Positions 1 to 64,000 of a stretch of 64,000 nt of DNA are shown here, in pieces. Numbering within the stretch: position 1 is the stretch's first letter; each line of letters opens with the position of its first letter. The notes beneath the pieces are model-generated. The model did no database searches and had not been told where the DNA came from. It saw only the letters and a program-made list of their open reading frames with translations. The DNA comes from Candidatus Yanofskybacteria bacterium RIFCSPHIGHO2_01_FULL_41_21 (lineage in GTDB: Bacteria; Patescibacteriota; Minisyncoccia; 2-02-FULL-40-12; GWA2-44-9), in the NCBI GenBank assembly GCA_001794025.1, contig MGJA01000008.1, positions 358-64,357 on the forward strand. The letters are read 5' to 3'. Both the position numbers and the translations under genes were made by a program.

Positions 1-98
1 CAGGATCTCGCCGAGTTTGCCATCGAAGTATTCGCCGATCTTAAGAGTCGGAAAGACGAAAAGAAAGGGGACGGAGCAACCGTCGGCACCCAGTAGCC

Positions 99-152
99 CG
101 CGAAGAGCCCGCGTCTTGCGACGCCATGCTCCTCGCGGGCTCTTTCTTTTAT
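99..152 (+). terminator. terminator-like hairpin (GC stem, long loop, T-tract) after a partial upstream ORF
   Basis: gaagagcccgcg...cgcgggctctttc followed by ttttat. Confidence 0.4.
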
Positions 153-335
153 ACTTGTAAGGAATGATTTTTTCTGTTAGTATATTTAAACCAATATGCC
201 AGGTAGTGAAACTTCGACTGGTTTTGCAAGCGCTTACCATAAGACACTACTTAGTGTATATTAGCTAATATAGCTTCAATCTAGCTCTTATCTGGAAAAA
301 CTAGAAAGCGCAAGTCGAAGTTCTACTATCCTGGT

Positions 336-1040
336 ATGACTACTAAACATGACAAAATTGAATTAAGTGCTCAATTACGGACGGTGATGGGGAGCAAGGT
401 CAGGCAGATTCGCGATTCCGGATTTATTCCGGCGGTTTTGTATGGCAAAGACCAAGAACCGATTGCTCTCCAGGTACCTAATAAGGATTTCAATAAAACA
501 TTCAAAATGGCGGGGGAATCCACTCTTGTCTATATTAGTGTGGATGGACAGACCTACCCCACGATTATTCATGATATTGCCCGTCATCCGGCGTCGGACG
601 CCATTATTCATGCTGATTTCTATAAAGTTAACCTTTCTCAAAAAATTAAGACAATGATTCCCGTGGCGTTTATTGGTGAGTCCCAAGCGGTTAAGGATGG
701 CGGTATTTTTATACGTAATGTTAACGAACTTGAAGTTGAAGCATTGCCCCAGGACTTGCCTCATGAAATTAACTTTGATATGTCCACCCTTGTCGCTTTT
801 GGTGACCAGATTTTATTGAAAGACGCTAAAGTAGATAATAAAGTTGAGGTTCTTGGTAATGCTGATGAAATTGTAGCGACTGTTCAAGAGCCAATTTCTG
901 AAGAAGCATTGGCGGCGTCTCTTGAAACCCCAAGTGAGACAATTGATGACGTTAAGATTGTTGAAAAAGAAAAAGATGCCGATGCTGTCCTTGATGAGAC
1001 AGAAGTACCAGCTACAGCTCCAGAACCAAAGAAAGAATAA
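336..1040 (+). CDS. rplY: 50S ribosomal protein L25 / general stress protein Ctc
   Basis: N-terminal L25 fold signature (DSGFIPAVLYGK...) with acidic C-terminal extension typical of Ctc-type L25. Confidence 0.85.
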   Translation: MTTKHDKIELSAQLRTVMGSKVRQIRDSGFIPAVLYGKDQEPIALQVPNKDFNKTFKMAGESTLVYISVDGQTYPTIIHDIARHPASDAIIHADFYKVNLSQKIKTMIPVAFIGESQAVKDGGIFIRNVNELEVEALPQDLPHEINFDMSTLVAFGDQILLKDAKVDNKVEVLGNADEIVATVQEPISEEALAASLETPSETIDDVKIVEKEKDADAVLDETEVPATAPEPKKE

Positions 1041-1042
1041 CC

Positions 1043-1267
1043 ATGAAAACCGAAATCCATCCACAATATTATCCCAAGACCAAAGTGACCTGCGCCTGCG
1101 GCCATACTTGGCATGTCGGTTCAACTGCTGAAGATATCAGAATTAACGTTTGTTCCAAATGTCATCCGTTCTATACAGGTAACGAAAAAATCATTGATAC
1201 TCGTGGTCGTGTTGAAAAATATCAAAAGCGCGTTGCCGCCGCCAAGAAACCAAAAGCTAAGAAGTAG
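1043..1267 (+). CDS. rpmE: 50S ribosomal protein L31 (Zn-ribbon type)
   Basis: MKTEIHPQYY...CACGHTW...CSKCHPFYTG classic L31 sequence. Confidence 0.9.
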   Translation: MKTEIHPQYYPKTKVTCACGHTWHVGSTAEDIRINVCSKCHPFYTGNEKIIDTRGRVEKYQKRVAAAKKPKAKK

Positions 1268-1276
1268 ATTTCTCTC

Positions 1277-2080
1277 ATGTCAGAATACGATTGGAAGCAG
1301 TGGCAGAATCAATCTAAGCCCAAACCAGCCGGCGTGAAGCATGGTCATGAGGCAATTATTGAAATTAGGGCTGGGGTCGGTGGTGATGAATCCGCTCTTT
1401 TTGCCGCTGAAATAGCCGGCATGTACAAAAAATACTCGGCTCTTAAAGGGTGGGGATTTGAGGTTATTGATTCTAATATGAACTCCTTGGGCGGATATAA
1501 ATCCGTCGTTTTTGAATTACATGGCTCGGATGCGTTTGAAAAAATGAAATATGAGTCCGGCGCTCATCGGGTTCAACGAGTGCCGGCGACCGAAAAATCA
1601 GGACGGGTTCATACCTCAACCATTACCGTCGCTGTTTTGGCGAAAGCCACTGAAAGTGAGCTGGTGATTAGGCCTGATGAAATTGAAGTCAGTTTTTCTC
1701 GCGCCGGCGGGCCGGGCGGACAGAATGTTAATAAAGTTGAGACGGCCGTTAGAATTTTACATAAACCATCGGGGATTGTTATTTCTTCCCGTTCCGAACG
1801 AAGCCAGCAGGCCAATCGGGAAAAGGGGATGGAAGTTCTTCGTTCAAAGCTTTTGGAGATTAAGCGTCTGGAAGAGACCGGAAATGTTTCCGATGAGCGT
1901 CGCAAACAAGTTGGTACCGGTGACCGCTCGGAAAAGATTCGGACTTATAATTTTCCTCAAGACCGCATCACCGACCACCGTATCAAAAAAAGCTGGGGGA
2001 ATATTGAAAAAATTATGCTCGGCAACCTTGACCCCATCTTTGATGCCCTGTCTGAAGGTATGACTATCGAAGTTAAGTAA
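1277..2080 (+). CDS. prfA: peptide chain release factor 1, short form lacking N-terminal domain 1
   Basis: PAT tripeptide motif ([17 protein letters not shown]), GGQ motif ([10 protein letters not shown]), [10 protein letters not shown]; only 267 aa. Confidence 0.85.
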
Positions 2081-2104
2081 AGCTTTGCCTCGCCTCCACC
2101 CTCT

Positions 2105-2142
2105 GTGATTATTTGGTGTGCATATGCACACCAAATAATCAC
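2105..2142. repeat. perfect 38-bp palindrome with gtgcatatgcac core (family F)
   Basis: gtgattatttggtgtgcatatgcacaccaaataatcac; related copies at 17656 and 18243. Confidence 0.7.
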
Positions 2143-2201
2143 ACTCTTTACTTTGGAGTGCTCTTATTATATAATCGGCGGAGGTTAAGGAGGTCTTTGA
2201 A

Positions 2202-2783
2202 ATGATGAGAACGAAGAAGGAAAGTGAGAGGAAGCGGAAGAAAGTGCTTCGGACGGGTTCCAAAAGGTTCATCGCATGTCTGGGTAAAGGTGAAACCGTG
2301 CGTGTTACCTGGAAAGATTGGATTACATACTGGGCAAGTGTTCAGGATCCAAATCGAGAGAGATATCGGGAAGCTCTTGAAACAAACCACCAATATATCA
2401 AACGTCTCCAAGAACAACTGGCCGTAAGTCAGGGACTGTTTGATGAGACGGTCCGTGTGCTTGGATCTGAAAAAGATCGGCGAACATCGTTGGAAACAAA
2501 ATATTCTGAATCTATTGAGAAAAACGAAGGAATCAAAGAATTGTTGACAGCGCTCTTGGTTCCGTGGGCCGATTCACTCGGACGACGCGAACTCACAACT
2601 TTCGTTGAAGCCCAGACGGAAGCTCTCGAAGTTCAAGTATCTCCTGAAGTCATCAATGAGGTCATCATTGACGTCTTTACTTCAATAACCTGTTTTTTGC
2701 GTCTAAACGAATCAAATGATAATTCCTGCATCGCGCTTGAGAAAGCACATGAAGTTTTGAAGGATAGGGCCACGAGGTTGTAG
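2202..2783 (+). CDS. hypothetical protein (basic N-terminus)
   Basis: 193-aa ORF with GGAGG-like RBS upstream; no recognisable family. Confidence 0.5.
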   Translation: MMRTKKESERKRKKVLRTGSKRFIACLGKGETVRVTWKDWITYWASVQDPNRERYREALETNHQYIKRLQEQLAVSQGLFDETVRVLGSEKDRRTSLETKYSESIEKNEGIKELLTALLVPWADSLGRRELTTFVEAQTEALEVQVSPEVINEVIIDVFTSITCFLRLNESNDNSCIALEKAHEVLKDRATRL

Positions 2784-2808
2784 GATAAAAAGATACGCTC
2801 CGACAATC

Positions 2809-2920
2809 GGCCCCGCACTTCGTGCGGGCCCCACGATGTCGGGGCCTGCCCAGTAGTGAACCTCCGAAAGTAATTTGTGCCGTAAGGCAATCGGAGGCTC
2901 TACTACTGGGCCTTTTGTTT
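2809..2920 (+). terminator. compound structured element: three consecutive hairpins ending in a T-tract (terminator or small RNA 3' end)
   Basis: cccgcac-ttc-gtgcggg; gcccc..ggggc; long stem gcccagtagtg...ctactactgggc then ttttgtttt. Confidence 0.35.
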
Positions 2921-2970
2921 TGGACCTTGATTTGTCTAAATAAATCGTGTATTATGGTAAAGCTTATGGA

Positions 2971-3080
2971 TCCCGTTAGAAGTAACCCTAACGGGTCTAT
3001 AAATATGATAAATTTAACCAGCTATTAGTGCAGTATCCACTGTAACAGAACTGTGGATGGCTGTTACTACTTCTAACGGG
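2971..3080 (+). repeat. family A ~110-nt structured cassette (TIR cccgttagaa/ttctaacggg) abutting rpsB start codon
   Basis: homologous copies at 34572..34681, 50566..50675, 53939..54049, all ending ...ttctaacgggATG. Confidence 0.7.
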
Positions 3081-3779
3081 ATGGAAACTATACAAGACAA
3101 CCTTATTTCGTATGAAGATATGCTCAAGGCGGGTACGCATTTTGGTCGCAAAAAGACCGTTTATAACCCCCAAATGGCGCCTTATGTTTATATCGTTAGA
3201 GACGGTATTTGCATCATTGATCTTCTAAAGACCCAAACCGAATTAACTAATACAATCAAATTTTTAAAAAAGACAGCCGAGAACGGTGGCTTGATGCTTT
3301 TTGTTGGTCTAACCAAACAATCATCGGGTGGTATTAAAGAACTCGCCCAGGCCCTAAATATGCCCTATGTTATTGATCGCTGGATTGGTGGAACCTTGAC
3401 GAACTTTAAGATTATAAATGATCGTGTTAAGAAACTTGAAGAAATGGAAAAAGGTCTGAAAACGGGCGCTTACGATAAATACACTAAAAAAGAACGATTG
3501 ATGTTGACCCGTGAGATGAACAAGATGTCTACTCATTTTGAAGGACTGAAGAAGCTTACTAGAATGCCTGATGTTGTCTTTGTGTCATCTTTAAAAGAAA
3601 GTGCCCTTCCGCTTCATGAATCAAAGAAGATGGGTGTGGCCTGTGTTGCTATCACAAACACCGACTCAAACCCCAAGTCCGTGGACTATATCGTTCCGGC
3701 TAATGATCGTTCCAAGAAATCAGTTGACCTCATTTTGGATGCTCTCAAGCGAGAATTGACAGCTGTAACATCACAGTAA
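3081..3779 (+). CDS. rpsB: 30S ribosomal protein S2
   Basis: GTHFGRKKTVYNP...; start moved from 3057 to 3081 because first 24 nt belong to repeat family A. Confidence 0.9.
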   Translation: METIQDNLISYEDMLKAGTHFGRKKTVYNPQMAPYVYIVRDGICIIDLLKTQTELTNTIKFLKKTAENGGLMLFVGLTKQSSGGIKELAQALNMPYVIDRWIGGTLTNFKIINDRVKKLEEMEKGLKTGAYDKYTKKERLMLTREMNKMSTHFEGLKKLTRMPDVVFVSSLKESALPLHESKKMGVACVAITNTDSNPKSVDYIVPANDRSKKSVDLILDALKRELTAVTSQ

Positions 3780-3848
3780 TTAGGACCTAGTAATTAGTTC
3801 TTAGTTCAATTTGTTCTAAGTTCTAAAAACTAAGTTCTAAGTCCTAAC
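3780..3848. repeat. AT-rich inverted repeat built from ttagga/ctaag units
   Basis: ttaggacctag...ctaagtcctaa inverted ends between rpsB and tsf. Confidence 0.5.
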
Positions 3849-3849
3849 T

Positions 3850-4299
3850 ATGGCAGATATTGATCAGATTAAATCGTTGCGGGATGAGACCGGATTATCG
3901 GTTGCGGATATTAAGAAGGCCTTGATTGAAGCGGGTGGCGACATTGATAAGACCCGTGAACTATTAATATCTCGAGGTGGGGATATTGCTGCGAAAAAAG
4001 CCGGGCGTGACCTTAAGGCCGGTATCGTGGATTCCTATATTCACAATAATAAACTTTCCGGTTGTATACTGGAGTTGCTGTGTGAAACCGATTTTGTAAG
4101 TCGAGGCGAAATTTTTCAGACATTAGCCCATGACCTCACTCTTCATATTACGGCCATGAATCCTCAGAATGTAGAAGAATTAATGGAACAGGCGTTTATT
4201 AAAAATCCGGAACAGACCATTCGCGATCTCATTACATCGCATATTGCCAAGTTGGGTGAGAACATCCAAATTGGACGTTTCCAGGTATTTCAGATATGA
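3850..4299 (+). CDS. tsf: elongation factor Ts (short form)
   Basis: MADIDQIKSLRDETGLSVADIKKALIEAGGDIDK UBA-like N-terminus of EF-Ts; 149 aa. Confidence 0.85.
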   Translation: MADIDQIKSLRDETGLSVADIKKALIEAGGDIDKTRELLISRGGDIAAKKAGRDLKAGIVDSYIHNNKLSGCILELLCETDFVSRGEIFQTLAHDLTLHITAMNPQNVEELMEQAFIKNPEQTIRDLITSHIAKLGENIQIGRFQVFQI

Positions 4300-4315
4300 A
4301 ATTTTATTTAAAATT

Positions 4316-4366
4316 TCACCCGCCTCTGGCGGGTTGCCATAGAGCTATCCGCCAGAGGCGGATGCT
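4316..4366. terminator. pair of opposed GC hairpins cccgcctctggcggg / ccgccagaggcgg (family G)
   Basis: same hairpin recurs at 5283, 5586, 5770 flanking tRNAs. Confidence 0.5.
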
Positions 4367-4386
4367 GATAATTATGGCCACTCGCT

Positions 4387-5022
4387 TTGCTCGTGGGTAA
4401 TTATCGCATGTTTATTATCACTCCTCTGATTTTTATTGGTATCTCAGTCATTGGTATGGCTGTTATTGTAAGTCGGAAGATGTCGTATCTTAGAAAATTA
4501 TCTCCGGAGTCCAATGAAGTCAGTGATAATATTTTTAAAGATTTTTTCCCCGAATTAATTGCGTGGTTTAATCAAATTCCATGGCATCAGTATCGCCAAG
4601 TAACCCTCCAAGAAATTGAAAAAGGACTTCGCTGGATGCGGTTAGTGTTTTTAAAAATAGACCACGCATCAGCTCGTTTGATTCAGAAAGTACGCCATTC
4701 TCATCTATCTACTCAACTAGAGCACACCGCCTCAATTCAGTCAGACATCTCTACTGAAGTAATTGTGCCAGAACACATGGAGATAGTGGCTGAACCGACA
4801 CCCGAGGATTTGAAGGCCCAAGAACAACAGCTCATTATTGAGATTGCTCAAGATCCAAAGAATGTAAATTTGTATGAAAAACTCGGAGACCTTTATTTAA
4901 AGATGGATATTATTCCAGACGCAAAAGAGGCCTATGAAGCCGGGCTGGGATTTAATCCCGATAACCAAACTCTTGCCCGCAAGTATTCAGTGTTATTAAA
5001 AAAGACAGATACAATCAAATAG
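4387..5022 (+). CDS. hypothetical membrane-anchored protein with C-terminal TPR-like repeat
   Basis: N-terminal TM helix; C-terminal LGDLYLKMDIIPDAKEAYEAG TPR-like. Confidence 0.5.
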   Translation: MLVGNYRMFIITPLIFIGISVIGMAVIVSRKMSYLRKLSPESNEVSDNIFKDFFPELIAWFNQIPWHQYRQVTLQEIEKGLRWMRLVFLKIDHASARLIQKVRHSHLSTQLEHTASIQSDISTEVIVPEHMEIVAEPTPEDLKAQEQQLIIEIAQDPKNVNLYEKLGDLYLKMDIIPDAKEAYEAGLGFNPDNQTLARKYSVLLKKTDTIK

Positions 5023-5027
5023 TCACT

Positions 5028-5102
5028 GCCGCCTTAGCTCAACGGTAGAGCAGCACTTTTGTAAAGTGAAGGTTCCCAGTTCAAATCTGGGAGGCGGCTC
5101 CA
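5028..5102 (+). tRNA. tRNA-Thr (anticodon TGT), CCA encoded
   Basis: cloverleaf folded by hand: acceptor gccgcct/aggcggc, D-arm gctc..gagc, anticodon loop tttgtaa, T-arm cccag/ctggg. Confidence 0.7.
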
Positions 5103-5152
5103 ATAGTTGCCGAAATGGCGATTTTTGTTTACAATATGATGAATAGAGTAAG

Positions 5153-5235
5153 GGGGTGTGGTGGAGTGGTCAATCACAACAGACTGTAAATCTGTCGGCC
5201 GTGTGCCTTCGTAGGTTCGAATCCTACCGCCCCCA
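5153..5235 (+). tRNA. tRNA-Tyr (anticodon GTA), type II long variable arm
   Basis: acceptor gggggtg/cgccccc, anticodon loop ctgtaaa, variable arm cggccgtgtgccttcg, T-loop ttcgaat. Confidence 0.8.
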
Positions 5236-5308
5236 CACGAGTTTTGCCCAAGAGCGAAAAGCGATTGGATACAAAACTCAGTGCCCGCCTCCGGCGGGCC
5301 GAAAAACA

Positions 5309-5581
5309 ATGAGTTACTTTGTTTATGTTTTAAGAAGTAAAAAAGACGGTAAATTGTATACTGGATATTCAGAAGATCCAGAACGTCGTCTCAAGGAACA
5401 TAATGCAGGCAAGACAGTATCTCTATTGAAGCGTAGACCATTGATTATTGTGTATCAAGAGATATACAATAAAGAAATTCAAGCCAAAAGAAGGGAAAGA
5501 TTTTTGAAAACAGGGCAAGGAAGAAAATTTTTGCAGACCGCGTTGAAACTTGCGGTTGTTCAAGATTTTCGCAAGAATTAG
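5309..5581 (+). CDS. GIY-YIG nuclease family protein (YhbQ/UPF0213-like)
   Basis: YFVYVLRSKKDGKLYTGYSEDPERRLKEHN GIY-YIG motif; upstream part of the 5156 ORF overlaps tRNA-Tyr and is discarded. Confidence 0.8.
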   Translation: MSYFVYVLRSKKDGKLYTGYSEDPERRLKEHNAGKTVSLLKRRPLIIVYQEIYNKEIQAKRRERFLKTGQGRKFLQTALKLAVVQDFRKN

Positions 5582-5651
5582 TAGGTGGCCCGCCAGAGGC
5601 GGGCATAGAAATTGTGCCTACTCATAAAAATAATTCGTAGACAATTTCTAT

Positions 5652-5723
5652 GCCGTTGTAGCTCAGTGGTAGAGCACCTCCATGGTAAGGAGGGGGTCGT
5701 CAGTTCAATCCTGACCAACGGCT
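5652..5723 (+). tRNA. tRNA-Thr (anticodon GGT)
   Basis: acceptor gccgttg/caacggc, D-arm gctcagtggtagagc, anticodon stem cctcc/ggagg loop atggtaa. Confidence 0.8.
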
Positions 5724-5873
5724 CTAAGTTTTTGTCCAAGAGCTATAGCGATTGGTTACAAAAAGTTACCCGCCTCTGGCGGGAAGTAGTAGATAATTAA
5801 CCAGTAATTACGTCATATTTAGTAGTATTTAAATAGTTAAGTACTAAACATATTACGTGGTTCAATAGAAATT

Positions 5874-6038
5874 ATGCCACAAGATAATTTATTGAGGATG
5901 AAGTGTACGGTTTGTAAAAGTGCAAACTACTACACCAGTAAGAATAAAAAGAAGGTTGAAAGAAAGATTGAGTTAAAGAAATTTTGCAAAAAGTGCAAAA
6001 AGCGAACTCCTCACAAGGAGGCGCGTATGACCGGGTAG
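5874..6038 (+). CDS. rpmG: 50S ribosomal protein L33 (Zn-ribbon form), 54 aa, absent from ORF track (<60 aa)
   Basis: MPQDNLLRMKCTVCKSANYYTSKNKKKVERKIELKKFCKKCKKRTPHKEAR C4 L33 pattern. Confidence 0.8.
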   Translation: MPQDNLLRMKCTVCKSANYYTSKNKKKVERKIELKKFCKKCKKRTPHKEARMTG

Positions 6039-6112
6039 TAGAAGCCCGAAATGCTTTCAGCAAAAATATGTTCAGGCTTCACTACCCGGCAGGCCGGATA
6101 GAAGTCCGAGAA

Positions 6113-6183
6113 GGGGATGTCGTTCAATGGTAGGACTCTGGTCTCCAAAACCAGGTATCCAGGTCCGAATCCTGGCGTCCCCG
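6113..6183 (+). tRNA. tRNA-Trp (anticodon CCA)
   Basis: acceptor ggggatg/cgtcccc, anticodon stem ctggt/accag loop ctccaaa, T-arm ccagg tccgaat cctgg. Confidence 0.8.
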
Positions 6184-6233
6184 CCTTCGTTAACCTGCCG
6201 GCAGGCAGGAGCTACGGCGGATAAACCCGCCAA

Positions 6234-6272
6234 ACAAAAAACTGTTCCGCCTAAGCGGGACAGTTTTTTGTT
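6234..6272. terminator. bidirectional rho-independent terminator
   Basis: aaaaaactgttccgcctaagcgggacagttttttg: GC stem flanked by A-tract and T-tract. Confidence 0.65.
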
Positions 6273-6276
6273 TCTA

Positions 6277-6498
6277 TCATTCTGACTCTATCTTTATTTT
6301 AACTGGCGAGTAACCATCCTTACTATGTTCTATTTGTTTAAGGATAGCTTCTACTTCTTCTATCTTATACATCCGATAGTTATTCACAGGGTTGCGATAA
6401 GCCCGTAGCTTTCCTTTTTGATCCCAGTTGCGAACCGTCAAGGGGCTAACACCCAACAATCTAGCGACATCATTCACAGTCAAGAATTTTTTAGGCAT
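6277..6498 (-). CDS. excisionase/MerR-superfamily helix-turn-helix DNA-binding protein
   Basis: LTVNDVARLLGVSPLTVRNWDQKGKL HTH pattern; 73 aa. Confidence 0.7.
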   Translation of the reverse strand: MPKKFLTVNDVARLLGVSPLTVRNWDQKGKLRAYRNPVNNYRMYKIEEVEAILKQIEHSKDGYSPVKIKIESE

Positions 6499-6695
6499 AA
6501 ATTTAGTGGTTTTATTTTTAGGGTTCTTGGTTGATATACATTACTACTTTTAATAGATAATATCTTTAAATTTTTATAGAAGATATTTATTTTAAATCTA
6601 TCAACCTTTTATAAAGATAGCATACCTTTATACCCTGTAAATACGTAATGTTGATAAGTAAATCAAAAATCCAGATTTTTAAAGTAAAATCTGGA

Positions 6696-6735
6696 TTTTT
6701 AGGAATTAGGAATTAGGAATTAGGAATTAGGACCC
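6696..6735. repeat. tandem heptamer (ttaggaa)x5
   Basis: taggaattaggaattaggaattaggaattagga; a related tandem sits inside the giant CDS at 7340..7375. Confidence 0.8.
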
Positions 6736-7031
6736 GAAGTTATCCACTTTTTTTGGATACCCGATGGTACAATTTAACTAGATTTAAAGCCAAGATTTAT
6801 ATCTATCCGATATCATATCGGATAAGTGGAAAAAAGTTTAAAAAAGGAATGAACGTCTGAACGTCAGTTGAGTGAAAAAACATCCCGCCCTTCTTGGCGA
6901 AGGGCGGGAAGGAATGCACGCCTTGGCCCCGTCGGAAAACGAAGCCCATGGCCCATTAATTGTACAACGAAATAAAAGTGCAAGCAATTGAAAATTGCTT
7001 ATAAAATCTCAATCCTAATTCCTGTTTTTTT

Positions 7032-10000
7032 ATGTCCGATTATCAGCCCAAAAAATTACCTTCTCAATGGATCTCAATTCAAGAGGCGACGCGTCACGCA
7101 CCGTACTCGCAAGAGTATTTAAGTTTATTGGCGCGACGGGGAAAAATATTTGCTAAAAAAATTGGGCGGAATTGGTATACAACTCATGAAGCGTTAGAAC
7201 GTTATATTTCAGAGCAGACCCTTCTTTCACCGATAGCCAAACAATTCAGTCCTACCGTGGAACTTGCTTCGTCTTCCTCAAATTTAGTGGAAGAATTTAA
7301 ACGTCTTAATCCTCAAGTATTTGGGCAAGAAAAAAAGCAGGAATTAGGAATTAGGAATCAGGAATTAGGAAATACAAAACAAGGGATTGAATCGGTGCCA
7401 TCAGTACTTCCTAATGTTGCGCCAGCTCCGGTTACAATACCAACACCTACTATCCCTGTAATTCCGCAAAATAATTCAGAGAATAAAGTTCTTGAAAAAC
7501 TGGATCGATTATCTGATTCGTTGGAAACGTTTACTTCAAGTGTGACCGCATCAATTCCGGCTATAACCCAAGCGAATCAATCAGCGCCATTAAACCCCGA
7601 GGTTGAAGAATTTGTTCAGGAACGAATAAATTCTTCCATTCATAGATTCCGACATTTTGATCGTTTTGCAAAATCAACAACCCGATCTCCTGTCCGTTTA
7701 ATGGCCGTTATGATTACGGCTGTAGTGTTAATCTTTGTTCTTATCGGCGGGTTCAGTTTTGGAAAAGTAGATGCCGTTGCTCAAAAAATTAAAAAGGCCT
7801 TCAACGATGCCACCACGATTGATGGCCATTTTGCCGGGACGCATGCCAATGAGGTCTTAATTCTGGATAAGGCCGGCAATATTTCAATTTACGGCCATAT
7901 TGAAACCGAAGGTCAGTTTCGGAGCCATGCGCCGGAGGGCGTGGCGCCGATTGTGGTGGATTCGTTGACTAAAGTTGAAAATCTTAATGCTGATTACATT
8001 GATAATCTTAGTTCCCAGGACTTTACCCTCGCCTTCGTTACTAAAAATGGGAACCTAACCTATGAAGATGTCCATCTGATGGGTGATGTTGAAGTGGGAA
8101 AACTTCTTAAAGTCGGCGGGGATGCGATTATTGGGAAGACCCTAACCGTGTCCGGCGCCACCAAGCTAATGGACTCGTTAACTGTTTATGGCAAACTCGG
8201 AGTTCTTTCGGATGCGGTTTTCGGAAAAGATGTCACTCTCACCAATGGTGATCTCGTCATAAGCAAAGGCACCATTAAGATTTCTAATATGACTTTGATT
8301 AAAAATCTTAATGCCGAATATTTGGACGGTGTTAAAAAAGGAGACATCAATCTCAACTTTGTCACTTCAAACGGAAATACGACTTCAAACTCAATTACAG
8401 TTGGGGGTCTCACCTCAACCGGAACCATAACTTCTTACGGTCCGGGATTTTTTAATTCAAGTATCTGGAGTCCTTTCGGTTCTTTTGGTGATTTAGGTGT
8501 CGGAAAGAGCGCCAGTTTTGGCGACTCAAAAAATCCGAGTAATTCAAAATTTGAGGTCTATTCCAGTAAGTTTTCTCTTGATGCGAACGGTAATGCTCGA
8601 TTGGCCGGCACGACCACTACTAATAATTTATTAGTCAGTGGCAGTGTTTTATCGGGACTTATTCCTTCGGGATCATTTGATTTGGGCTCACTAGCACAAC
8701 CGTGGGTAAATCTTTATGCAATTGACGGAAATTTCTCCGGTGATATTACGGTCTCCGGCAGTTTAAATTTTGCCGGCACGACATCAAGTTCTTTTGTTAT
8801 CAATACCGATAATACCGCTTCTGATTCTGAAGATGCTTACTTAGCGTTTAGTCGCGGTTCAATAACTCCGGATGCGAAACTGACATGGAATTCCACTTTT
8901 AAACAATTTGAATTTAATGAACCAGTTAATATTGCCAGTAGTTCTTTCACGGTTGAAGGGAATACTTTTTTGAATAACGCTTCAGTTTCTAATAATTTTG
9001 AAGTTGTTGGCACCGCCTCTATCTCCGGTACCACCACCCTCGCCGGTCAAACCTACACCTGGCCTTCTTCCCAAACAACTAACGGTTTCCTTAAAACAAA
9101 CGGTACCGGCACTTTATCCTGGTCAACCGCTTTCTCCGGTACCATCGCTTCCTTATCTCAAAACTTTGACCCTGCCACCGACAATCAATACGACCTTGGC
9201 GACCCAAGCTACCGCTGGCGAACCGGTTACTTTGGGACCAGTATCATCTCTCCCTTTGCTTCTTTCACCAATGCCAGTGTTTCCAATAACTTTGAGATAG
9301 GTAACATTGCCAGTATCGGAGGAAATGCCACCATCGGCGGTACCCTTGGTGTAACCGGAAACACCACCCTCACAGGTACCCTAACTGGTAATTCAATTGG
9401 TTCCAACTCTTTTCAAGGTAGTTTAGATGTTGCCCTTGGTCTCCACGCTGTTGGTAACGTTACCACCCTTGCCCAATTCCTTTCTTCCGGAACAGGCAGT
9501 AACTCTTTTGCGGGCAGTTTAGATATCACCAAAGGTCTTCGGGCTGCCCAAATCACCGGTACCGGCCTTACCCTAAACGGAAATACCAATATCTCCGGTA
9601 CTCTCAATGTTATTGGTCAATCAAACTTCTCTAACGCTTCCGCTTCATCCGGATTTGAATCAACCTACCTGAAAACGGATACAATCTCTAATTCCACGGG
9701 CACCCTAACCATCAACGCTTTTACCCTTGGCGGATTAGTCACCGGCAACAATCAATCCATTACAGGATTAAATCAACTCACTTCATCTATCGCCAGTATC
9801 TCTACTAACTTTGAAGTCGGTGGTTATGCTTCAATCGGAGGAAACACCACCCTTGCGGGTCAAACATACACCTGGCCTTCCTCTCAAACAACCAACGGTT
9901 TTCTAAAAACAAACGGTTCTGGCACTTTATCCTGGTCAACCGCTTTTGCCGGTACCATAGCTTCCTTATCCCAAAACTTTGACCCCGCCACCGACAATCA

Positions 10001-13000
10001 ATACGACCTTGGCGACCCAAGCTACCGCTGGCGAACCGGTTATTTCGGGACCTCGCTAGGCATCAACAACGGCGGAACATTAAACACCGCCTTTGAAGTC
10101 GGAGGAACTGCTTCTATATCTAATACCTTAACTCTTGGCGGTATTATTACTTCCACAAATACCGGTTCCAACTCTTTCGCTGGAAGCATTGAACTTACTA
10201 AGGGCTTCCGATTCGGTAATCTTACTCAAACCGGAACAGGGATTAATTACTTTGCCGGCAACGTCGGTATTGGGACGAATTCACCGACCTCTCTCTTTAC
10301 TGTCCAAGGTCGGGGAGAATTCCAAGGCACGGCAAGCGCTTCCTATTTCCTAACCGGCAATACGATTCAAGTCGGTGGTTTCTCATCGGCCAGTTATAAC
10401 CGATTCGGGACCGGTACCACCAACCATGCTAATTATATTTCCACTTCTAATGATGTTCTCGTTTCCGGGGATTTGGAAATTTTGGGGACAGCTTCATTTG
10501 AAGGTAATGTCGTTATCGGCGCTACGAGTACAACCACTTTAGCCGTCGGTTCTACAGTCAAAAGCGACCTTATTCCGTTCACCAATGCCTACAATCTTGG
10601 TTCCACTACCAATCATTGGGGGACGCTATATGTTGATACCGCCAATATTACGACTCTAGAAGCATCAACAGCATCTATTTCCGGCACTACCGCTCGGGAT
10701 TTCCTAATTAATTCTGACAATGCTTCGGCGGATGCTGAAGATATGTCCGTCACATTTAAACGAGGTCTGCCTACGGTTAATGCCGCGCTTGAGTGGGATT
10801 CAACCAACAAGCGTTTTAATTTGAATTTTCCGATTTTCGTTCAGACCGTAGATAATCCGGAACCAAGCTATAATTTTACCCAGCTTGTCCTTAAAGGTGC
10901 CGCGGACCAGAGTTCAAATGATTATTTCCAAATTAAAGATTCTTCCGATGTTTCTAAGTTTCGGATAAGCGACAATGGCGCTTCATTTTCGGTTCCGTTT
11001 GAGCTTTCAAATACCGCTTCCATTTCCAACACTCTTACTCTCGGCGGTATCATTACTTCCACAAATACCGGTTCCAACAGTTTCTCGGGCGGTCTGGAAG
11101 TAACCAAAGGCATCCATGCCACGGGTTCAATCACTTCCGGCGGTGATTTAAGAATCAACGGCAACGCTAATCTTAACGGGGTCTTTGTTTTTGGTGACAA
11201 CGGCGATGTCGGGTCAATTAATACTAATGATTGGGACATTGCCATCGACGGCGCCTTAACCGGAATATCTTTTAACGCTAATGGGACCGGTAACTCAATA
11301 TCCAATATTGATAATGGTGACTTAACCGCCGATACTTTGGACTTCACCGCTATTTCCGACAGTCCCACCCTTGACGCTGACCTCTATATTCAAAGAGCCG
11401 GTTTCAAGATTGGTATCGGTAAGACCCCTTCTACCGTCTTTGAAGTCCAAGGCACGGCTTCCGCTTCCTACGGTCTCTTTGGTACCCTCCAAATCGGTGC
11501 CTTCTCATCAACAAGTTACAACAGATTCGGCACCACCACCACCGGTCACTCACTCTCCGCAAGTAATGACCTCTTAATATCCGGAGACCTGGAAGTAGAT
11601 GGTTCTGCATACTTTGATGGAAGCACAATCTTCGGTGCCGGTGCCTCCATTTCCGGTAACTTTGACCCCGCCACCGATAATACATATGACTTAGGGGATG
11701 CAAGTTATCGCTGGCAGACAGGTTATTTCGGAACATCATTGGGTATCAACAATGGAGGTACCCTTGACACCGCCTTTGAAGTCGGTGGCACGGCCTCTAT
11801 CTCTAACACCTTAACCCTCGGCGGTATTATTACTTCCACAAATACCGGTTCTAATTCTTTCTCGGGAAGTATCAATTTAGATAAAGGCCTCCATACTACC
11901 GGTAACGTTACCACCTTAGCCCAATTCCTTTCTTCCGGTACAGGCAGTAACAGTTTTGCTGGCAGTTTAAACATCTCCAAATCATTAACGGCGACCAATA
12001 GTGTTACAGCTGGCAGTTTTGTTACCGCCGGTAATCTCACTGTGGGTGGCAATGAGGTCTTAACGGGGACTTTCACTGGCAACTCTACCGGTTCCAACTC
12101 TTTCGCCGGTTCACTGGATATCATCAAAGGTCTTCGTTCCGCCAACTTCACTCAAGTCGGTTCCGCCCCAAACTACTTTAATGGCAACGTCGGCATCGGG
12201 ACGACGGCGCCAAATATCACGGCTTATGCCGGTCGTGTCTTGACCGTTGGTTCAGGCACGAGTGCGGAACCCGCCATCGAGATTTACGGAGGCAGAACTG
12301 GCTCGGATGGTATAGCAGCGGACATGGCTTTTTTAAACAGTTATGCTACTGGTGCCGATAAACGTATTGCATTGATTCGAGCAAACCGTATTACAGACGA
12401 CAATTCTGGGGGTCTTCAATTTTATTCAAGAAATGCGGGAACATTGGTAGAAGCGTTGCGAATAGATAAAACTGGCAACGTCGGCATCGGGACGACGGGG
12501 CCGGGGAATAAGCTCTCATTTGGCGCGAATAACTCGGCTCAGATTATCTCGTTGTATGAAAGTGGAAATACTAAGGTCACTATTGGTACGAATGACGGAT
12601 TTACATTTGCTGTTCCAAACACAAGTAACAATAATTTTAAATTTGGTACACTTTCCACAGCAGATGGAACAACTTTTTCGGAAAAAGTGAGAATTGATAA
12701 TAGCGGCAACGTCGGCATCGGGACGACGGGGCCTAGTGAATTATTGGAAGTGTCAAAAAGTACGGCAAGTGGAAATACTTTTATTCGTATTACAAATACT
12801 GACACCAGTGCTGATGGTGGTGAAGGGGCCGCTTTGGCATTGTATGAGGCAGGAACTCTTCGAACTCAATTCACTTCGAATTTTCAGGATCAGAAGATGT
12901 ATTTATATCATCGTGGGGACAACAGGGTCACGATAGATAATGTCGGCAACGTCGGCATCGGGACGACGGTACCAGGGCAAGCTTTAGAAGTTGGAGGCAC

Positions 13001-13712
13001 GGGCAAGGTAAAAATCGCCGCTTTGACCACCCAGGGCTATGTCTGCGTGGGTGGCAACCCCGGAGCCGGAGTCCTTTCCGATGGGGGAGCATCGTGTTCC
13101 ACTTCCGATGCCAGATTAAAAATAGACATTACCCCCATCTCGGATTCTCTGAATGTGCTTTCATCCCTGAATCAACTTCACGGAGTTTATTATCGTTGGG
13201 ATTTAAATAATCCAAGAAATGAAGGTATGCCTTCCAGCCGTCAAATCGGTATGATCGCCCAGGATGTGGAACAGGTGTTGCCGGAACTGGTATCTGTCGG
13301 CTCTGACGGCTATCGTTCTTTAGATTACCCCAAATTCACCGGTTTCCTGTTGGAAGCGGTCAAAGAGCTTGATAACAAAACAAACGCTTTGACAGGGCAA
13401 TTTGAGGCATTTACAAGCAAATTAGAGGCCCAATGCGTGACCGGAGATACGAGATTGCGCCGTAGGCGCAAGCGAGCCCGTCCCGATGCCGACGTTGAAG
13501 GCGAATTTGATTTTGATGAAGTTGAAATAAAAGATATTGTTGCAGGCGACGAAATCCAGTCGCTGAATGAGGCCACCGGCCGGGTGGAATTCGCTCGCGT
13601 GAACGCGCTTATGGACATGGGCGTCCAAGAGGTGTATGAATTGGTTACCAAGTCGGGGAGGAAGATTCGGACCACCAAAAATCATCCATATCTGGTAAAA
13701 CTGGGGTCATAA
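7032..13712 (+). CDS. giant tail-fibre-like surface protein: N-terminal HTH, TM helix, GNVGIGTT-type beta-repeats, C-terminal peptidase S74 intramolecular-chaperone domain, then N-terminal half of a split mini-intein
   Basis: HTH (WISIQEATRH...GRNWYT); TM LMAVMITAVVLIFVLIGGF; SDARLK...YYRWD...GMIAQDVEQVLPELV ICA motif; CVTGDT...TKNHPYLV Hint blocks A and B. Confidence 0.85.
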   Translation: MSDYQPKKLPSQWISIQEATRHAPYSQEYLSLLARRGKIFAKKIGRNWYTTHEALERYISEQTLLSPIAKQFSPTVELASSSSNLVEEFKRLNPQVFGQEKKQELGIRNQELGNTKQGIESVPSVLPNVAPAPVTIPTPTIPVIPQNNSENKVLEKLDRLSDSLETFTSSVTASIPAITQANQSAPLNPEVEEFVQERINSSIHRFRHFDRFAKSTTRSPVRLMAVMITAVVLIFVLIGGFSFGKVDAVAQKIKKAFNDATTIDGHFAGTHANEVLILDKAGNISIYGHIETEGQFRSHAPEGVAPIVVDSLTKVENLNADYIDNLSSQDFTLAFVTKNGNLTYEDVHLMGDVEVGKLLKVGGDAIIGKTLTVSGATKLMDSLTVYGKLGVLSDAVFGKDVTLTNGDLVISKGTIKISNMTLIKNLNAEYLDGVKKGDINLNFVTSNGNTTSNSITVGGLTSTGTITSYGPGFFNSSIWSPFGSFGDLGVGKSASFGDSKNPSNSKFEVYSSKFSLDANGNARLAGTTTTNNLLVSGSVLSGLIPSGSFDLGSLAQPWVNLYAIDGNFSGDITVSGSLNFAGTTSSSFVINTDNTASDSEDAYLAFSRGSITPDAKLTWNSTFKQFEFNEPVNIASSSFTVEGNTFLNNASVSNNFEVVGTASISGTTTLAGQTYTWPSSQTTNGFLKTNGTGTLSWSTAFSGTIASLSQNFDPATDNQYDLGDPSYRWRTGYFGTSIISPFASFTNASVSNNFEIGNIASIGGNATIGGTLGVTGNTTLTGTLTGNSIGSNSFQGSLDVALGLHAVGNVTTLAQFLSSGTGSNSFAGSLDITKGLRAAQITGTGLTLNGNTNISGTLNVIGQSNFSNASASSGFESTYLKTDTISNSTGTLTINAFTLGGLVTGNNQSITGLNQLTSSIASISTNFEVGGYASIGGNTTLAGQTYTWPSSQTTNGFLKTNGSGTLSWSTAFAGTIASLSQNFDPATDNQYDLGDPSYRWRTGYFGTSLGINNGGTLNTAFEVGGTASISNTLTLGGIITSTNTGSNSFAGSIELTKGFRFGNLTQTGTGINYFAGNVGIGTNSPTSLFTVQGRGEFQGTASASYFLTGNTIQVGGFSSASYNRFGTGTTNHANYISTSNDVLVSGDLEILGTASFEGNVVIGATSTTTLAVGSTVKSDLIPFTNAYNLGSTTNHWGTLYVDTANITTLEASTASISGTTARDFLINSDNASADAEDMSVTFKRGLPTVNAALEWDSTNKRFNLNFPIFVQTVDNPEPSYNFTQLVLKGAADQSSNDYFQIKDSSDVSKFRISDNGASFSVPFELSNTASISNTLTLGGIITSTNTGSNSFSGGLEVTKGIHATGSITSGGDLRINGNANLNGVFVFGDNGDVGSINTNDWDIAIDGALTGISFNANGTGNSISNIDNGDLTADTLDFTAISDSPTLDADLYIQRAGFKIGIGKTPSTVFEVQGTASASYGLFGTLQIGAFSSTSYNRFGTTTTGHSLSASNDLLISGDLEVDGSAYFDGSTIFGAGASISGNFDPATDNTYDLGDASYRWQTGYFGTSLGINNGGTLDTAFEVGGTASISNTLTLGGIITSTNTGSNSFSGSINLDKGLHTTGNVTTLAQFLSSGTGSNSFAGSLNISKSLTATNSVTAGSFVTAGNLTVGGNEVLTGTFTGNSTGSNSFAGSLDIIKGLRSANFTQVGSAPNYFNGNVGIGTTAPNITAYAGRVLTVGSGTSAEPAIEIYGGRTGSDGIAADMAFLNSYATGADKRIALIRANRITDDNSGGLQFYSRNAGTLVEALRIDKTGNVGIGTTGPGNKLSFGANNSAQIISLYESGNTKVTIGTNDGFTFAVPNTSNNNFKFGTLSTADGTTFSEKVRIDNSGNVGIGTTGPSELLEVSKSTASGNTFIRITNTDTSADGGEGAALALYEAGTLRTQFTSNFQDQKMYLYHRGDNRVTIDNVGNVGIGTTVPGQALEVGGTGKVKIAALTTQGYVCVGGNPGAGVLSDGGASCSTSDARLKIDITPISDSLNVLSSLNQLHGVYYRWDLNNPRNEGMPSSRQIGMIAQDVEQVLPELVSVGSDGYRSLDYPKFTGFLLEAVKELDNKTNALTGQFEAFTSKLEAQCVTGDTRLRRRRKRARPDADVEGEFDFDEVEIKDIVAGDEIQSLNEATGRVEFARVNALMDMGVQEVYELVTKSGRKIRTTKNHPYLVKLGS

Positions 13713-13840
13713 TTTTCAGTTTTCAATTATCAATTTTCAATGAATTTACAATGAATCAATTCATCAAAAAAATACAAAAAATAAGGGGAAGCTATATCAC
13801 GGATAGCGGGGTAAGTGTCGTTTTTTACGAAACTCGTGAG

Positions 13841-14221
13841 ATGGCGACCCTCCAAAGTCGTGATATAGAAAAGGTCTCTGCGACTCAACGAAGAGGCAAT
13901 GTCGGCACTGGGGAGGCAAGTCGTGATATGAAAATCATAGAAAATCAAAAAGCCCCGAACAATTGGGACTCTTTGAAGTGGACCCGAGGGGGTTTGCACC
14001 CCTTTCATCAGGTGCTAACGCTGATATGTTACTTCATACACCACGGGCCCGGATCCACACATTTATTATACAGAAAGATGACCGAAACATCAAAACAAAA
14101 AGAACCCCTTTTGAAAGAGGCCCTTTTTGTAGCACCTGATAATGTCCGCAATGTACGAACTATCAGCGTATACAGTAATTATACTCCTATCCATGAAGGT
14201 GTCAAGTGGATATGTGGATAA
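13841..14221 (+). CDS. hypothetical protein (first gene of intein-inserted module); start uncertain (track start 13751)
   Basis: ORF with RRGNVGTGE segment encoded by the shared GC-rich repeat; overlapping minus-strand ORF makes it uncertain. Confidence 0.35.
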   Translation: MATLQSRDIEKVSATQRRGNVGTGEASRDMKIIENQKAPNNWDSLKWTRGGLHPFHQVLTLICYFIHHGPGSTHLLYRKMTETSKQKEPLLKEALFVAPDNVRNVRTISVYSNYTPIHEGVKWICG

Positions 14222-14237
14222 TCAAAGATAATCAAAC

Positions 14238-15443
14238 ATGAATATATTCAATAAAATTAAGAAAATGATACGTCCCGCTGTCTCTGCTTCTCAACAAAAA
14301 GGCAATGTCGGCAGCGGGGCGGTCAATATTGGCGAAAGCAAAATCGCCGATTTTTGCCCCTACTGCAATTCCAAGGACTTCATGAAGCGAGGAATGCGAA
14401 AAAAGAAATTGGAACTGGTCCAGTTGTATTTGTGCCGAAATTGCAAACGGACATTTACTGCCCAGTTTATCAAAGGCAAGCATTATCCGACCAAGCTGAT
14501 TATTGACGCTATCAGTATTTACAATTTGGGGTATGGGTTGGAAGAGACATGTCGACTTATAAACCAGCGTTATGGCGTTAATCCCGGCGCAGCCACTTTA
14601 AATGGATGGTATGTGGAATATGCGCCCTTGTGCCGATATTCGCGGTTGCGTCAATTCGGGATGAAAATGTTTAAACCGGAAAATGTTGTGGAAGAAGTAA
14701 CTATGGCGCATCGGCAGTTGTACCGATATAGATTTCATCGGGCGAAAATGGAACTGGTCTTGCAGGATTTTAAGCACCACCGCTTTGAATCACTGAAGCA
14801 TTATCTGGAAGCGGTGGCGAGCGAGACACCGCACCAGTATTTTCAGGAAGGCGGGCGGATGTCGGAAGTCAAGACAAAATTTAATAAAGCCCAGATGATT
14901 GTCCGTTCAAAAAAGAATTACGCCAACCGGCTGGCGGAGTTTGTTTTGCAAGCCGTCAAGGATAATAAACAGCGCCACGAGGCCTTGCAAAAATTTATGC
15001 TCGCCAACGATTCGGTGACCGTGGCGACCGAGGTGCCGGTCTATATAAGAAGAGAAGATATCGGTCACATGGAAAATGATTTGGGATTTGAAGTGCTCAA
15101 TGAGGGCGAGGAAATACCAAGGTTGCTGACTGGACATATTGATTTAATCCAGGTGCGCAATGGGCAGGTTCATATACTTGATTTTAAGCCAAATGCAGCT
15201 AAAGAGAAACCAATTGAACAACTAACCTGGTACGCGCTGGCTTTGTCCCGCCTGACCGGTTTGCGATTATATGAATTTAAATGCGCCTGGTTTGACGGCA
15301 AAGATTATTTTGAATTTTATCCCTTGCACGTCGTCAAAAAAATTACCCACCGCTTGAAGAATAAAAAGGTATTTTTGAAGAGTCGCGGAACGTCAATTGA
15401 AATTCCAAATGAGGACTTAGGCAGAAAAGTAAAAGTGGTCTAG
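14238..15443 (+). CDS. Zn-ribbon + HTH (InsA-like) N-terminus fused to PD-(D/E)xK-like nuclease domain
   Basis: CPYCNSK...CRNCKRTF zinc ribbon; C-terminal GHIDLIQVRNGQVHILDFKP resembles D..(D/E)xK nuclease core. Confidence 0.65.
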   Translation: MNIFNKIKKMIRPAVSASQQKGNVGSGAVNIGESKIADFCPYCNSKDFMKRGMRKKKLELVQLYLCRNCKRTFTAQFIKGKHYPTKLIIDAISIYNLGYGLEETCRLINQRYGVNPGAATLNGWYVEYAPLCRYSRLRQFGMKMFKPENVVEEVTMAHRQLYRYRFHRAKMELVLQDFKHHRFESLKHYLEAVASETPHQYFQEGGRMSEVKTKFNKAQMIVRSKKNYANRLAEFVLQAVKDNKQRHEALQKFMLANDSVTVATEVPVYIRREDIGHMENDLGFEVLNEGEEIPRLLTGHIDLIQVRNGQVHILDFKPNAAKEKPIEQLTWYALALSRLTGLRLYEFKCAWFDGKDYFEFYPLHVVKKITHRLKNKKVFLKSRGTSIEIPNEDLGRKVKVV

Positions 15444-15476
15444 ATAAATTTTCAATAAAAATTGTAAATTATTATA

Positions 15477-16049
15477 ATGACCTATACTACATTTAAAAAA
15501 TATGCGCCAAAAAAGCCCGTGCATAAGTTCACGGATTTAGAAGTTTATCAGCAGACACTGGCCTTGTCGGTGATTATTATGAAGGACTTAAAACCTAAAC
15601 TGATAATACTTGAGTACCCGTTTTTGGAGAATTTAACAAATGGCGCGATTTCATTGCCACTATGGATTGCCGAAGCTCATTCAGTAAGGTTCGGAGACCA
15701 TGCCGTCGGCTTGGGTTTATTGGAAAAAGTCATGTCTGGCTGTAATAAAATGGTGGTATACTTAGAGCAAGCCAAAGGAATTTATCGCCCCGCTGCCGAG
15801 GTTGCCTCTTCGTTGAGAAGCAGAGACCTGTCCCAAGTGGGACAAAGTGACGACCAAAGGTCGGCAACAAACAAAATCGGCACCGGGGCCCTCGACCCGG
15901 ACCTGATAGACGATTTAATTAAACGTTATCATGACGTTCGGACCAAAGTTTTTCGTCTAAGCAAATCGTGGCAAAAGTGGTACGATGTCCCGCTGCCGAA
16001 ATTGCCTTCTATTGAAAAGCGGGAACAGCGGGACAAAATAAATATATGA
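15477..16049 (+). CDS. four-helix-bundle protein (23S rRNA intervening-sequence protein / DGR Avd family)
   Basis: KFTDLEVYQQTLAL...LPLWIAEAHSVRFGDHAVGLGLLEKVMSGCNKMVVYLEQAK matches 4HB family pattern; ATGA overlap with next gene. Confidence 0.7.
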   Translation: MTYTTFKKYAPKKPVHKFTDLEVYQQTLALSVIIMKDLKPKLIILEYPFLENLTNGAISLPLWIAEAHSVRFGDHAVGLGLLEKVMSGCNKMVVYLEQAKGIYRPAAEVASSLRSRDLSQVGQSDDQRSATNKIGTGALDPDLIDDLIKRYHDVRTKVFRLSKSWQKWYDVPLPKLPSIEKREQRDKINI

Positions 16050-17638
16050 AAAAGATAAATAATAATAAAATATCGGCATCGGGACGCTCAAAGAGCGGCA
16101 TGAGCAATCTCGGCACCGGGACGTGGACAAAAGTATCGGAATTAAGACCGGGTATGAAAATTGCCGTGCCGAAAAATGAAATCGGCATCGGGACAGACGA
16201 TGTATTGTGGGACGAAATTGTCGCAGTTAATCATATCGGCCGGGAACGGGTCTATGATATTGAAGTGGAAGGCACTCATAATTTTATTGGTAATGATATT
16301 TTCGCTCATAATACTTACATCAATAACGATTTAATAAATATTTCGGCGATTAATCTTGAAGTCGGAGATATTGTTCGGCCCGCCTCGGGTTCCCAAAGGT
16401 TCGTCGTTGCCACTCCGGCTGATGAAAATCAAGTTGCAGGCATTGTTACCGCTACGCCGGCCACTTCAGATAGCGTCTCAACTTCAATCGCTTTTTCGGG
16501 ACAGGCCATAGTAAAGGTCTCGGCGGAAAATGGCGCGATTAAAGTCGGTGATCGGCTGGCCTTAAGCGATAACCAGCCTGGTGTGGCCATAAAAGCCACC
16601 ACGGCCGGCATGACTATCGGTATCGCAATGGAAGACGCAATAGTAGATAGGGTTTTAACTCTTGTTAATGTCGGATATTGGGTGCCGAGTGTGGCGACTG
16701 TTACTGGAACAACTGCCAGTGGTTCGGGAACGGTTACGGTCTCTTCAAGCGGTTCACCGACTGATGTGTTGGCGACATTGGCGAATGCGGTCATGACTCG
16801 TGTTCAGTCAATTTGGGCATCGGGAGATATCATCAAAGAAGGCATAAGCAAAACGTATTTTGCAATTTCCAATTTACAATTATCAATTTCCAATTTTGGA
16901 ACCTCAATCTCTGAAGCAATTAGTAATTGGGGGACCAGAGATATTACTATTGCCAATACGGCGGATGATGCGACCAAGGCATTATTTACGGGCAATTCGG
17001 CGCAAGCGTCTGACCAGTCCAAAGTTGATTTAGCCGAGAATAATGAATATCTGACGACTTATGGCGTGGATTCAACAAGAGGGGAGATTCAACTTTCCGG
17101 TTCGTCGCAAATCGTCGCTGGCGAAGCCAGGGTTTATTTTGACTATTCTTTCTCCTCAATTATTTCCGACAAAGCGCCGATTAGAGTAATCGTAACCCCA
17201 ACCTCAATGATGCAAGGGCAGCTTTACACTGATTCCAAGTCACAATACGGTTTCGTAATTAAAGAATTGAATGCCCAAGATAACGGAACATTTGACTGGC
17301 TGGTGATTGCAAGACGAAAAGGTTTTGATACAGACATAATTTCCACCCCGACCCCGGATTCGACAAGCTCACCACAAGCAACACCGGCCACTGCTCCATC
17401 AACTGACCCTACCCCCACCCCGACTCCTGACGTAGCACCAACATCGGATGTTACTCCTACCCCAACCCCAACCCCTGATGCAGCACCAGTTACTGATGCA
17501 ACACCTGCGCCTACCCCAGAACCAACCCCAGATATAACTCCAGTTCCTGATACTACTCCGACACCTGTCCCAGACGCTACACCAGAACCGACACCATCAT
17601 CAATAACACCCGAAAGTACACCTACCCCAACCCCATAA
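16046..17638 (+). CDS. protein starting with C-terminal half of split mini-intein (16046..16312) followed by C-extein with beta-rich domain and Pro/Thr-rich tail
   Basis: WTKVSELRPGMKIAV...VYDIEVEGTHNFIGNDIFAHN then +1 Thr; PT-rich low-complexity C-terminus. Confidence 0.8.
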   Translation: MKKINNNKISASGRSKSGMSNLGTGTWTKVSELRPGMKIAVPKNEIGIGTDDVLWDEIVAVNHIGRERVYDIEVEGTHNFIGNDIFAHNTYINNDLINISAINLEVGDIVRPASGSQRFVVATPADENQVAGIVTATPATSDSVSTSIAFSGQAIVKVSAENGAIKVGDRLALSDNQPGVAIKATTAGMTIGIAMEDAIVDRVLTLVNVGYWVPSVATVTGTTASGSGTVTVSSSGSPTDVLATLANAVMTRVQSIWASGDIIKEGISKTYFAISNLQLSISNFGTSISEAISNWGTRDITIANTADDATKALFTGNSAQASDQSKVDLAENNEYLTTYGVDSTRGEIQLSGSSQIVAGEARVYFDYSFSSIISDKAPIRVIVTPTSMMQGQLYTDSKSQYGFVIKELNAQDNGTFDWLVIARRKGFDTDIISTPTPDSTSSPQATPATAPSTDPTPTPTPDVAPTSDVTPTPTPTPDAAPVTDATPAPTPEPTPDITPVPDTTPTPVPDATPEPTPSSITPESTPTPTP

Positions 17639-17655
17639 TTCAAAAACCACTTAAC

Positions 17656-17689
17656 AGATTATTTCTTGTGCATATGCACAGTAAATAAT
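17656..17689. repeat. palindrome family F copy (gtgcatatgcac core) 20 nt upstream of PaaX-like gene
   Basis: gattatttcttgtgcatatgcacagtaaataatc. Confidence 0.65.
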
Positions 17690-17708
17690 CCGTGTTATAA
17701 TTTGTCAT

Positions 17709-18242
17709 ATGAAAAAACGCCAAGTTTTAGTAGCTATAATATCCGCGTTGGGAAAAACTTTTGAATCTATAGACGAAATGACTCCGAATCTTTTTAGAAG
17801 AGAATCAATGCATTACAAAGATCTTCGTCTTGCCGGTTATGATCCCAAAAAAATTTATAGATCTTTTAGAAATCTACATAGTCGCGGACTAGTTCATTTA
17901 GAAAAAGATAAATTTAAAATTACTAAAAAGGGTCAAAAATGGCTGACGAATTCTTATCAAAGGTATTTTCATTTCAATAAAATCGCCAAAGATAATAAAT
18001 GGCGAATTATTATTTTTGACATTCCTCAGGAACACAATAAAAGTCGCAACAAGTTGAGGAACAAATTAAAGTTATGGGGGTTTTATATGTTACAGCGTAG
18101 TGTTTTTGTTTGTCCCTATGAGTGTGAAGATGAATTGGCTAAATTATGCGAAAAATTAAACATTTCCGATTATATCGATATAATATTAGCTGATTCACCA
18201 GGATTTAGAACAAAAGAAATAAAGAAATACTTTGAATTATAA
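17709..18242 (+). CDS. PaaX-like putative regulator: N-terminal wHTH-like region + C-terminal Cas2-fold domain
   Basis: WRIIIFDIPQEHNKSRNKLRNKLKLWGFYMLQRSVFVC matches Cas2/PaaX_C-type motif (FDI...R..L...G....QxSVFxC). Confidence 0.6.
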   Translation: MKKRQVLVAIISALGKTFESIDEMTPNLFRRESMHYKDLRLAGYDPKKIYRSFRNLHSRGLVHLEKDKFKITKKGQKWLTNSYQRYFHFNKIAKDNKWRIIIFDIPQEHNKSRNKLRNKLKLWGFYMLQRSVFVCPYECEDELAKLCEKLNISDYIDIILADSPGFRTKEIKKYFEL

Positions 18243-18282
18243 AGTGATTATTCCTTGTGCATATGCACAAGGAATAATCACT
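18243..18282. repeat. perfect 40-bp palindrome family F copy immediately after PaaX-like stop
   Basis: agtgattattccttgtgcatatgcacaaggaataatcact. Confidence 0.7.
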
Positions 18283-18410
18283 TTTGATCAGTGTGAGCTG
18301 TGTATAATTGTACTTTCAATAATATTATAAAGGTAATATAATTAAGCCAATAATCAATGCTTGAGGGACCGCCCATCCGGAGATGAATGCACGGATAGGC
18401 GACTCTTTAA

Positions 18411-20861
18411 GTGTCTTTAGTGATGGACATTAATCTCATGGATTCCGCATTTGAGGAATCGGTAGCAGGCGGATTCGACGAGCTCACCACAGGCGAGCAG
18501 GAAGCAGTATTAGCTATGGCGGGGACGAGTCACGAACAGGCAGTTAAAGGGGTTAAGGTCTATCAGACAATTGTCCGGTGGGCGTTGATGGTGGGCGTCT
18601 TTTTGATGCCTTTATTATTTTTGCCATGGACGACGAATGTTTTGGAAATGAACAAGGGCTTGCTGGTGTTGGCGGTGGCAGGGACGGGTTTGATTGCTTG
18701 GTTGTTGGCACTCGTCTCCAGTGGGCGGTTTGCGTGGCGTCCGAACGTGTTTGATAAAGGTGTTTTGGCTATTCTTGGCGCGACGGTGGTGGCGACGGTC
18801 TTTTCAATGTCACGATTTAACAGTTTGTTTGGCACCGCCAGTAATTTGGCGGGGTCATTGATGATAATTGCCGCTTTTTCTGTCATCTATTTCTTGATTG
18901 TAAATTCGGTTGAAGATGAAGGCCGAACATTGACGAACCTCATTACCGCTTCTTTGTCGCTGGTGTTTTTATTCGGTTTTCTGCAAATTGTCGGATTTCA
19001 TATATTTAAATATTTAAATATATCAGTATTAAAATTTGCCGACTCATCCGCATTCAATTCGGTCGGCTCCGTTAACGGGCTAGGGGTTCTGGCGGCTATC
19101 TGCCTGCCTTTATTGGGGGGAAGCAAACAAAAAGTTTCAATATTTAAATATTTAAATATTATTGGAACAGTTGTGGCAATTGCCATTCTTGTGGTTATCA
19201 ATTGGTGGGTTCTCTGGACGATTGCCATCGTTGGTATGGCTGGCTGGATTACCTTTGAAAGTTTAGTCAATCAAAAATTCTCTATTTCCAGATTTATCGT
19301 CCCAATGACAGTGATTGTTATTGGGGTCTTTTTGATGGTGGTTAATTTTAATCTTAGTGTAATTAAATCCGGTCTTCCGACGGAAATAGCGCCATCATTT
19401 GGATTGTCCAGTGAGGTAACTAAATCGGCTTTGAAAGAAAGTATGGCAACCGGCTATGGTCCGACCATGTTTTCTATGGCCTTTGATAAGTACGGCGCTT
19501 CTAAACTTATTGATTCCACACTTTCCAATGCTAAGTTTTTTGCGGGGACATCCGAGGTCTTTAATGCTGTCGTTGGCGGAGGATTAGTGATGGTTTTAGC
19601 GTTGTTAGTGATGGTTTGGGCGATGATTCAAGGCGTTATTCGTTTTATTCGTGACAAACAAGCGGTTCGTAGAACAAATGCTCAATATATTTGGACTACT
19701 TTGGTCGCGGTGGTGGCGGCTTTCTTGCTCTATCCGTTTAACATGACCTTGATGTTTATGGCCTATCTCGTTCTTGCTCTGGCCGTGTTGTCATTATGGG
19801 GAAACGTCTCTAAAGAATATGACGCCGAACATAACATTGCGGTTTCTTTGGCGTCTTCCCTCGGATTTATCGGCGGGTTGATTCTGGTTCTTGTCGGCGC
19901 CTTTTTCGGTATCTCGGCCTATATCGCCGATGCCCAATACGCCAAGGCCTTGACCGAACAGGATATTGATAAGGCCTCAGCGAATTTAGTTAGTGCCGTG
20001 AATTGGAACAACCAGAGCGATGCCTATTACCGTACCGCCTCCCAAGCGGCGTTGGGTCTTTTGAGTCAAGAATTAAACAAGAAAGCCGATCCGGCCGATA
20101 CCCAACAGACGGCGCGTATCCAGAACTATATGGGTTCGGCCATTAATCTCGCTAAGAAAGCCACAGAACTAGGCCCTCGCGAATCATTAAACTGGAATAA
20201 TCTCGGTAATATTTATCAAAACCTTCTTGGTCTGGTTGGGGGCGTGGATGCTCTTTCTGCCAGTGCTTATGAAAAAGCGTCAGAATTACGTCCCGGCGAT
20301 CCGACATTCTTTAATTCAATCGGCAATCTTTATCTCACCCAGTCCCAAATGTTGCGTCAAGCGGCATCCGGCAATAAGGACTCAGCCCAATTAATTCAAC
20401 AAGCCAACGAGTCACTTGTTTTAGCAGAAACAAATTTCAAGAAAGCCGTAGATATGTCGCCTAATTTTGGCTTGGCCATTTATAATTTAGGGATTGTCTA
20501 TGACCAGCAAAATAAACTTCCAGAAGCCATTAAACAATTGGAAAAAATAGCGCCGTTCAATAATGATCAACCCAATCTGTTATTCCAGTTAGGTTTGCTC
20601 TATTATCGTAATGATGAAAAAGACAAGGCCTTCAATACTTTACAACAAGTGTTGGTCTTGCAACCGAACTACTCTAATGCTCTTTGGTATCTGGCTTTGA
20701 TTTACGAAGAACGCAAAGATATTCCGAATGCCATTGTTCAAGTTAAAAAGATTCTCGCGATTGAAGCCAATAAAGATAATCAGACCGTCTTAGATAAACT
20801 TAGCCAACTTGAAGCGGGCCAAGTTCCACCAAACAAGGGTATCAATCAGGAACCAATCTAA
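18411..20861 (+). CDS. polytopic membrane protein with C-terminal TPR repeats (O-antigen-ligase/TPR-type architecture)
   Basis: >10 predicted TM segments in first 500 aa; C-terminal TPR units (AIYNLGIVYDQQNKLPEA..., LLFQLGLLYYRNDEKDKA...). Confidence 0.65.
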   Translation: MSLVMDINLMDSAFEESVAGGFDELTTGEQEAVLAMAGTSHEQAVKGVKVYQTIVRWALMVGVFLMPLLFLPWTTNVLEMNKGLLVLAVAGTGLIAWLLALVSSGRFAWRPNVFDKGVLAILGATVVATVFSMSRFNSLFGTASNLAGSLMIIAAFSVIYFLIVNSVEDEGRTLTNLITASLSLVFLFGFLQIVGFHIFKYLNISVLKFADSSAFNSVGSVNGLGVLAAICLPLLGGSKQKVSIFKYLNIIGTVVAIAILVVINWWVLWTIAIVGMAGWITFESLVNQKFSISRFIVPMTVIVIGVFLMVVNFNLSVIKSGLPTEIAPSFGLSSEVTKSALKESMATGYGPTMFSMAFDKYGASKLIDSTLSNAKFFAGTSEVFNAVVGGGLVMVLALLVMVWAMIQGVIRFIRDKQAVRRTNAQYIWTTLVAVVAAFLLYPFNMTLMFMAYLVLALAVLSLWGNVSKEYDAEHNIAVSLASSLGFIGGLILVLVGAFFGISAYIADAQYAKALTEQDIDKASANLVSAVNWNNQSDAYYRTASQAALGLLSQELNKKADPADTQQTARIQNYMGSAINLAKKATELGPRESLNWNNLGNIYQNLLGLVGGVDALSASAYEKASELRPGDPTFFNSIGNLYLTQSQMLRQAASGNKDSAQLIQQANESLVLAETNFKKAVDMSPNFGLAIYNLGIVYDQQNKLPEAIKQLEKIAPFNNDQPNLLFQLGLLYYRNDEKDKAFNTLQQVLVLQPNYSNALWYLALIYEERKDIPNAIVQVKKILAIEANKDNQTVLDKLSQLEAGQVPPNKGINQEPI

Positions 20862-20940
20862 AATCAGGATATTAGGGATTAGGATTCTAGGAAGCTAGTA
20901 TAAAACTAAGCACCCTAGATTCCTATACACCTAGATTCCT
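20861..20940. repeat. 80-nt structured repeat family D (copy 1)
   Basis: near-identical to 23019..23099; internal inverted repeat ggattctagg/cctagattcc. Confidence 0.75.
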
Positions 20941-20946
20941 GCTCTG

Positions 20947-21969
20947 GTGTTGAAGTATCAAATTGATAGACAAAAGATCAATATCACAGTCACCGTTTTG
21001 GTGGCTGTGATGGTTTTATGGTTTGTTTGGGTTGTTTTTGTTCCGACGTCGGTAATGGGTACGGCCCAACAGATTCATATCGGTTCCGGTCAAGGGTTGA
21101 CTGATATTGCCAAGATACTCAAAGAGCGTGATTTAGTTCGTAGTGCGATAGTGTTTAAATTCTATGTGATTGGTTTGGGTTGGGAACGGAATCTTAAAGC
21201 GGGGGATTATACTATTTCAGCCGGTGCTACTCTTAATGACATTGCTGTTCAAATTGCGGGAGGCAATGGAGTGTCAACCGATATAGAGGTCTTTATCCCC
21301 GAGGGCTCAAATATTTGGGAAATTGATAAACGGCTCACGGACGTAGGGCTTATTAAAGAAGGCGAATTTGCGTCGGCGTATGGTTCGCGAGAAGGATATC
21401 TGTTTCCCGATACTTATAGATTTCGGCCGGATAGTTTACTTGGAGAAATTGAGCAAAAAATGGAGTTAAACGGTCAAGAAAAAACCAAGGAATTAATCGG
21501 GGGATTGACTGCGCCGGCCCGTGATAGAATTATAACCATTGCATCTATTATTGAAAAAGAAGCCCGCACCAAATCCGATATGTATTTGGTATCAGGGGTT
21601 ATTGCAAACCGCACTGAATTGGGAATGCCACTGGAAATTGACGCCACGGTTGCTTACGGAGCATGCCTTAACAATTTTCAATTATCAATTTCCAATTTTC
21701 AAAAATCTGAAAAAGAGATAAAAGATTGTGATGTTACTCAAATCGGGGTTGGTAAGGAGATTAAAATTGATTCACCCTATAATACTTACACCCGGTCCGG
21801 TTTACCGATCCGACCAATCTCTAATCCCGGGCTTAATTCTATTGAAACCGCCCTTAATCCTAAAGGGGACTACTTTTATTATCTCTCCACTCGTGACGGC
21901 AGTCAGATTATTTTTTCTAAAACAGGGGTTGAACATACTCAAAATAGGCGTAAGTACTTAGGGTTGTAA
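20947..21969 (+). CDS. mltG: endolytic murein transglycosylase MltG (YceG-like)
   Basis: GDYTISAGATLNDIAVQIAGG, EGYLFPDTYRF, ASIIEKEAR YceG signatures. Confidence 0.8.
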   Translation: MLKYQIDRQKINITVTVLVAVMVLWFVWVVFVPTSVMGTAQQIHIGSGQGLTDIAKILKERDLVRSAIVFKFYVIGLGWERNLKAGDYTISAGATLNDIAVQIAGGNGVSTDIEVFIPEGSNIWEIDKRLTDVGLIKEGEFASAYGSREGYLFPDTYRFRPDSLLGEIEQKMELNGQEKTKELIGGLTAPARDRIITIASIIEKEARTKSDMYLVSGVIANRTELGMPLEIDATVAYGACLNNFQLSISNFQKSEKEIKDCDVTQIGVGKEIKIDSPYNTYTRSGLPIRPISNPGLNSIETALNPKGDYFYYLSTRDGSQIIFSKTGVEHTQNRRKYLGL

Positions 21970-22012
21970 TATCCACTTGCCTTGAGCAGAATTAATTACT
22001 AAGATTACCAAT

Positions 22013-22333
22013 ATGACAAAAACAAAAAGACCAATGAGTATAGAGGATCTTTCGCTTAATATTAATAAGCGCTTTGATTTTGTTGATAAACGTTTTGATT
22101 CAGTAGATAAGTGTCTTGGCTCAGTTGATAAACGTCTTAATAGTATTCAAAAAGAGATCAATTTTTTAGCCAGTTCTTCGGCTAGAGAATTTAAAGACAT
22201 ATCTCACAGGTTTGATTTGCTTGAAATAAGCGTAGCTGGAATCAAGAAGGTTATAATCAACGGCAGATTTGATAAAAGAATGGAACAATTAGAAAGGGAT
22301 ATGGATAAAGTTAAACAAGCCCTTGCTTTGTAG
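22013..22333 (+). CDS. hypothetical coiled-coil protein with VDKRFD repeats
   Basis: FDFVDKRFDSVDKCLGSVDKRLNS internal repeats. Confidence 0.45.
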   Translation: MTKTKRPMSIEDLSLNINKRFDFVDKRFDSVDKCLGSVDKRLNSIQKEINFLASSSAREFKDISHRFDLLEISVAGIKKVIINGRFDKRMEQLERDMDKVKQALAL

Positions 22334-22480
22334 GACTTAGTTTGTTACTATACTAAGATAACCGTAGAGACAGCGTCCAGCCCGACAGAGGGCAGTAAGT
22401 GGCGCCGAATGGGAATAAAACTCTCGTTTTGTTTGGTCGAACTACTACGGATAATGGTAGTTTTTTGTTAAATATACACA

Positions 22481-23020
22481 ATGAAAAGCAGAACACAAAA
22501 AAAGGAAGAACTGAAATCGTTGCAGAGTAAACTCCCGAATTCGCAAATTACGGTTTTTACGTCATTTGCTCGCACTGGCGAAAAAGGTTTGTCGGTGGCT
22601 CAAATGACTCAGTTAAAACGTCTTTTACGGGAAATTAAATCAGAGTATGTTGTCACTAAGAAGACATTGGTGGAAATGGCGACCAAGGATATGTCGGGGG
22701 ATGCCGTGGTTGATGTCTATAGTATGGTTGGCTCACTTGGACTCGTTGTCGGTCCGGTTAAAGATAAGAACGGAGTAAACAGTGAGGAATCATATGGTAT
22801 CGCCAAGAAGGTCTATGACTTTGCCAAGAAAAATCCGGCATTGCAGTTTTTTGGGGCATTCGTGGACGGTATGTTTATTTCCAAAGAACAATTTCTTGAA
22901 ATGGCCAAGATGCCTTCCAGAGAAGTTCTTATTGGTCGTTTATTGGGAATGATGCGTTACCCGTTATCAGGTCTAGCGATAGTTCTTAATCAAGTTAGTA
23001 AACAAAAGGAAACGGTATAA
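22481..23020 (+). CDS. rplJ: 50S ribosomal protein L10
   Basis: L10 sequence, followed by rplL. Confidence 0.9.
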   Translation: MKSRTQKKEELKSLQSKLPNSQITVFTSFARTGEKGLSVAQMTQLKRLLREIKSEYVVTKKTLVEMATKDMSGDAVVDVYSMVGSLGLVVGPVKDKNGVNSEESYGIAKKVYDFAKKNPALQFFGAFVDGMFISKEQFLEMAKMPSREVLIGRLLGMMRYPLSGLAIVLNQVSKQKETV

Positions 23021-23099
23021 TCAGGATGTTAGGGATTAGGATTCTAGGAAGCTAGCATGAAACTAAGCACCCTAGATTCCTAGATACCTAAATTCCTAG
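23019..23099. repeat. 80-nt structured repeat family D (copy 2)
   Basis: aatcaggatgttagggattaggattctaggaagctag...cctagattcctag. Confidence 0.75.
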
Positions 23100-23103
23100 A
23101 AAT

Positions 23104-23478
23104 ATGGATAAAAATCAATTTATTGAGTCAATAGAAAAGATGTCTGTGGCCGAGTTGAATGACTTGGTGAAGGCATTAGAAGAGAAGTTTGGTGTATCGG
23201 CTGCTTCGTTTGCTGCATCTGCTGGCCCAGCCCTTGCCGGGGAAGGCGCCGAAGCTGGTGAGGAGAAAGATAGTTTCACGGTCGTCTTGAAAGACGCCGG
23301 ATCCGCAAAGATCCAAGTTATCAAAGCCCTTCGTGAAATTACTGGTCTAGGCCTCAAAGAAGCCAAGGAAATGACTGATAAGCCCGGTTCAACAGTTAAA
23401 GAGGGCGTCAAGAAATCCGAAGCCGACGAAATGAAGAAAAAGATTGAAGAGGCGGGTGGAACTGTAGAACTCAAGTAA
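23104..23478 (+). CDS. rplL: 50S ribosomal protein L7/L12
   Basis: [24 protein letters not shown]...[13 protein letters not shown]. Confidence 0.9.
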
Positions 23479-23490
23479 GTTTTATACAAA

Positions 23491-23528
23491 AACCGGTCCC
23501 GTTTAGTGGGACCGGTTTTTGGTTTGTT
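23491..23528. terminator. bidirectional rho-independent terminator between rplL and convergent gene
   Basis: aaaaaccggtcccgtttagtgggaccggtttttggttt. Confidence 0.7.
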
Positions 23529-23538
23529 AATTTAAGAA

Positions 23539-25611
23539 TTAGTTTACTTTCCAGATTTTGTTGCCGGAGAGGATATAGATAGTGCCGTCGGAGGAAAGGG
23601 TGGCACTGGAGATTGGTTGAGCAGAATTAATTTTTAATGTTTTTGAGACGACGCCGGAATCTTTGGCAAAAATGTATATTCTACCGGTAGAAGCATTTAC
23701 AAGATACAAATTCGGCGAATCAGTGGTAGTAAGAAGCATACTGCCCGAATCAGGCGAGATTACGGTTTTGACGTCGGTTACTTTTTTGCCCTTGTAGTAT
23801 TTAGTTAAAACGCCGTCTGAAGAAAGAATATAAATATCACCATCAACCGCAATGAGCGAAGCATTGTTGACTAAAGTCGTGCCAGAGGCGAGCCAAGGTT
23901 GAACATCGGTCTTGCCGAGGGCGACATCAGTTATTTTAATAATACTCGTGGACGTTAAGCCGTAAAGATTATCCTGATAGACCTCAAGATTGACAAGCGT
24001 ATCACTTGAGAATTCCTTGGTGGTTAAAGCGGACTTGCTTATTGAAAAAGAAGTGACTTTTTTAGCATTGGCATCAATCAAAGCAATGTAAGCATCGCTA
24101 CTGAATATGGCTGAAGGGGAGATATCTTTGATTTGAGTAGTGCCGGCAACAGTCCCATCGGCAGAAATTTTTAACAAAGAATTAGAGTCCCCGCTCGACT
24201 GAACGCCATCAGTCGTTTGGGCGGGCTTTCCTTCCAGATAGGCATAAAAATTGGTTCCGGAAGAAGTAATAAGTTTAGCCGTACCGGAGTCCGCAGGAAT
24301 ATCAATCGGGGAAGTTAATGTCGCATCAATGGCATTGTCCATACTATCAAGAGCGAGCATCAATTGATTTTTGGTCTCATCGGCCTTCTTAGAGGAGCCG
24401 TTAGTTGATTCACTTTGACTGATACTGGCCAAGGAGCTGATTAATAATCCACGGGCACCTATAAAATCACTTTGACTTAATTTATCTTGGGCGAGTTTAA
24501 GATTGGTTTGAGCTTCAGTGATAACAGCATTGAGTTGACGAGTCGTTGCATCTACAAATACAAATGACTTGAGTGAGAAAACAGTTATTAAAATAATAAC
24601 AGCGACACCTCCCATTGCATATGCTTTTCTTTTGGGTGAAGTATTCATGTTTTTAAATCGGCGAAAATGTTTAGAAAAAATGAGTTCTCTTTTTCCACGC
24701 GCAAATTCGCTGGGGATAATTTTCGGTATAGCCGGTTCAGGAGAGAGCTTAACGACGGTTCTGGCTACGGGGGCAGGATCTTTTTCCTGTGTCGTATCTT
24801 CTTTCTTGGACTCAGTATTAGCAAGTTGAACTGCCGGCGTCAAGTCGTCAGTGGTCTCTTCTTCAACCGGTTCCTGCTGAAGTTCTTTGGGTTGGGGTTG
24901 GGCCTGACGACCGACAAGCAGGGGTTCAGTGAATTTTTGAATGTCTATATGAAGAGCAGCGCAAGCAAATTCGGGCTTGGTCTCTTTAATAGCCATCAAT
25001 TGAGCGGTAAATTCGTCTTGAGTTGTCTTAAGAAAGTTATCCTTTATGTATTTTTCTCGGGCAGTGGTACTGCGACTTGGGTAAAAAGCAAGAATGTGGT
25101 CACCCTCAATAATTTTCCCGGAGATGATATTAGAAAATTCTTTTTCTTCAATTGTTTCTTTATTGAATAATTGAATATTATTGAGGATGTCTATATTTTT
25201 ACCTTCACGAGCGAGAATTATTTTGAACTTGCCGAGTTTAGAAATATGGATTTGGTCATTGGCAATCGCGAAAATACCGATGTTGATTTTGGTCTCCTTG
25301 TTTTTGAAAAATTCTTCAACGACTCCGTTGATTTTTTTAAGGGCGCCGGAGAAAGCATCCTTGGGACTTGCGTCAGGATTGGAATAATATTCACGTTTGG
25401 CGAGGGAAGCGACGAGATTTAAAACATAACCAACATCAATATCATCCGAATTTTCAATGGTTCGGCCTTGAATATTTCCGATAACAAAAAGATTTCCGAG
25501 GGCTTGGCTATTAGTGTTGTTGTCATAGGAGAACAAATCAACCGGACCTTCTTTGGCGTTACCCTTAATGAGGATCTCTTTTGCGACCGGATTGATGAAT
25601 ACTTTTTCCAT
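23539..25611 (-). CDS. hypothetical membrane-anchored protein with C-terminal beta-propeller-like repeats
   Basis: 690-aa ORF; central TM helix (AMGGVAVIILITVFSL); C-terminal repeated beta-strand units. Confidence 0.6.
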   Translation of the reverse strand: MEKVFINPVAKEILIKGNAKEGPVDLFSYDNNTNSQALGNLFVIGNIQGRTIENSDDIDVGYVLNLVASLAKREYYSNPDASPKDAFSGALKKINGVVEEFFKNKETKINIGIFAIANDQIHISKLGKFKIILAREGKNIDILNNIQLFNKETIEEKEFSNIISGKIIEGDHILAFYPSRSTTAREKYIKDNFLKTTQDEFTAQLMAIKETKPEFACAALHIDIQKFTEPLLVGRQAQPQPKELQQEPVEEETTDDLTPAVQLANTESKKEDTTQEKDPAPVARTVVKLSPEPAIPKIIPSEFARGKRELIFSKHFRRFKNMNTSPKRKAYAMGGVAVIILITVFSLKSFVFVDATTRQLNAVITEAQTNLKLAQDKLSQSDFIGARGLLISSLASISQSESTNGSSKKADETKNQLMLALDSMDNAIDATLTSPIDIPADSGTAKLITSSGTNFYAYLEGKPAQTTDGVQSSGDSNSLLKISADGTVAGTTQIKDISPSAIFSSDAYIALIDANAKKVTSFSISKSALTTKEFSSDTLVNLEVYQDNLYGLTSTSIIKITDVALGKTDVQPWLASGTTLVNNASLIAVDGDIYILSSDGVLTKYYKGKKVTDVKTVISPDSGSMLLTTTDSPNLYLVNASTGRIYIFAKDSGVVSKTLKINSAQPISSATLSSDGTIYILSGNKIWKVN

Positions 25612-25673
25612 TGAGTTGCTATTTAAACCGAATTCAAGTATCTTATTGTCATTCTAAGTTAATTCAACCCTAA

Positions 25674-25868
25674 ATGTCAAAGCCAATACTTGATAACCTT
25701 TTCGGGTCAAAAGTCAGGGTTAAGATTCTTAAGTTTCTTTACCGTAATTATCCCGCCGATTTTAGTGTTCGGGAGATTGCGCAACGTATCCAAGAGAAAC
25801 CTCAAATAATAAAAGAGGAGTTAGTATTATTGAAACAAATTACAATTGTTAGACAAAACAGAAAATAG
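25674..25868 (+). CDS. small wHTH-like hypothetical protein
   Basis: 64-aa ORF, FSVREIAQRIQEKPQIIKEELVLL. Confidence 0.4.
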   Translation: MSKPILDNLFGSKVRVKILKFLYRNYPADFSVREIAQRIQEKPQIIKEELVLLKQITIVRQNRK

Positions 25869-25870
25869 AT

Positions 25871-26335
25871 ATGGCTTCTAAAACAAAAACAAAAAATAAA
25901 TCAGTAAAATCAAAAAAGAGACCAAAGGTTCGCCCTAAGGTTGAACGGTTTACTTTGAATCAGGATTTTGAATTTTTCTCCGAATTGAGAAGTTTAGTTT
26001 TGAAATCATCGGCGGGGGAGAAAGAAAGAATGATTCAAAAAGTTTCCAACCTTGGCCGGATTCGGTTAGCGGTTATTTCCGGAATTTTTTTGAGCGATCC
26101 GGATTCTATTAATCAATATGACGCACCGGCCGATTTGTTTATCGTCGGCGATGAAATAAACCGCGCCAAGCTCCGTAATTTTTTGGGTTCTCTTGAAGCC
26201 GAAATCGGCACAGAAATTAAGTTCACTTTAATGGATAAAGAAGAATTTGATTACCGCTTCAATATGTTTGACCGATTTGTAAGGGTGTTGTTAGAAGGAC
26301 CGCACGAAAAGATAGTTAATAAAATCGGTCTCTAA
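25871..26335 (+). CDS. hypothetical protein
   Basis: 154-aa ORF immediately after previous one. Confidence 0.45.
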   Translation: MASKTKTKNKSVKSKKRPKVRPKVERFTLNQDFEFFSELRSLVLKSSAGEKERMIQKVSNLGRIRLAVISGIFLSDPDSINQYDAPADLFIVGDEINRAKLRNFLGSLEAEIGTEIKFTLMDKEEFDYRFNMFDRFVRVLLEGPHEKIVNKIGL

Positions 26336-26340
26336 TTTTG

Positions 26341-26436
26341 GCCGATTTCTGCGTTGCTGGCTCCGATGCTCGACGCCATACCATATTAGTATGGCTTACT
26401 CCGCTTCTCGCCAGCGCCTTGAACTCACCTCAAAAT
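26341..26436 (+). repeat. ~95-nt GC-rich structured element family E (copy 1), short TIR ctctaatttt/aaaattagag
   Basis: reverse complement recurs at 28036..28130; internal palindrome gccatac-catattag-tatggc. Confidence 0.8.
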
Positions 26437-26467
26437 TAGAGGCCTATTATGTTAATATGATTCTATT

Positions 26468-26539
26468 GCGCCCTTAGCTCAGTGGTAGAGCACAGCATTC
26501 ACATTGCTGGGGTCGTAGGTTCAATCCCTACAGGGCGCA
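26468..26539 (+). tRNA. tRNA-Val (anticodon CAC)
   Basis: acceptor gcgccct/agggcgc, D-arm gctcagtggtagagc, anticodon loop ttcacat, T-arm gtagg ttcaatc cctac. Confidence 0.8.
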
Positions 26540-26653
26540 CAAAACGTATTAAAAAGTTATGTACCCAGATAGTAGATTTTCGGATGCAGTACTGGGTTAT
26601 CAACATTGCATTCATTTTCAGAGTGGGATATTATACCTAATAGATGGTATTAA

Positions 26654-27100
26654 GTGGGTGAAAGTGGAATGTTAATAGGCGAATACAAACACAACTTGGA
26701 TGCGAAGAAACGACTCTCTATTCCTTCTAAATTTCGTAAGGAATTAGGGGAAGGGGCAGTTATTACTCGCGGATTAGACAATTGTCTGTTTGTATTCCCT
26801 TCAGCGCACTGGGCGAAGTTAGCCGAACGACTTGGCAATATGCCCATTGTTCAACAGGACTCACGTTCATTTGCCCGTTTATTGTTATCCGGCGCCGTAG
26901 AAGTGGAATTTGACGGTCTGGGACGCATTCTAGTGCCCGAGTATTTAAAAACATATGCAGGTTTAAAAAAAGTAGCCGTGGTTGCCGGTTTATATAGTCG
27001 CCTTGAGATATGGGATGACGAGAAATGGGAGAACTATAAGGCAAATTTAGAAAAAAATTCCGATAGTATTGCAGAAAAATTGAGAGAGTTAGGAATTTGA
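26654..27100 (+). CDS. mraZ: transcriptional regulator MraZ (start may be 26669)
   Basis: MLIGEYKHNLDAKKRLSIPSKFRKELGE...duplicated MraZ halves. Confidence 0.85.
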   Translation: MGESGMLIGEYKHNLDAKKRLSIPSKFRKELGEGAVITRGLDNCLFVFPSAHWAKLAERLGNMPIVQQDSRSFARLLLSGAVEVEFDGLGRILVPEYLKTYAGLKKVAVVAGLYSRLEIWDDEKWENYKANLEKNSDSIAEKLRELGI

Positions 27101-27101
27101 T

Positions 27102-28013
27102 ATGCATACGCCAGTTCTTTTAAATGAAGTTCTTGAATATCTTTTATCGGCCCGCGCTACGCCGGAGGCTTCGGCGAGGCGAGGCGGACGATACATTGAT
27201 GCCACGATGAACGGTGGTGGGCACACTTTAGCGATAGCCGAACGGGTTCAACCCGATGGTGTTGTCTTGGGGATTGAATGGGATACAACTCTTTTTCAAG
27301 ATACTGAATCGCAACTGGCAAATCATGAATTAAGAAAAAACTTGATTCTAGTCAACGATTCGTATGTCAATTTAAAAAAGATTGCCAAAGACCATGATTT
27401 CCAGCCCGATGGTATCTTGTTTGATCTGGGATTGTCCTCATGGCATTACGAAATGAGTGGGCGGGGATTCACATTTAAAAAAGATGAGCCATTGGATATG
27501 AGGTTTAACCCTTCAGGTGGGGTACCTGTTAGCGAGATTGTAAATCTTTATGATGTCCCAGAGCTTGAACAGATTATCCGGGACTATGGTGAAGAGCAAT
27601 TTGCCAGAAGTATTTCGGAAAGCATTGGTCTTAATCGTAAGAAAAGACCAATTATGACGACCGAGGACTTAGTGGCCGTGATTAATGTGGCGGTCCCGGA
27701 CTGGTATAAGCATCGTAAGATTCATTTCGCGACTAAGACATTTCAGGCCCTACGGGTCGTGGCCAATGATGAGTTAGGGAATGTTGTTAAAGGAGTTAGA
27801 ACGGCCATTGATATTTTAAAGCCCGGTGGACGGATTGTAGTGATATCGTTCCAGGGTCATGAAGATAAGATTGTTCGGGAGATATTCAAAGAACAAGTGA
27901 AGGCCGGGCGAATTATTCAGCCCGTCAAAGGTACGATTCGACCGACGTGGCCGGAACAACAGCAGAACCCTAGATCAAGAAGTGCGAAGATGAAGGTTGC
28001 AGAGAAGGTTTAA
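27102..28013 (+). CDS. rsmH: 16S rRNA (cytosine1402-N4)-methyltransferase RsmH
   Basis: PVLLNEVLEYL...DATMNGGGHT SAM-binding motif. Confidence 0.9.
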   Translation: MHTPVLLNEVLEYLLSARATPEASARRGGRYIDATMNGGGHTLAIAERVQPDGVVLGIEWDTTLFQDTESQLANHELRKNLILVNDSYVNLKKIAKDHDFQPDGILFDLGLSSWHYEMSGRGFTFKKDEPLDMRFNPSGGVPVSEIVNLYDVPELEQIIRDYGEEQFARSISESIGLNRKKRPIMTTEDLVAVINVAVPDWYKHRKIHFATKTFQALRVVANDELGNVVKGVRTAIDILKPGGRIVVISFQGHEDKIVREIFKEQVKAGRIIQPVKGTIRPTWPEQQQNPRSRSAKMKVAEKV

Positions 28014-28035
28014 CAATAAAAAATAAAAACTTCTG

Positions 28036-28130
28036 ATTTTAGGTGAGTTCAAGGCGCTGGCAAGAAGCGGAGTAAGCCATACTAATATTGTATGGCGTCG
28101 AGCATCGGAGCCAGCAACACAGAAATCGGC
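28036..28130 (-). repeat. family E element copy 2 (inverted relative to 26341 copy), flanked by aacttctgattttag TIR
   Basis: reverse complement of 26341..26436 at ~93% identity. Confidence 0.8.
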
Positions 28131-28182
28131 TAAAATCAGAAGTTTGTTAATACATGGAGCAGGAATGCCTTCGTGATATACC

Positions 28183-28527
28183 GTGACTGCAGTTTCTTCA
28201 CCAAGTCATGTTCAACGCTATTTGTTTGATTGGTCAGTATTCTCAAATCCTGTCGTCGTTTTAAATATAGTTTTAATCTGCCTTGCGGTAGTTACTTTTT
28301 CATATTACATTGCCGGGGTTAATGCGGTTACATCAGGGAAGTATCGTGTTTCTACTGAACGGAATAAGATAATTCAACTCACCGAAACCCAGAGTATGCT
28401 TACTTTAGAGAAGTCAACCACCGAGGATCCGGTGGCCGCAATGGCTTTTGCCAAGGATAAGCATTTAGTTGAGGCCAAAGATATTGTTTATGTATTTGAA
28501 AACAATAATGTCGCCTTGCAGAGATAA
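28183..28527 (+). CDS. ftsL: FtsL-like cell division protein (single TM, coiled coil)
   Basis: position between rsmH and ftsI; single N-proximal TM helix. Confidence 0.5.
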   Translation: MTAVSSPSHVQRYLFDWSVFSNPVVVLNIVLICLAVVTFSYYIAGVNAVTSGKYRVSTERNKIIQLTETQSMLTLEKSTTEDPVAAMAFAKDKHLVEAKDIVYVFENNNVALQR

Positions 28528-28652
28528 ATTCTAAGCACGAAATTCTAAATCCTAAACAAATTCCAAATATCAAATTTTAAACCCCGACAGTTTTTATTTA
28601 GAATTTAGGATTTAAAATTTGTTTAGAGTTTAGATATTAGGATTTAGAAATT

Positions 28653-30308
28653 ATGAGGAATGATACTCTTCGGATAAAAATTATCTTTGGATGTGTTATT
28701 ATCGTTGCTGGCATTATTGGCTGGCGACTTTTTGTTCTTTCCTACATTCGTCATACGCTCTACACTCAAACAGCTCAGGCCCAAAATCAGAACATAAGCA
28801 ATATTTTGATTAGAGGAAACATTTTTGTTCAAGATCCGAAAGTCACCGGCACAATGGATAATCAGTGGTATCTTGTGGCTACAAATAAAAAATTTCCTCT
28901 GGTCTATGTTATCCCCGCTAATTTAACCGATTCAGTGACAACAGCGAGTCAGCTCGCTGGAATTCTAAATCTTAACCAAGACGACCTAAAAATATTGCTT
29001 GGAAGCGGTTCAAAAGCGACAAAAATTATTGCTCGCAAAATTACAACTGAACAGGCCGATGCAATAAATAAACTTGATATAGAAGGTATTGGAATTAGGC
29101 ATGAAACAGATCGGTTTTATCCAGCCAATTCTTTTTTGTCAAAAGTTATAGGATTTCTGGGATTTGGCGAAAATGGCCGGCTCGGCCAATATGGAATTGA
29201 AAGTTATTTTAATGATGAACTAAGCGGTCAGGCAACTGATGAGAAAGCCCCACGTCCAGATGATGTTGTTCTTACTATTGATAGAAATGTCCAGATATTT
29301 GCCGAGACCGAACTTCATAATGTTTTGACGAAATGGCATGCTTCAGGTGGAACTATTATTATTCAAGACCCTCAAACCGGTAAAATTATTGCCATGGCGG
29401 ATGAACCGACGTTTGATCCTAATAACTACAGTTCGTCACCAACAAGTACGTATATTAATCGCAACATTCAGGAAATATTTGAGCCCGGTTCATCTTTTAA
29501 ACCAATTACGATGGCGATGGGTATTGATTTGGGAAAAGTCGTACCCAATACGACTTATACCGATCCCGGAATAATTGATATTGCTGGTCGCCAGATTCAT
29601 AATTTTGATAATTTGGCTCATGGTACGGTCACGATGACTCAAATTTTGGAAAAATCATTAAATACCGGCGCCGCTTTTGTGGAAAATCTGGTTGGTCAAG
29701 ATAATTTCTTGGATTACGTTATAAATTTCGGATTCGGACAAAAAACAGCCATGGATTTGCCGGGTGAAGTAAGTGGAGACGTCGCTAATTTATATAGTGG
29801 TCGGAAGGTTAATTTTGTGACGGCCTCATTCGGTCAGGGTATTGCCGTGACGCCGATTCAACTTATTACTGCCTATTCTGCTCTTGCCAATGGCGGAAAA
29901 TTGATGAGACCATATGTTGTTGAAAAGGTTATTCACGAAGGGGGAACGGAAGATGTTACCCAACCCGAAGTCGCCAGTATCCCAATTTCAGAAAAAACAT
30001 CAGCCAAAATCAGAACTATGCTTGTAAGCGTCGTTGACAAGGGCTTTGATAAAGCCCGCATAAAGGGCTATGATGTGGCCGGTAAGACAGGCACGGCTCA
30101 AATTGCCGATGGTCGTGGCGGATATCAGGAAGGCGTGTTTATTCACAATTTTGTTGGTTTCGCCCCGGCTTCAAATCCCAAGTTCGTAATCCTAATCAAA
30201 ATGGATAAACCCCAAGACATTACTTTCGCCGCTGACAGTTTGTCGCCAACTTTTCGTAATGTCGTCGCCTATTTATTAAATTATTACAATGTACCGCCTA
30301 CTAGATAG
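28653..30308 (+). CDS. ftsI: peptidoglycan D,D-transpeptidase FtsI (class B PBP)
   Basis: SSFKP (SxxK), KSLNTG (SxN), KTGTA (KTG) motifs. Confidence 0.85.
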   Translation: MRNDTLRIKIIFGCVIIVAGIIGWRLFVLSYIRHTLYTQTAQAQNQNISNILIRGNIFVQDPKVTGTMDNQWYLVATNKKFPLVYVIPANLTDSVTTASQLAGILNLNQDDLKILLGSGSKATKIIARKITTEQADAINKLDIEGIGIRHETDRFYPANSFLSKVIGFLGFGENGRLGQYGIESYFNDELSGQATDEKAPRPDDVVLTIDRNVQIFAETELHNVLTKWHASGGTIIIQDPQTGKIIAMADEPTFDPNNYSSSPTSTYINRNIQEIFEPGSSFKPITMAMGIDLGKVVPNTTYTDPGIIDIAGRQIHNFDNLAHGTVTMTQILEKSLNTGAAFVENLVGQDNFLDYVINFGFGQKTAMDLPGEVSGDVANLYSGRKVNFVTASFGQGIAVTPIQLITAYSALANGGKLMRPYVVEKVIHEGGTEDVTQPEVASIPISEKTSAKIRTMLVSVVDKGFDKARIKGYDVAGKTGTAQIADGRGGYQEGVFIHNFVGFAPASNPKFVILIKMDKPQDITFAADSLSPTFRNVVAYLLNYYNVPPTR

Positions 30309-30321
30309 TAATTAGCGATTA

Positions 30322-30368
30322 GGACTCCCGCCCGACTGAATGACTTCAGTCATTCAGGCAGGTAGCCA
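30322..30368. terminator. hairpin family J (cccgactgaatgact..agtcattcaggcggg)
   Basis: related copy at 49262..49300. Confidence 0.45.
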
Positions 30369-30380
30369 TTAGCAAAAAAC

Positions 30381-31673
30381 GTGTATATATTATCTAAAAT
30401 TATTGCTGGTACTTTGGCTAGAATATATTTGTGGCGTTTCCGCCCGATTATAATCGGCGTAACGGGTAATGCCGGGAAAACATCGACAAAAGAAATGGTT
30501 GGCGCGGTAGTGAGAAGAATTAAAAAAATTCGTGTTGCGAAAGGGAATTTGAATAACGAAGTTGGTCTCCCGTTTAATATTATAAATAATTCGGCCGATG
30601 AATATTATGAAAAAGGTGGGAGTTTTATATTTGGCGTCAAAACATTTTTTAAAGCAATTTTCGGACTTTTCAGTTCTGATTATCCGGAAGTGTTGATTCT
30701 TGAATATGGTGCGGATCAGCCCGGAGATATTAAGAAACTGGCCCGTAAATATAGGCCACATATTTCTGTGGTTACGACAGTAGGGGATGTACCTGTCCAT
30801 GTAGAATTTTTTAAGGAAGCAGATTCCGTTGCTAATGAAAAGTCCAATTTAGTGAAAGTTTTATCAACCAGTGATTTTGCTATCTTAAATCATGATGACC
30901 ATCGGGTATTGGAGATGAAATCAAAAACAAAGGCCAGAGTTATCACTTATGGTTTTAGTGAAGGGGCAGAAATTCGTCCATCAGATGTTGAATATATAAG
31001 CAATGAAGAGGGTCAACCGATTGGAGTAAATTTCAAATTAAACCAAGGCGGTCATTTTATTCCCATAATGATTGAAGGTTCTCTTGGTAAGTCCCAGGCG
31101 TGGTCAGCCGCCGCCGCTTCGGCAGTTGGTTTGGTCCTAGAAATGAATCTTGTTCAAATTTCTGAGGCCCTTCGGGGATATCATGGTCCCAAAGGTCGTC
31201 TAAAGATTCTGCAAGGCATTAAGAATTCAAATATTATTGATGACACCTATAATGCTTCACCGGCATCTACTCATTTAGCGCTAGAAACACTTCGCGATGT
31301 ACCTGCTCTCCGTAAAGTTGCTGTTTTGGGGGACATGCTTGAATTGGGCAAATATTCCGAAAAAGCTCATTTTGCTATTGGCACGTTCGCCGGTGAAATT
31401 GCAGATGTTCTCATATGTGTTGGTTCTCGGGCTAAAAACATCGCTTCGGCTTTTAGTAAAACCGTCGTCGGATCAAAAAAAGAGGTCTTTGTATTTGATA
31501 ATTCAAATGACGCCAAATCAAAAGTTCGGGAACTAATTTCCGAACACGATCTCATTTTGGTTAAAGGTTCTCAAGGAATGCGGATGGAGAAAATTGTGGA
31601 AGAAATTATGGCTCATCCCGAAAATAAAAAAGATCTCCTTGTTCGGCAATCTCGTCGTTGGCTTTCAAAATAG
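30381..31673 (+). CDS. murF: Mur ligase, most like UDP-MurNAc-tripeptide--D-Ala-D-Ala ligase MurF
   Basis: IIGVTGNAGKTSTKEM P-loop; VLGDMLELGKYSEKAHFAIG C-terminal MurF-like motif. Confidence 0.7.
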   Translation: MYILSKIIAGTLARIYLWRFRPIIIGVTGNAGKTSTKEMVGAVVRRIKKIRVAKGNLNNEVGLPFNIINNSADEYYEKGGSFIFGVKTFFKAIFGLFSSDYPEVLILEYGADQPGDIKKLARKYRPHISVVTTVGDVPVHVEFFKEADSVANEKSNLVKVLSTSDFAILNHDDHRVLEMKSKTKARVITYGFSEGAEIRPSDVEYISNEEGQPIGVNFKLNQGGHFIPIMIEGSLGKSQAWSAAAASAVGLVLEMNLVQISEALRGYHGPKGRLKILQGIKNSNIIDDTYNASPASTHLALETLRDVPALRKVAVLGDMLELGKYSEKAHFAIGTFAGEIADVLICVGSRAKNIASAFSKTVVGSKKEVFVFDNSNDAKSKVRELISEHDLILVKGSQGMRMEKIVEEIMAHPENKKDLLVRQSRRWLSK

Positions 31674-31755
31674 TTTCAGTTATCTTCATAATATGAGAGG
31701 ATAGGGTTAATGAGTTCTTTTGGTTTTTTGACATGAACATGAAGAGGAGGGGACA

Positions 31756-32643
31756 ATGTCTCAGATAGAAACGACATCCGTAGAATCGGGAGACCTCACG
31801 CTAAATGAGCGTTTCAGAATTTTCGGGATATTAGGGTTAATATTGGCAAGTTTTGTCTTTTTTGCCCTTTGGCCACCGAGATGGTTGCAGTCAATTGAAA
31901 TGTGGGTCAATACTAGAGCAGTATGGTCAAATTTGCCTATTTGGTACTACATTCTCATCACTCTTGTCGATGTACATATTACAACGGCTTGTGTGTCACT
32001 GTTTCTCCATCGTTGTCAGACCCACGGGAGCATAACTTTCAATCGGTTTGTTGGTTATGCCATGGAGTTCTGGCTGTGGATTTTTACGGCGATGGCAACT
32101 ATCAGATGGGTTGCCGTTCATCGTAAGCATCACGCAAAGGTAGAGACCGACGAAGATCCTCATAGTCCGGTCATGTATGGTGTTTGGCGAGTGTTTTTCT
32201 ATGGGACCAAACTCTACCACCATGCGGCCTATGATGAATTTGTTCTGCGCAAATACGGAAAAGGAATAGCAAGGCGTTGGTTCTATCTCAAGTTTAGTTT
32301 GTTGGGACCAGTCATTGCTTTTGTCCTAAACCTCTGGCTCTTTGGAATCGTCGGATTTCCAATGTGGCTGGTGGAAATGGTCTGGATTCCCGGTTTTGCT
32401 GCCGGAGTCATCAATGGGCTTGGTCACTGGTGGGGGTATCGCAACTTTGATACCCCTGATAACTCCAGGAACTTGCCCTCAAAAATCCTGGCAATCCTTA
32501 CCTGTGGTGAGAGTTCGCACAACAATCACCACTACAACCAGAATTCGCCGAAGTTTTCAGTGAAAAAGGGCGAGATTGATTTAGGTTGGTACTACTCACG
32601 CGCATTAGAGTTCGTTGGCCTGGCCCACAACAGAAATACCTAG
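31756..32643 (+). CDS. acyl-CoA (delta-9-type) fatty acid desaturase
   Basis: histidine boxes HRCQTHG, HRKHHAKVETDEDPHSP, HNNHHYNQ; strong GGAGGGGA RBS. Confidence 0.8.
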   Translation: MSQIETTSVESGDLTLNERFRIFGILGLILASFVFFALWPPRWLQSIEMWVNTRAVWSNLPIWYYILITLVDVHITTACVSLFLHRCQTHGSITFNRFVGYAMEFWLWIFTAMATIRWVAVHRKHHAKVETDEDPHSPVMYGVWRVFFYGTKLYHHAAYDEFVLRKYGKGIARRWFYLKFSLLGPVIAFVLNLWLFGIVGFPMWLVEMVWIPGFAAGVINGLGHWWGYRNFDTPDNSRNLPSKILAILTCGESSHNNHHYNQNSPKFSVKKGEIDLGWYYSRALEFVGLAHNRNT

Positions 32644-33140
32644 CCGCTTGGATAGAAGTTTCAGTCAGTGAAATTTTTCATCCCCGCCATGTAATCCTCT
32701 GGATTCATGGCGGGTTTTCAAATAATAAAAATGTGTTAAAATATAATATAAATAAAATAAATTTCGGCGCCATCGTCTATCGGTTAGGACACATGCTTCT
32801 CAAGCATGGAAGCGGAGTTCGATTCTCCGTGGCGCTACTACTTGATAATATCCAACAGAAAGGGTATTATTTTTTTAAGATATGGCATGGTTGGCCATCT
32901 CTTTTTGTAGGGGGGTGTTCTTTGTGGTTGACTTTCGTTGGGTTATTTTTCGCCTCTCTGTGGTTGACTGGCATCTGGACCGGCTATACGTTTTACGGCA
33001 CAATTCACATTTTGCTCATTCCAACCGTACCAATTCTAGCAATGCAGATCCATAGCTTCTGGATGGGGAAAAACCCGCCGAAGGTTCAATTACCGTTAAC
33101 AAAAGACAGTGGGCACGGAACCTTTGGCCGTCTAACCTAA
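32586..33140 (+). CDS. possible hydrophobic membrane protein (uncertain; overlaps desaturase 3' end)
   Basis: TM-rich ORF; no convincing start signal. Confidence 0.25.
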   Translation: MVLLTRIRVRWPGPQQKYLAAWIEVSVSEIFHPRHVILWIHGGFSNNKNVLKYNINKINFGAIVYRLGHMLLKHGSGVRFSVALLLDNIQQKGYYFFKIWHGWPSLFVGGCSLWLTFVGLFFASLWLTGIWTGYTFYGTIHILLIPTVPILAMQIHSFWMGKNPPKVQLPLTKDSGHGTFGRLT

Positions 33141-33161
33141 GAGACAGAAAGGAGGGGAGAC

Positions 33162-33473
33162 ATGAGTGCAAAGCCCTTGAGTATTGTTGAACCTGACATC
33201 AAGTGGATGCAGGACCTTTCTAATGAAAACGTTGGAAAGGTAACAACGGGTAGTGACGAGAATTGTCCTTGTCCCAGGTGCGGACATTTGATTTGGGAAC
33301 CATTCAGAGATGTCATGATTAGGAAAAACGACCAGACATCTTTCACGAGGCGGTGTGGGCACTGTCGGGGGATGGTCCAATTCGTGGCTTTTCATGAAAT
33401 TGTTGATGAAATTGGGGAGAGGGTGTTCCTTTACGCTGCTCCTTACAAGGCAATACGTCGACACAAGAAATAG
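33162..33473 (+). CDS. hypothetical Zn-ribbon protein
   Basis: CPCPRCGH...CGHCRG; AGGAGG RBS 8 nt upstream. Confidence 0.45.
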   Translation: MSAKPLSIVEPDIKWMQDLSNENVGKVTTGSDENCPCPRCGHLIWEPFRDVMIRKNDQTSFTRRCGHCRGMVQFVAFHEIVDEIGERVFLYAAPYKAIRRHKK

Positions 33474-33491
33474 ACAGATTAGAGCAGGGGA

Positions 33492-33577
33492 AGGGCGCGC
33501 CATCGGTGCGCCCTCTTTACCCCGCACATAACAAGGGCCATTTCTGATGGCATCGCCAGCCCTTGTTATGTGCGGGG
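33492..33577. repeat. terminator hairpin followed by 19-bp perfect inverted repeat ccccgcacataacaagggc (family I)
   Basis: gggcgcgccatcggtgcgccc; ccccgcacataacaagggc...gcccttgttatgtgcgggg. Confidence 0.65.
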
Positions 33578-33647
33578 CTTTACTATTTATCTAAAATACG
33601 CTAATATACCGTTATCTAATTAACGCAGGTCGTTTCAATTCAATTCA

Positions 33648-33959
33648 ATGTTTGCCGTAATAAAAACTGGTGGTAAACAATACAAAGTCGCAGAAGGCGA
33701 CGTTTTAATGATTGAAAAATTAAACGTTAATGGGGAGACCGTTACTTTCAATGAAGTTTTACTTATTACTGATGGGGATAAAGTTACTCTTGGTAAACCG
33801 ATGATTGAAGGCGCTACTGTTGGAGCCAAAGTTCTTATTGCCGAAGGCAAGGACAAGAAAAAGATGGTTTTCAAATATAAATCAAAGACCCGTCAAAGAA
33901 AGAAAAAGGGTCACCGTCAGCCATTTACCAAAGTGCAGATTTCTAAAATATCGCTCTAG
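33648..33959 (+). CDS. rplU: 50S ribosomal protein L21
   Basis: MFAVIKTGGKQYKVAEGDVL. Confidence 0.9.
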   Translation: MFAVIKTGGKQYKVAEGDVLMIEKLNVNGETVTFNEVLLITDGDKVTLGKPMIEGATVGAKVLIAEGKDKKKMVFKYKSKTRQRKKKGHRQPFTKVQISKISL

Positions 33960-33971
33960 TGGGGCGATATT

Positions 33972-34571
33972 TTACTTCCTAAACTCTAAGGCATGTTTAA
34001 GGGTGCTTTCATCGGCGTACTCTAAATGAGAACCGGAAGCCAATCCACGGCCGAGACGGGTGATTAAGACATTGGGCTTGTCGGTAAACTGGCTTTTTAG
34101 ATATAAGGCGGTTGTCTCACCGGGAGTATTGGGGTTCATGGCGAGGATTAACTCTACTTCTTTGACTGATTCAGTTAAGACATTAATTCTTGATTCAAGG
34201 TGTTTGATTCTAAGGTTGTCAGGTAAGACGTTGTCTAGGGGATTAATCGCTCCACCAAGGACATGATAAAGGCCTTTGTAGAGCCCTGTCTTTTCAATTG
34301 AATCCAGGTCGGTAACTTTTTCAACTACGAGCATTTTTGTCCTATCGCGGGATGGGTTAGAACAGACCGAGCAAACAGCACTGTCGCTTATATTAAAACA
34401 CTGGTTACAGAAAGATATATCTTGTTTTAGATGACTAATCGCATATCCCAATTCTTCTATTTCCGAATCGGGTTTATCCAATAAAGCCAAAACAAACCGC
34501 ACCGCCTGTCGCGGACCGACCCCCGGCAATCTTTGGAATAATTTAGCTATTTGTTTAAATCGTTCATCCAT
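33972..34571 (-). CDS. recR: recombination protein RecR
   Basis: C4 zinc finger CNQC...CSVC plus Toprim; start moved to MDERFKQIAKLFQRLPGVG because upstream 36 nt belong to repeat family A. Confidence 0.85.
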   Translation of the reverse strand: MDERFKQIAKLFQRLPGVGPRQAVRFVLALLDKPDSEIEELGYAISHLKQDISFCNQCFNISDSAVCSVCSNPSRDRTKMLVVEKVTDLDSIEKTGLYKGLYHVLGGAINPLDNVLPDNLRIKHLESRINVLTESVKEVELILAMNPNTPGETTALYLKSQFTDKPNVLITRLGRGLASGSHLEYADESTLKHALEFRK

Positions 34572-34681
34572 CCCGTTAGAAGTGCTACAAACCGTCCACC
34601 ATATCAAGGTGGTGGCAAGCTGTAGTTACATTATTAATGATTAACATTATTTATATCCGTTAGGATTCACTTCTAACGGGA
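34572..34681 (-). repeat. family A cassette copy abutting recR start codon
   Basis: TIR cccgttagaagtg/cacttctaacggg; internal hairpin ccacc-atatcaa-ggtgg. Confidence 0.7.
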
Positions 34682-36076
34682 CTAGAATTCTATTTCTTCT
34701 ATATTTTGACCGCCGGTTAGATATTCGTCGGTATAACCGCCTTGGTTATCAAGGTGGAAACGTAAACTGGATGGGTCAATACGAAATTTAATTTCCCCTG
34801 TTGGACCATTGCGGTGTTTGGCGATAATCAGTTCGGCAAGATTTTGTTTGCTGGGGTCAACTTGGTCTTTGCTTTTCATTTTATCTTCACGATGAATAAA
34901 CATTACCAAGTCGGCATCTTGTTCGATAGAACCGGAATCGCGTAAATCAGAAAGTTTTGGTCGATGGCCGTCTCGCTGTTCAATGGCACGAGAAAGTTGG
35001 GATAAGGCGATAATAGGGACATTTAATTCTTTGGCTAAGCCCTTCAGTCCGCGTGAAATTTCGGTAACCATTTGAACGGGACTGTCATAATTTCGTCTTC
35101 CGCTCATAAGTTGGAGGTAATCAACAATAATAAGTCCGAGGCCATGTTCGGCTTGAAGTCGACGAGCCATGGCTCGCATTTGCAAAATATTCGGAGAAGG
35201 GGAATCGTCAATATATAAAGGAAAATTCTTTAATTCGTCACAGGCCATGGTGACCCGAAGAAGCTCGTCTTGTTCTTGTGAAAGTTTGCCCGTGCGCATT
35301 TCCCACAAACTTACACCGGAAGCTAGGGCGATAAAGCGGTCAACAACTTGGTCAATGGACATTTCCATACTAAAGACACCGACAGGGATTTTTTGTTTGG
35401 CGATATTATAGGCCAGGTTGATGGCGAGAGCGGTTTTACCGACTGATGGTCGCGCAGCGAGAACAATCAAATCGGATTTTTGGAAACCGCCAAGCATATT
35501 GTCCAAGTCCAGATAACCGGTCTTGTGACCCCGCAAACTGCCGTCGTGTTGAGTAGTGATGCGTTCAATGGCTCCGTCAAGAGTACTGCCGACATCAAGG
35601 AAGTTTTTTGTGAGTGATTTTGATGAGACCGCGAAAAGCTTCTTTTCGGCTTCATCCAATAAATCTTCAACTTCTTCTTCCTCACGATAGCCCAAACCAA
35701 TCATATGGTGGGCGGCGTCAATAAGGTCACGAAGCATTTTTTTACGTTGAACAATCTTGGCGTAGGTGGCGATATGGGCTGAGGTCGGTACAGAATTTAC
35801 TAATGAAGTGAGATAGGCCAGTCCGCCGATATTTTCCAGCGCATTCATCTCGCTTAATTTATTAGACAAACTCAAAAGGTCAATGGGTTCATGATGTTCA
35901 AACAAAGTAAACGCCGCTTGGGCGATCAATTGATGCCCATGCTGATAAAAATCTTCAGGGCGTATAATATCGGCAATCTTGTTAATTGCCTCTCTATCTA
36001 GGATCAGCGCACCAAGGATTGATTTTTCGGCATCTATGCTCTGGGGGGGTAATTTGTCGGGTGGAATAGATGACAT
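34682..36076 (-). CDS. dnaB: replicative DNA helicase DnaB
   Basis: Walker A ARPSVGKTALAIN, IIVDYLQLM, N-terminal DnaB domain. Confidence 0.9.
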   Translation of the reverse strand: MSSIPPDKLPPQSIDAEKSILGALILDREAINKIADIIRPEDFYQHGHQLIAQAAFTLFEHHEPIDLLSLSNKLSEMNALENIGGLAYLTSLVNSVPTSAHIATYAKIVQRKKMLRDLIDAAHHMIGLGYREEEEVEDLLDEAEKKLFAVSSKSLTKNFLDVGSTLDGAIERITTQHDGSLRGHKTGYLDLDNMLGGFQKSDLIVLAARPSVGKTALAINLAYNIAKQKIPVGVFSMEMSIDQVVDRFIALASGVSLWEMRTGKLSQEQDELLRVTMACDELKNFPLYIDDSPSPNILQMRAMARRLQAEHGLGLIIVDYLQLMSGRRNYDSPVQMVTEISRGLKGLAKELNVPIIALSQLSRAIEQRDGHRPKLSDLRDSGSIEQDADLVMFIHREDKMKSKDQVDPSKQNLAELIIAKHRNGPTGEIKFRIDPSSLRFHLDNQGGYTDEYLTGGQNIEEIEF

Positions 36077-36170
36077 AGTGATATCTCATTATTACAAGAT
36101 AAAAAAACAACGCAAGTTAAAAATAAACCGACTGGGGACAAAACTGTTGATAGCTGGACAGAGGGAAATT

Positions 36171-36425
36171 TTCTCAGCTTCCTCTTGGACTATTTCTAGC
36201 AACTCTTCCTAATTTCTCTGACCAGCCGAAGCAACTCCTGTCGGGCCATGCGGCTTCGCTTTGCTCACCCGTTCCCGACATCCTCGGGCTGGTACCCAGA
36301 GAAATACGTTGTATATTTAATTCGTTCGGACAAAATGATTTTCAATCACTTTGCTCCTCACTCATAAATATAGCGTCAGAGTTGCTGAAATAGAGCCAAT
36401 CGTGCAGATTGAGAAAATTTCCCTC
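36171..36425. mobile_element. MITE-like element, family C variant (TIR gagggaaattttctcag)
   Basis: core ...tgtcgggccatgcgg...ggtacccagagaaata... shared with 42955, 46468, 62592, 63349 copies. Confidence 0.55.
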
Positions 36426-36458
36426 TGCCACGCTATCTTGGTGTGTGGTTTTAGTGAT

Positions 36459-36567
36459 AAAGAATTGAAAACTCGCCCTTTGACCCAGTAGCGGAGGGGG
36501 ACCCTTTGGGGGAACCGCCGGGACTGGTTCCCCGGGTCTGGGGCAAAGGGCGAGTTTTCAATTCTTT
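36459..36567. repeat. GC-rich structured repeat family B with 24-bp perfect TIR aaagaattgaaaactcgccctttg
   Basis: core acccagtagcggagggggaccc...ggggaaccgccgggactggttccccgggtctgggg; copies at 39364, 46246, 53382. Confidence 0.65.
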
Positions 36568-38044
36568 ATTTAGTAGAAATCAGAGGTCCGAAAGGGGTGT
36601 CGGCGATGGTGAAGCCGGAAGATTCAATGCGGGCGCGGAGAGAATCGGCTTTGGACCAGTCCTGATCAAGACGGTGTTGTTCGCGTTGTTCAGCGAGTTC
36701 AAGTATTTCGGGTGGGATGGATTGTTCTTTTGGTTCAGGGACAATACCAAGAACCCGTTCAACAGTGGTCTGGAAAAATGTTTTAACGGATTCTGCTTGG
36801 CCTGCGGAAAGAGTATTTTTGGCAAGCAGGGGATTGAGGGCGCGAATAAGTTCAAAGACCGAGGCAATTGCTGATGGAGCGTTAAAATCGTCATCCATAC
36901 TAGTGGTGAATTTGTCAGCGCAGGATTTTAATGTTTCATCAAGTAAAGGATTTTCTTCACCTGACGCTTTAGTGAGGCGGGCAAGGAAGTCGGCAATGCG
37001 GTCAACGGCGACGGAGGATTGATTAATCAGGGTATCGTCATAGGCGAGGGGAGAACGGTAATGAGCGGAAAGAAAGTAAAGACGGAGTGTTTCAGCTGGG
37101 TGACGGGGTAAACTATTAGTTGTATCTCGGAGAGTTCTGAAATTATTAAGTGATTTTGACATTTTGTCTGCTTTGGTAATAAGAAATCCCGAATGCATCC
37201 AATATTTTACAAACGGAATCTTCCCAGAAGATGCTTGTTGTTGGGCAATTTCAGCTTCGTGATGAGGGAACATTAAATCCTGGCCTCCGCCATGAATATC
37301 ATATTGCTGACCCAGATATTTTTCCGAAATGGCTGTGTCTTCAATGTGCCAGCCCGGACGACCGAGACCCCACGGTGATTCGTTAGTTGGTTCGTAGGAA
37401 TAATTTTGGGCTTTCCAAAGGACAAAATCGCGGGGACTAAGTTTATTGGCCTCCATTTCCACGCGAGTGCTTTCTTTTAATTCTTCTAGATTCTGACCCG
37501 AAAGCACGCCATACTGGTTAGGGAAGTCCTTATTATATCTGGCAAGTTCAAAATAAACATCACTTGCCCCGAGCGAAGTCGAGGGGTTGTCTCCTACTTC
37601 AACAGCATCCGGTCCGGTGGCTTTGATAGCCGGTGCGGTATAAGCATAACCCTTTTCAACTAAGGTCTTAACTTGAGTAATAATTTCAGGAATATGTTCG
37701 GAGGCCAAAGCATAATTATTTACCGAAGCAATTTTGAGTCCACCCATATCGTCAATAAAAGCCGTTTTGTATTTGAGGGATATTTCTTCAGGTTTTTTGC
37801 CCTCATTGTGGGCGCGGGTAATAATCTTATCGTCAATGTCGGTAATATTTTGAACGTAGTTCAATTCAAATCCTTTAAATTCCAAATAACGGCCGACGAC
37901 ATCAAAGAAAACAAATGTCCGAGCGTTCCCGATATGAATGTAATCATAAACTGTCGGCCCACAGACAAACATTCCAACACTTTTTTGATCAAGCGGAATA
38001 AACTCTTCTTTGGTTTTATTTAGGGTGTTGTAGATTTTTAACAT
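36566..38044 (-). CDS. cysS: cysteine--tRNA ligase
   Basis: HIGNARTF (HIGH), KMSKS motif. Confidence 0.9.
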   Translation of the reverse strand: MLKIYNTLNKTKEEFIPLDQKSVGMFVCGPTVYDYIHIGNARTFVFFDVVGRYLEFKGFELNYVQNITDIDDKIITRAHNEGKKPEEISLKYKTAFIDDMGGLKIASVNNYALASEHIPEIITQVKTLVEKGYAYTAPAIKATGPDAVEVGDNPSTSLGASDVYFELARYNKDFPNQYGVLSGQNLEELKESTRVEMEANKLSPRDFVLWKAQNYSYEPTNESPWGLGRPGWHIEDTAISEKYLGQQYDIHGGGQDLMFPHHEAEIAQQQASSGKIPFVKYWMHSGFLITKADKMSKSLNNFRTLRDTTNSLPRHPAETLRLYFLSAHYRSPLAYDDTLINQSSVAVDRIADFLARLTKASGEENPLLDETLKSCADKFTTSMDDDFNAPSAIASVFELIRALNPLLAKNTLSAGQAESVKTFFQTTVERVLGIVPEPKEQSIPPEILELAEQREQHRLDQDWSKADSLRARIESSGFTIADTPFGPLISTK

Positions 38045-38055
38045 AGTAGTAAATT

Positions 38056-39339
38056 CTATAGCACAATCATGGCAATAATACAGGCCGTCATGATTATAAG
38101 CAGTATATAGGCAATAATATTAGATAACAAACGGCTGGTGTATTGACCCATGATTTTTGGATTATTAGCCATATGAATAACCAAAGCGATAATAAACGGC
38201 GAAACAACGCCGAAAATTATACCTGTATAATAAAGAATATTGATAGGTTGTAAACCAAAGACAGGAATAGCTATGCCCAGTAGAGTCGCTAAAACCAAAA
38301 TCAGATAAAATTGCCTGGCTTTTCCGAAGGTATAATCCAAGCCCACTTTCCAGCCGATTGTCTCCGCAATAGCATAAGCGGCGGAACCGGCCAAGACCGG
38401 AATAGCTAGGATACCGGAAGCAATAATACCAATTAAAAATAGAAGATTAGTGTAGTGTCCCGCCAATGGTTGGAGGATTGTGGCCATTTCTTCAATACTG
38501 CTCACTTCACTAAAACCATGAGAAAAAAGGGTTGAAGCGGCTAGAATCATAATAAAAAATGTAATTAAATTAGAAAATATCATACCCATCCGAACATCTG
38601 TGTACATGGTACCAATCTCGTTTTTCATTCTGACTGAAGACCGGCTGGCAGTATGAGGTTTAATATCCGGAATCATGCCATGAATATGGTCATGATAATG
38701 AAGCCGTTCTTCTTCCACCGCTTCCGATGCTTGCCAAAAGAATAAATACGGCGAAATAGTGGTTCCGAATATGGCGACAATCATGGCCAAGTATTCTTTG
38801 CTAAATGTTATATGAGGAATGAGAACATTTAACATAACATTTCTCCAATCAGGCGATATAAAAAAGACAGCCAAGACATATGAAAACAAAACGATGGCAA
38901 TCCATTTTAAATATTTAGCGATAACACGATAAGGAAGTATAATTATAAGTCCGATAACAATAAGTGATAGTAAAATAGATATAATAACAGACGGAAGGGG
39001 AACAAGGAGTTTGACCGCCGCGGACATGGCAGAAATATCAGCGCCGATATTAATGACAGTAGCAACCGAAATAAGGACAGTAATAAAAAGAAGCATCCAT
39101 ACGGGATAATGCTTTTTCATATTCCCTGCCAGTCCTTTTCCTGACACTAAACCAATCCGACCAGCCATGCGCTGGATAATTATCATGAAAGGCAGAGTTG
39201 CAAGAACAGTCCAGAGAATTGAGAGGCCAAACTTAGCTCCAGCGATGGCGTAGATAGCAATACCGGCCGGATCATCATCGGCTGCGCCGACAACTAAACC
39301 TGGCCCAAGAGACCGCCAAAAGGATTTGAGTTTGTCCAT
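38056..39339 (-). CDS. mntH: NRAMP-family divalent metal (Mn2+/Fe2+) transporter
   Basis: GPGLVVGAADDDPAGIAIY Nramp signature; ~11 TM. Confidence 0.85.
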   Translation of the reverse strand: MDKLKSFWRSLGPGLVVGAADDDPAGIAIYAIAGAKFGLSILWTVLATLPFMIIIQRMAGRIGLVSGKGLAGNMKKHYPVWMLLFITVLISVATVINIGADISAMSAAVKLLVPLPSVIISILLSLIVIGLIIILPYRVIAKYLKWIAIVLFSYVLAVFFISPDWRNVMLNVLIPHITFSKEYLAMIVAIFGTTISPYLFFWQASEAVEEERLHYHDHIHGMIPDIKPHTASRSSVRMKNEIGTMYTDVRMGMIFSNLITFFIMILAASTLFSHGFSEVSSIEEMATILQPLAGHYTNLLFLIGIIASGILAIPVLAGSAAYAIAETIGWKVGLDYTFGKARQFYLILVLATLLGIAIPVFGLQPINILYYTGIIFGVVSPFIIALVIHMANNPKIMGQYTSRLLSNIIAYILLIIMTACIIAMIVL

Positions 39340-39363
39340 TTCTTAAATTGTAACATATCGTTC

Positions 39364-39550
39364 CATCCACCCCAACTACCAACTCAATCATCACTTGGGA
39401 CCACTCTTATCCCCAGACCCAGGGAACCAGTCCCGTCGGTTCCCCCACAGAGTGGGACCCCCTCCGCTACTGGGTCTAAGAGTGGCCCCCAAGCGACTCA
39501 ATGTGAAATGATTTTAGGATTTCTTGCTGGGAGTTAGGGTGTCGGTTGCC
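39364..39550. repeat. GC-rich long-hairpin repeat family B (extended copy)
   Basis: ccactcttatccccagacccagggaaccagtcccgtcggttccccc...gggtctaagagtgg; near-identical to 46246..46440. Confidence 0.65.
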
Positions 39551-39600
39551 TCGAATTGGCAATGGTTTTCGCTCGACTCGGGGGTATATGCCGGAGTGAG

Positions 39601-39627
39601 CTGGCACTCTTGACATGAGAGTGCCAG
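39601..39627 (+). promoter_or_regulatory. CIRCE-like HrcA operator (TGGCACTC-N9-GAGTGCCA) overlapping putative -35/-10
   Basis: ctggcactcttgacatgagagtgccag then tataat; immediately upstream of hrcA. Confidence 0.6.
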
Positions 39628-39645
39628 TTATAATATACTGTCTGC

Positions 39646-40404
39646 ATGAATGTGACAAAGCGACAAAACACATTGCTGGACTTCATTATTCGGGAATATG
39701 TGAAGACGGCAAAACCAATTCCCTCGGCTTTGGTTTGTAAGAAATCAAAGTTGAAAGTTAGTCCGGCTACCATCCGAAATGAGATGAATTATTTGGAGGA
39801 AAATGGTTACTTAGAACAACGGCACACTTCCGGCGGGCGGGTGCCAACCGATAAGGCCTACCGGTATTACGTAAACAAATTATTAAACCATCCAAGTCAG
39901 CTGGAAGTAAATCAAGAAAATAAAAAAGATATAACAAGAGCACTTTTCAAAGCCGGTCCCGATAGTCGAGCCATTAATAAAGCCATTGCCAGAGTTCTTT
40001 CTGAGCAATCCGGGAACCTTGTCATTACCGGAATAGCTGAAGAAGCAGAATTCTTCAAACAAGGATTAGTCAGTTTATCTCGCCATCCTGAATTTCAAAA
40101 AGTAGACAGTTTATTTCAGTTGACGAGTTTCTTTGAGGGATTTGATTTGATGTTTCAATTAATTGAGCGTGAATTTATGAGAATTCTTGGCGTGCCAGAT
40201 GGAATACAAATTCAAATTTTGATTGGTCACGAAAATCCGTTCTGCCAGATTAAAGGAGAGACCATCATGTGCACGAAATATCTTCTGCCGGGTGATGTTG
40301 TCGGTTCCCTTACCCTGATTGGTCCCAAACGGATGGATTATGAAAAAAATATCGCCCTAATAAAATATACAACTGATCAATTACGAAAAATAAATAACCA
40401 CTAA
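39646..40404 (+). CDS. hrcA: heat-inducible transcription repressor HrcA (short form)
   Basis: N-terminal wHTH SPATIRNEMNYLEENGYLEQRHTSGGRVPTDKAYRYYV. Confidence 0.85.
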   Translation: MNVTKRQNTLLDFIIREYVKTAKPIPSALVCKKSKLKVSPATIRNEMNYLEENGYLEQRHTSGGRVPTDKAYRYYVNKLLNHPSQLEVNQENKKDITRALFKAGPDSRAINKAIARVLSEQSGNLVITGIAEEAEFFKQGLVSLSRHPEFQKVDSLFQLTSFFEGFDLMFQLIEREFMRILGVPDGIQIQILIGHENPFCQIKGETIMCTKYLLPGDVVGSLTLIGPKRMDYEKNIALIKYTTDQLRKINNH

Positions 40405-40410
40405 ATAATA

Positions 40411-40496
40411 ATTTTCAATTATCAATTTACAATAAATTATCAATAGCTCAATTCTCAAACACTGAAAATTGAAAACTGAAAATTGTAAATTAAACC
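40411..40496 (+). repeat. AT-rich ~85-nt element upstream of grpE (family H), tandem tgaaaattg units, terminal aatttacaat/attgtaaatt
   Basis: direct repeat of 40948..41042. Confidence 0.7.
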
Positions 40497-40499
40497 AAT

Positions 40500-40949
40500 A
40501 TGGACGAAGAAATAAAACAAACCGAAGGAGAAGAAACAGTACAAACAGTATCAAACAATAAAGTAAGCAAAGAGGAGGAGTACTTAAACAATTGGAAACG
40601 GGAACGAGCTGACTTCCTAAATTATAAAAAGGACGAGTCACGGAGGGTTGAAGAATTTGTCAGATTTGCGAATGAAGACGTGATTTTAGAAACGATGGAG
40701 ATTGTAGATGATTTAGATCTTGCGGTTCAGGAGTACAAAGATATTGGCCTGGAGCAAATTATAAAGAAGTTTAAAGATTTATTTAAAAAGTATGGTTTAG
40801 AAGAGATTGAAACAAAAGGCAAGTTTGATCCAGGATTACATGAAGCAATAGAGACAGAAACAGGAGGCGAGAAAATAATTCAAGTCAGGGCGGGATACAC
40901 AATGCACGGAAAAGTAATCAGACCGGCAAGAGTCAGAATCACGAAGTAA
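40500..40949 (+). CDS. grpE: nucleotide exchange factor GrpE
   Basis: GrpE C-terminal FDPGLHEAI...; operon position. Confidence 0.85.
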   Translation: MDEEIKQTEGEETVQTVSNNKVSKEEEYLNNWKRERADFLNYKKDESRRVEEFVRFANEDVILETMEIVDDLDLAVQEYKDIGLEQIIKKFKDLFKKYGLEEIETKGKFDPGLHEAIETETGGEKIIQVRAGYTMHGKVIRPARVRITK

Positions 40950-41042
40950 TTTACAGTTATCAATTAACAATTTACAATAAATTATCAATAGCTCAGTTTT
41001 CAAACATTGAAAATTGGAAACTGAAAATTGAAAATTGATTTT
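40948..41042 (+). repeat. second copy of family H element upstream of dnaK
   Basis: caatttacaataaattatcaatagctcagttttcaaacattgaaaattggaaactgaaaattg. Confidence 0.7.
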
Positions 41043-41050
41043 ACGAATCC

Positions 41051-42940
41051 ATGAGTAAAATTCTAGGGATTGATTTAGGGACAACTAATTCAGCGATGGC
41101 AGTAGTAGAGGCGGGACAGCCACGTATCTTGGAAAACAAAGAGGGAGTGCGTACCACACCTTCGATTGTGGCAGTCGGTAAAAATAATGAACGTTATGTT
41201 GGTGTTACTGCAAAGCGTCAGGCCGTCACTAATCCAAAGAATACTATTTATTCAGTGAAGCGATTAATCGGTCGTCGTTTTAGCGATGCCGAAGTACAAA
41301 AGGATAAAAAACTTTTACCTTACGAAATTCGTGAAGGTAAACAAGGCGACGTTGAAGTAAATATTGGCGGTGAGTGGAAAAAACCGGCTGAAATTTCGGC
41401 AATGATTCTCCAAAAAATGAAAGCCGACGCTGAAGATAAACTAGGAGAAAAAATTACAGAAGCGATTATTACTGTTCCAGCTTACTTTGACGATGCTCAA
41501 CGTAAGGCGACAAAAGATGCGGGTGAAATTGCTGGTTTAACCGTGAAACGAGTTATTAACGAACCGACTGCTGCCGCACTGGCTTATGGTTTTAACAAGA
41601 AGAAAGATGAGAAGATTGTTGTCTATGACTTTGGGGGCGGAACCTTTGATGTTTCTGTGCTTGAAGTTTCGGAAGATACAATTGAAGTTAAAAGTACGGG
41701 CGGGGATACTCATCTGGGCGGTGATGATATTGACCAAAAAATCATCCATTTCTTTATCGATGAATTTAAAAAGGAAAGCGGAATGGATGTATCAAAGGAT
41801 CAACTTGTCGTTCAACGCTTAAAGGATGCCGCGGAAAAAGCAAAACACGAATTGTCCAGTACATTGCAGACCGAAGTGAATATTCCGTTCTTAACGGCGG
41901 ATTCATCCGGTCCAAAACATTTCACCATTTCGTTTACCCGAGCCAAGCTTGAAGAATTAACACATGAATTTATAGAACGTTCCATTAGAATTACTAAACA
42001 GGTGGTTGAAGATGCCGGTCTTAAAATTTCCGACATTCACGAAGTAGTTATGGTCGGGGGACAGACACGAATGCCGCTGATCGTTGAAGAAGTGAAAAAA
42101 CTATTCGGCAGAGAACCGCATAAGGACATTAACCCGGACGAAGTTGTGGCTCTTGGTGCCGCTGTTCAAGGCGGAATTATGCAAGGAGACATCCGCGACG
42201 TTCTTTTACTTGATGTGACTCCGTTATCTTTGGGTATTGAGACAATGGGCGGTGTATTTACAAAGATGATAGAAAAAAATACAACCGTTCCGGTAGCCAA
42301 GACCCAGGTCTATTCAACCGCAGCTGATAGCCAGCCGTCGGTGGAAATTCATATCTTGCAGGGTGAACGGGCGATGGCAAGCGACAACAAAACTCTGGGT
42401 CGGTTTATTCTTGATGGTATCCCGCCGGCTCCACGTGGTGTGCCTCAAATTGAAGTTACTTTTGACATTGACGCTAACGGTATCTTGAATGTCAAAGCCA
42501 AAGATAAAGCCACTAACAAAGAACAATCAATTCGTATTGAAGGTTCATCTGGTCTTTCTGAAGATGAAAAGAAACGGATGACCGCCGATGCTGAAAAATT
42601 CGCTTCAGAAGATGCTAAGAAAAAAGAACTGGCCGAGACCCGCAATATGGGTGAAACGTTGGCTTATTCAACCGAAAAGATGATTAAAGACAACGATACA
42701 AAAATTAAAGAAGATGACAAAAAAGAATTGAATGATAAGATAAAGAAGGTTCGTTCATCTTTGAAATTGGATAACGTTGATGAAATTAAGTCAGCGACCG
42801 AAGTTCTTTCCAAGTCGGCTCAACGGGTTGGGGGAGAATTATATAAATCCTCCTCCACTGAAGCTTCGGCGGACAAGGCAAGCGAAGAACCGAAGACCGA
42901 AGAAAAACCAAAAGAAGAGCCACCAGTCAAAGAATCCTAA
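41051..42940 (+). CDS. dnaK: molecular chaperone DnaK (Hsp70)
   Basis: [16 protein letters not shown], full Hsp70 domains. Confidence 0.95.
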
Positions 42941-42954
42941 TCGCTCGGCTGTAA

Positions 42955-43144
42955 TCACTTTTCTCACGGCTTCCTCTTGGAGCATTTCTAGAAATTATCT
43001 CTCATTTCTCTGACCGACTGGGGTCACCCCTGTCAGGCCATGCGGATTTCTGTCCGTTCCTGACATCCCCAGATCGGTACCCAGAGAAATATCAAGATAA
43101 TTTCTGAAATGCTTACCAATCGTGCAGATTGTGAGAAAAAGTGA
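42955..43144. mobile_element. MITE family C copy (TIR tcacttttctcac / gtgagaaaaagtga)
   Basis: ~96% identical to 62596..62780. Confidence 0.65.
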
Positions 43145-43728
43145 TTTCAACCTCGCTTATTGTTTTGGAAAAACCCGGGAGTCGAGAAATTATTGAAAAA
43201 AATAATTTTGAAATAAAAACATCTGATTTGTGTTTGGAAGAACAGGAAGATCAGAAAGAATGGTTGTCTTCAGACGAAGATGTCCCCAATATTCTTTGGG
43301 AAAAAATAAAAGATTTGCCACTCAATATTTCGTTTGGAGATTTTTTGAAAAAAATCAGGAAATCACTTTATGATCTATATGGCGAAAAGAGAGACAAAGC
43401 TTCTTCTTTCGCCGACTCTCGTTTTACACCACTTTCTGAAACGGTAGAACGCGGAATGATTTCTTGTGGGGCTTTTTCTAGTATCTTTGGTGCAGTACTT
43501 AGAAAATTTGGAATTCCAGTTAAACTTATACACGGAATATTAGAAAGTCAGGATGAGAAGAAATCTAATAGACATGCTTGGCTAGAAATTTTTAATCCAG
43601 TAAGTAATTCGTGGTTTGAAATGGATCCAACAAATGATAATTTTGAAGCACGAAATGATGCAATGCGTAGAAAAGTTTATCATAATTGGTTAGAATTAAA
43701 GCCAGATTATGAGAAATGGGAATATTAA
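43141..43728 (+). CDS. transglutaminase-like cysteine protease domain protein (GTG start overlapping MITE end; start uncertain)
   Basis: CGAFSSIFGAVLRK...HAWLEIF...WFEMDPTND Cys-His-Asp arrangement. Confidence 0.55.
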   Translation: MISTSLIVLEKPGSREIIEKNNFEIKTSDLCLEEQEDQKEWLSSDEDVPNILWEKIKDLPLNISFGDFLKKIRKSLYDLYGEKRDKASSFADSRFTPLSETVERGMISCGAFSSIFGAVLRKFGIPVKLIHGILESQDEKKSNRHAWLEIFNPVSNSWFEMDPTNDNFEARNDAMRRKVYHNWLELKPDYEKWEY

Positions 43729-44064
43729 ATGAAAAGCCTTAAATTTAAACCGGAATTGATTGAGTTGATTCTTGATGGAAGTAAAAGAACTACTTGGCGA
43801 CTTTTTGACGACAAAAATCTAGAAGTCGGAGATGAGTTTGAAATTATTAATTCAGAGACAAAAGAAAATTGCGGTATTGGCGTTATTCAAGATATCAAGA
43901 TTAAAAAGTTGAAAGATATGGATGATACAGATTTTGAAGGTCATGAAAAATATCCTAACCCAGAAATTAAACTTATTCGTTTAAAAGAGCTTTATGGTGA
44001 TAAAGTAAACTTAGATACAATAGTAAAAATAATTAAATTCGGGTTACTAAGTTCTAAATTCTAA
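43729..44064 (+). CDS. ASCH (PUA-like) domain protein
   Basis: ILDGSKRTTWRLFD ASCH-like N-terminal motif. Confidence 0.55.
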   Translation: MKSLKFKPELIELILDGSKRTTWRLFDDKNLEVGDEFEIINSETKENCGIGVIQDIKIKKLKDMDDTDFEGHEKYPNPEIKLIRLKELYGDKVNLDTIVKIIKFGLLSSKF

Positions 44065-44852
44065 TGGCTAAATCCTATAAACTGATTGTGTGGCATTTAC
44101 TTGTGGCGGTTTTGGTGTGGTGGATGTGGAAAGCGGGGAAGAGTGTTGGGTTTAATACTGTAACGGGGGTGGATATTCAACTTCCTTCTTTTGTGGCATT
44201 TCTTTTATTGATAGCGGTTATTGTGCTGGGATACATCTTGTTTCGGCAAAGACGTTGGTCGGCGAGTATCGCGGGGATTCTTGGGATTTCGTTTTTAATG
44301 GCGTTTGGCTGGAACTGGTTGAATTTACTCTCGGTTGGTGTTGTTCTGGGATTTAATTTTTGGTCGGCGACAAGAGTAAGGCGGGAGATTAATGAAAGAA
44401 GGGTTCTTAATATTAAAGATGCGTTTTATCATGGATTGATGCCGGTCGTGTTGGGATTGTTTGTGATGATATCTTTTGCCGCTTATCAGGGCCCGTTGTT
44501 AAATGAAATTAAAGATGCTCAACAGTTACCGAGTCAGGCCCAGATATTTTTCAAACAAATAGTTGAAGGAACAGTCGGTCAAAAAATTAAAGCTCCGGCC
44601 GAACAACGCAACTGGATTATTAATGAAATTGCTTCCCAGACCCTTCAACAAATCAACGGAGTTATGAAACCGTATTTCCAATATGCTCCGCCGATTCTGG
44701 CCTTTGGTTTATTCTTAATTCTCTGGGGGTTATCATTTATTTTTATCTGGTTAGGCATATTGGTGGGCATGATTCTGTATTGGATATTAAAAAAGACCCA
44801 CGTGGTGCGGGTTGAAGAACGGGAGGTGAAAGCGGAAGTGCTGGTTGTTTGA
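44064..44852 (+). CDS. hypothetical membrane protein
   Basis: several TM helices; terminator hairpin ccaccgttgaaaagaaa...tttcttttcaacggtgg follows. Confidence 0.55.
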   Translation: MAKSYKLIVWHLLVAVLVWWMWKAGKSVGFNTVTGVDIQLPSFVAFLLLIAVIVLGYILFRQRRWSASIAGILGISFLMAFGWNWLNLLSVGVVLGFNFWSATRVRREINERRVLNIKDAFYHGLMPVVLGLFVMISFAAYQGPLLNEIKDAQQLPSQAQIFFKQIVEGTVGQKIKAPAEQRNWIINEIASQTLQQINGVMKPYFQYAPPILAFGLFLILWGLSFIFIWLGILVGMILYWILKKTHVVRVEEREVKAEVLVV

Positions 44853-44919
44853 ACTCCACCGTTGAAAAGAAACTGCCTTTAGCATTATTAAAAATTATTT
44901 CTTTTCAACGGTGGGGAAA

Positions 44920-45235
44920 AAGAAAATCGGCTCGGGAGTGGCACCTCCAAGAGCCGATGGTTGCATTATACACCTTCCGTATTAGACAAGTGTGCCACCT
45001 TGTCACCAGGACCAGACGAACGGTCAGCGTATTTGGCGAGGGCTTACCCGTTTACCCCGCCTGCTTATTCAGGTTGGCGCCCCAGCACAACCTGATCGGG
45101 TGCCGAGTTCCGGCCCACTTCATTGGAGCCTTTCCTCAGGTTTCGCCCGGTCGTCGTGGGTTTCGATGTGAGGATGAACCTCACAAGCCACTGGGGGATC
45201 GGGGAATTACTAAACGAAGGATCAATACCTTAAGT
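44920..45235. ncRNA. GC-rich ~300-nt noncoding stretch; candidate structured RNA gene (weak RNase P-RNA-like boxes on minus strand)
   Basis: no credible ORF; GC much higher than flanks; minus strand has GAGGAAAGGCUCCA and GGGUAAACGGGUAAGCCC..CGCCAAAUACG reminiscent of RNase P CR-I/CR-II. Confidence 0.3.
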
Positions 45236-45262
45236 ATAGCACATATTGAATAAAGTTGTCAA

Positions 45263-45383
45263 TCCCGCACATAAAAACCAACAATTACCCATATTTTACC
45301 TTAGTTTTACAATCTTTCATTATCAACAGTTTTGTGATAAAATAAGGCAATATATCCGTAGCATTGGTTTTTATGTGCGGGAT
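45263..45383. repeat. 18-bp inverted repeats tcccgcacataaaaacca flanking 85-nt AT-rich spacer (family I) just upstream of dnaJ
   Basis: tcccgcacataaaaaccaa...ttggtttttatgtgcggga. Confidence 0.7.
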
Positions 45384-45400
45384 TAAAATGACATTATAAA

Positions 45401-46243
45401 ATGGCTAACCGTGACTATTATACAATCTTAGGAGTACCTAGGACCGCCTCGGCGGATGATATTAAAAAGGCCTATCGCAAGTTGGCTCATGAACATCATC
45501 CTGATAAAAAGACGGGCGACGAAGCCAAATTCAAAGAAGTGAATGAGGCCTATCAGGTTCTTTCCGATCCGCAGAAGCGTTCTAATTACGATACGCTTGG
45601 TTATGCCTATAATGATGGCGGTTTTGGTGGCAACAATACGCCAGGTGGCGGAGGATATAATTTTAATCAAGAAGATATTTGGAATATGTTTGGCGGTTCC
45701 GCTGGACGACGAACGGGAGAGCGTCGGGGAAATTCAGAAGATATTTTTGAAATGTTTTCGGAAATGTTCGGCGGTTATCGGGATCAATCCGCCGGCTGGA
45801 GAAATGAACAGGAACACAAAGGTGAAGATTTATTTATTGAGGTTACCGTCAGTAAAAAAGATTTAGGAACGACCAGAATACTTGAATATGAAATTCAGGA
45901 TGCTTGCTTGGAGTGTAAAGGGGAGGGAGTAGCCAAGGGTTACAAAATTATTACTTGTCAGACATGCAAAGGCGCGGGTCAAGTTCGTCAACAAGCCCGA
46001 AGCGGGTTTGGTGTTTTTTCAACTATCACTGCCTGCCCAACTTGTCGGGGTCGGGGACGGATACCAGAAAAAGAATGTTCAACCTGCAGAGGTACCGGTC
46101 GGGGCAAGACCCGCCAAACACTTGAAGTTCGTCTACCTGCCAATCTCCCTCATTCTTACAATGTCGTCGTTCCTCAAGCCGGCAACGCTGGCAAAGGCGG
46201 TCAACCCCCCGGCGATTTAGTCGTCAATATTCGTGTGAAATAA
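45401..46243 (+). CDS. dnaJ: chaperone DnaJ, C-terminally truncated (J-domain, G/F, Zn-finger, partial CTD I only)
   Basis: HPD motif; four CxxCxGxG repeats; ends [10 protein letters not shown]; 280 aa versus ~375 typical. Confidence 0.8.
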
Positions 46244-46245
46244 TT

Positions 46246-46440
46246 CGTTCCCTCCACCCCAACCTCTGACTCAATCGTCACTTGGGGTCCACTCTTACCC
46301 CCAGACCCAGGGAACCAGTCCCGTCGGTTCCCCCAGCTTCGCTGGGACCCCTTCCGCTACTGGGTCTAAGAGTATACCCCAAGTGACTCAGAGTAAAATG
46401 ATTTTAGGATTTCTCGCTGGGGATTAGGGTATCGGTCGCT
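46246..46440. repeat. family B GC-rich long-hairpin element directly after dnaJ stop
   Basis: ccactcttacccccagacccagggaaccagtcccgtcggttccccc...gggtctaagagta. Confidence 0.65.
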
Positions 46441-46467
46441 AATTTTTTTAAATAAAATTGAGCGAAG

Positions 46468-46675
46468 TCATCACTATTTTTCTCAATCTGCACAAACGGT
46501 TGTTATTTCAGATTTTCTGACGCTTCTTTTCCTGGGTACCAGCCCGAGGATGTCGGGAACGGGTTTTCTGAAAGAAAAGCCGCATGGCCCGACAGGAGTT
46601 GCTTCGGCTGGTCAGGAAAAGGAGGAAGAAAACCTAGAAATAGCCCGGGAGGAAGCTGAGAAAAATGGTGATGAC
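46468..46675. mobile_element. MITE family C variant (19-bp TIR gtcatcactatttttctca)
   Basis: core ggtaccagcccgaggatgtcgggaacggg...gccgcatggcccgacagg shared with 36171 and 63349 copies. Confidence 0.6.
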
Positions 46676-46693
46676 TTCACTCAATGATTTGTT

Positions 46694-47353
46694 GTGGTAC
46701 AATTTAAAGACATGGACACTATCTCTAATTTTTTGAAGACGCTTCATATTCCTACTTTTGGAGAGGTGACTTCGTCGGCGTCGCAGGCGGCCGGTGAGGC
46801 GGCAACTAAGGCCGTGGTGGAGAAGGCGAGTCAGATTACAGTGCCGGGGTTAGGAGCACTATCTATGCCATCACTAGGTTCAGGCGAGCTCTTTGGAATT
46901 TTGGTCGTGGTTGGTATTTTACTTATGGCTTTAACGCTTGGGCGAACACGAACGCTTATTTCTGTACTTTCAATTTATGTCGCTTTTGCCCTTCAAACAA
47001 TATTTCCATTTTTTGGTTGGATTTTAAAAAATCAATCTTTGACGAATGATTTACCGACCCTGCGGGTCTTTGTTTTTTTGATACTATATTCAATTGTTTT
47101 CGGATTATTAAATCGGTCAATTCTTAAAACTAGATTTAATTTAGGTGAAGCATCTTTTGTTTCAGTAGTAACGATGGGACTGGTTCAGATCGGGCTTATC
47201 ATTTCCATAATTCTTAATCTTGCTCCAAGTTTTTATGATATCGCAAATAAATTACCAGCGGGTCTTTCACCATTCTTCGGCAATCAACTTGCCCTTTTTT
47301 ATTGGGCGCTCGTTCCTGTGTTTCTACTTATTTTTCAAAAGCGATCCGACTAG
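46694..47353 (+). CDS. hypothetical membrane protein
   Basis: 219-aa ORF with 5-6 TM helices. Confidence 0.55.
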   Translation: MVQFKDMDTISNFLKTLHIPTFGEVTSSASQAAGEAATKAVVEKASQITVPGLGALSMPSLGSGELFGILVVVGILLMALTLGRTRTLISVLSIYVAFALQTIFPFFGWILKNQSLTNDLPTLRVFVFLILYSIVFGLLNRSILKTRFNLGEASFVSVVTMGLVQIGLIISIILNLAPSFYDIANKLPAGLSPFFGNQLALFYWALVPVFLLIFQKRSD

Positions 47354-47421
47354 TTGTATTTTGTTGATTTTTATTGCATAATATTGCGGGTTCTTCGGTT
47401 CTTTAAAAGAGGTAACTAACA

Positions 47422-48348
47422 ATGGAATGTCCAATCAAAGTGTCCGTTTGCAGTGGTTGTGGCGCCGGAGGAAAAATTCTAAAGGTCAGATACCCTGACC
47501 GATACCTTTGCTCTAAGTGCCGGAAAATAGATCAGGATCAAAAAAGGAAACAAACACCAATTCAGGATCCACAAGAAGCACGAAGGAACTATGAACTTTA
47601 CAGATCCCATAGTCGCTTTGCGGACATATTGCCTGACTACGATACTTTAAGAGATAAATTCAAATCCGATCTATCTCTTAAAGAGATTGGCAGACAATAC
47701 GGAATCTCAAAACAGAGAATTGATCAGATTTACAAGCGGTTTTTCAGTTTGCATATTCCTCATCAACCAGACGGAAATGCTAGGCGAAAAATACACTATC
47801 GCAGGAAAAGAGAGTCAAAAAATTTGGCAAAGCTGGCAAGGTTAGAAATGGTTTTTTCAGGTGATCCAGGAATGTCTGCCTTGAAAGAGAAAGCGGAATC
47901 ATTGGGACTCAAAGTTCAAGCTATTTCAGTCAAAGGGCTGGGTGGCAGGATTATTCTGATCGGTGGAAAGCATTGCGTCGTCTATCTGACCAGATATTCT
48001 CACCATCCCAGAACTTCAGCGAAGAACATATATTGGGGATTTTCCCTGAATCCCGTTGCTCTGAAACTGTCGGAGTTTGTTATTCTGGTTGTAGTAGAAA
48101 GTGATAGGTACAGATTTTTTATTGTCCCAACCCACAAGTTTCCAAGCAAGTTTTTTGGTATCAAATCGGTGGCTCTTTATGTACCGCAAAAGAGAATTGA
48201 CCACGATTGTCGAACAGGAAGAAAAAGCGCTATTGATATCCATCAATACGAAAATCAATGGGGTTTTCTGGTTGGTCAGAATTTTCAGTACAAAAAAACG
48301 GCTTCCACTTTTCGTGTGCCGTCAGTCCCTCCTTCAGGCCTCACTTAG
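47422..48348 (+). CDS. hypothetical protein with N-terminal Zn-ribbon and HTH
   Basis: CSGCGAG...CSKCRK; LKEIGRQYGISKQRIDQIYKRF HTH. Confidence 0.55.
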   Translation: MECPIKVSVCSGCGAGGKILKVRYPDRYLCSKCRKIDQDQKRKQTPIQDPQEARRNYELYRSHSRFADILPDYDTLRDKFKSDLSLKEIGRQYGISKQRIDQIYKRFFSLHIPHQPDGNARRKIHYRRKRESKNLAKLARLEMVFSGDPGMSALKEKAESLGLKVQAISVKGLGGRIILIGGKHCVVYLTRYSHHPRTSAKNIYWGFSLNPVALKLSEFVILVVVESDRYRFFIVPTHKFPSKFFGIKSVALYVPQKRIDHDCRTGRKSAIDIHQYENQWGFLVGQNFQYKKTASTFRVPSVPPSGLT

Positions 48349-48413
48349 TGGGGCCTCTTCTTTTTAGTTGACCACGGGTCAGGGTCTTGTTGTATCCCTG
48401 ACCCGTGGCGGAT

Positions 48414-48602
48414 TCATTTCAGTATTGCAAAAAAATAAGCGAAACCGCCGATAATCACTATGAAAGAAAAAACTAGAATGATGAAATTACGCAGGTTCTT
48501 TCTTTCTTCTCTTGCCTTTTCTCCCACCTCCTCTTCGGTGGTGATGATTGGTATTTGTCTTTGTTGACCCTGATTCTTTGCAAAGAACTGCTGTTTTGAC
48601 AT
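48414..48602 (-). CDS. small hypothetical membrane protein
   Basis: 62 aa, C-terminal TM; preceded by bidirectional hairpin at 48362..48408. Confidence 0.3.
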   Translation of the reverse strand: MSKQQFFAKNQGQQRQIPIITTEEEVGEKAREERKNLRNFIILVFSFIVIIGGFAYFFAILK

Positions 48603-48669
48603 GGGTCCTCCTTAAAGGATATATACTCTTTTTATTTACTTATTTCAACACGAGGCAGGCATACTGTCC

Positions 48670-49239
48670 TCATCCTTTATTAATACGCTCAACATAGTCA
48701 CCTGTCTGAGTATTCACTAAAATTATGTCGCCTTGGTTGATAAAGAGGGGGACGTTAACTGAAGCACCGGTTTCAATGGTGGCTTGTTTAACTCCACCTT
48801 GAGCAGTGTCGCCGCGGATGGCCGGTGGTGCTTCGGTAACTTTGTATTCCATTTTAATTGGCAGTTCAATACTGATGATGGTGTCCTCAAAGGCGATAGC
48901 ATCAATGATCGTGTTGGCTTTTAGAAACTTGGCTACATCACCGATAATGTCGGCTTTTAATTCAAATCGTTTCGGATCATTTTCATAAGAGAACCAGTAC
49001 TGGTCGCGATGGGCATAGAGATATTTTACTTTTTGGCGTTCTACATCAGCCGATTCAAAGACATCTGATTGGGCAAAATTACGTTCTAAATTTTTACCAT
49101 TGATTAGATTGCGCATACTAACCTGCACCGTTGGTCGGCGCTGTTGCATTTTTAAATGATGGGTCTCAAGAACCACATAGGGTTGACCCTCGTAGATAAA
49201 ATATGTTTTCGGTTTTAAGTCGTTGACGGGAATAGCCAT
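48670..49239 (-). CDS. efp: elongation factor P
   Basis: full EF-P domains I-III. Confidence 0.9.
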   Translation of the reverse strand: MAIPVNDLKPKTYFIYEGQPYVVLETHHLKMQQRRPTVQVSMRNLINGKNLERNFAQSDVFESADVERQKVKYLYAHRDQYWFSYENDPKRFELKADIIGDVAKFLKANTIIDAIAFEDTIISIELPIKMEYKVTEAPPAIRGDTAQGGVKQATIETGASVNVPLFINQGDIILVNTQTGDYVERINKG

Positions 49240-49261
49240 GAGAATAGAAATTAGTAATTAG

Positions 49262-49300
49262 ACACCTGCCCGACTGAATGACTTAAGTCGTTCGGGCGGG
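49262..49300. terminator. hairpin family J copy
   Basis: cctgcccgactgaatgacttaagtcgttcgggcggg. Confidence 0.45.
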
Positions 49301-49395
49301 TTAGAACTTAGATATATTACTACAGTTTGTGCCTAAAGACAACTTATGATACATTTCTCTTCAGTACCAACTTAGTATCAACGAAAGGATAAACA

Positions 49396-49749
49396 ATGCC
49401 GACAATTGAGGATCTTCTCAATATCCTGAAGTTTAAACGGATGATTGGTCGCGATGGATATGAGGGCTCATGTTTTGGAGTTACGGACGCAAGTCGTCTC
49501 AGACCGGCGTTTCAGGATCCTATTTCTGAAAAGCATGAACATCGGTGTATTAGTTGTGAAGATAATGAACACAACTGTACCGGTATCGCCAAGGTCTATT
49601 CAATCATAATGCGAGAAAATCGGGATTACATAACTCCGCAAATGGTTCCCGAGACAACGTATCGAGAGGTGCCTTGTGGGTGCCGAAGGTGTCATCCTCC
49701 AGTAGTTCAGCCATCCGAAGTAGACGACGAATCTAACCCTCCGTTCTAA
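49396..49749 (+). CDS. hypothetical Cys-rich protein
   Basis: 117-aa ORF; terminator-like hairpin aggccgacacatggtcggcct follows. Confidence 0.45.
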   Translation: MPTIEDLLNILKFKRMIGRDGYEGSCFGVTDASRLRPAFQDPISEKHEHRCISCEDNEHNCTGIAKVYSIIMRENRDYITPQMVPETTYREVPCGCRRCHPPVVQPSEVDDESNPPF

Positions 49750-49797
49750 GAAGATAATGGAGTTCTCTTTCTGAGGCCGACCATGTGTCGGCCTTTG

Positions 49798-50565
49798 TTA
49801 TTGTTGTTTAAATAAAAGGGAGACCAAAAAGAGGGTACCACCGGAGAGGACGACAAGAGGGCCAGGAGTAAAACCATACTGATGAGCGATAATGATACCA
49901 CTGATAGCGGCGACGCCACCCAGAACGGCGGACATGAATGTGTAGTGGGAAAAAGTACGGGAAATATTACGACCGGCGGCGGCGGGAATAATAACTAGGG
50001 CCCCCATTAAAAGTGTGCCCGTTACTTTAATTCCAAGAGCGACAATAATAGCGACCATTAATAAAAATAGAAAATTAATGGTGTTGACGGGTATTTTCAT
50101 TGAGCGAGTCAGGTCTTTGGAAATCGTACTTAAAGCCAATGGTTTAGAAATAAGTTTTAAGGCAATCATAACCAGAGCAATGATCGGAAGGGTGATATAT
50201 AAATCCATACGGGCAACATTACCGATATCACCGAAGAGAGCTTCCAATAATTCCGGTTGAGGTGTCAAAAGAATACCAAGTGCAAGGGCGGTAGTGAAAA
50301 AAATACCCACTAATGTCTCGGAAGGAATACTTGTTTTTCGTTCTAATATCCAAATACCGACAATAGCGACAAATAAAGCCGTGAATGCCCCAACAAATGG
50401 ATTGAAATTAAATAATAGTGCTAACGCTAAGCCGGGCAGAGCTACGTGCGAAAGGGCATCTCCAACAAGAGCCATCCGTCGGAGAATCATAAATGCGCCG
50501 ATATAACCGGCACCGATACCAATCGCTCCACCGATAATTAGTTGAAGAAAAAATATGTCACTCAT
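49798..50565 (-). CDS. metal (Zn/Mn) ABC transporter permease
   Basis: ABC-3 family TM protein; start moved to MSDIFFLQ because upstream 24 nt are repeat family A. Confidence 0.8.
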   Translation of the reverse strand: MSDIFFLQLIIGGAIGIGAGYIGAFMILRRMALVGDALSHVALPGLALALLFNFNPFVGAFTALFVAIVGIWILERKTSIPSETLVGIFFTTALALGILLTPQPELLEALFGDIGNVARMDLYITLPIIALVMIALKLISKPLALSTISKDLTRSMKIPVNTINFLFLLMVAIIVALGIKVTGTLLMGALVIIPAAAGRNISRTFSHYTFMSAVLGGVAAISGIIIAHQYGFTPGPLVVLSGGTLFLVSLLFKQQ

Positions 50566-50675
50566 CCCGTTAGAAATGTAACAGACCATCCACCGTCTTG
50601 AGGTGGTGGCTGGTTACAATCATTTTTATATTATTGATTTTCATATATATACCCGTAGGGTTCATTTCTAACGGG
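50566..50675 (-). repeat. family A cassette copy abutting permease start
   Basis: TIR cccgttagaaatg/catttctaacggg; internal hairpin ccaccgtcttgaggtgg; tatatata box. Confidence 0.75.
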
Positions 50676-50677
50676 AC

Positions 50678-51394
50678 TCATTTGTGTTGGTGGTCGTGAG
50701 TTAAAAAGGTTGCTTCTCCGTATAAGGCCTTAAGAGCCGATGGATCCAGAGCATCAGTCGGTGCGCCATAACAAACCATGTCTTTATTTAGACACAAGAC
50801 CGTGGTGGCGTATTTATATACAACATTTAGATCGTGAGAAATAATAAGAATGGTTAAGTCCTTTTCATCTTTAAGTTTTTTGATAAGGTGATAGATTGTT
50901 TCTTCGCCACCGACGTCAATGCCAGCTGTAGGTTCGTCAAATAAAATAACATCCGGTTGGTCAATGATAGCCCAAGCAATTAAAACGCGTTGAATTTGAC
51001 CACCCGAAAGCCAACCCAGACGTTGATTAAGAAGGTGGTGATTAATATGATGCTCGTCGGTAATACCAACGGAACGGAGAGCGGAAAGAATAGTGTGATG
51101 ATTTTTAGTTTTGAAATTAAGGAACTCCCTAACCGTTAACGGGAAATCACTATCAATAGTAAAACGTTGAGGGATGTAATTTATTTTGATATTTTTTTCC
51201 CAGACGATTGTTCCGGTGTAGGGGATGAGACCAAGCAAGGCACGGAATAAAACTGATTTACCGGCGCCATTGGGACCGACGACGGCAACAGTGTCATCTC
51301 TATTTAAATCAAACGAAATATCATGAAGAATTTTTTGACCATCCAAGGTGACATTGAGATGACTAACTTTTAATATTGATGAGGTTAATTCCAT
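50678..51394 (-). CDS. metal ABC transporter ATP-binding protein
   Basis: Walker A GPNGAGKS, LSGGQ signature, Walker B ILFDEPT. Confidence 0.85.
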   Translation of the reverse strand: MELTSSILKVSHLNVTLDGQKILHDISFDLNRDDTVAVVGPNGAGKSVLFRALLGLIPYTGTIVWEKNIKINYIPQRFTIDSDFPLTVREFLNFKTKNHHTILSALRSVGITDEHHINHHLLNQRLGWLSGGQIQRVLIAWAIIDQPDVILFDEPTAGIDVGGEETIYHLIKKLKDEKDLTILIISHDLNVVYKYATTVLCLNKDMVCYGAPTDALDPSALKALYGEATFLTHDHQHK

Positions 51395-51469
51395 AAAATC
51401 ATTGTATCATAATCAGGTATATTTACAGATAAGGTTGACAAACTCTATTAAATATGATAGTATACAAGC

Positions 51470-52279
51470 ATGACTAAAACTCTTAAATTATCCCTTATAT
51501 TACCTATTATTTTGGCCTTAACGGTCATGCCTTTGTATCCTATTTTAGCCAGCCAGGACGGTTTTGTTGCTCAAGATCCTCAAGCGGTTGTTTGCCAAGC
51601 CCTTGATTTAGTGGGAATCGGTTGTGATTCTCAATCAGGAAATACTGCCTCTCCATCCGGCACTTATCAGCCAACACCGGTTCGTCTTAATTTTGATATT
51701 TTTAATCCCGTTTCAGATAGCTCCGGTAATAATTCCACTATCAAAAATGCTACCGCGCCAAAAGATTTATCCGGTCAGAAGATAAATTTGGTCTCAGTTG
51801 ATAGTTCCGAAGATATTTACTCATTGGTAAATGGTCAAAAACATATCTTCCCTTCACGCGCAATCTTTTATGATTACGGTTATAAGCTTGAGATGGTTCA
51901 ATCAATTTCTCAATATCAACTGGATAAATATCCTCGAGCCCACTTGGTTAAAGTTAAAGGTGATTCAAAGGTTTATTATTTAACTGAAGGTGGTTTAGTT
52001 CGTCCCGTCATTAACACAAAAAAGATATTTGAATTTTATGGTGATCGGGCCGAAGACGTTATTACTATCAGTCGTAAAGAATTTAACTTCTATCCGACAA
52101 ATCAATACGTCTATCAATTCTCACCATTGAATCGCGACGTCTTCCAGATTAGTGGTTCCGGTAAACGCTACTTAACTCCGATGGCCGTTGCTCGTTTGGG
52201 AATTCGTTCTGATCAAGTTGCCCCGGTCAGTAAGGCCGAGTTGGACTATTACAAGACCCTCGCTCCGTTGATTGACTAA
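51470..52279 (+). CDS. hypothetical secreted protein
   Basis: signal-peptide-like N-terminus MTKTLKLSLILPIILALTVMPLYPILA. Confidence 0.55.
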   Translation: MTKTLKLSLILPIILALTVMPLYPILASQDGFVAQDPQAVVCQALDLVGIGCDSQSGNTASPSGTYQPTPVRLNFDIFNPVSDSSGNNSTIKNATAPKDLSGQKINLVSVDSSEDIYSLVNGQKHIFPSRAIFYDYGYKLEMVQSISQYQLDKYPRAHLVKVKGDSKVYYLTEGGLVRPVINTKKIFEFYGDRAEDVITISRKEFNFYPTNQYVYQFSPLNRDVFQISGSGKRYLTPMAVARLGIRSDQVAPVSKAELDYYKTLAPLID

Positions 52280-52280
52280 A

Positions 52281-52494
52281 CTCTCACCTTCAGCGATCTG
52301 CTTCGTTGCAGGTTCCAGCATTGCCGGCCGTAAGGCCGGCTTTTGCGGAGGCGATTCTCGCTTCGCGTGAACCTTCGCCTTGCCGGCCAGTCCAGCAATG
52401 CCTGCGGTACTCATTCGCCGTACCCTTAGTACGGCTCACTCCGTTCCTCGCCTGCGTCTCGCATCTCATCTGAAGGATGAGAGTTTGTTTTATT
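52281..52494. repeat. GC-rich MITE-like element related to family E, 15-bp TIR aactctcaccttcag
   Basis: gccgtacccttagtacggctcactccgttcctcgcc is homologous to the family E core; spurious ORF 52172..52414 lies inside. Confidence 0.6.
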
Positions 52495-52505
52495 AAAGGA
52501 AGTAA

Positions 52506-53363
52506 CTATTTTAATTGAGAGATATCGAAATTGGGATGACCGGAGAGGAAATCAGACATTGAAGTTTCTTTCTTGCCTTCAAGTTGGATTGTGACCAGAG
52601 AAAGTTTACCGTCAATTAGGACGGCTTTTTTAATATTTAAAATCTTGTCTTGCCAAGTGGTCCAGGTGCCCGGTTCGGGGTTGAGGGCGCGGATTTGATT
52701 ATATATTTCTTGCCGGGAACGGGACCAGTCAATATGGCTGTCGTCGCGAGTGAGGAGTTTAGTAAATGTAGCTTGGTTATGATTTTGTGGTTGAGGTGTT
52801 ATTTCTTTTGCTATATATTTTGGCAAGGTTTCAATCAATAATTTTGCGCCAAGATTCCAAATTTCTTTTTCAGCATCTTCTTTAAATATGTCTGGTTTCA
52901 ATGTATATTTTTCTTCAGATAATATTGGACCATGGTCCACCTCGCTGTCAATAATTATAATAGTGATTCCAGTTTCTGATTCTCCATTTAGAATTGCTCC
53001 TTGGATAGGCGATGGTCCTCTATATTTTGGAAGGAGAGAAGGATGGATACAGATAAAACCAAATTTGGGCACATCTAAGTATTTTTTAGGAATAATTTTA
53101 CCATAGCCCCCGATGATACAAATATCCGGGTTTAAGTTTTTAAATATTTCAAAAAAGCCATCATCTTTTAGTGTTTCTGGTTGGAAAATTGGTATATTAT
53201 GTTTTTGGCCAGTAATTTTTACTGGCGGGGAAACTAACATTTTTTTTCTTCCCACCTCACCATCTGGTTGAGTGATGATTGCTATAGGAGAATAATTATT
53301 AGTAATCAAAGCATCAAGCGGACGAGTGGCAAAATCTGGAGTTCCAAAAAAAATTATTTTCAT
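52506..53363 (-). CDS. fmt: methionyl-tRNA formyltransferase
   Basis: MKIIFFGTPDFA...; def-fmt operon. Confidence 0.9.
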   Translation of the reverse strand: MKIIFFGTPDFATRPLDALITNNYSPIAIITQPDGEVGRKKMLVSPPVKITGQKHNIPIFQPETLKDDGFFEIFKNLNPDICIIGGYGKIIPKKYLDVPKFGFICIHPSLLPKYRGPSPIQGAILNGESETGITIIIIDSEVDHGPILSEEKYTLKPDIFKEDAEKEIWNLGAKLLIETLPKYIAKEITPQPQNHNQATFTKLLTRDDSHIDWSRSRQEIYNQIRALNPEPGTWTTWQDKILNIKKAVLIDGKLSLVTIQLEGKKETSMSDFLSGHPNFDISQLK

Positions 53364-53381
53364 AAGTATATGTGATAAATT

Positions 53382-53479
53382 GAGAACCTACTCTTTAACC
53401 CAGTAGTGGAAGGGGACCCGCGAAGCGGGGGAACCGACGGGACTGGTTCCCTGGGTCTGGGGTAAAGAGTAAGTTCTCA
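53382..53479. repeat. family B GC-rich repeat between def and fmt (TIR gagaacttactcttta)
   Basis: acccagtagtggaaggggacccgcgaagcgggggaaccgacgggactggttccctgggtctgggg. Confidence 0.65.
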
Positions 53480-53482
53480 ATT

Positions 53483-53938
53483 TTAAGCACGACGATCTTT
53501 AATTACTAAGCCGTTGAGGTGGTCGGTTTCGTGTTGAAGGACACGGGCAAGGAAACCTTTGGCTTTGAATTTGATTTTTTTTCCGGATTCATCTAGGGCT
53601 TTGAACATGATTTTTTTGGAGCGGGGGATTTCAACATAAAAACCCGGGATAGAGAGACAACCTTCTTCAATGTTATCTGTGTCTTTTGAGTATTCGGTAA
53701 TTTCAGGATTAAAGTAGGCCTCCGGTACCTTATTTTCAAGAGCAACTTTTGTGTCAATTACAAAAATACTTAAGTCCAGCCCGATCTGATTTGCAGCCAG
53801 ACCCACGCCCATATTATCCACCATGGCCTTTTTCATATCCAAAATCAGCTGGGTGTATTTGCCCGCTTTTATTTCGTCGGCTGGGATTGTCTTGGTTTTA
53901 TTCGCCAAGACATTATGGGGAATTTTTGTTATTTCCAT
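53483..53938 (-). CDS. def: peptide deformylase
   Basis: GVGLAANQIG, EGCLS, HExxH-type QHETDHLNG; start moved to MEITKIP. Confidence 0.9.
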   Translation of the reverse strand: MEITKIPHNVLANKTKTIPADEIKAGKYTQLILDMKKAMVDNMGVGLAANQIGLDLSIFVIDTKVALENKVPEAYFNPEITEYSKDTDNIEEGCLSIPGFYVEIPRSKKIMFKALDESGKKIKFKAKGFLARVLQHETDHLNGLVIKDRRA

Positions 53939-54049
53939 CCCGTTAGAAATGTAACAGACCATCCACCGTCTTAGGGTGGTGGCTAGTTACAATCATTTTT
54001 ATATTATTGATTTTCATATATATACCCGTAGGGTTCATTTCTAACGGGA
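53939..54049 (-). repeat. family A cassette copy abutting def start
   Basis: near-identical to 50566..50675. Confidence 0.75.
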
Positions 54050-54555
54050 TCCATCTCGTTAGAATATCGCAGATTATTGATTTCGTCTATTGTTTTGTTA
54101 TATTAACAGACAGGAGGACGAATGAAATCACTTATCCTTGCTTTAGTTGTTATATCACCATTTCTTGCTACTGAATTGTTTTCAATTTTGCGAGAGGAGT
54201 ATAAAAGAAGGAAAAACAAGAAGTAAATCCGACACAAACGGTGGTATTCCACCAAGGCGAGCCACGTGCTCGCCTTTCTATAATCTCCTAGTTATTAAAC
54301 TTGTCAAATATTATAATGTGTGGTATTATTAAAAAATGATTATGAAATATCATAAACGCCAAATGAATAGCCAGTTTATTACCTCCGTCTGTGTCGGGGG
54401 TATTGCTGATTTACTCAGCTATTCAGGTTTATTTAACCAAGGCGATGTTGATATAAGATAACTCTCAATTTTCAACTCTCAAGAGCGCCTCGGTTAGACA
54501 GACCGGGGCGTTTTCGTTCTGTCTAAGTAAGCTCGTTAACAATGAGGAGGGTGAG

Positions 54556-55137
54556 ATGACCAGTGACTCAAGAGTCGTATTCTTATCGGGTAGAATTGTC
54601 AATCTGCGTCCATTTTCTAGGACAGATATTCCCACACTTACGAGATGGATTAATGACCCCGAGGTCAGACAGTTTATCGCAAGTGTATTACCACAGACCG
54701 AACAGCAAGAAGAAAAGTGGGTTGAAAAACTGGGATCTGATGATAAGGATATCGTTCTCGCTATCGAAACCAAGGAAGGTCTCCTAATTGGCTCTATGGG
54801 CGTCCATGGAATCAATTGGAAAGATCGGGTGTGTACAACCGGTGCCGTCATTGGCGAAAAGGAATATTGGGGAAGGGGATTTGGCACTGACGCGAAGATG
54901 GTGTTACTTGATTACATCTTTAATACACTGAACTTACATAAGGTCTGTTCAGCGGTGTACATGTTCAATAAACGGAGCTTACAGTACAGTTTGCATTGTG
55001 GATACCAGATTGAGGGCGAACGGCGAGAACACGTTTTTCGCGACGGGCAATACTGGACTCTCATTGAGCTCGGATTATTCAAAGAGGAGTGGTTGCCGAT
55101 TTGGGAGCGATATCAAAAGACTGGCAGTGTTCGATAG
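54556..55137 (+). CDS. GNAT family N-acetyltransferase (RimJ/RimL-like)
   Basis: GNAT fold motifs; strong GAGGAGGG RBS; GC-richer than surroundings. Confidence 0.7.
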   Translation: MTSDSRVVFLSGRIVNLRPFSRTDIPTLTRWINDPEVRQFIASVLPQTEQQEEKWVEKLGSDDKDIVLAIETKEGLLIGSMGVHGINWKDRVCTTGAVIGEKEYWGRGFGTDAKMVLLDYIFNTLNLHKVCSAVYMFNKRSLQYSLHCGYQIEGERREHVFRDGQYWTLIELGLFKEEWLPIWERYQKTGSVR

Positions 55138-55178
55138 TCATTCAAAGCGGGGGAGATAATATCAAACCCGCTTTTCTT

Positions 55179-57167
55179 TTAGGTTGTTATTCTTGGGTCT
55201 AAGTCAATTAGCCATTGGGTGGGGACGTAACGGAGGAGATCGCGAGGGGTGAAGTCGTTGGCTATTTTTATGATGATGGTATAAGTGAAACGACCGCGTT
55301 CTTTTTTTAGAAAGAGTCGGGAGGTGTCGGTGATTTTAACCCTATCAAATTGCTTCGCACCGGCTTCGCCGGATTTGATAGGGTGAATTTTATCTCGGGC
55401 TTGGATATGAATTACCGCCATTTTTAATTTTTCTACGGTGGCGCGGGCGGAAGCAATGACTTTGCGATGGTCGGTATGGGTGTAGGTCAGCTTAACGATA
55501 CGACAGAAGGGTGGATACCAAAATGCTTTACGGGCAGAGAGTTCCAGTTCATATAGCGGTTTGTGATTATGACTAGCAAGGTTAGGAAGAAGGTCTATCT
55601 GATTGAATGTTTGGGCAACAATCTGCTGTGGTTCAAAATCCGACAATTTTTCCAAGTGATACCATAAGCGTTCGGTGGTTTGAAAATCCGAACCGACAAT
55701 GAGAGCATCAAGTTGAGGAATAATAATAGCATCAAATTTTAAATCATAGCCGTAACTAAATATTTTTTGGGTGGCGATGAGAATGTGCGGGCCTTGCTTC
55801 TTGGTTTCATTTATAATTTCATCTTCTTCAGTTTGGTTTTGAGTTGTATCGGTATCCAAGAGAAGAATTTGGGTCTTGTTTAATTGGCCGAATGCAATCA
55901 TCTTTTGGAGTTCCTCGTATATTTTTTGTCCACCGGCCGGACCGGTGGCTTTTATTTGAGAACTATGACAATTAGGACAGGAATAAGGATAAGGTTGGGT
56001 GTGGTCACAATGATGACAGAGTAATGAAAGTGTGAGCTCCTGGTGAACCCGCATGGGCAAATCGCAAAGGGGACATTTAAATGAAAATCCACAATGCTGA
56101 CAAAGTAAAATTCCACTGTATCCGCGTCGGGCAGAGACAATTAAGACCTTACCGCCCTGGGCGAGTGTTTTACGCATAACATCTCGGGCGTCCGGAGTTA
56201 ATGCGCCGACGATGTAGCCCTGTTTGAATTCGGCAGTGAGATCAATGACAGTTATTTTAGCAGGCCAAGGTTTCATGGTGTCGTTGATTTTTATTTTTGA
56301 TTCTAATGATTTCTGATAAGCCGAAACACCCAGCAAGGGTGATAAAACAATAAATTGAGCACCGTGATTTTCGGCAATCATTTCGGCCAATTCCGGAGTC
56401 CAATATTTCGGACTCATGTCAGATTTATAAAATTCATGGAGCGGGTCAATAACGATAATATGTTTTAAGTTTGTGAATGGTAAAAAGAGGGCTTGGCGGG
56501 TACCGATAACCATTTTTATTTCTTGAGAGATGATTCCTCCCCAAATTTTATGGTAGTCCTTATTGTTGGTGGCGGAAGTTAGGATAGATGGTTTTTTGTC
56601 CGCAAATTCGGATAGAAAATAGGGGATATATGAACTATCAGGGACAATAATAAGTATTTGGTCTGCCAATGCAGTCAGACCTGATTTTTTATTTTTTAGA
56701 ATAGATTTAATTTGTTGGGCGGAATCTTGGGCACGTGTGATAATCCAAGAAGGTGATGAGGGAAGTTGCGGATTAATAAATAAGTTGACGGGTTCAGTTG
56801 GGTAGCGCGCTTTCAAAAAAAACGGCGGGAGAACTGCTTTCATACAAAGACCCAGTGGAGCAACATAATGATTAGCCAACCAAAGTGCAATCTTAAATTG
56901 CCATTCGGCAATAACCGGTTCCCCACTCAAGACACGGGATATTTTTTTGAGTTGAAATAATGATTTTTTGACCAGGATTTTTTGTTCGTCAAGATTGTAG
57001 GAATCAATAACTGTTGCCTGTACAGATCGGTTATTGAGAGAAACTTCAATTACAGCGCCTTTAGGAAGGTTTGAATCATGGTAGTAACTTAAAATCTGGG
57101 GTATTTGAGGGGGGAGTGTGGAAAGGGGTAGGACTTCAAGGATATACATAGAATAGTAATTAGCCAC
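55179..57167 (-). CDS. priA: primosomal protein N' (PriA) homolog with degenerate Walker A and DExH motifs
   Basis: C4C4 zinc-binding region; IVIGTRQALFLPFTNLKHIIVIDPLHEF aligns to PriA helicase core but GSGKT->KSGLT and DEEH->DPLH. Confidence 0.8.
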   Translation of the reverse strand: MANYYSMYILEVLPLSTLPPQIPQILSYYHDSNLPKGAVIEVSLNNRSVQATVIDSYNLDEQKILVKKSLFQLKKISRVLSGEPVIAEWQFKIALWLANHYVAPLGLCMKAVLPPFFLKARYPTEPVNLFINPQLPSSPSWIITRAQDSAQQIKSILKNKKSGLTALADQILIIVPDSSYIPYFLSEFADKKPSILTSATNNKDYHKIWGGIISQEIKMVIGTRQALFLPFTNLKHIIVIDPLHEFYKSDMSPKYWTPELAEMIAENHGAQFIVLSPLLGVSAYQKSLESKIKINDTMKPWPAKITVIDLTAEFKQGYIVGALTPDARDVMRKTLAQGGKVLIVSARRGYSGILLCQHCGFSFKCPLCDLPMRVHQELTLSLLCHHCDHTQPYPYSCPNCHSSQIKATGPAGGQKIYEELQKMIAFGQLNKTQILLLDTDTTQNQTEEDEIINETKKQGPHILIATQKIFSYGYDLKFDAIIIPQLDALIVGSDFQTTERLWYHLEKLSDFEPQQIVAQTFNQIDLLPNLASHNHKPLYELELSARKAFWYPPFCRIVKLTYTHTDHRKVIASARATVEKLKMAVIHIQARDKIHPIKSGEAGAKQFDRVKITDTSRLFLKKERGRFTYTIIIKIANDFTPRDLLRYVPTQWLIDLDPRITT

Positions 57168-57217
57168 TAGCGATTAGCTATTAGTACAAATTTGATAATC
57201 TAAGCAATACTAGCATT

Positions 57218-58642
57218 TTGGGCTTTGCTGACAACTTGTTTAAAGGGTATAATAGTTTAATGGATAATAAAGATATTAGGGTTAGGATAGCGCCGTCGCC
57301 GACAGGGTTTCTTCACATAGGAACGGGACAATCGGCGCTTTATAATTGGTTATTTGCCAAGAAAATGGGCGGTAAGTTTTATTTAAGAATTGAAGACACC
57401 GATAGGGAACGCTCCACTAAGGAATACGAAGAAAGTATTTTGGGGGCTTTATGTTGGCTTGGTTTGGATTGGTGTGGCGAAGTTATTCACCAGAGTGAAC
57501 GGATACAATTATATAGAACGGCGTTAGAAAAGTTATTAAGTGAAGGTAAGGCCTTTTATTGTCATCATTCTCAAGAGGAGCTTGAAGCCGAGCGTCAACG
57601 TCAGGAATTTGAAAAACAACCACCTCGACACGAGTGTAACCACAAAGACCTTCCGCTTGGCAAAGAGGGTGGGGGAATCATCCGATTAAACGTCGGTGAC
57701 TCAACACAAGTTATTTCTTTTGAAGATCAAATTAAGGGTCATATTGAATTTAAGGCCGGACTCTTAGGCGATTTTAGTATTGCTCGCTCGGTCAGCGACC
57801 CGCTCTATAATTTTGCGGCGGTTATAGATGATGCCGAGATGGAAATTTCCCATGTCATTAGAGGTGAAGACCATATTTCTAATACACCTAAACAGATTCT
57901 CGTATACGAAGCGCTTGGTTTGCCTGTTCCATTATTTGCGCACTTGCCGTTAATTTTGGCGCCTGACAAATCAAAACTTTCAAAGCGTCATGGGGCGATG
58001 GCGGTGGTTGACTACAAGAAGGACTACTTACCTGATGCGATTGTTAATTTTTTGGGTGGTTTGGGTTATACATTCAGTAAAGATCTTCTTTCTCGCGAAG
58101 AAATGATCCAAGAATTTGAACTATCAAAAGTCCATAAATCCGGAGCAATATTTGATACGAAAAAATTAAATTGGATTAATAGTCAGTATATTCGCCGATT
58201 GACACCGTCGGAGTTCAAAAATTTAACGGGTTTAAATGTTTCGGACTTGGCGGTGCCATTGATTACTGAACGTCTGGAAAAATTAAGCGACGCTCAAGAA
58301 TTTTCGTATTTATGGGAAGCACCTGTCTACGAAAAAGAATTATTAAAATGGAAGGACTCATCGCTTGAAGATGTTAAAGATTCATTGACTAAGACGCTGG
58401 TTGTCGTTGAGGAATTAGAAACAATAACTGATGAATCATTACGAAACAAGTTAGAGTTATTGAGCGTAGATACAGGTAAAGCCAGCCCGAACAACCGTTC
58501 GGTCGGGCGGGGAGTAGTATTCTGGCCACTTCGCGTGGTTTTATCTGGAAGAGAAAAATCACCTGACCCGGTTCAATTAGCTGTTGTGCTTGGTAAAGAT
58601 GAAGTCATAAAGCGAGTCAAAGAAGCAATCGGGAAAATATAA
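57218..58642 (+). CDS. gltX: glutamate--tRNA ligase
   Basis: RIAPSPTGFLHIG (HIGH), KLSKRHG (KMSKS). Confidence 0.9.
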   Translation: MGFADNLFKGYNSLMDNKDIRVRIAPSPTGFLHIGTGQSALYNWLFAKKMGGKFYLRIEDTDRERSTKEYEESILGALCWLGLDWCGEVIHQSERIQLYRTALEKLLSEGKAFYCHHSQEELEAERQRQEFEKQPPRHECNHKDLPLGKEGGGIIRLNVGDSTQVISFEDQIKGHIEFKAGLLGDFSIARSVSDPLYNFAAVIDDAEMEISHVIRGEDHISNTPKQILVYEALGLPVPLFAHLPLILAPDKSKLSKRHGAMAVVDYKKDYLPDAIVNFLGGLGYTFSKDLLSREEMIQEFELSKVHKSGAIFDTKKLNWINSQYIRRLTPSEFKNLTGLNVSDLAVPLITERLEKLSDAQEFSYLWEAPVYEKELLKWKDSSLEDVKDSLTKTLVVVEELETITDESLRNKLELLSVDTGKASPNNRSVGRGVVFWPLRVVLSGREKSPDPVQLAVVLGKDEVIKRVKEAIGKI

Positions 58643-58730
58643 TTCCCGCCCAAACGACTGAATCGTTCCCCGCCAGAATGACCTTGTCGGGCTGGAGTCG
58701 GGCAGGTAGGATTTTAAAAAACATCTACTA

Positions 58731-59993
58731 ATGTCAATAAAATTTAAAATAATAGGGTTTGCGCTTCTTGTTTCTTGTTTCTGGATTATTGTTCCAGTAG
58801 TTCACGCTGATGTGAATCAAGACAAGATTGAACAGTTGAGAAAAGAGATTGAAGAACTTGAAAAACGAGATGCTCAATTAAAAAAGGAGGCCGAGCAATA
58901 TCGGGGGAATATCGCCGAGACCCAAGCTCAAGCCAACACCCTCAAAAATCAAATTCAGAATTTAAAGAATCAGATTGGTGTATTGGAAACGAATATAAAA
59001 TTAACGGGCAAAAAGATAGATAAGACCCAAGTTGAAATTGTTGGAGTTCAAGAAAATATTCTGACCACGCAAGAAAAAATGGACTACCAGCGGTTGACGA
59101 TTGGACAGTTACTTTTATATCTCGCTAAACGTGATAATGAAAGTTTGGTTGGTATTTTAATGAAGAGCGAAAATCTTTCTGATTATTTTAATGATGCGCA
59201 ATACGCATTAACGGTGAACTCTACCTTATTAGATGTAGTAAATAATCTTCAAAAAGCCGAAGCCCAGCTTTCAACCCAAAAAGAGGATCTTGAGGGCAAG
59301 AAAAAGAGTTTAGAAACACTTCGGCAACAAGCAAATGCTCAAAAAGCATCATTAGCCGACACAACATCCAGTAAAAACAAAATTCTTGCGACGACAAAAG
59401 GTCAAGAGGATGCTTATCAGAAATTATTGGCGGAAACCGAAGAACTTCAACGGCAGGCAAATCTTGAAATATTTCGTCTAGAAGATCAATTACGTCAAGC
59501 TATTAACCCTAACAGTTTGCCTATCGCTCGGTCCGGAATATTGATGAAACCGGCAGAGGGAACCAAAAGTCAGTCATATGGGTGTATTGAGACGGCTTTT
59601 GCCCGTAGAAATTATCCCAGTTGTAATAATAAAAAAGGCGGTTTTCATAATGGTTTAGATATTGCCGCAAAATATGGTACACCTCTTCACTCTGCCGAAG
59701 ACGGTAGAGTTATTGCGGTTGGAAATGCTCCCTATGCTTATGGTGTTTGGGCGGCTATTGAACATAGTAATGGACTGGTAACAGCTTATACTCATATGTC
59801 ACTTCGATCGGTTAGTGTCGGACAAGAGGTGAAAAGAGGGGATATAGTTGGGAATATGGGCAGTACCGGGCTTTCTACGGGATCCCATATTCATTTTATG
59901 GTCTATGCTCCAAAGACCTTCACAACCAAACAAAGTACTATTTCAGGACTGCTTCCGATTGGCGCAACTCTTAATCCTTTGGATTATATTTAG
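58731..59993 (+). CDS. M23 family metallopeptidase with N-terminal coiled-coil (EnvC-like)
   Basis: HNGLDIAAKYGTPLHSAEDGRV...GSHIHFMVY LytM motifs. Confidence 0.8.
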   Translation: MSIKFKIIGFALLVSCFWIIVPVVHADVNQDKIEQLRKEIEELEKRDAQLKKEAEQYRGNIAETQAQANTLKNQIQNLKNQIGVLETNIKLTGKKIDKTQVEIVGVQENILTTQEKMDYQRLTIGQLLLYLAKRDNESLVGILMKSENLSDYFNDAQYALTVNSTLLDVVNNLQKAEAQLSTQKEDLEGKKKSLETLRQQANAQKASLADTTSSKNKILATTKGQEDAYQKLLAETEELQRQANLEIFRLEDQLRQAINPNSLPIARSGILMKPAEGTKSQSYGCIETAFARRNYPSCNNKKGGFHNGLDIAAKYGTPLHSAEDGRVIAVGNAPYAYGVWAAIEHSNGLVTAYTHMSLRSVSVGQEVKRGDIVGNMGSTGLSTGSHIHFMVYAPKTFTTKQSTISGLLPIGATLNPLDYI

Positions 59994-59996
59994 TAA

Positions 59997-61241
59997 ATGA
60001 AAAAAATCCTTATTCTTGGCGGGGGATTTGGTGGTGTCCGATGTGCTCTTGATTGTGCTAGAAAATTTAAAGATAAGGCGACGGTAACACTTATAGATCA
60101 AAATTCATATCACACTTTTACGTCAGCTTTATACGAGGTTGCTTCGGCCTATCAACCAACTGAAGATCCCTTTGCTTTGGAATTGCGACGTGCCGTAGCT
60201 ATTCCCTACAAAGACATACTTGAAAACAAAAAAGTAGATTTCATTCAGGCCCAAATAACCTCAGTTGATCTTGTTAATTCTAAGGTATTTCTTGATGGTG
60301 GCACTCAACTTGATTTTGATTACATCATATTTGCATTAGGCAGTCAGACCGCTGATTTTGGTATTCTAGGTGTTCGTGAATATGCCTATCAATTTAAAAC
60401 GACTGATGATGCTGTGACTCTTCATAATAAACTTGAGACATCATTTCGAGCCATGGCTCAGGGTAAATTATCATCACCTGTAAAATTTTTAATTATTGGC
60501 GCCGGTTTTACTGGTATTGAACTCGCGGGAGAATTAATGACTTGTGCCAAAAGATTAGCCCGTCGTTATGGTCTTAATCAGCGTTCGTTTTCAACAATTC
60601 TTTTTGAAGCTGGATCAGTTATTTTACCGATAATCAAAGAAACAGAAAGGAAAAAAATAATAAATCGTCTGACCGATTTAGGGGTAGTGATAATGACAAA
60701 TTCAGTCGTTGAAAGTGTTTTGAGTGATTCGGTTAAATTAAAAACTGGCCAAACAGTTACTGGTACTGCAGTTGTCTGGACGGCCGGTGTCCAAGCAAAT
60801 CAATTACTGAAAACAATTTATGGTTTACCCATAACCGATAAGGCAAAAATTATGGTTGATAAAAATCTTCAGGTTCAAGATTCGGATAAATTATTTGCGT
60901 TAGGGGATTGTGTTGAATTTGTTGATTCTAAAACACAAAAATCGATTCCTGGTTTAGCTTATACTGCCCAAGCACAAGGACGTCTTGTTGCCGAAAATTT
61001 ATATAGTATTGTTTTCCAAAAAAGGTTACATCCATATATTCCAAGTTATGGTCATTGGGTAGCCCCTGTAGGCGGTAAATTTGCTGTGGCTCATCTGGAT
61101 GGATTTGGTTCTTATTTCGGTTTTTACGGATGGGTGATTAGAACTCTTGTGGATCTTCGTTATTTTTTATCTATACTGCCACTGCCTAAGGCCATAAAAT
61201 TATTTGGAAAAGATCTTTTGCTTTTTTCTAAAAACGATTAG
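59997..61241 (+). CDS. type II NADH dehydrogenase-like FAD/NAD(P)-binding oxidoreductase
   Basis: two Rossmann GxGxxG motifs (ILGGGFGG, IIGAGFTG). Confidence 0.75.
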   Translation: MKKILILGGGFGGVRCALDCARKFKDKATVTLIDQNSYHTFTSALYEVASAYQPTEDPFALELRRAVAIPYKDILENKKVDFIQAQITSVDLVNSKVFLDGGTQLDFDYIIFALGSQTADFGILGVREYAYQFKTTDDAVTLHNKLETSFRAMAQGKLSSPVKFLIIGAGFTGIELAGELMTCAKRLARRYGLNQRSFSTILFEAGSVILPIIKETERKKIINRLTDLGVVIMTNSVVESVLSDSVKLKTGQTVTGTAVVWTAGVQANQLLKTIYGLPITDKAKIMVDKNLQVQDSDKLFALGDCVEFVDSKTQKSIPGLAYTAQAQGRLVAENLYSIVFQKRLHPYIPSYGHWVAPVGGKFAVAHLDGFGSYFGFYGWVIRTLVDLRYFLSILPLPKAIKLFGKDLLLFSKND

Positions 61242-61918
61242 ATTATAGAGACATAGACAAAGATGGGGGACTCCCCTACGGGGATTTAAAAATTAGGGCT
61301 TCTATTGTAACTACCTCCATAATTTAGAGATGGTTACTTTCTGGACACTATAAGACAGGCGAGCGAGAAAATATTTTTTATTTAATTAAATACGTAGAAT
61401 AAAATTAATTTCAAAATTTAAAAAATTTTTTTAAATTTTGAAATTAACCTTGATAGTTGAACGTTGGGCCACTGGGTCAAGTTGAGACACGTAAGACCTC
61501 TTTATAATAGAGACCTTAAAGAGGGGTATAGGCCATTATATTGAGGCCCCAGGATGCTCTAGGATGAATGGAAGGGTACTGGGAGTCACGTAGAGTCGGA
61601 CAAGAATACTATATCTAATAGATGTTCCGTGGATACCAGTTATGGTATCGTTAATACGTCGCATAATCTACAATGTGCGACGTACCGTAAAGATAAAAAC
61701 GGCACTCCCCTTTAATAAATTAGAGTTTTGAATTATTTTTATTTAATTAAATTTGTTAAATATTTCACCTTACCCCTCTTCATTAGTCAAGGTCCCCCGT
61801 TTGTTGTTATGGGATTGTAATAAATACTCATTAAGTTAAAATCAATTAAATCTGTCAGTTTTCAGATTTGTCCCGTTAAGTGTCAGGATTTATTAAGATT
61901 TATTAATTAAAATATAAT

Positions 61919-62596
61919 ATGCCTAAACTCGTATTTGATATAGAAACCGTTGGTGTGGATTTTGAGGCCTTAGACCCAACTGCTCAAGAGTTATTGTTAG
62001 CAAGTGCTAAAGATGATGCCGAACGCCAAGTCATCCGCGAGATGCTGGGTGTCTCACCTCTTACCGGTCGGGTAGTAGCGGTTGCCTTTTTAAATCCCGA
62101 AACAAATAAAGGCGGGGTTTATTATCAAAAACAAAATGATAACGAGAAGGAGGAAGAGGTAGACGATTATCTTATGGTCCCCTGCGCCGACGAAAAAGAA
62201 ATTTTAAAAAGATTTTGGGATTTAGCGAATCATTACGATCAGTTCATTACCTTTAACGGCTATGGGTTTGATTGTCCGTTCATGATGATTCGTTCGGCAA
62301 TTTTTAAAATTAAACCATCAGTCAATCTGATGCATAACCGATATTACGATAAGCCCCATTTAGACGTCTACGACAAGTTGACCAACTATGGCGCGGTTCG
62401 GTTCAAACGCTCTCTTCACTTATGGTGCCAGGCCTTCGGTATTGAAAGCCCCAAAGACAAGGGCATCACGGGTCATGATGTCGGGCAATATTTCAAAGAC
62501 AAACGTTGTCGTGAGATTGCTCTTTATTGTGTCGGCGACATTAAGTCCACCGCCCTTCTCTATGAATATTGGGAGAAATATATGTCAGGCAGGTGA
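61919..62596 (+). CDS. DEDDy 3'-5' exonuclease / RNase H-like domain protein
   Basis: FDIET (Exo I), ITFNGYGFDCPF (Exo II), YCVGDIKST (Exo III Y..D). Confidence 0.7.
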   Translation: MPKLVFDIETVGVDFEALDPTAQELLLASAKDDAERQVIREMLGVSPLTGRVVAVAFLNPETNKGGVYYQKQNDNEKEEEVDDYLMVPCADEKEILKRFWDLANHYDQFITFNGYGFDCPFMMIRSAIFKIKPSVNLMHNRYYDKPHLDVYDKLTNYGAVRFKRSLHLWCQAFGIESPKDKGITGHDVGQYFKDKRCREIALYCVGDIKSTALLYEYWEKYMSGR

Positions 62597-62812
62597 TAAA
62601 AAAATTATCACTTTTCTCACGGCTTCCTCTTGGAGCATTTCTAGAAATTATCTCTCATTTCTCTGACCGACTGGGGTCACCCCTGTCAGGCCATGCGGAC
62701 TTCTGTCCGTTCCTGACATCCCCAGATCGGTACCCAGAGAAATATCAAGATAATTTCTGAAATGCTTGCCAATCGTGCAGATTGTGAGAAAAGTGATAAT
62801 TTTTTTATCACC
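62592..62812. mobile_element. complete MITE family C copy with ~29-bp TIR ggtgataaaaaaattatcacttttctcac; TIR supplies the TGA stop of upstream gene
   Basis: perfect terminal inverted repeats; ~96% identical to 42955..43144 internal region. Confidence 0.7.
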
Positions 62813-62930
62813 TATTTTTAGGTGGTTTAGGAAAATTTGCTATTTTTTAGAATTAATGTTATTATATATCCCACGAGCACGTGGTGTGCTTGTCGGAGAT
62901 GTTCTTTATCTATAAGCAGGAGGTTAGATT

Positions 62931-63263
62931 GTGATGGTGATGAATAAGCAAGAGTTCATTCGAATCGTAGGTTGTATAAAGGAACTAGATTCCCTTCTCT
63001 TTAGCAGGCAACTACTACAATCAGATCAAGTTAGAACCGCGATGAAGAAGTTGCGGGATGAACTGGATACCGCTTTGAGAAACACCGAAACCATGAGGTA
63101 TGAGGAGTTGTCGGTTGGCGACTTCTACCTTGACCCCAAGGGTGTTCGTAAACGGAAGATCAAGTTTGATCTTGATATTGGGTCTGTACCAGTTGATCCC
63201 GGTCACAGTGGACTGGTGTCATGTCCCGCGCCATCAAAGCTGGTCAGAAGGATACTTGAGTAG
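62931..63263 (+). CDS. hypothetical protein
   Basis: 110-aa ORF, AGGAGG RBS. Confidence 0.4.
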   Translation: MMVMNKQEFIRIVGCIKELDSLLFSRQLLQSDQVRTAMKKLRDELDTALRNTETMRYEELSVGDFYLDPKGVRKRKIKFDLDIGSVPVDPGHSGLVSCPAPSKLVRRILE

Positions 63264-63348
63264 AGTCCGCGAAGGCCTGCGTCATCTGACGCCCGCCGAC
63301 GCGGGCCTTTTTCTTTTCCCTAATAAAAATAAGAAACGAGGTAGGTTA

Positions 63349-63547
63349 GACAAATTTTTCTCAATCTGCACGATTGGTAACTATTTCAGTAACTCTGACG
63401 CTATTTCTCTGGGTACCAGCCCGAGGATGTCGGGAACGGGTGAGCAAAGCGAAGCCGCATGGCCCGACAGGAGTTGCTTCGGCTGGTCAGAGAAATTAGG
63501 AAGAGTTGCTAGAAATAGTCCAAGAGGAAGCTGAGAAAAATTTGTCT
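63349..63547. mobile_element. MITE family C variant (TIR agacaaatttttctca)
   Basis: reverse complement of the 36171 copy core. Confidence 0.6.
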
Positions 63548-64000
63548 AACCTGCCGAGCGATTGGCTTTGATTCTATCTTTTTCGGTTAAAAATCTCTTT
63601 CGGAGGCGGACGCTGGCAGGTGTAATTTCCAAAAAGTCGTCTTCAACCATAACTTCCAAACCGCGTTCAAGGGTTAAAGTGTAGGGTGGAGCCAGCATAA
63701 CATTGTCATCCGAGCCGGCAGCACGCATATTAGTGAGTTTTTTGCCTTTGATTGGATTGACGGTCATATCATCTCCTTTTGAAGTATCGCCAATAACCAT
63801 ACCAGCATAGACCTCGGTATTAGCGGAAATATAGAGCCGACCGCGCGCTTGGAGATTATCTAGAGCGTAAGCGAGTGTTTTGCCCGTCTCACCGGAGACC
63901 ATAGAGCCAACAGCCCGTTTTCTGATATCGCCGGCGTGTGGCTCAAAATCAATAAATCGGCTAGAGAGAATCCCCTCGCCTTTGGTATCAATTACGAATT
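63546..64000 (-). CDS. typA: translational GTPase TypA/BipA, C-terminal part (partial, runs off window)
   Basis: GMVIGDTSKGDDMTVNPIKGKKLTNMRAAGSDDNVMLAPP...RLRKRFLTEKDRIKANRS BipA C-terminal domain; frame open to window edge. Confidence 0.85.
   Translation of the reverse strand, partial: FVIDTKGEGILSSRFIDFEPHAGDIRKRAVGSMVSGETGKTLAYALDNLQARGRLYISANTEVYAGMVIGDTSKGDDMTVNPIKGKKLTNMRAAGSDDNVMLAPPYTLTLERGLEVMVEDDFLEITPASVRLRKRFLTEKDRIKANRSAG

Follow-up and report, generated by a model that had tools for sequence, protein, structure and literature searches.

A RecB-like nuclease gene between the halves of a split intein in a CPR fibre-like gene: candidate endonuclease of a homing-type cassette

The stretch of DNA analysed here (64,000 nt, from a CPR/Patescibacteria bacterium; hereafter the window) contains a tail-fibre-like gene that is interrupted at an intein, with a nuclease gene lying in the interruption. 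The arrangement is that of a 'fractured gene': an N-extein joined to the N-terminal half of an intein (IntN), a free-standing nuclease gene on the same strand, and the C-terminal half of the intein (IntC) joined to a C-extein. Sequence comparisons confirmed that positions 14238-15443 encode what is predicted to be a catalytically complete PD-(D/E)xK nuclease of the RecB/AddA/Cas4 branch, under strong purifying selection. We propose that this protein may be the free-standing homing-type endonuclease of a mobile cassette in CPR fibre genes, a reading to which we give about an even chance.

The fibre gene is broken into parts of 2,226 and 530 aa (ORFs 7032..13712 and 16046..17638). The N-extein (7032..13433, plus strand) has GNVGIGT motifs and a Peptidase_S74 domain, and its C-terminal end (...KLEAQ) abuts Cys1 of the intein. 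IntN (13434..13712, plus strand; 92 aa and a stop codon) forms the end of the first ORF, with its intein region at 13434-13709, and includes blocks A and B and a polybasic loop (RRRRKRAR). IntC (16046..16312, plus strand) forms the start of the second ORF and consists of a leader followed by blocks F and G. The first residue of the C-extein (16313..17638, plus strand) is Thr+1 (TYINNDL...), and a Pro/Thr-rich tail closes it. The splicing blocks are complete: Cys1 in block A (CVTGDTRL), the T-x-x-H of block B (TKNHP), blocks F/G with the terminal His-Asn (VYDIEVEGTHNFIGNDIFAHN) and the +1 nucleophile (T). The intein halves scored above the cut-offs of TIGR01445 (29.4 bits against 24.5) and TIGR01443 (34.3 against 15.6), and the break falls in the canonical endonuclease slot, with positions 9-71 of Pfam Intein_splicing on one side and 114-155 on the other. 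When IntN and IntC were concatenated as a query, no protein spanning both halves, that is, no unbroken version of the window intein, was recovered. HMM searches found contiguous relatives in L191, L036 and L086; such relatives have a NYN or DUF3800-like domain in the same slot. Literature searches on NYN in inteins and on inteins in CPR fibre genes found nothing. In the mechanism that we propose, a mini-intein holds the cassette in its endonuclease slot and has been split by it into two halves, and the fibre gene would thereby have been fractured into N-extein-IntN and IntC-C-extein. We infer that the halves trans-splice; they would be expected to associate and do so, and the insertion would therefore be cheap for the host.

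The gap between the intein halves measures 2.3 kb and holds several genes. The earlier note had placed the nuclease in an intein endonuclease slot and was right as to position, but the slot is shared with a nuclease-leader fragment, a minus-strand tRNA-Leu unit and a gene for a four-helix-bundle (4HB) protein. The fragment (13751..13950, plus strand) is a duplicated sequence resembling the nuclease leader and opens a probably spurious ORF, 13751..14221. This ORF was rejected as a gene, as its likeness to the nuclease leader is limited to the first ~66 aa and it overlaps the tRNA-Leu(UAG) transcription unit (13945..14205, minus strand), which has its own promoter and terminator. The promoter is a perfect TTGACA-16-TATAAT (14205->14178), the tRNA itself lies at 14050->13978, and a terminator-like hairpin follows (13976->13945). 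Locus L002 has the same tRNA-Leu at the same place. The nuclease gene (14238..15443, plus strand, 401 aa) is followed by the 4HB gene (15477..16049, plus strand, 190 aa), whose stop codon overlaps the start codon of IntC (ATGA, 16046-16049).

The 4HB gene lies directly after the nuclease gene in all 24 loci with downstream sequence, and in some genomes a NYN nuclease gene joins the two in the cassette. The partner proteins have the size and the signature (DLxVYQ...IAE..S.RF) of the Avd and 23S rRNA intervening-sequence proteins (PF05635). Eight of 13 matched PF05635 (best E 1.4e-9); the copy in the window, a divergent 23S_rRNA_IVP/Avd-type protein, scored below the cut-off. Unlike in Avd systems, neither a reverse transcriptase nor a template repeat accompanies the partner in the module ORFs scanned. 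Literature searches did not find a nuclease paired with an Avd-like partner, and we know of no counterpart to such a constant 4HB partner among known homing systems, which weighs against a homing role. The 4HB protein presumably has a role in the cassette.

The nuclease begins with a disordered leader (aa 1-35), followed by a zinc ribbon (14355-14456), HTH-like helices (14490-14618), a conserved helical middle region of ~130 aa and the nuclease core (15018-15317). The zinc-ribbon cysteines lie in CPYC (C40, C43) and CRNC (C66, C69), and this region matched NCBIfam NF050000 (IS1_IS1595_Zn) with 34.1 bits against a cut-off of 28 (aa 40-75). In the AlphaFold2 (AF2) model, three helices (85-96, 101-112 and 118-127) follow the ribbon. 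Over aa 234-339, the core scored 26.2 bits with Pfam PDDEXK_1, whose cut-off is 22. Its motifs are HIDLIQ, with D302 (codon 15141-15143), and HILDFKP, with D315 (15180-15182) and K317 (15186-15188). Among 41 homologues, E265, H300, D302, D315-x-K317, Q328xxxY332 and all four zinc-ribbon cysteines were invariant. Both the zinc ribbon/HTH N-terminus and the D...D-x-K nuclease of the earlier note were thus borne out. The structure prediction that it had named as a check likewise gave a nuclease fold, and the catalytic site is complete. pLDDT in the core was 85-90. The top Foldseek matches, among the best 50 of 318 in the PDB, were the nuclease domains of AddA and RecB together with Cas4, MGME1 and RecE, with phage RecB-family exonucleases as further structural neighbours. 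The predicted core is therefore a restriction-endonuclease-like alpha/beta core akin to that of RecB/AddA/Cas4. A PDB sequence search with the nuclease gave only zinc-finger matches among the 7 chains listed (E <= 10). The IS1/IS1595-type zinc ribbon and the HTH would bind DNA, and the PD-(D/E)xK domain would cleave it. The dN/dS ratio of the nuclease was below 0.1 and synonymous sites were saturated between relatives; this combination fits long residence better than a rapid cycle of invasion and decay.

With the RecB/AddA nuclease domains and Cas4 (PDDEXK_1, PF12705), the protein shares the motif set (D, D-x-K, QxxxY) and, as modelled, the fold. It differs from RecB/AddA in having no helicase domains and in carrying the transposase-type zinc ribbon/HTH and the helical middle region. 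Cas4 proteins hold an Fe-S cluster through four cysteines, one N-terminal and three in a C-terminal triad, whereas the nuclease, read from its sequence, has one conserved cysteine (C349) after the QxxxY helix and no triad. No CRISPR array or cas1 was seen beside the gene. Taylor and Stoddard (2012; PMC3384342) treat the PD-(D/E)xK homing endonuclease I-Ssp6803I and the EDxHD endonuclease I-Bth0305I. The window nuclease and these two share a nuclease superfamily, and the genes of all three lie within or next to self-splicing elements, but those two are small and resemble restriction enzymes/Hjc or Vsr, whereas the window nuclease falls in the RecB-like branch. Neither was among the 7 PDB chains listed or the best 50 Foldseek matches. 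The fold is that of the end-processing RecB/Cas4 branch and is unlike that of the restriction-enzyme-like I-Ssp6803I, which does not favour the homing-endonuclease analogue of the earlier note. To our knowledge the RecB/Cas4/RecE branch comprises mainly end-processing or single-strand nucleases and no site-specific duplex cutters, which counts against homing.

Dassa et al. (2009; PMC2677866) described 'fractured gene' loci in which the endonuclease gene follows after only 27-51 non-coding bases. The window has the same gene order on the same strand, with the break at the canonical endonuclease insertion point, and the free-standing copies and in-frame fusions in the nuclease family fit the gene-breaking model of those authors. 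The host gene differs, being a CPR surface fibre-like gene and not a phage-type DNA-metabolism enzyme. The nuclease is RecB-like PD-(D/E)xK, neither GIY-YIG nor Vsr-like/EDxHD, and the gap is long and multi-gene (tRNA, nuclease and 4HB, with NYN in relatives). Earlier descriptions of the fractured state concern only DNA-metabolism genes of phage-like type, in which the nucleases are GIY-YIG or Vsr-like. If our reading is correct, it would extend to cellular surface-protein genes of the Candidate Phyla Radiation, and the nuclease would be a candidate for a new type of intein-associated or free-standing homing nuclease, combining a transposase-type head, a RecB-like nuclease and an Avd-like partner. 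If sequence-specific, it would also be a modular scaffold of a new kind for cutting DNA at chosen targets. The entry of endonucleases into inteins and the origin of split inteins have long been discussed; as free-standing, fractured, IntN-fused and in-frame slot states occur here side by side, both questions become directly testable.

The nuclease family numbers ~1,700 members. Of 36 loci, 11 (~30%; the window and 10 others) have the cassette within related split inteins, at two distinct insertion sites. The intein-less junction of site 1 would read ...AAATTAGAGGCCCAA followed directly by ACTTATATT...; that of site 2 would consist of the 21-mer described below plus 39 nt, followed by ACNTAYGCN.... 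About 70% of the family members examined are found outside inteins, a short way 3' of a fibre gene of this type; in L004, L005, L006 and L121 the cassette is immediately 3' of an intact one. IntN and the nuclease are fused in frame in P0077, P0114 and L036. At L117, a syntenic locus has neither intein nor cassette. In a neighbour-joining tree (no support values), intein-embedded and free-standing nucleases were interspersed. Distant relatives of the nuclease occur in unrelated contexts, in islands with IS66, a resolvase, a Schlafen-type ATPase or a group II intron RT, some of which hold tandem paralogues; these contexts and the non-intein majority speak against homing. The earlier note had commented neither on that majority nor on the 4HB partner, the tRNA-Leu, the cassette-free syntenic locus or the 21-mer in viral and metagenomic contigs.

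The location between IntN and IntC or directly downstream of fibre genes, and the polymorphism in presence and position, are consistent with those of homing endonuclease genes. The two insertion sites, the IntN fusions, the other nuclease-type domains in the slot and the cassette-free L117 together favour a role in mobility. The earlier suggestion of a mobility or targeting enzyme thus stands in part, tempered by the minority of members that lie in inteins. For insertion site 1, the search did not yield an exact empty-site allele; the intein-free loci L003, L005 and L117 differ in adjacent domain content, L117 and L005 being without a ~130-aa module beside the site. No homologue of the nuclease was found in annotated phage genomes. 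On the homing reading, nuclease and 4HB (with NYN in some genomes) would form a compact cassette that GNVGIGT/Peptidase_S74 fibre-like genes of CPR bacteria carry as an optional, movable passenger. We infer that the nuclease cleaves sequence-specifically and homes: it would recognise and cut a particular sequence in fibre alleles that lack the cassette. Repair of the double-strand break from a copy that has the cassette would then spread it, either alone or together with the intein.

The core of the repeat shared by fibre gene and module is a 21-mer, GGCAACGTCGGCATCGGGACG, that is conserved at the nucleotide level in fibre genes. In the window the repeat far exceeds chance, with 11 matches to the 20-mer (0.01 expected) and 12 to the 11-mer core (0.05 expected). 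Perfect 20-mers stand in the N-extein at 12183, 12474, 12705 and 12945. None of the 12 copies of the 11-mer core falls outside the fibre 3' region and the module, and they stand in several frames and both orientations; they include an antisense copy within IntN (13482-13492), one in plus orientation in the 4HB gene (15877-15887) and three in the IntC leader (16073, 16110 and 16182). In most loci the leaders of the nuclease and 4HB genes contain motif-like cores. Third-position identity of the 21-mer was 81-84%, whereas invariant nuclease peptides reached 31-51%; of 68 copies, 47 were identical. Scans that selected stretches on the exact motif found at least 120 in metagenomes and at least 120 in viruses, with the nuclease nearby in 8 and 0, respectively. 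The Peptidase_S74 HMM matched ~90% of the stretches, a rate that is partly circular because the HMM includes the motif peptide. As the 21-mer is widespread without the nuclease, its conservation is independent of it. The nuclease was accordingly rejected as the cause of the DNA-level conservation, and it does not explain the repeat, proposed earlier as its target. Perfect copies also persist in the host gene, so that the 21-mer alone cannot be a lethal cleavage site. Literature searches on the motif found nothing, and its nucleotide-level conservation in the fibre genes of both cells and viruses is a separate phenomenon that calls for explanation.

Other functions were weighed against homing. 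We think it unlikely that the nuclease is a passenger without a part in mobility that accumulates in a variable island beside fibre genes, whether as an exonuclease for repair or end processing or as the toxin or defence component of a two-gene nuclease/4HB module. Exonucleases and Cas4 are its structural neighbours, PADLOC gave a weak match to Argonaute-associated Cas4-like nucleases, the two-gene organisation is tight and the islands and paralogues of the distant relatives would suit such a role; yet precise placement in the endonuclease slot at two intein sites and in-frame fusion to IntN are hard to explain in this way, and no PADLOC model was matched over its full length. Cas4 or a defence system was rejected, the Fe-S cysteines being absent and the PADLOC matches local only. 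It is rather unlikely that the nuclease and the Avd-like protein are a domesticated recombination factor acting on the 21-mer of fibre genes, with the intein location incidental. Recombination or shuffling between GNVGIGT-delimited segments would then diversify the surface fibre, and Avd-family proteins do serve fibre diversification in diversity-generating retroelements (DGRs). Such a factor would agree with the conservation of the 21-mer at synonymous positions, the clustering of 11-mer cores in the fibre 3' region and module, the motif-like cores in the leaders, the long-term purifying selection on the nuclease and its constant linkage to fibre genes. Against it, the nuclease is near only 8 of the at least 240 exact 21-mer stretches, none of them viral, the module has no reverse transcriptase, the repeat variants show no adenine-specific pattern, and the L117 locus functions without the cassette. 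A DGR was rejected, as the module ORFs contain no RT domain and the repeat variants differ at C/T/G positions, not specifically at A. Improbable, too, is a broader form in which nuclease and partner are an RT-free system that uses the 21-mer as a portable recombination site, moving itself and shuffling fibre modules within and between genomes. Cell-virus exchange might be included, and the motif-like sequences of the cassette would perhaps be landing or recombination footprints.

The longer repeats of the module bear on whether the nuclease is instead a transposase-like enzyme, its IS1/IS1595-type head and PD-(D/E)xK domain mobilising by cut-and-paste either the cassette or the palindromic, MITE-like repeats of ~48-103 nt; we judge this very unlikely. 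The shared repeat seen previously near the 5' end of the nuclease gene is present (14280..14327, plus strand, encoding aa 15-30 of the disordered leader), but it proved to be one of four copies of ~48 nt in two orientations. Copy 1 (13872-13916) lies in the duplicated leader-like sequence between direct repeats AAGTCGTGATAT (13855-13871 and 13918-13934, a 12-nt direct repeat), copy 3 (15780-15829, minus orientation) in a palindromic in-frame insertion of ~103 nt in the 4HB gene (15787..15889, closed by CCCCGCTGCCGA/TCGGCACCGGGG), and copy 4 (15987..16034, minus strand) at the 3' end of that gene. The direct repeat around copy 1 would be in keeping with transposition, as would the inverted copies 14280-14327 and 15780-15827, which are 88% complementary and bracket most of the nuclease gene, and the homology of the N-terminal region to the DNA-binding regions of IS1/IS1595/IS6 transposases, with which it has the four-cysteine zinc ribbon and following HTH in common. 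That homology is confined to the N-terminal DNA-binding part, however: the IS1 and IS6 models matched only aa 40-108 and 79-134, the IS1 equivalog NF033558 reached 25.3 bits where the cut-off is 100, and a DDE domain is lacking. In 10 other loci the inverted pair does not flank the cassette and no terminal inverted repeats are conserved, and a transposon with such repeats was rejected on this ground. The cassette, moreover, keeps to one genomic niche in every case and was never found scattered. Among the close relatives L001, L002 and L025, full-length repeat copies differ in position and are without exception inserted in frame, which points to recent insertion events and would suit transposition. 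Against it, the repeat copies within the 64 kb of the window are confined to the module, whereas another small repeat family is dispersed.

The open reading frame at 14238..15443 (+ strand), which an earlier note had read as a zinc ribbon and helix-turn-helix (HTH) joined to a PD-(D/E)xK-like nuclease, was present as claimed and encodes 401 aa. Its N-terminal CPYC...CRNC ribbon matched the NCBIfam IS1/IS1595 zinc-binding domain (34.1 bits, cut-off 28) and its C-terminal part matched Pfam PDDEXK_1 (26.2 bits, threshold 22). Nothing beyond the DNA-binding heads of IS1 and IS6 transposase models was matched (aa 40-108 and 79-134). Across 41 aligned homologues the four ribbon cysteines were invariant, as were E265, H300 and D302 (HID), D315-F-K317 (DFK), and Q328 and Y332 (QLTWY); judged by sequence, these residues make up the full RecB/AddB/Cas4-type motif set. 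An AlphaFold2 model (pLDDT 72.6, pTM 0.66) began with a disordered leader (aa 1-35), followed by a beta ribbon at aa 48-74 and three HTH-like helices spanning aa 85-127; beyond a helical middle region came an alpha/beta core that was predicted well (aa 261-360, pLDDT 85-90). The closest solved structures were the AddA and RecB nuclease domains, followed by Cas4, MGME1 and RecE, and RecB-family exonucleases were the top matches among viral models. As the motif set is complete and the fold RecB/AddA-like, the nuclease assignment withstood a check for a missing fold or an incomplete catalytic site: a fold was found and the site was complete. Purifying selection on the gene is strong: compared with six relatives, it had a pN of 0.03-0.22, a pS of 0.68-0.89 and, where estimable, a dN/dS of 0.06-0.09.

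The protein belongs to the RecB-like PD-(D/E)xK branch. Cas4 was ruled out because the Fe-S cysteines are missing, and an IS1/IS1595 transposase because there is no DDE domain. No similarity to known PD-(D/E)xK or EDxHD homing endonucleases (PMC3384342) was found among the matches listed.

Upstream, ORF 7032..13712 encodes a fibre-like protein of 2,226 aa with GNVGIGT motifs and a Peptidase_S74 domain, and its C-terminal end is the N-terminal half of an intein (IntN; CVTGDTRL..., TKNHP; 13434-13709). ORF 16046..17638 opens with the C-terminal half (IntC; ...VYDIEVEGTHNFIGNDIFAHN|T), and the C-extein follows. The break coincides with the canonical endonuclease insertion point, in agreement with the earlier placement of the nuclease in the intein endonuclease slot, and the arrangement is a fractured gene in the sense of Dassa et al. 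2009 (PMC2677866). Besides the nuclease gene, the 2.3-kb gap contains a duplicated nuclease-leader fragment (13751-13950), tRNA-Leu(UAG) (13978-14050, minus strand) and a 190-aa four-helix-bundle (4HB) gene (15477-16049), the stop codon of which shares an ATGA with the start codon of IntC. Eight of 13 family members of the latter matched Pfam 23S_rRNA_IVP, an Avd-type four-helix bundle (best E 1.4e-9).

The tRNA forms a complete minus-strand unit within the gap (13945-14205); its sigma-70-type promoter (14205->14178) is perfect, and a terminator-like hairpin follows at 13976->13945. Among related loci (L and P numbers), L002 carries tRNA-Leu(UAG) at the same position (1701-1773), and L024 carries tRNA-Asp (6343-6416) antisense within the nuclease ORF, whose reading frame continues across it as ~75 aa inserted in frame. 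In all inteins of the family, splicing block A is immediately followed by a polybasic loop of Arg and Lys (window 13455-13478, RRRRKRAR; same position in L001, L002, L011, L018, L019, L024, L036 and L191). An acidic stretch follows, and the window copy contains an antisense motif core. Just downstream of the fibre gene, 17709-18242 encodes a protein that combines an N-terminal winged helix with a PaaX_M/Cas2-like domain and has a homologue in L005; neither a CRISPR array nor cas1 was noted nearby.

More than 1,600 nuclease homologues were found, those with a named source coming from CPR/Patescibacteria assemblies, and an exhaustive search gave 1,812 clusters at 50% identity. Among 27 genome loci examined, the 4HB gene came next after the nuclease in all 24 with downstream sequence. 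The nuclease is a real feature. The cassette lies between halves of related inteins in 10 of 28 loci, window included, and also in L036, one of eight motif-selected loci with the nuclease, counted apart from the 28. At most remaining loci the GNVGIGT/S74 fibre gene is intact and the cassette comes just after it, and several of these share membrane-protein and YceG-like downstream genes with the window. The syntenic locus L117 has neither intein nor cassette; by eye, its reverse strand carries a RAYT/IS200-like tyrosine-transposase-type ORF (~1330-2172) between the fibre and membrane-protein genes.

Related inteins occupy two sites in fibre genes, one after the S74 domain (window, L001, L002) and the other exactly 39 nt downstream of a GNVGIGT motif (L011, L018, L019, L024, P0077, P0114, L036 and the viral contig L191). 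IntN and nuclease are fused in frame in P0077, P0114 and L036. The slot of the contiguous L036 intein 1 (9290-10378) holds a confident NYN domain (75 bits), and that of the contiguous intein of IMG/VR contig L191 (~5800-6890) a weak DUF3800-like insert. The L191 fibre gene, with its intein at the second site, has 16 copies of the motif 21-mer. A free-standing NYN (PIN-like nuclease) gene accompanies the nuclease, as a third member of the cassette, at 8 of 36 loci (among them L019 8167-8643, L024 7741-8217, L026 1032-1508, L013 858-1322 and L027 1936-2400), and was absent from every examined locus lacking the nuclease.

In the window's fibre gene the GNVGIGT motif DNA occurs at 12183, 12474, 12705 and 12945. 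Across 18 CPR genomes (L001-L027) it is kept as DNA (GGCAACGTCGGCATCGGGACG), and 48 of 73 GNVGIGT-type motifs use exactly GGCAACGTCGGCATCGGGAC, contrary to codon bias. Third-position identity for GNVGIGT was 0.81-0.84, versus 0.31-0.51 for invariant nuclease and 4HB peptides of the same genomes, an internal control. By these comparisons, DNA-level conservation is far greater than amino-acid conservation explains. Metagenomic and viral contigs with GGCAACGTCGGCATCGGGACG numbered at least 240 (L033-L232), a giant-virus MAG among them. Among the matches listed, the nuclease was nearby in 8 of at least 120 metagenomic stretches with the exact 21-mer and in none of at least 120 IMG/VR viral stretches. 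Since the 21-mer mostly lacks a nearby nuclease, the motif is a general feature of GNVGIGT/S74 fibre genes and does not depend on the cassette; the cassette does depend on genes that bear the motif.

The 20-mer repeat reported earlier is real (11 matches, 0.01 expected) and forms the core of a longer repeat of ~48 nt, present four times in the window (13872-13916 and 14280-14327, plus; 15780-15829 and 15987-16034, minus). The 11-mer TCGGCANCGGG has 12 copies in 64 kb, all within 12190-16192: four coincide with GNVGIGT codons in the host gene, and eight lie in the intein halves and cassette. The latter occur in varied frames and both orientations; the element is therefore a DNA-level one. In the closest relatives, full-length copies lie at differing positions as in-frame insertions within the nuclease and 4HB genes, which indicates recent small insertions. 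The paired copies in the 4HB gene make up a palindromic element of 103 nt (15787-15889; z = -2.95). Similar in-frame elements of ~48-103 nt occur in L001 (1072-1121), L025 (685-731) and L002 (2067-2113, 2372-2417, 2948-2994); they are reminiscent of Rickettsia palindromic elements and, in the window, are confined to the module. A second small repeat family, a dispersed one, built from AATTTTCA-type heptamers (window 13697-13741, 16850-16908, 21672-21696, 40416-40485, 40961-41037; L002 3316-3366) is both intergenic and in frame in genes (ISNLQLSISNF, C-extein; NNFQLSISNFQ, ORF 20947..21969).

The best-supported reading, to which we give about an even chance, is that of a mobile nuclease cassette, two or three genes in size, which behaves at fibre loci like a free-standing homing endonuclease gene. 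To the anatomy, conservation and polymorphism observed here we add, as inferred steps, cleavage, homing and splicing. In the window the cassette would have invaded the endonuclease slot of a mini-intein, splitting it; the Zn ribbon/HTH would recognize sequence, the RecB-like domain would cleave, the cassette would spread through repair templated by a copy that carries it, and the fibre protein would be made whole again by trans-splicing. Intein-embedded and free-standing nucleases were interspersed in a neighbor-joining tree (no support values).

Against such homing, the RecB/Cas4 branch is mostly end-processing, the majority of family members lie outside inteins, and saturated synonymous divergence suggests long residence. 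The nuclease might instead be a passenger with a repair or defence role, which we consider unlikely, or a recombination factor that has been domesticated and acts at the 21-mer, which seems a little less probable still. A transposase-like enzyme serving the small repeats is quite improbable; the absence of family-wide inverted repeats weakens it.

Four features are new: the class of host gene (surface fibres of CPR bacteria), the architecture of the nuclease (Zn ribbon/HTH plus RecB-like domain), the obligatory Avd-like partner and the multi-gene slot content, tRNA included. Literature searches found nothing on the nuclease family, the GNVGIGT motif or NYN domains in inteins.

Distant nuclease relatives, which share 33-45% identity, occupy unrelated variable regions; one is found amid housekeeping genes and one beside a group II intron RT. 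Two others are tandem paralogue pairs (L030 3910-6062, L031 3547-5638), each preceded by an ORF of 150-171 aa; the L031 pair is flanked by IS66, a resolvase and a Schlafen-type ATPase.
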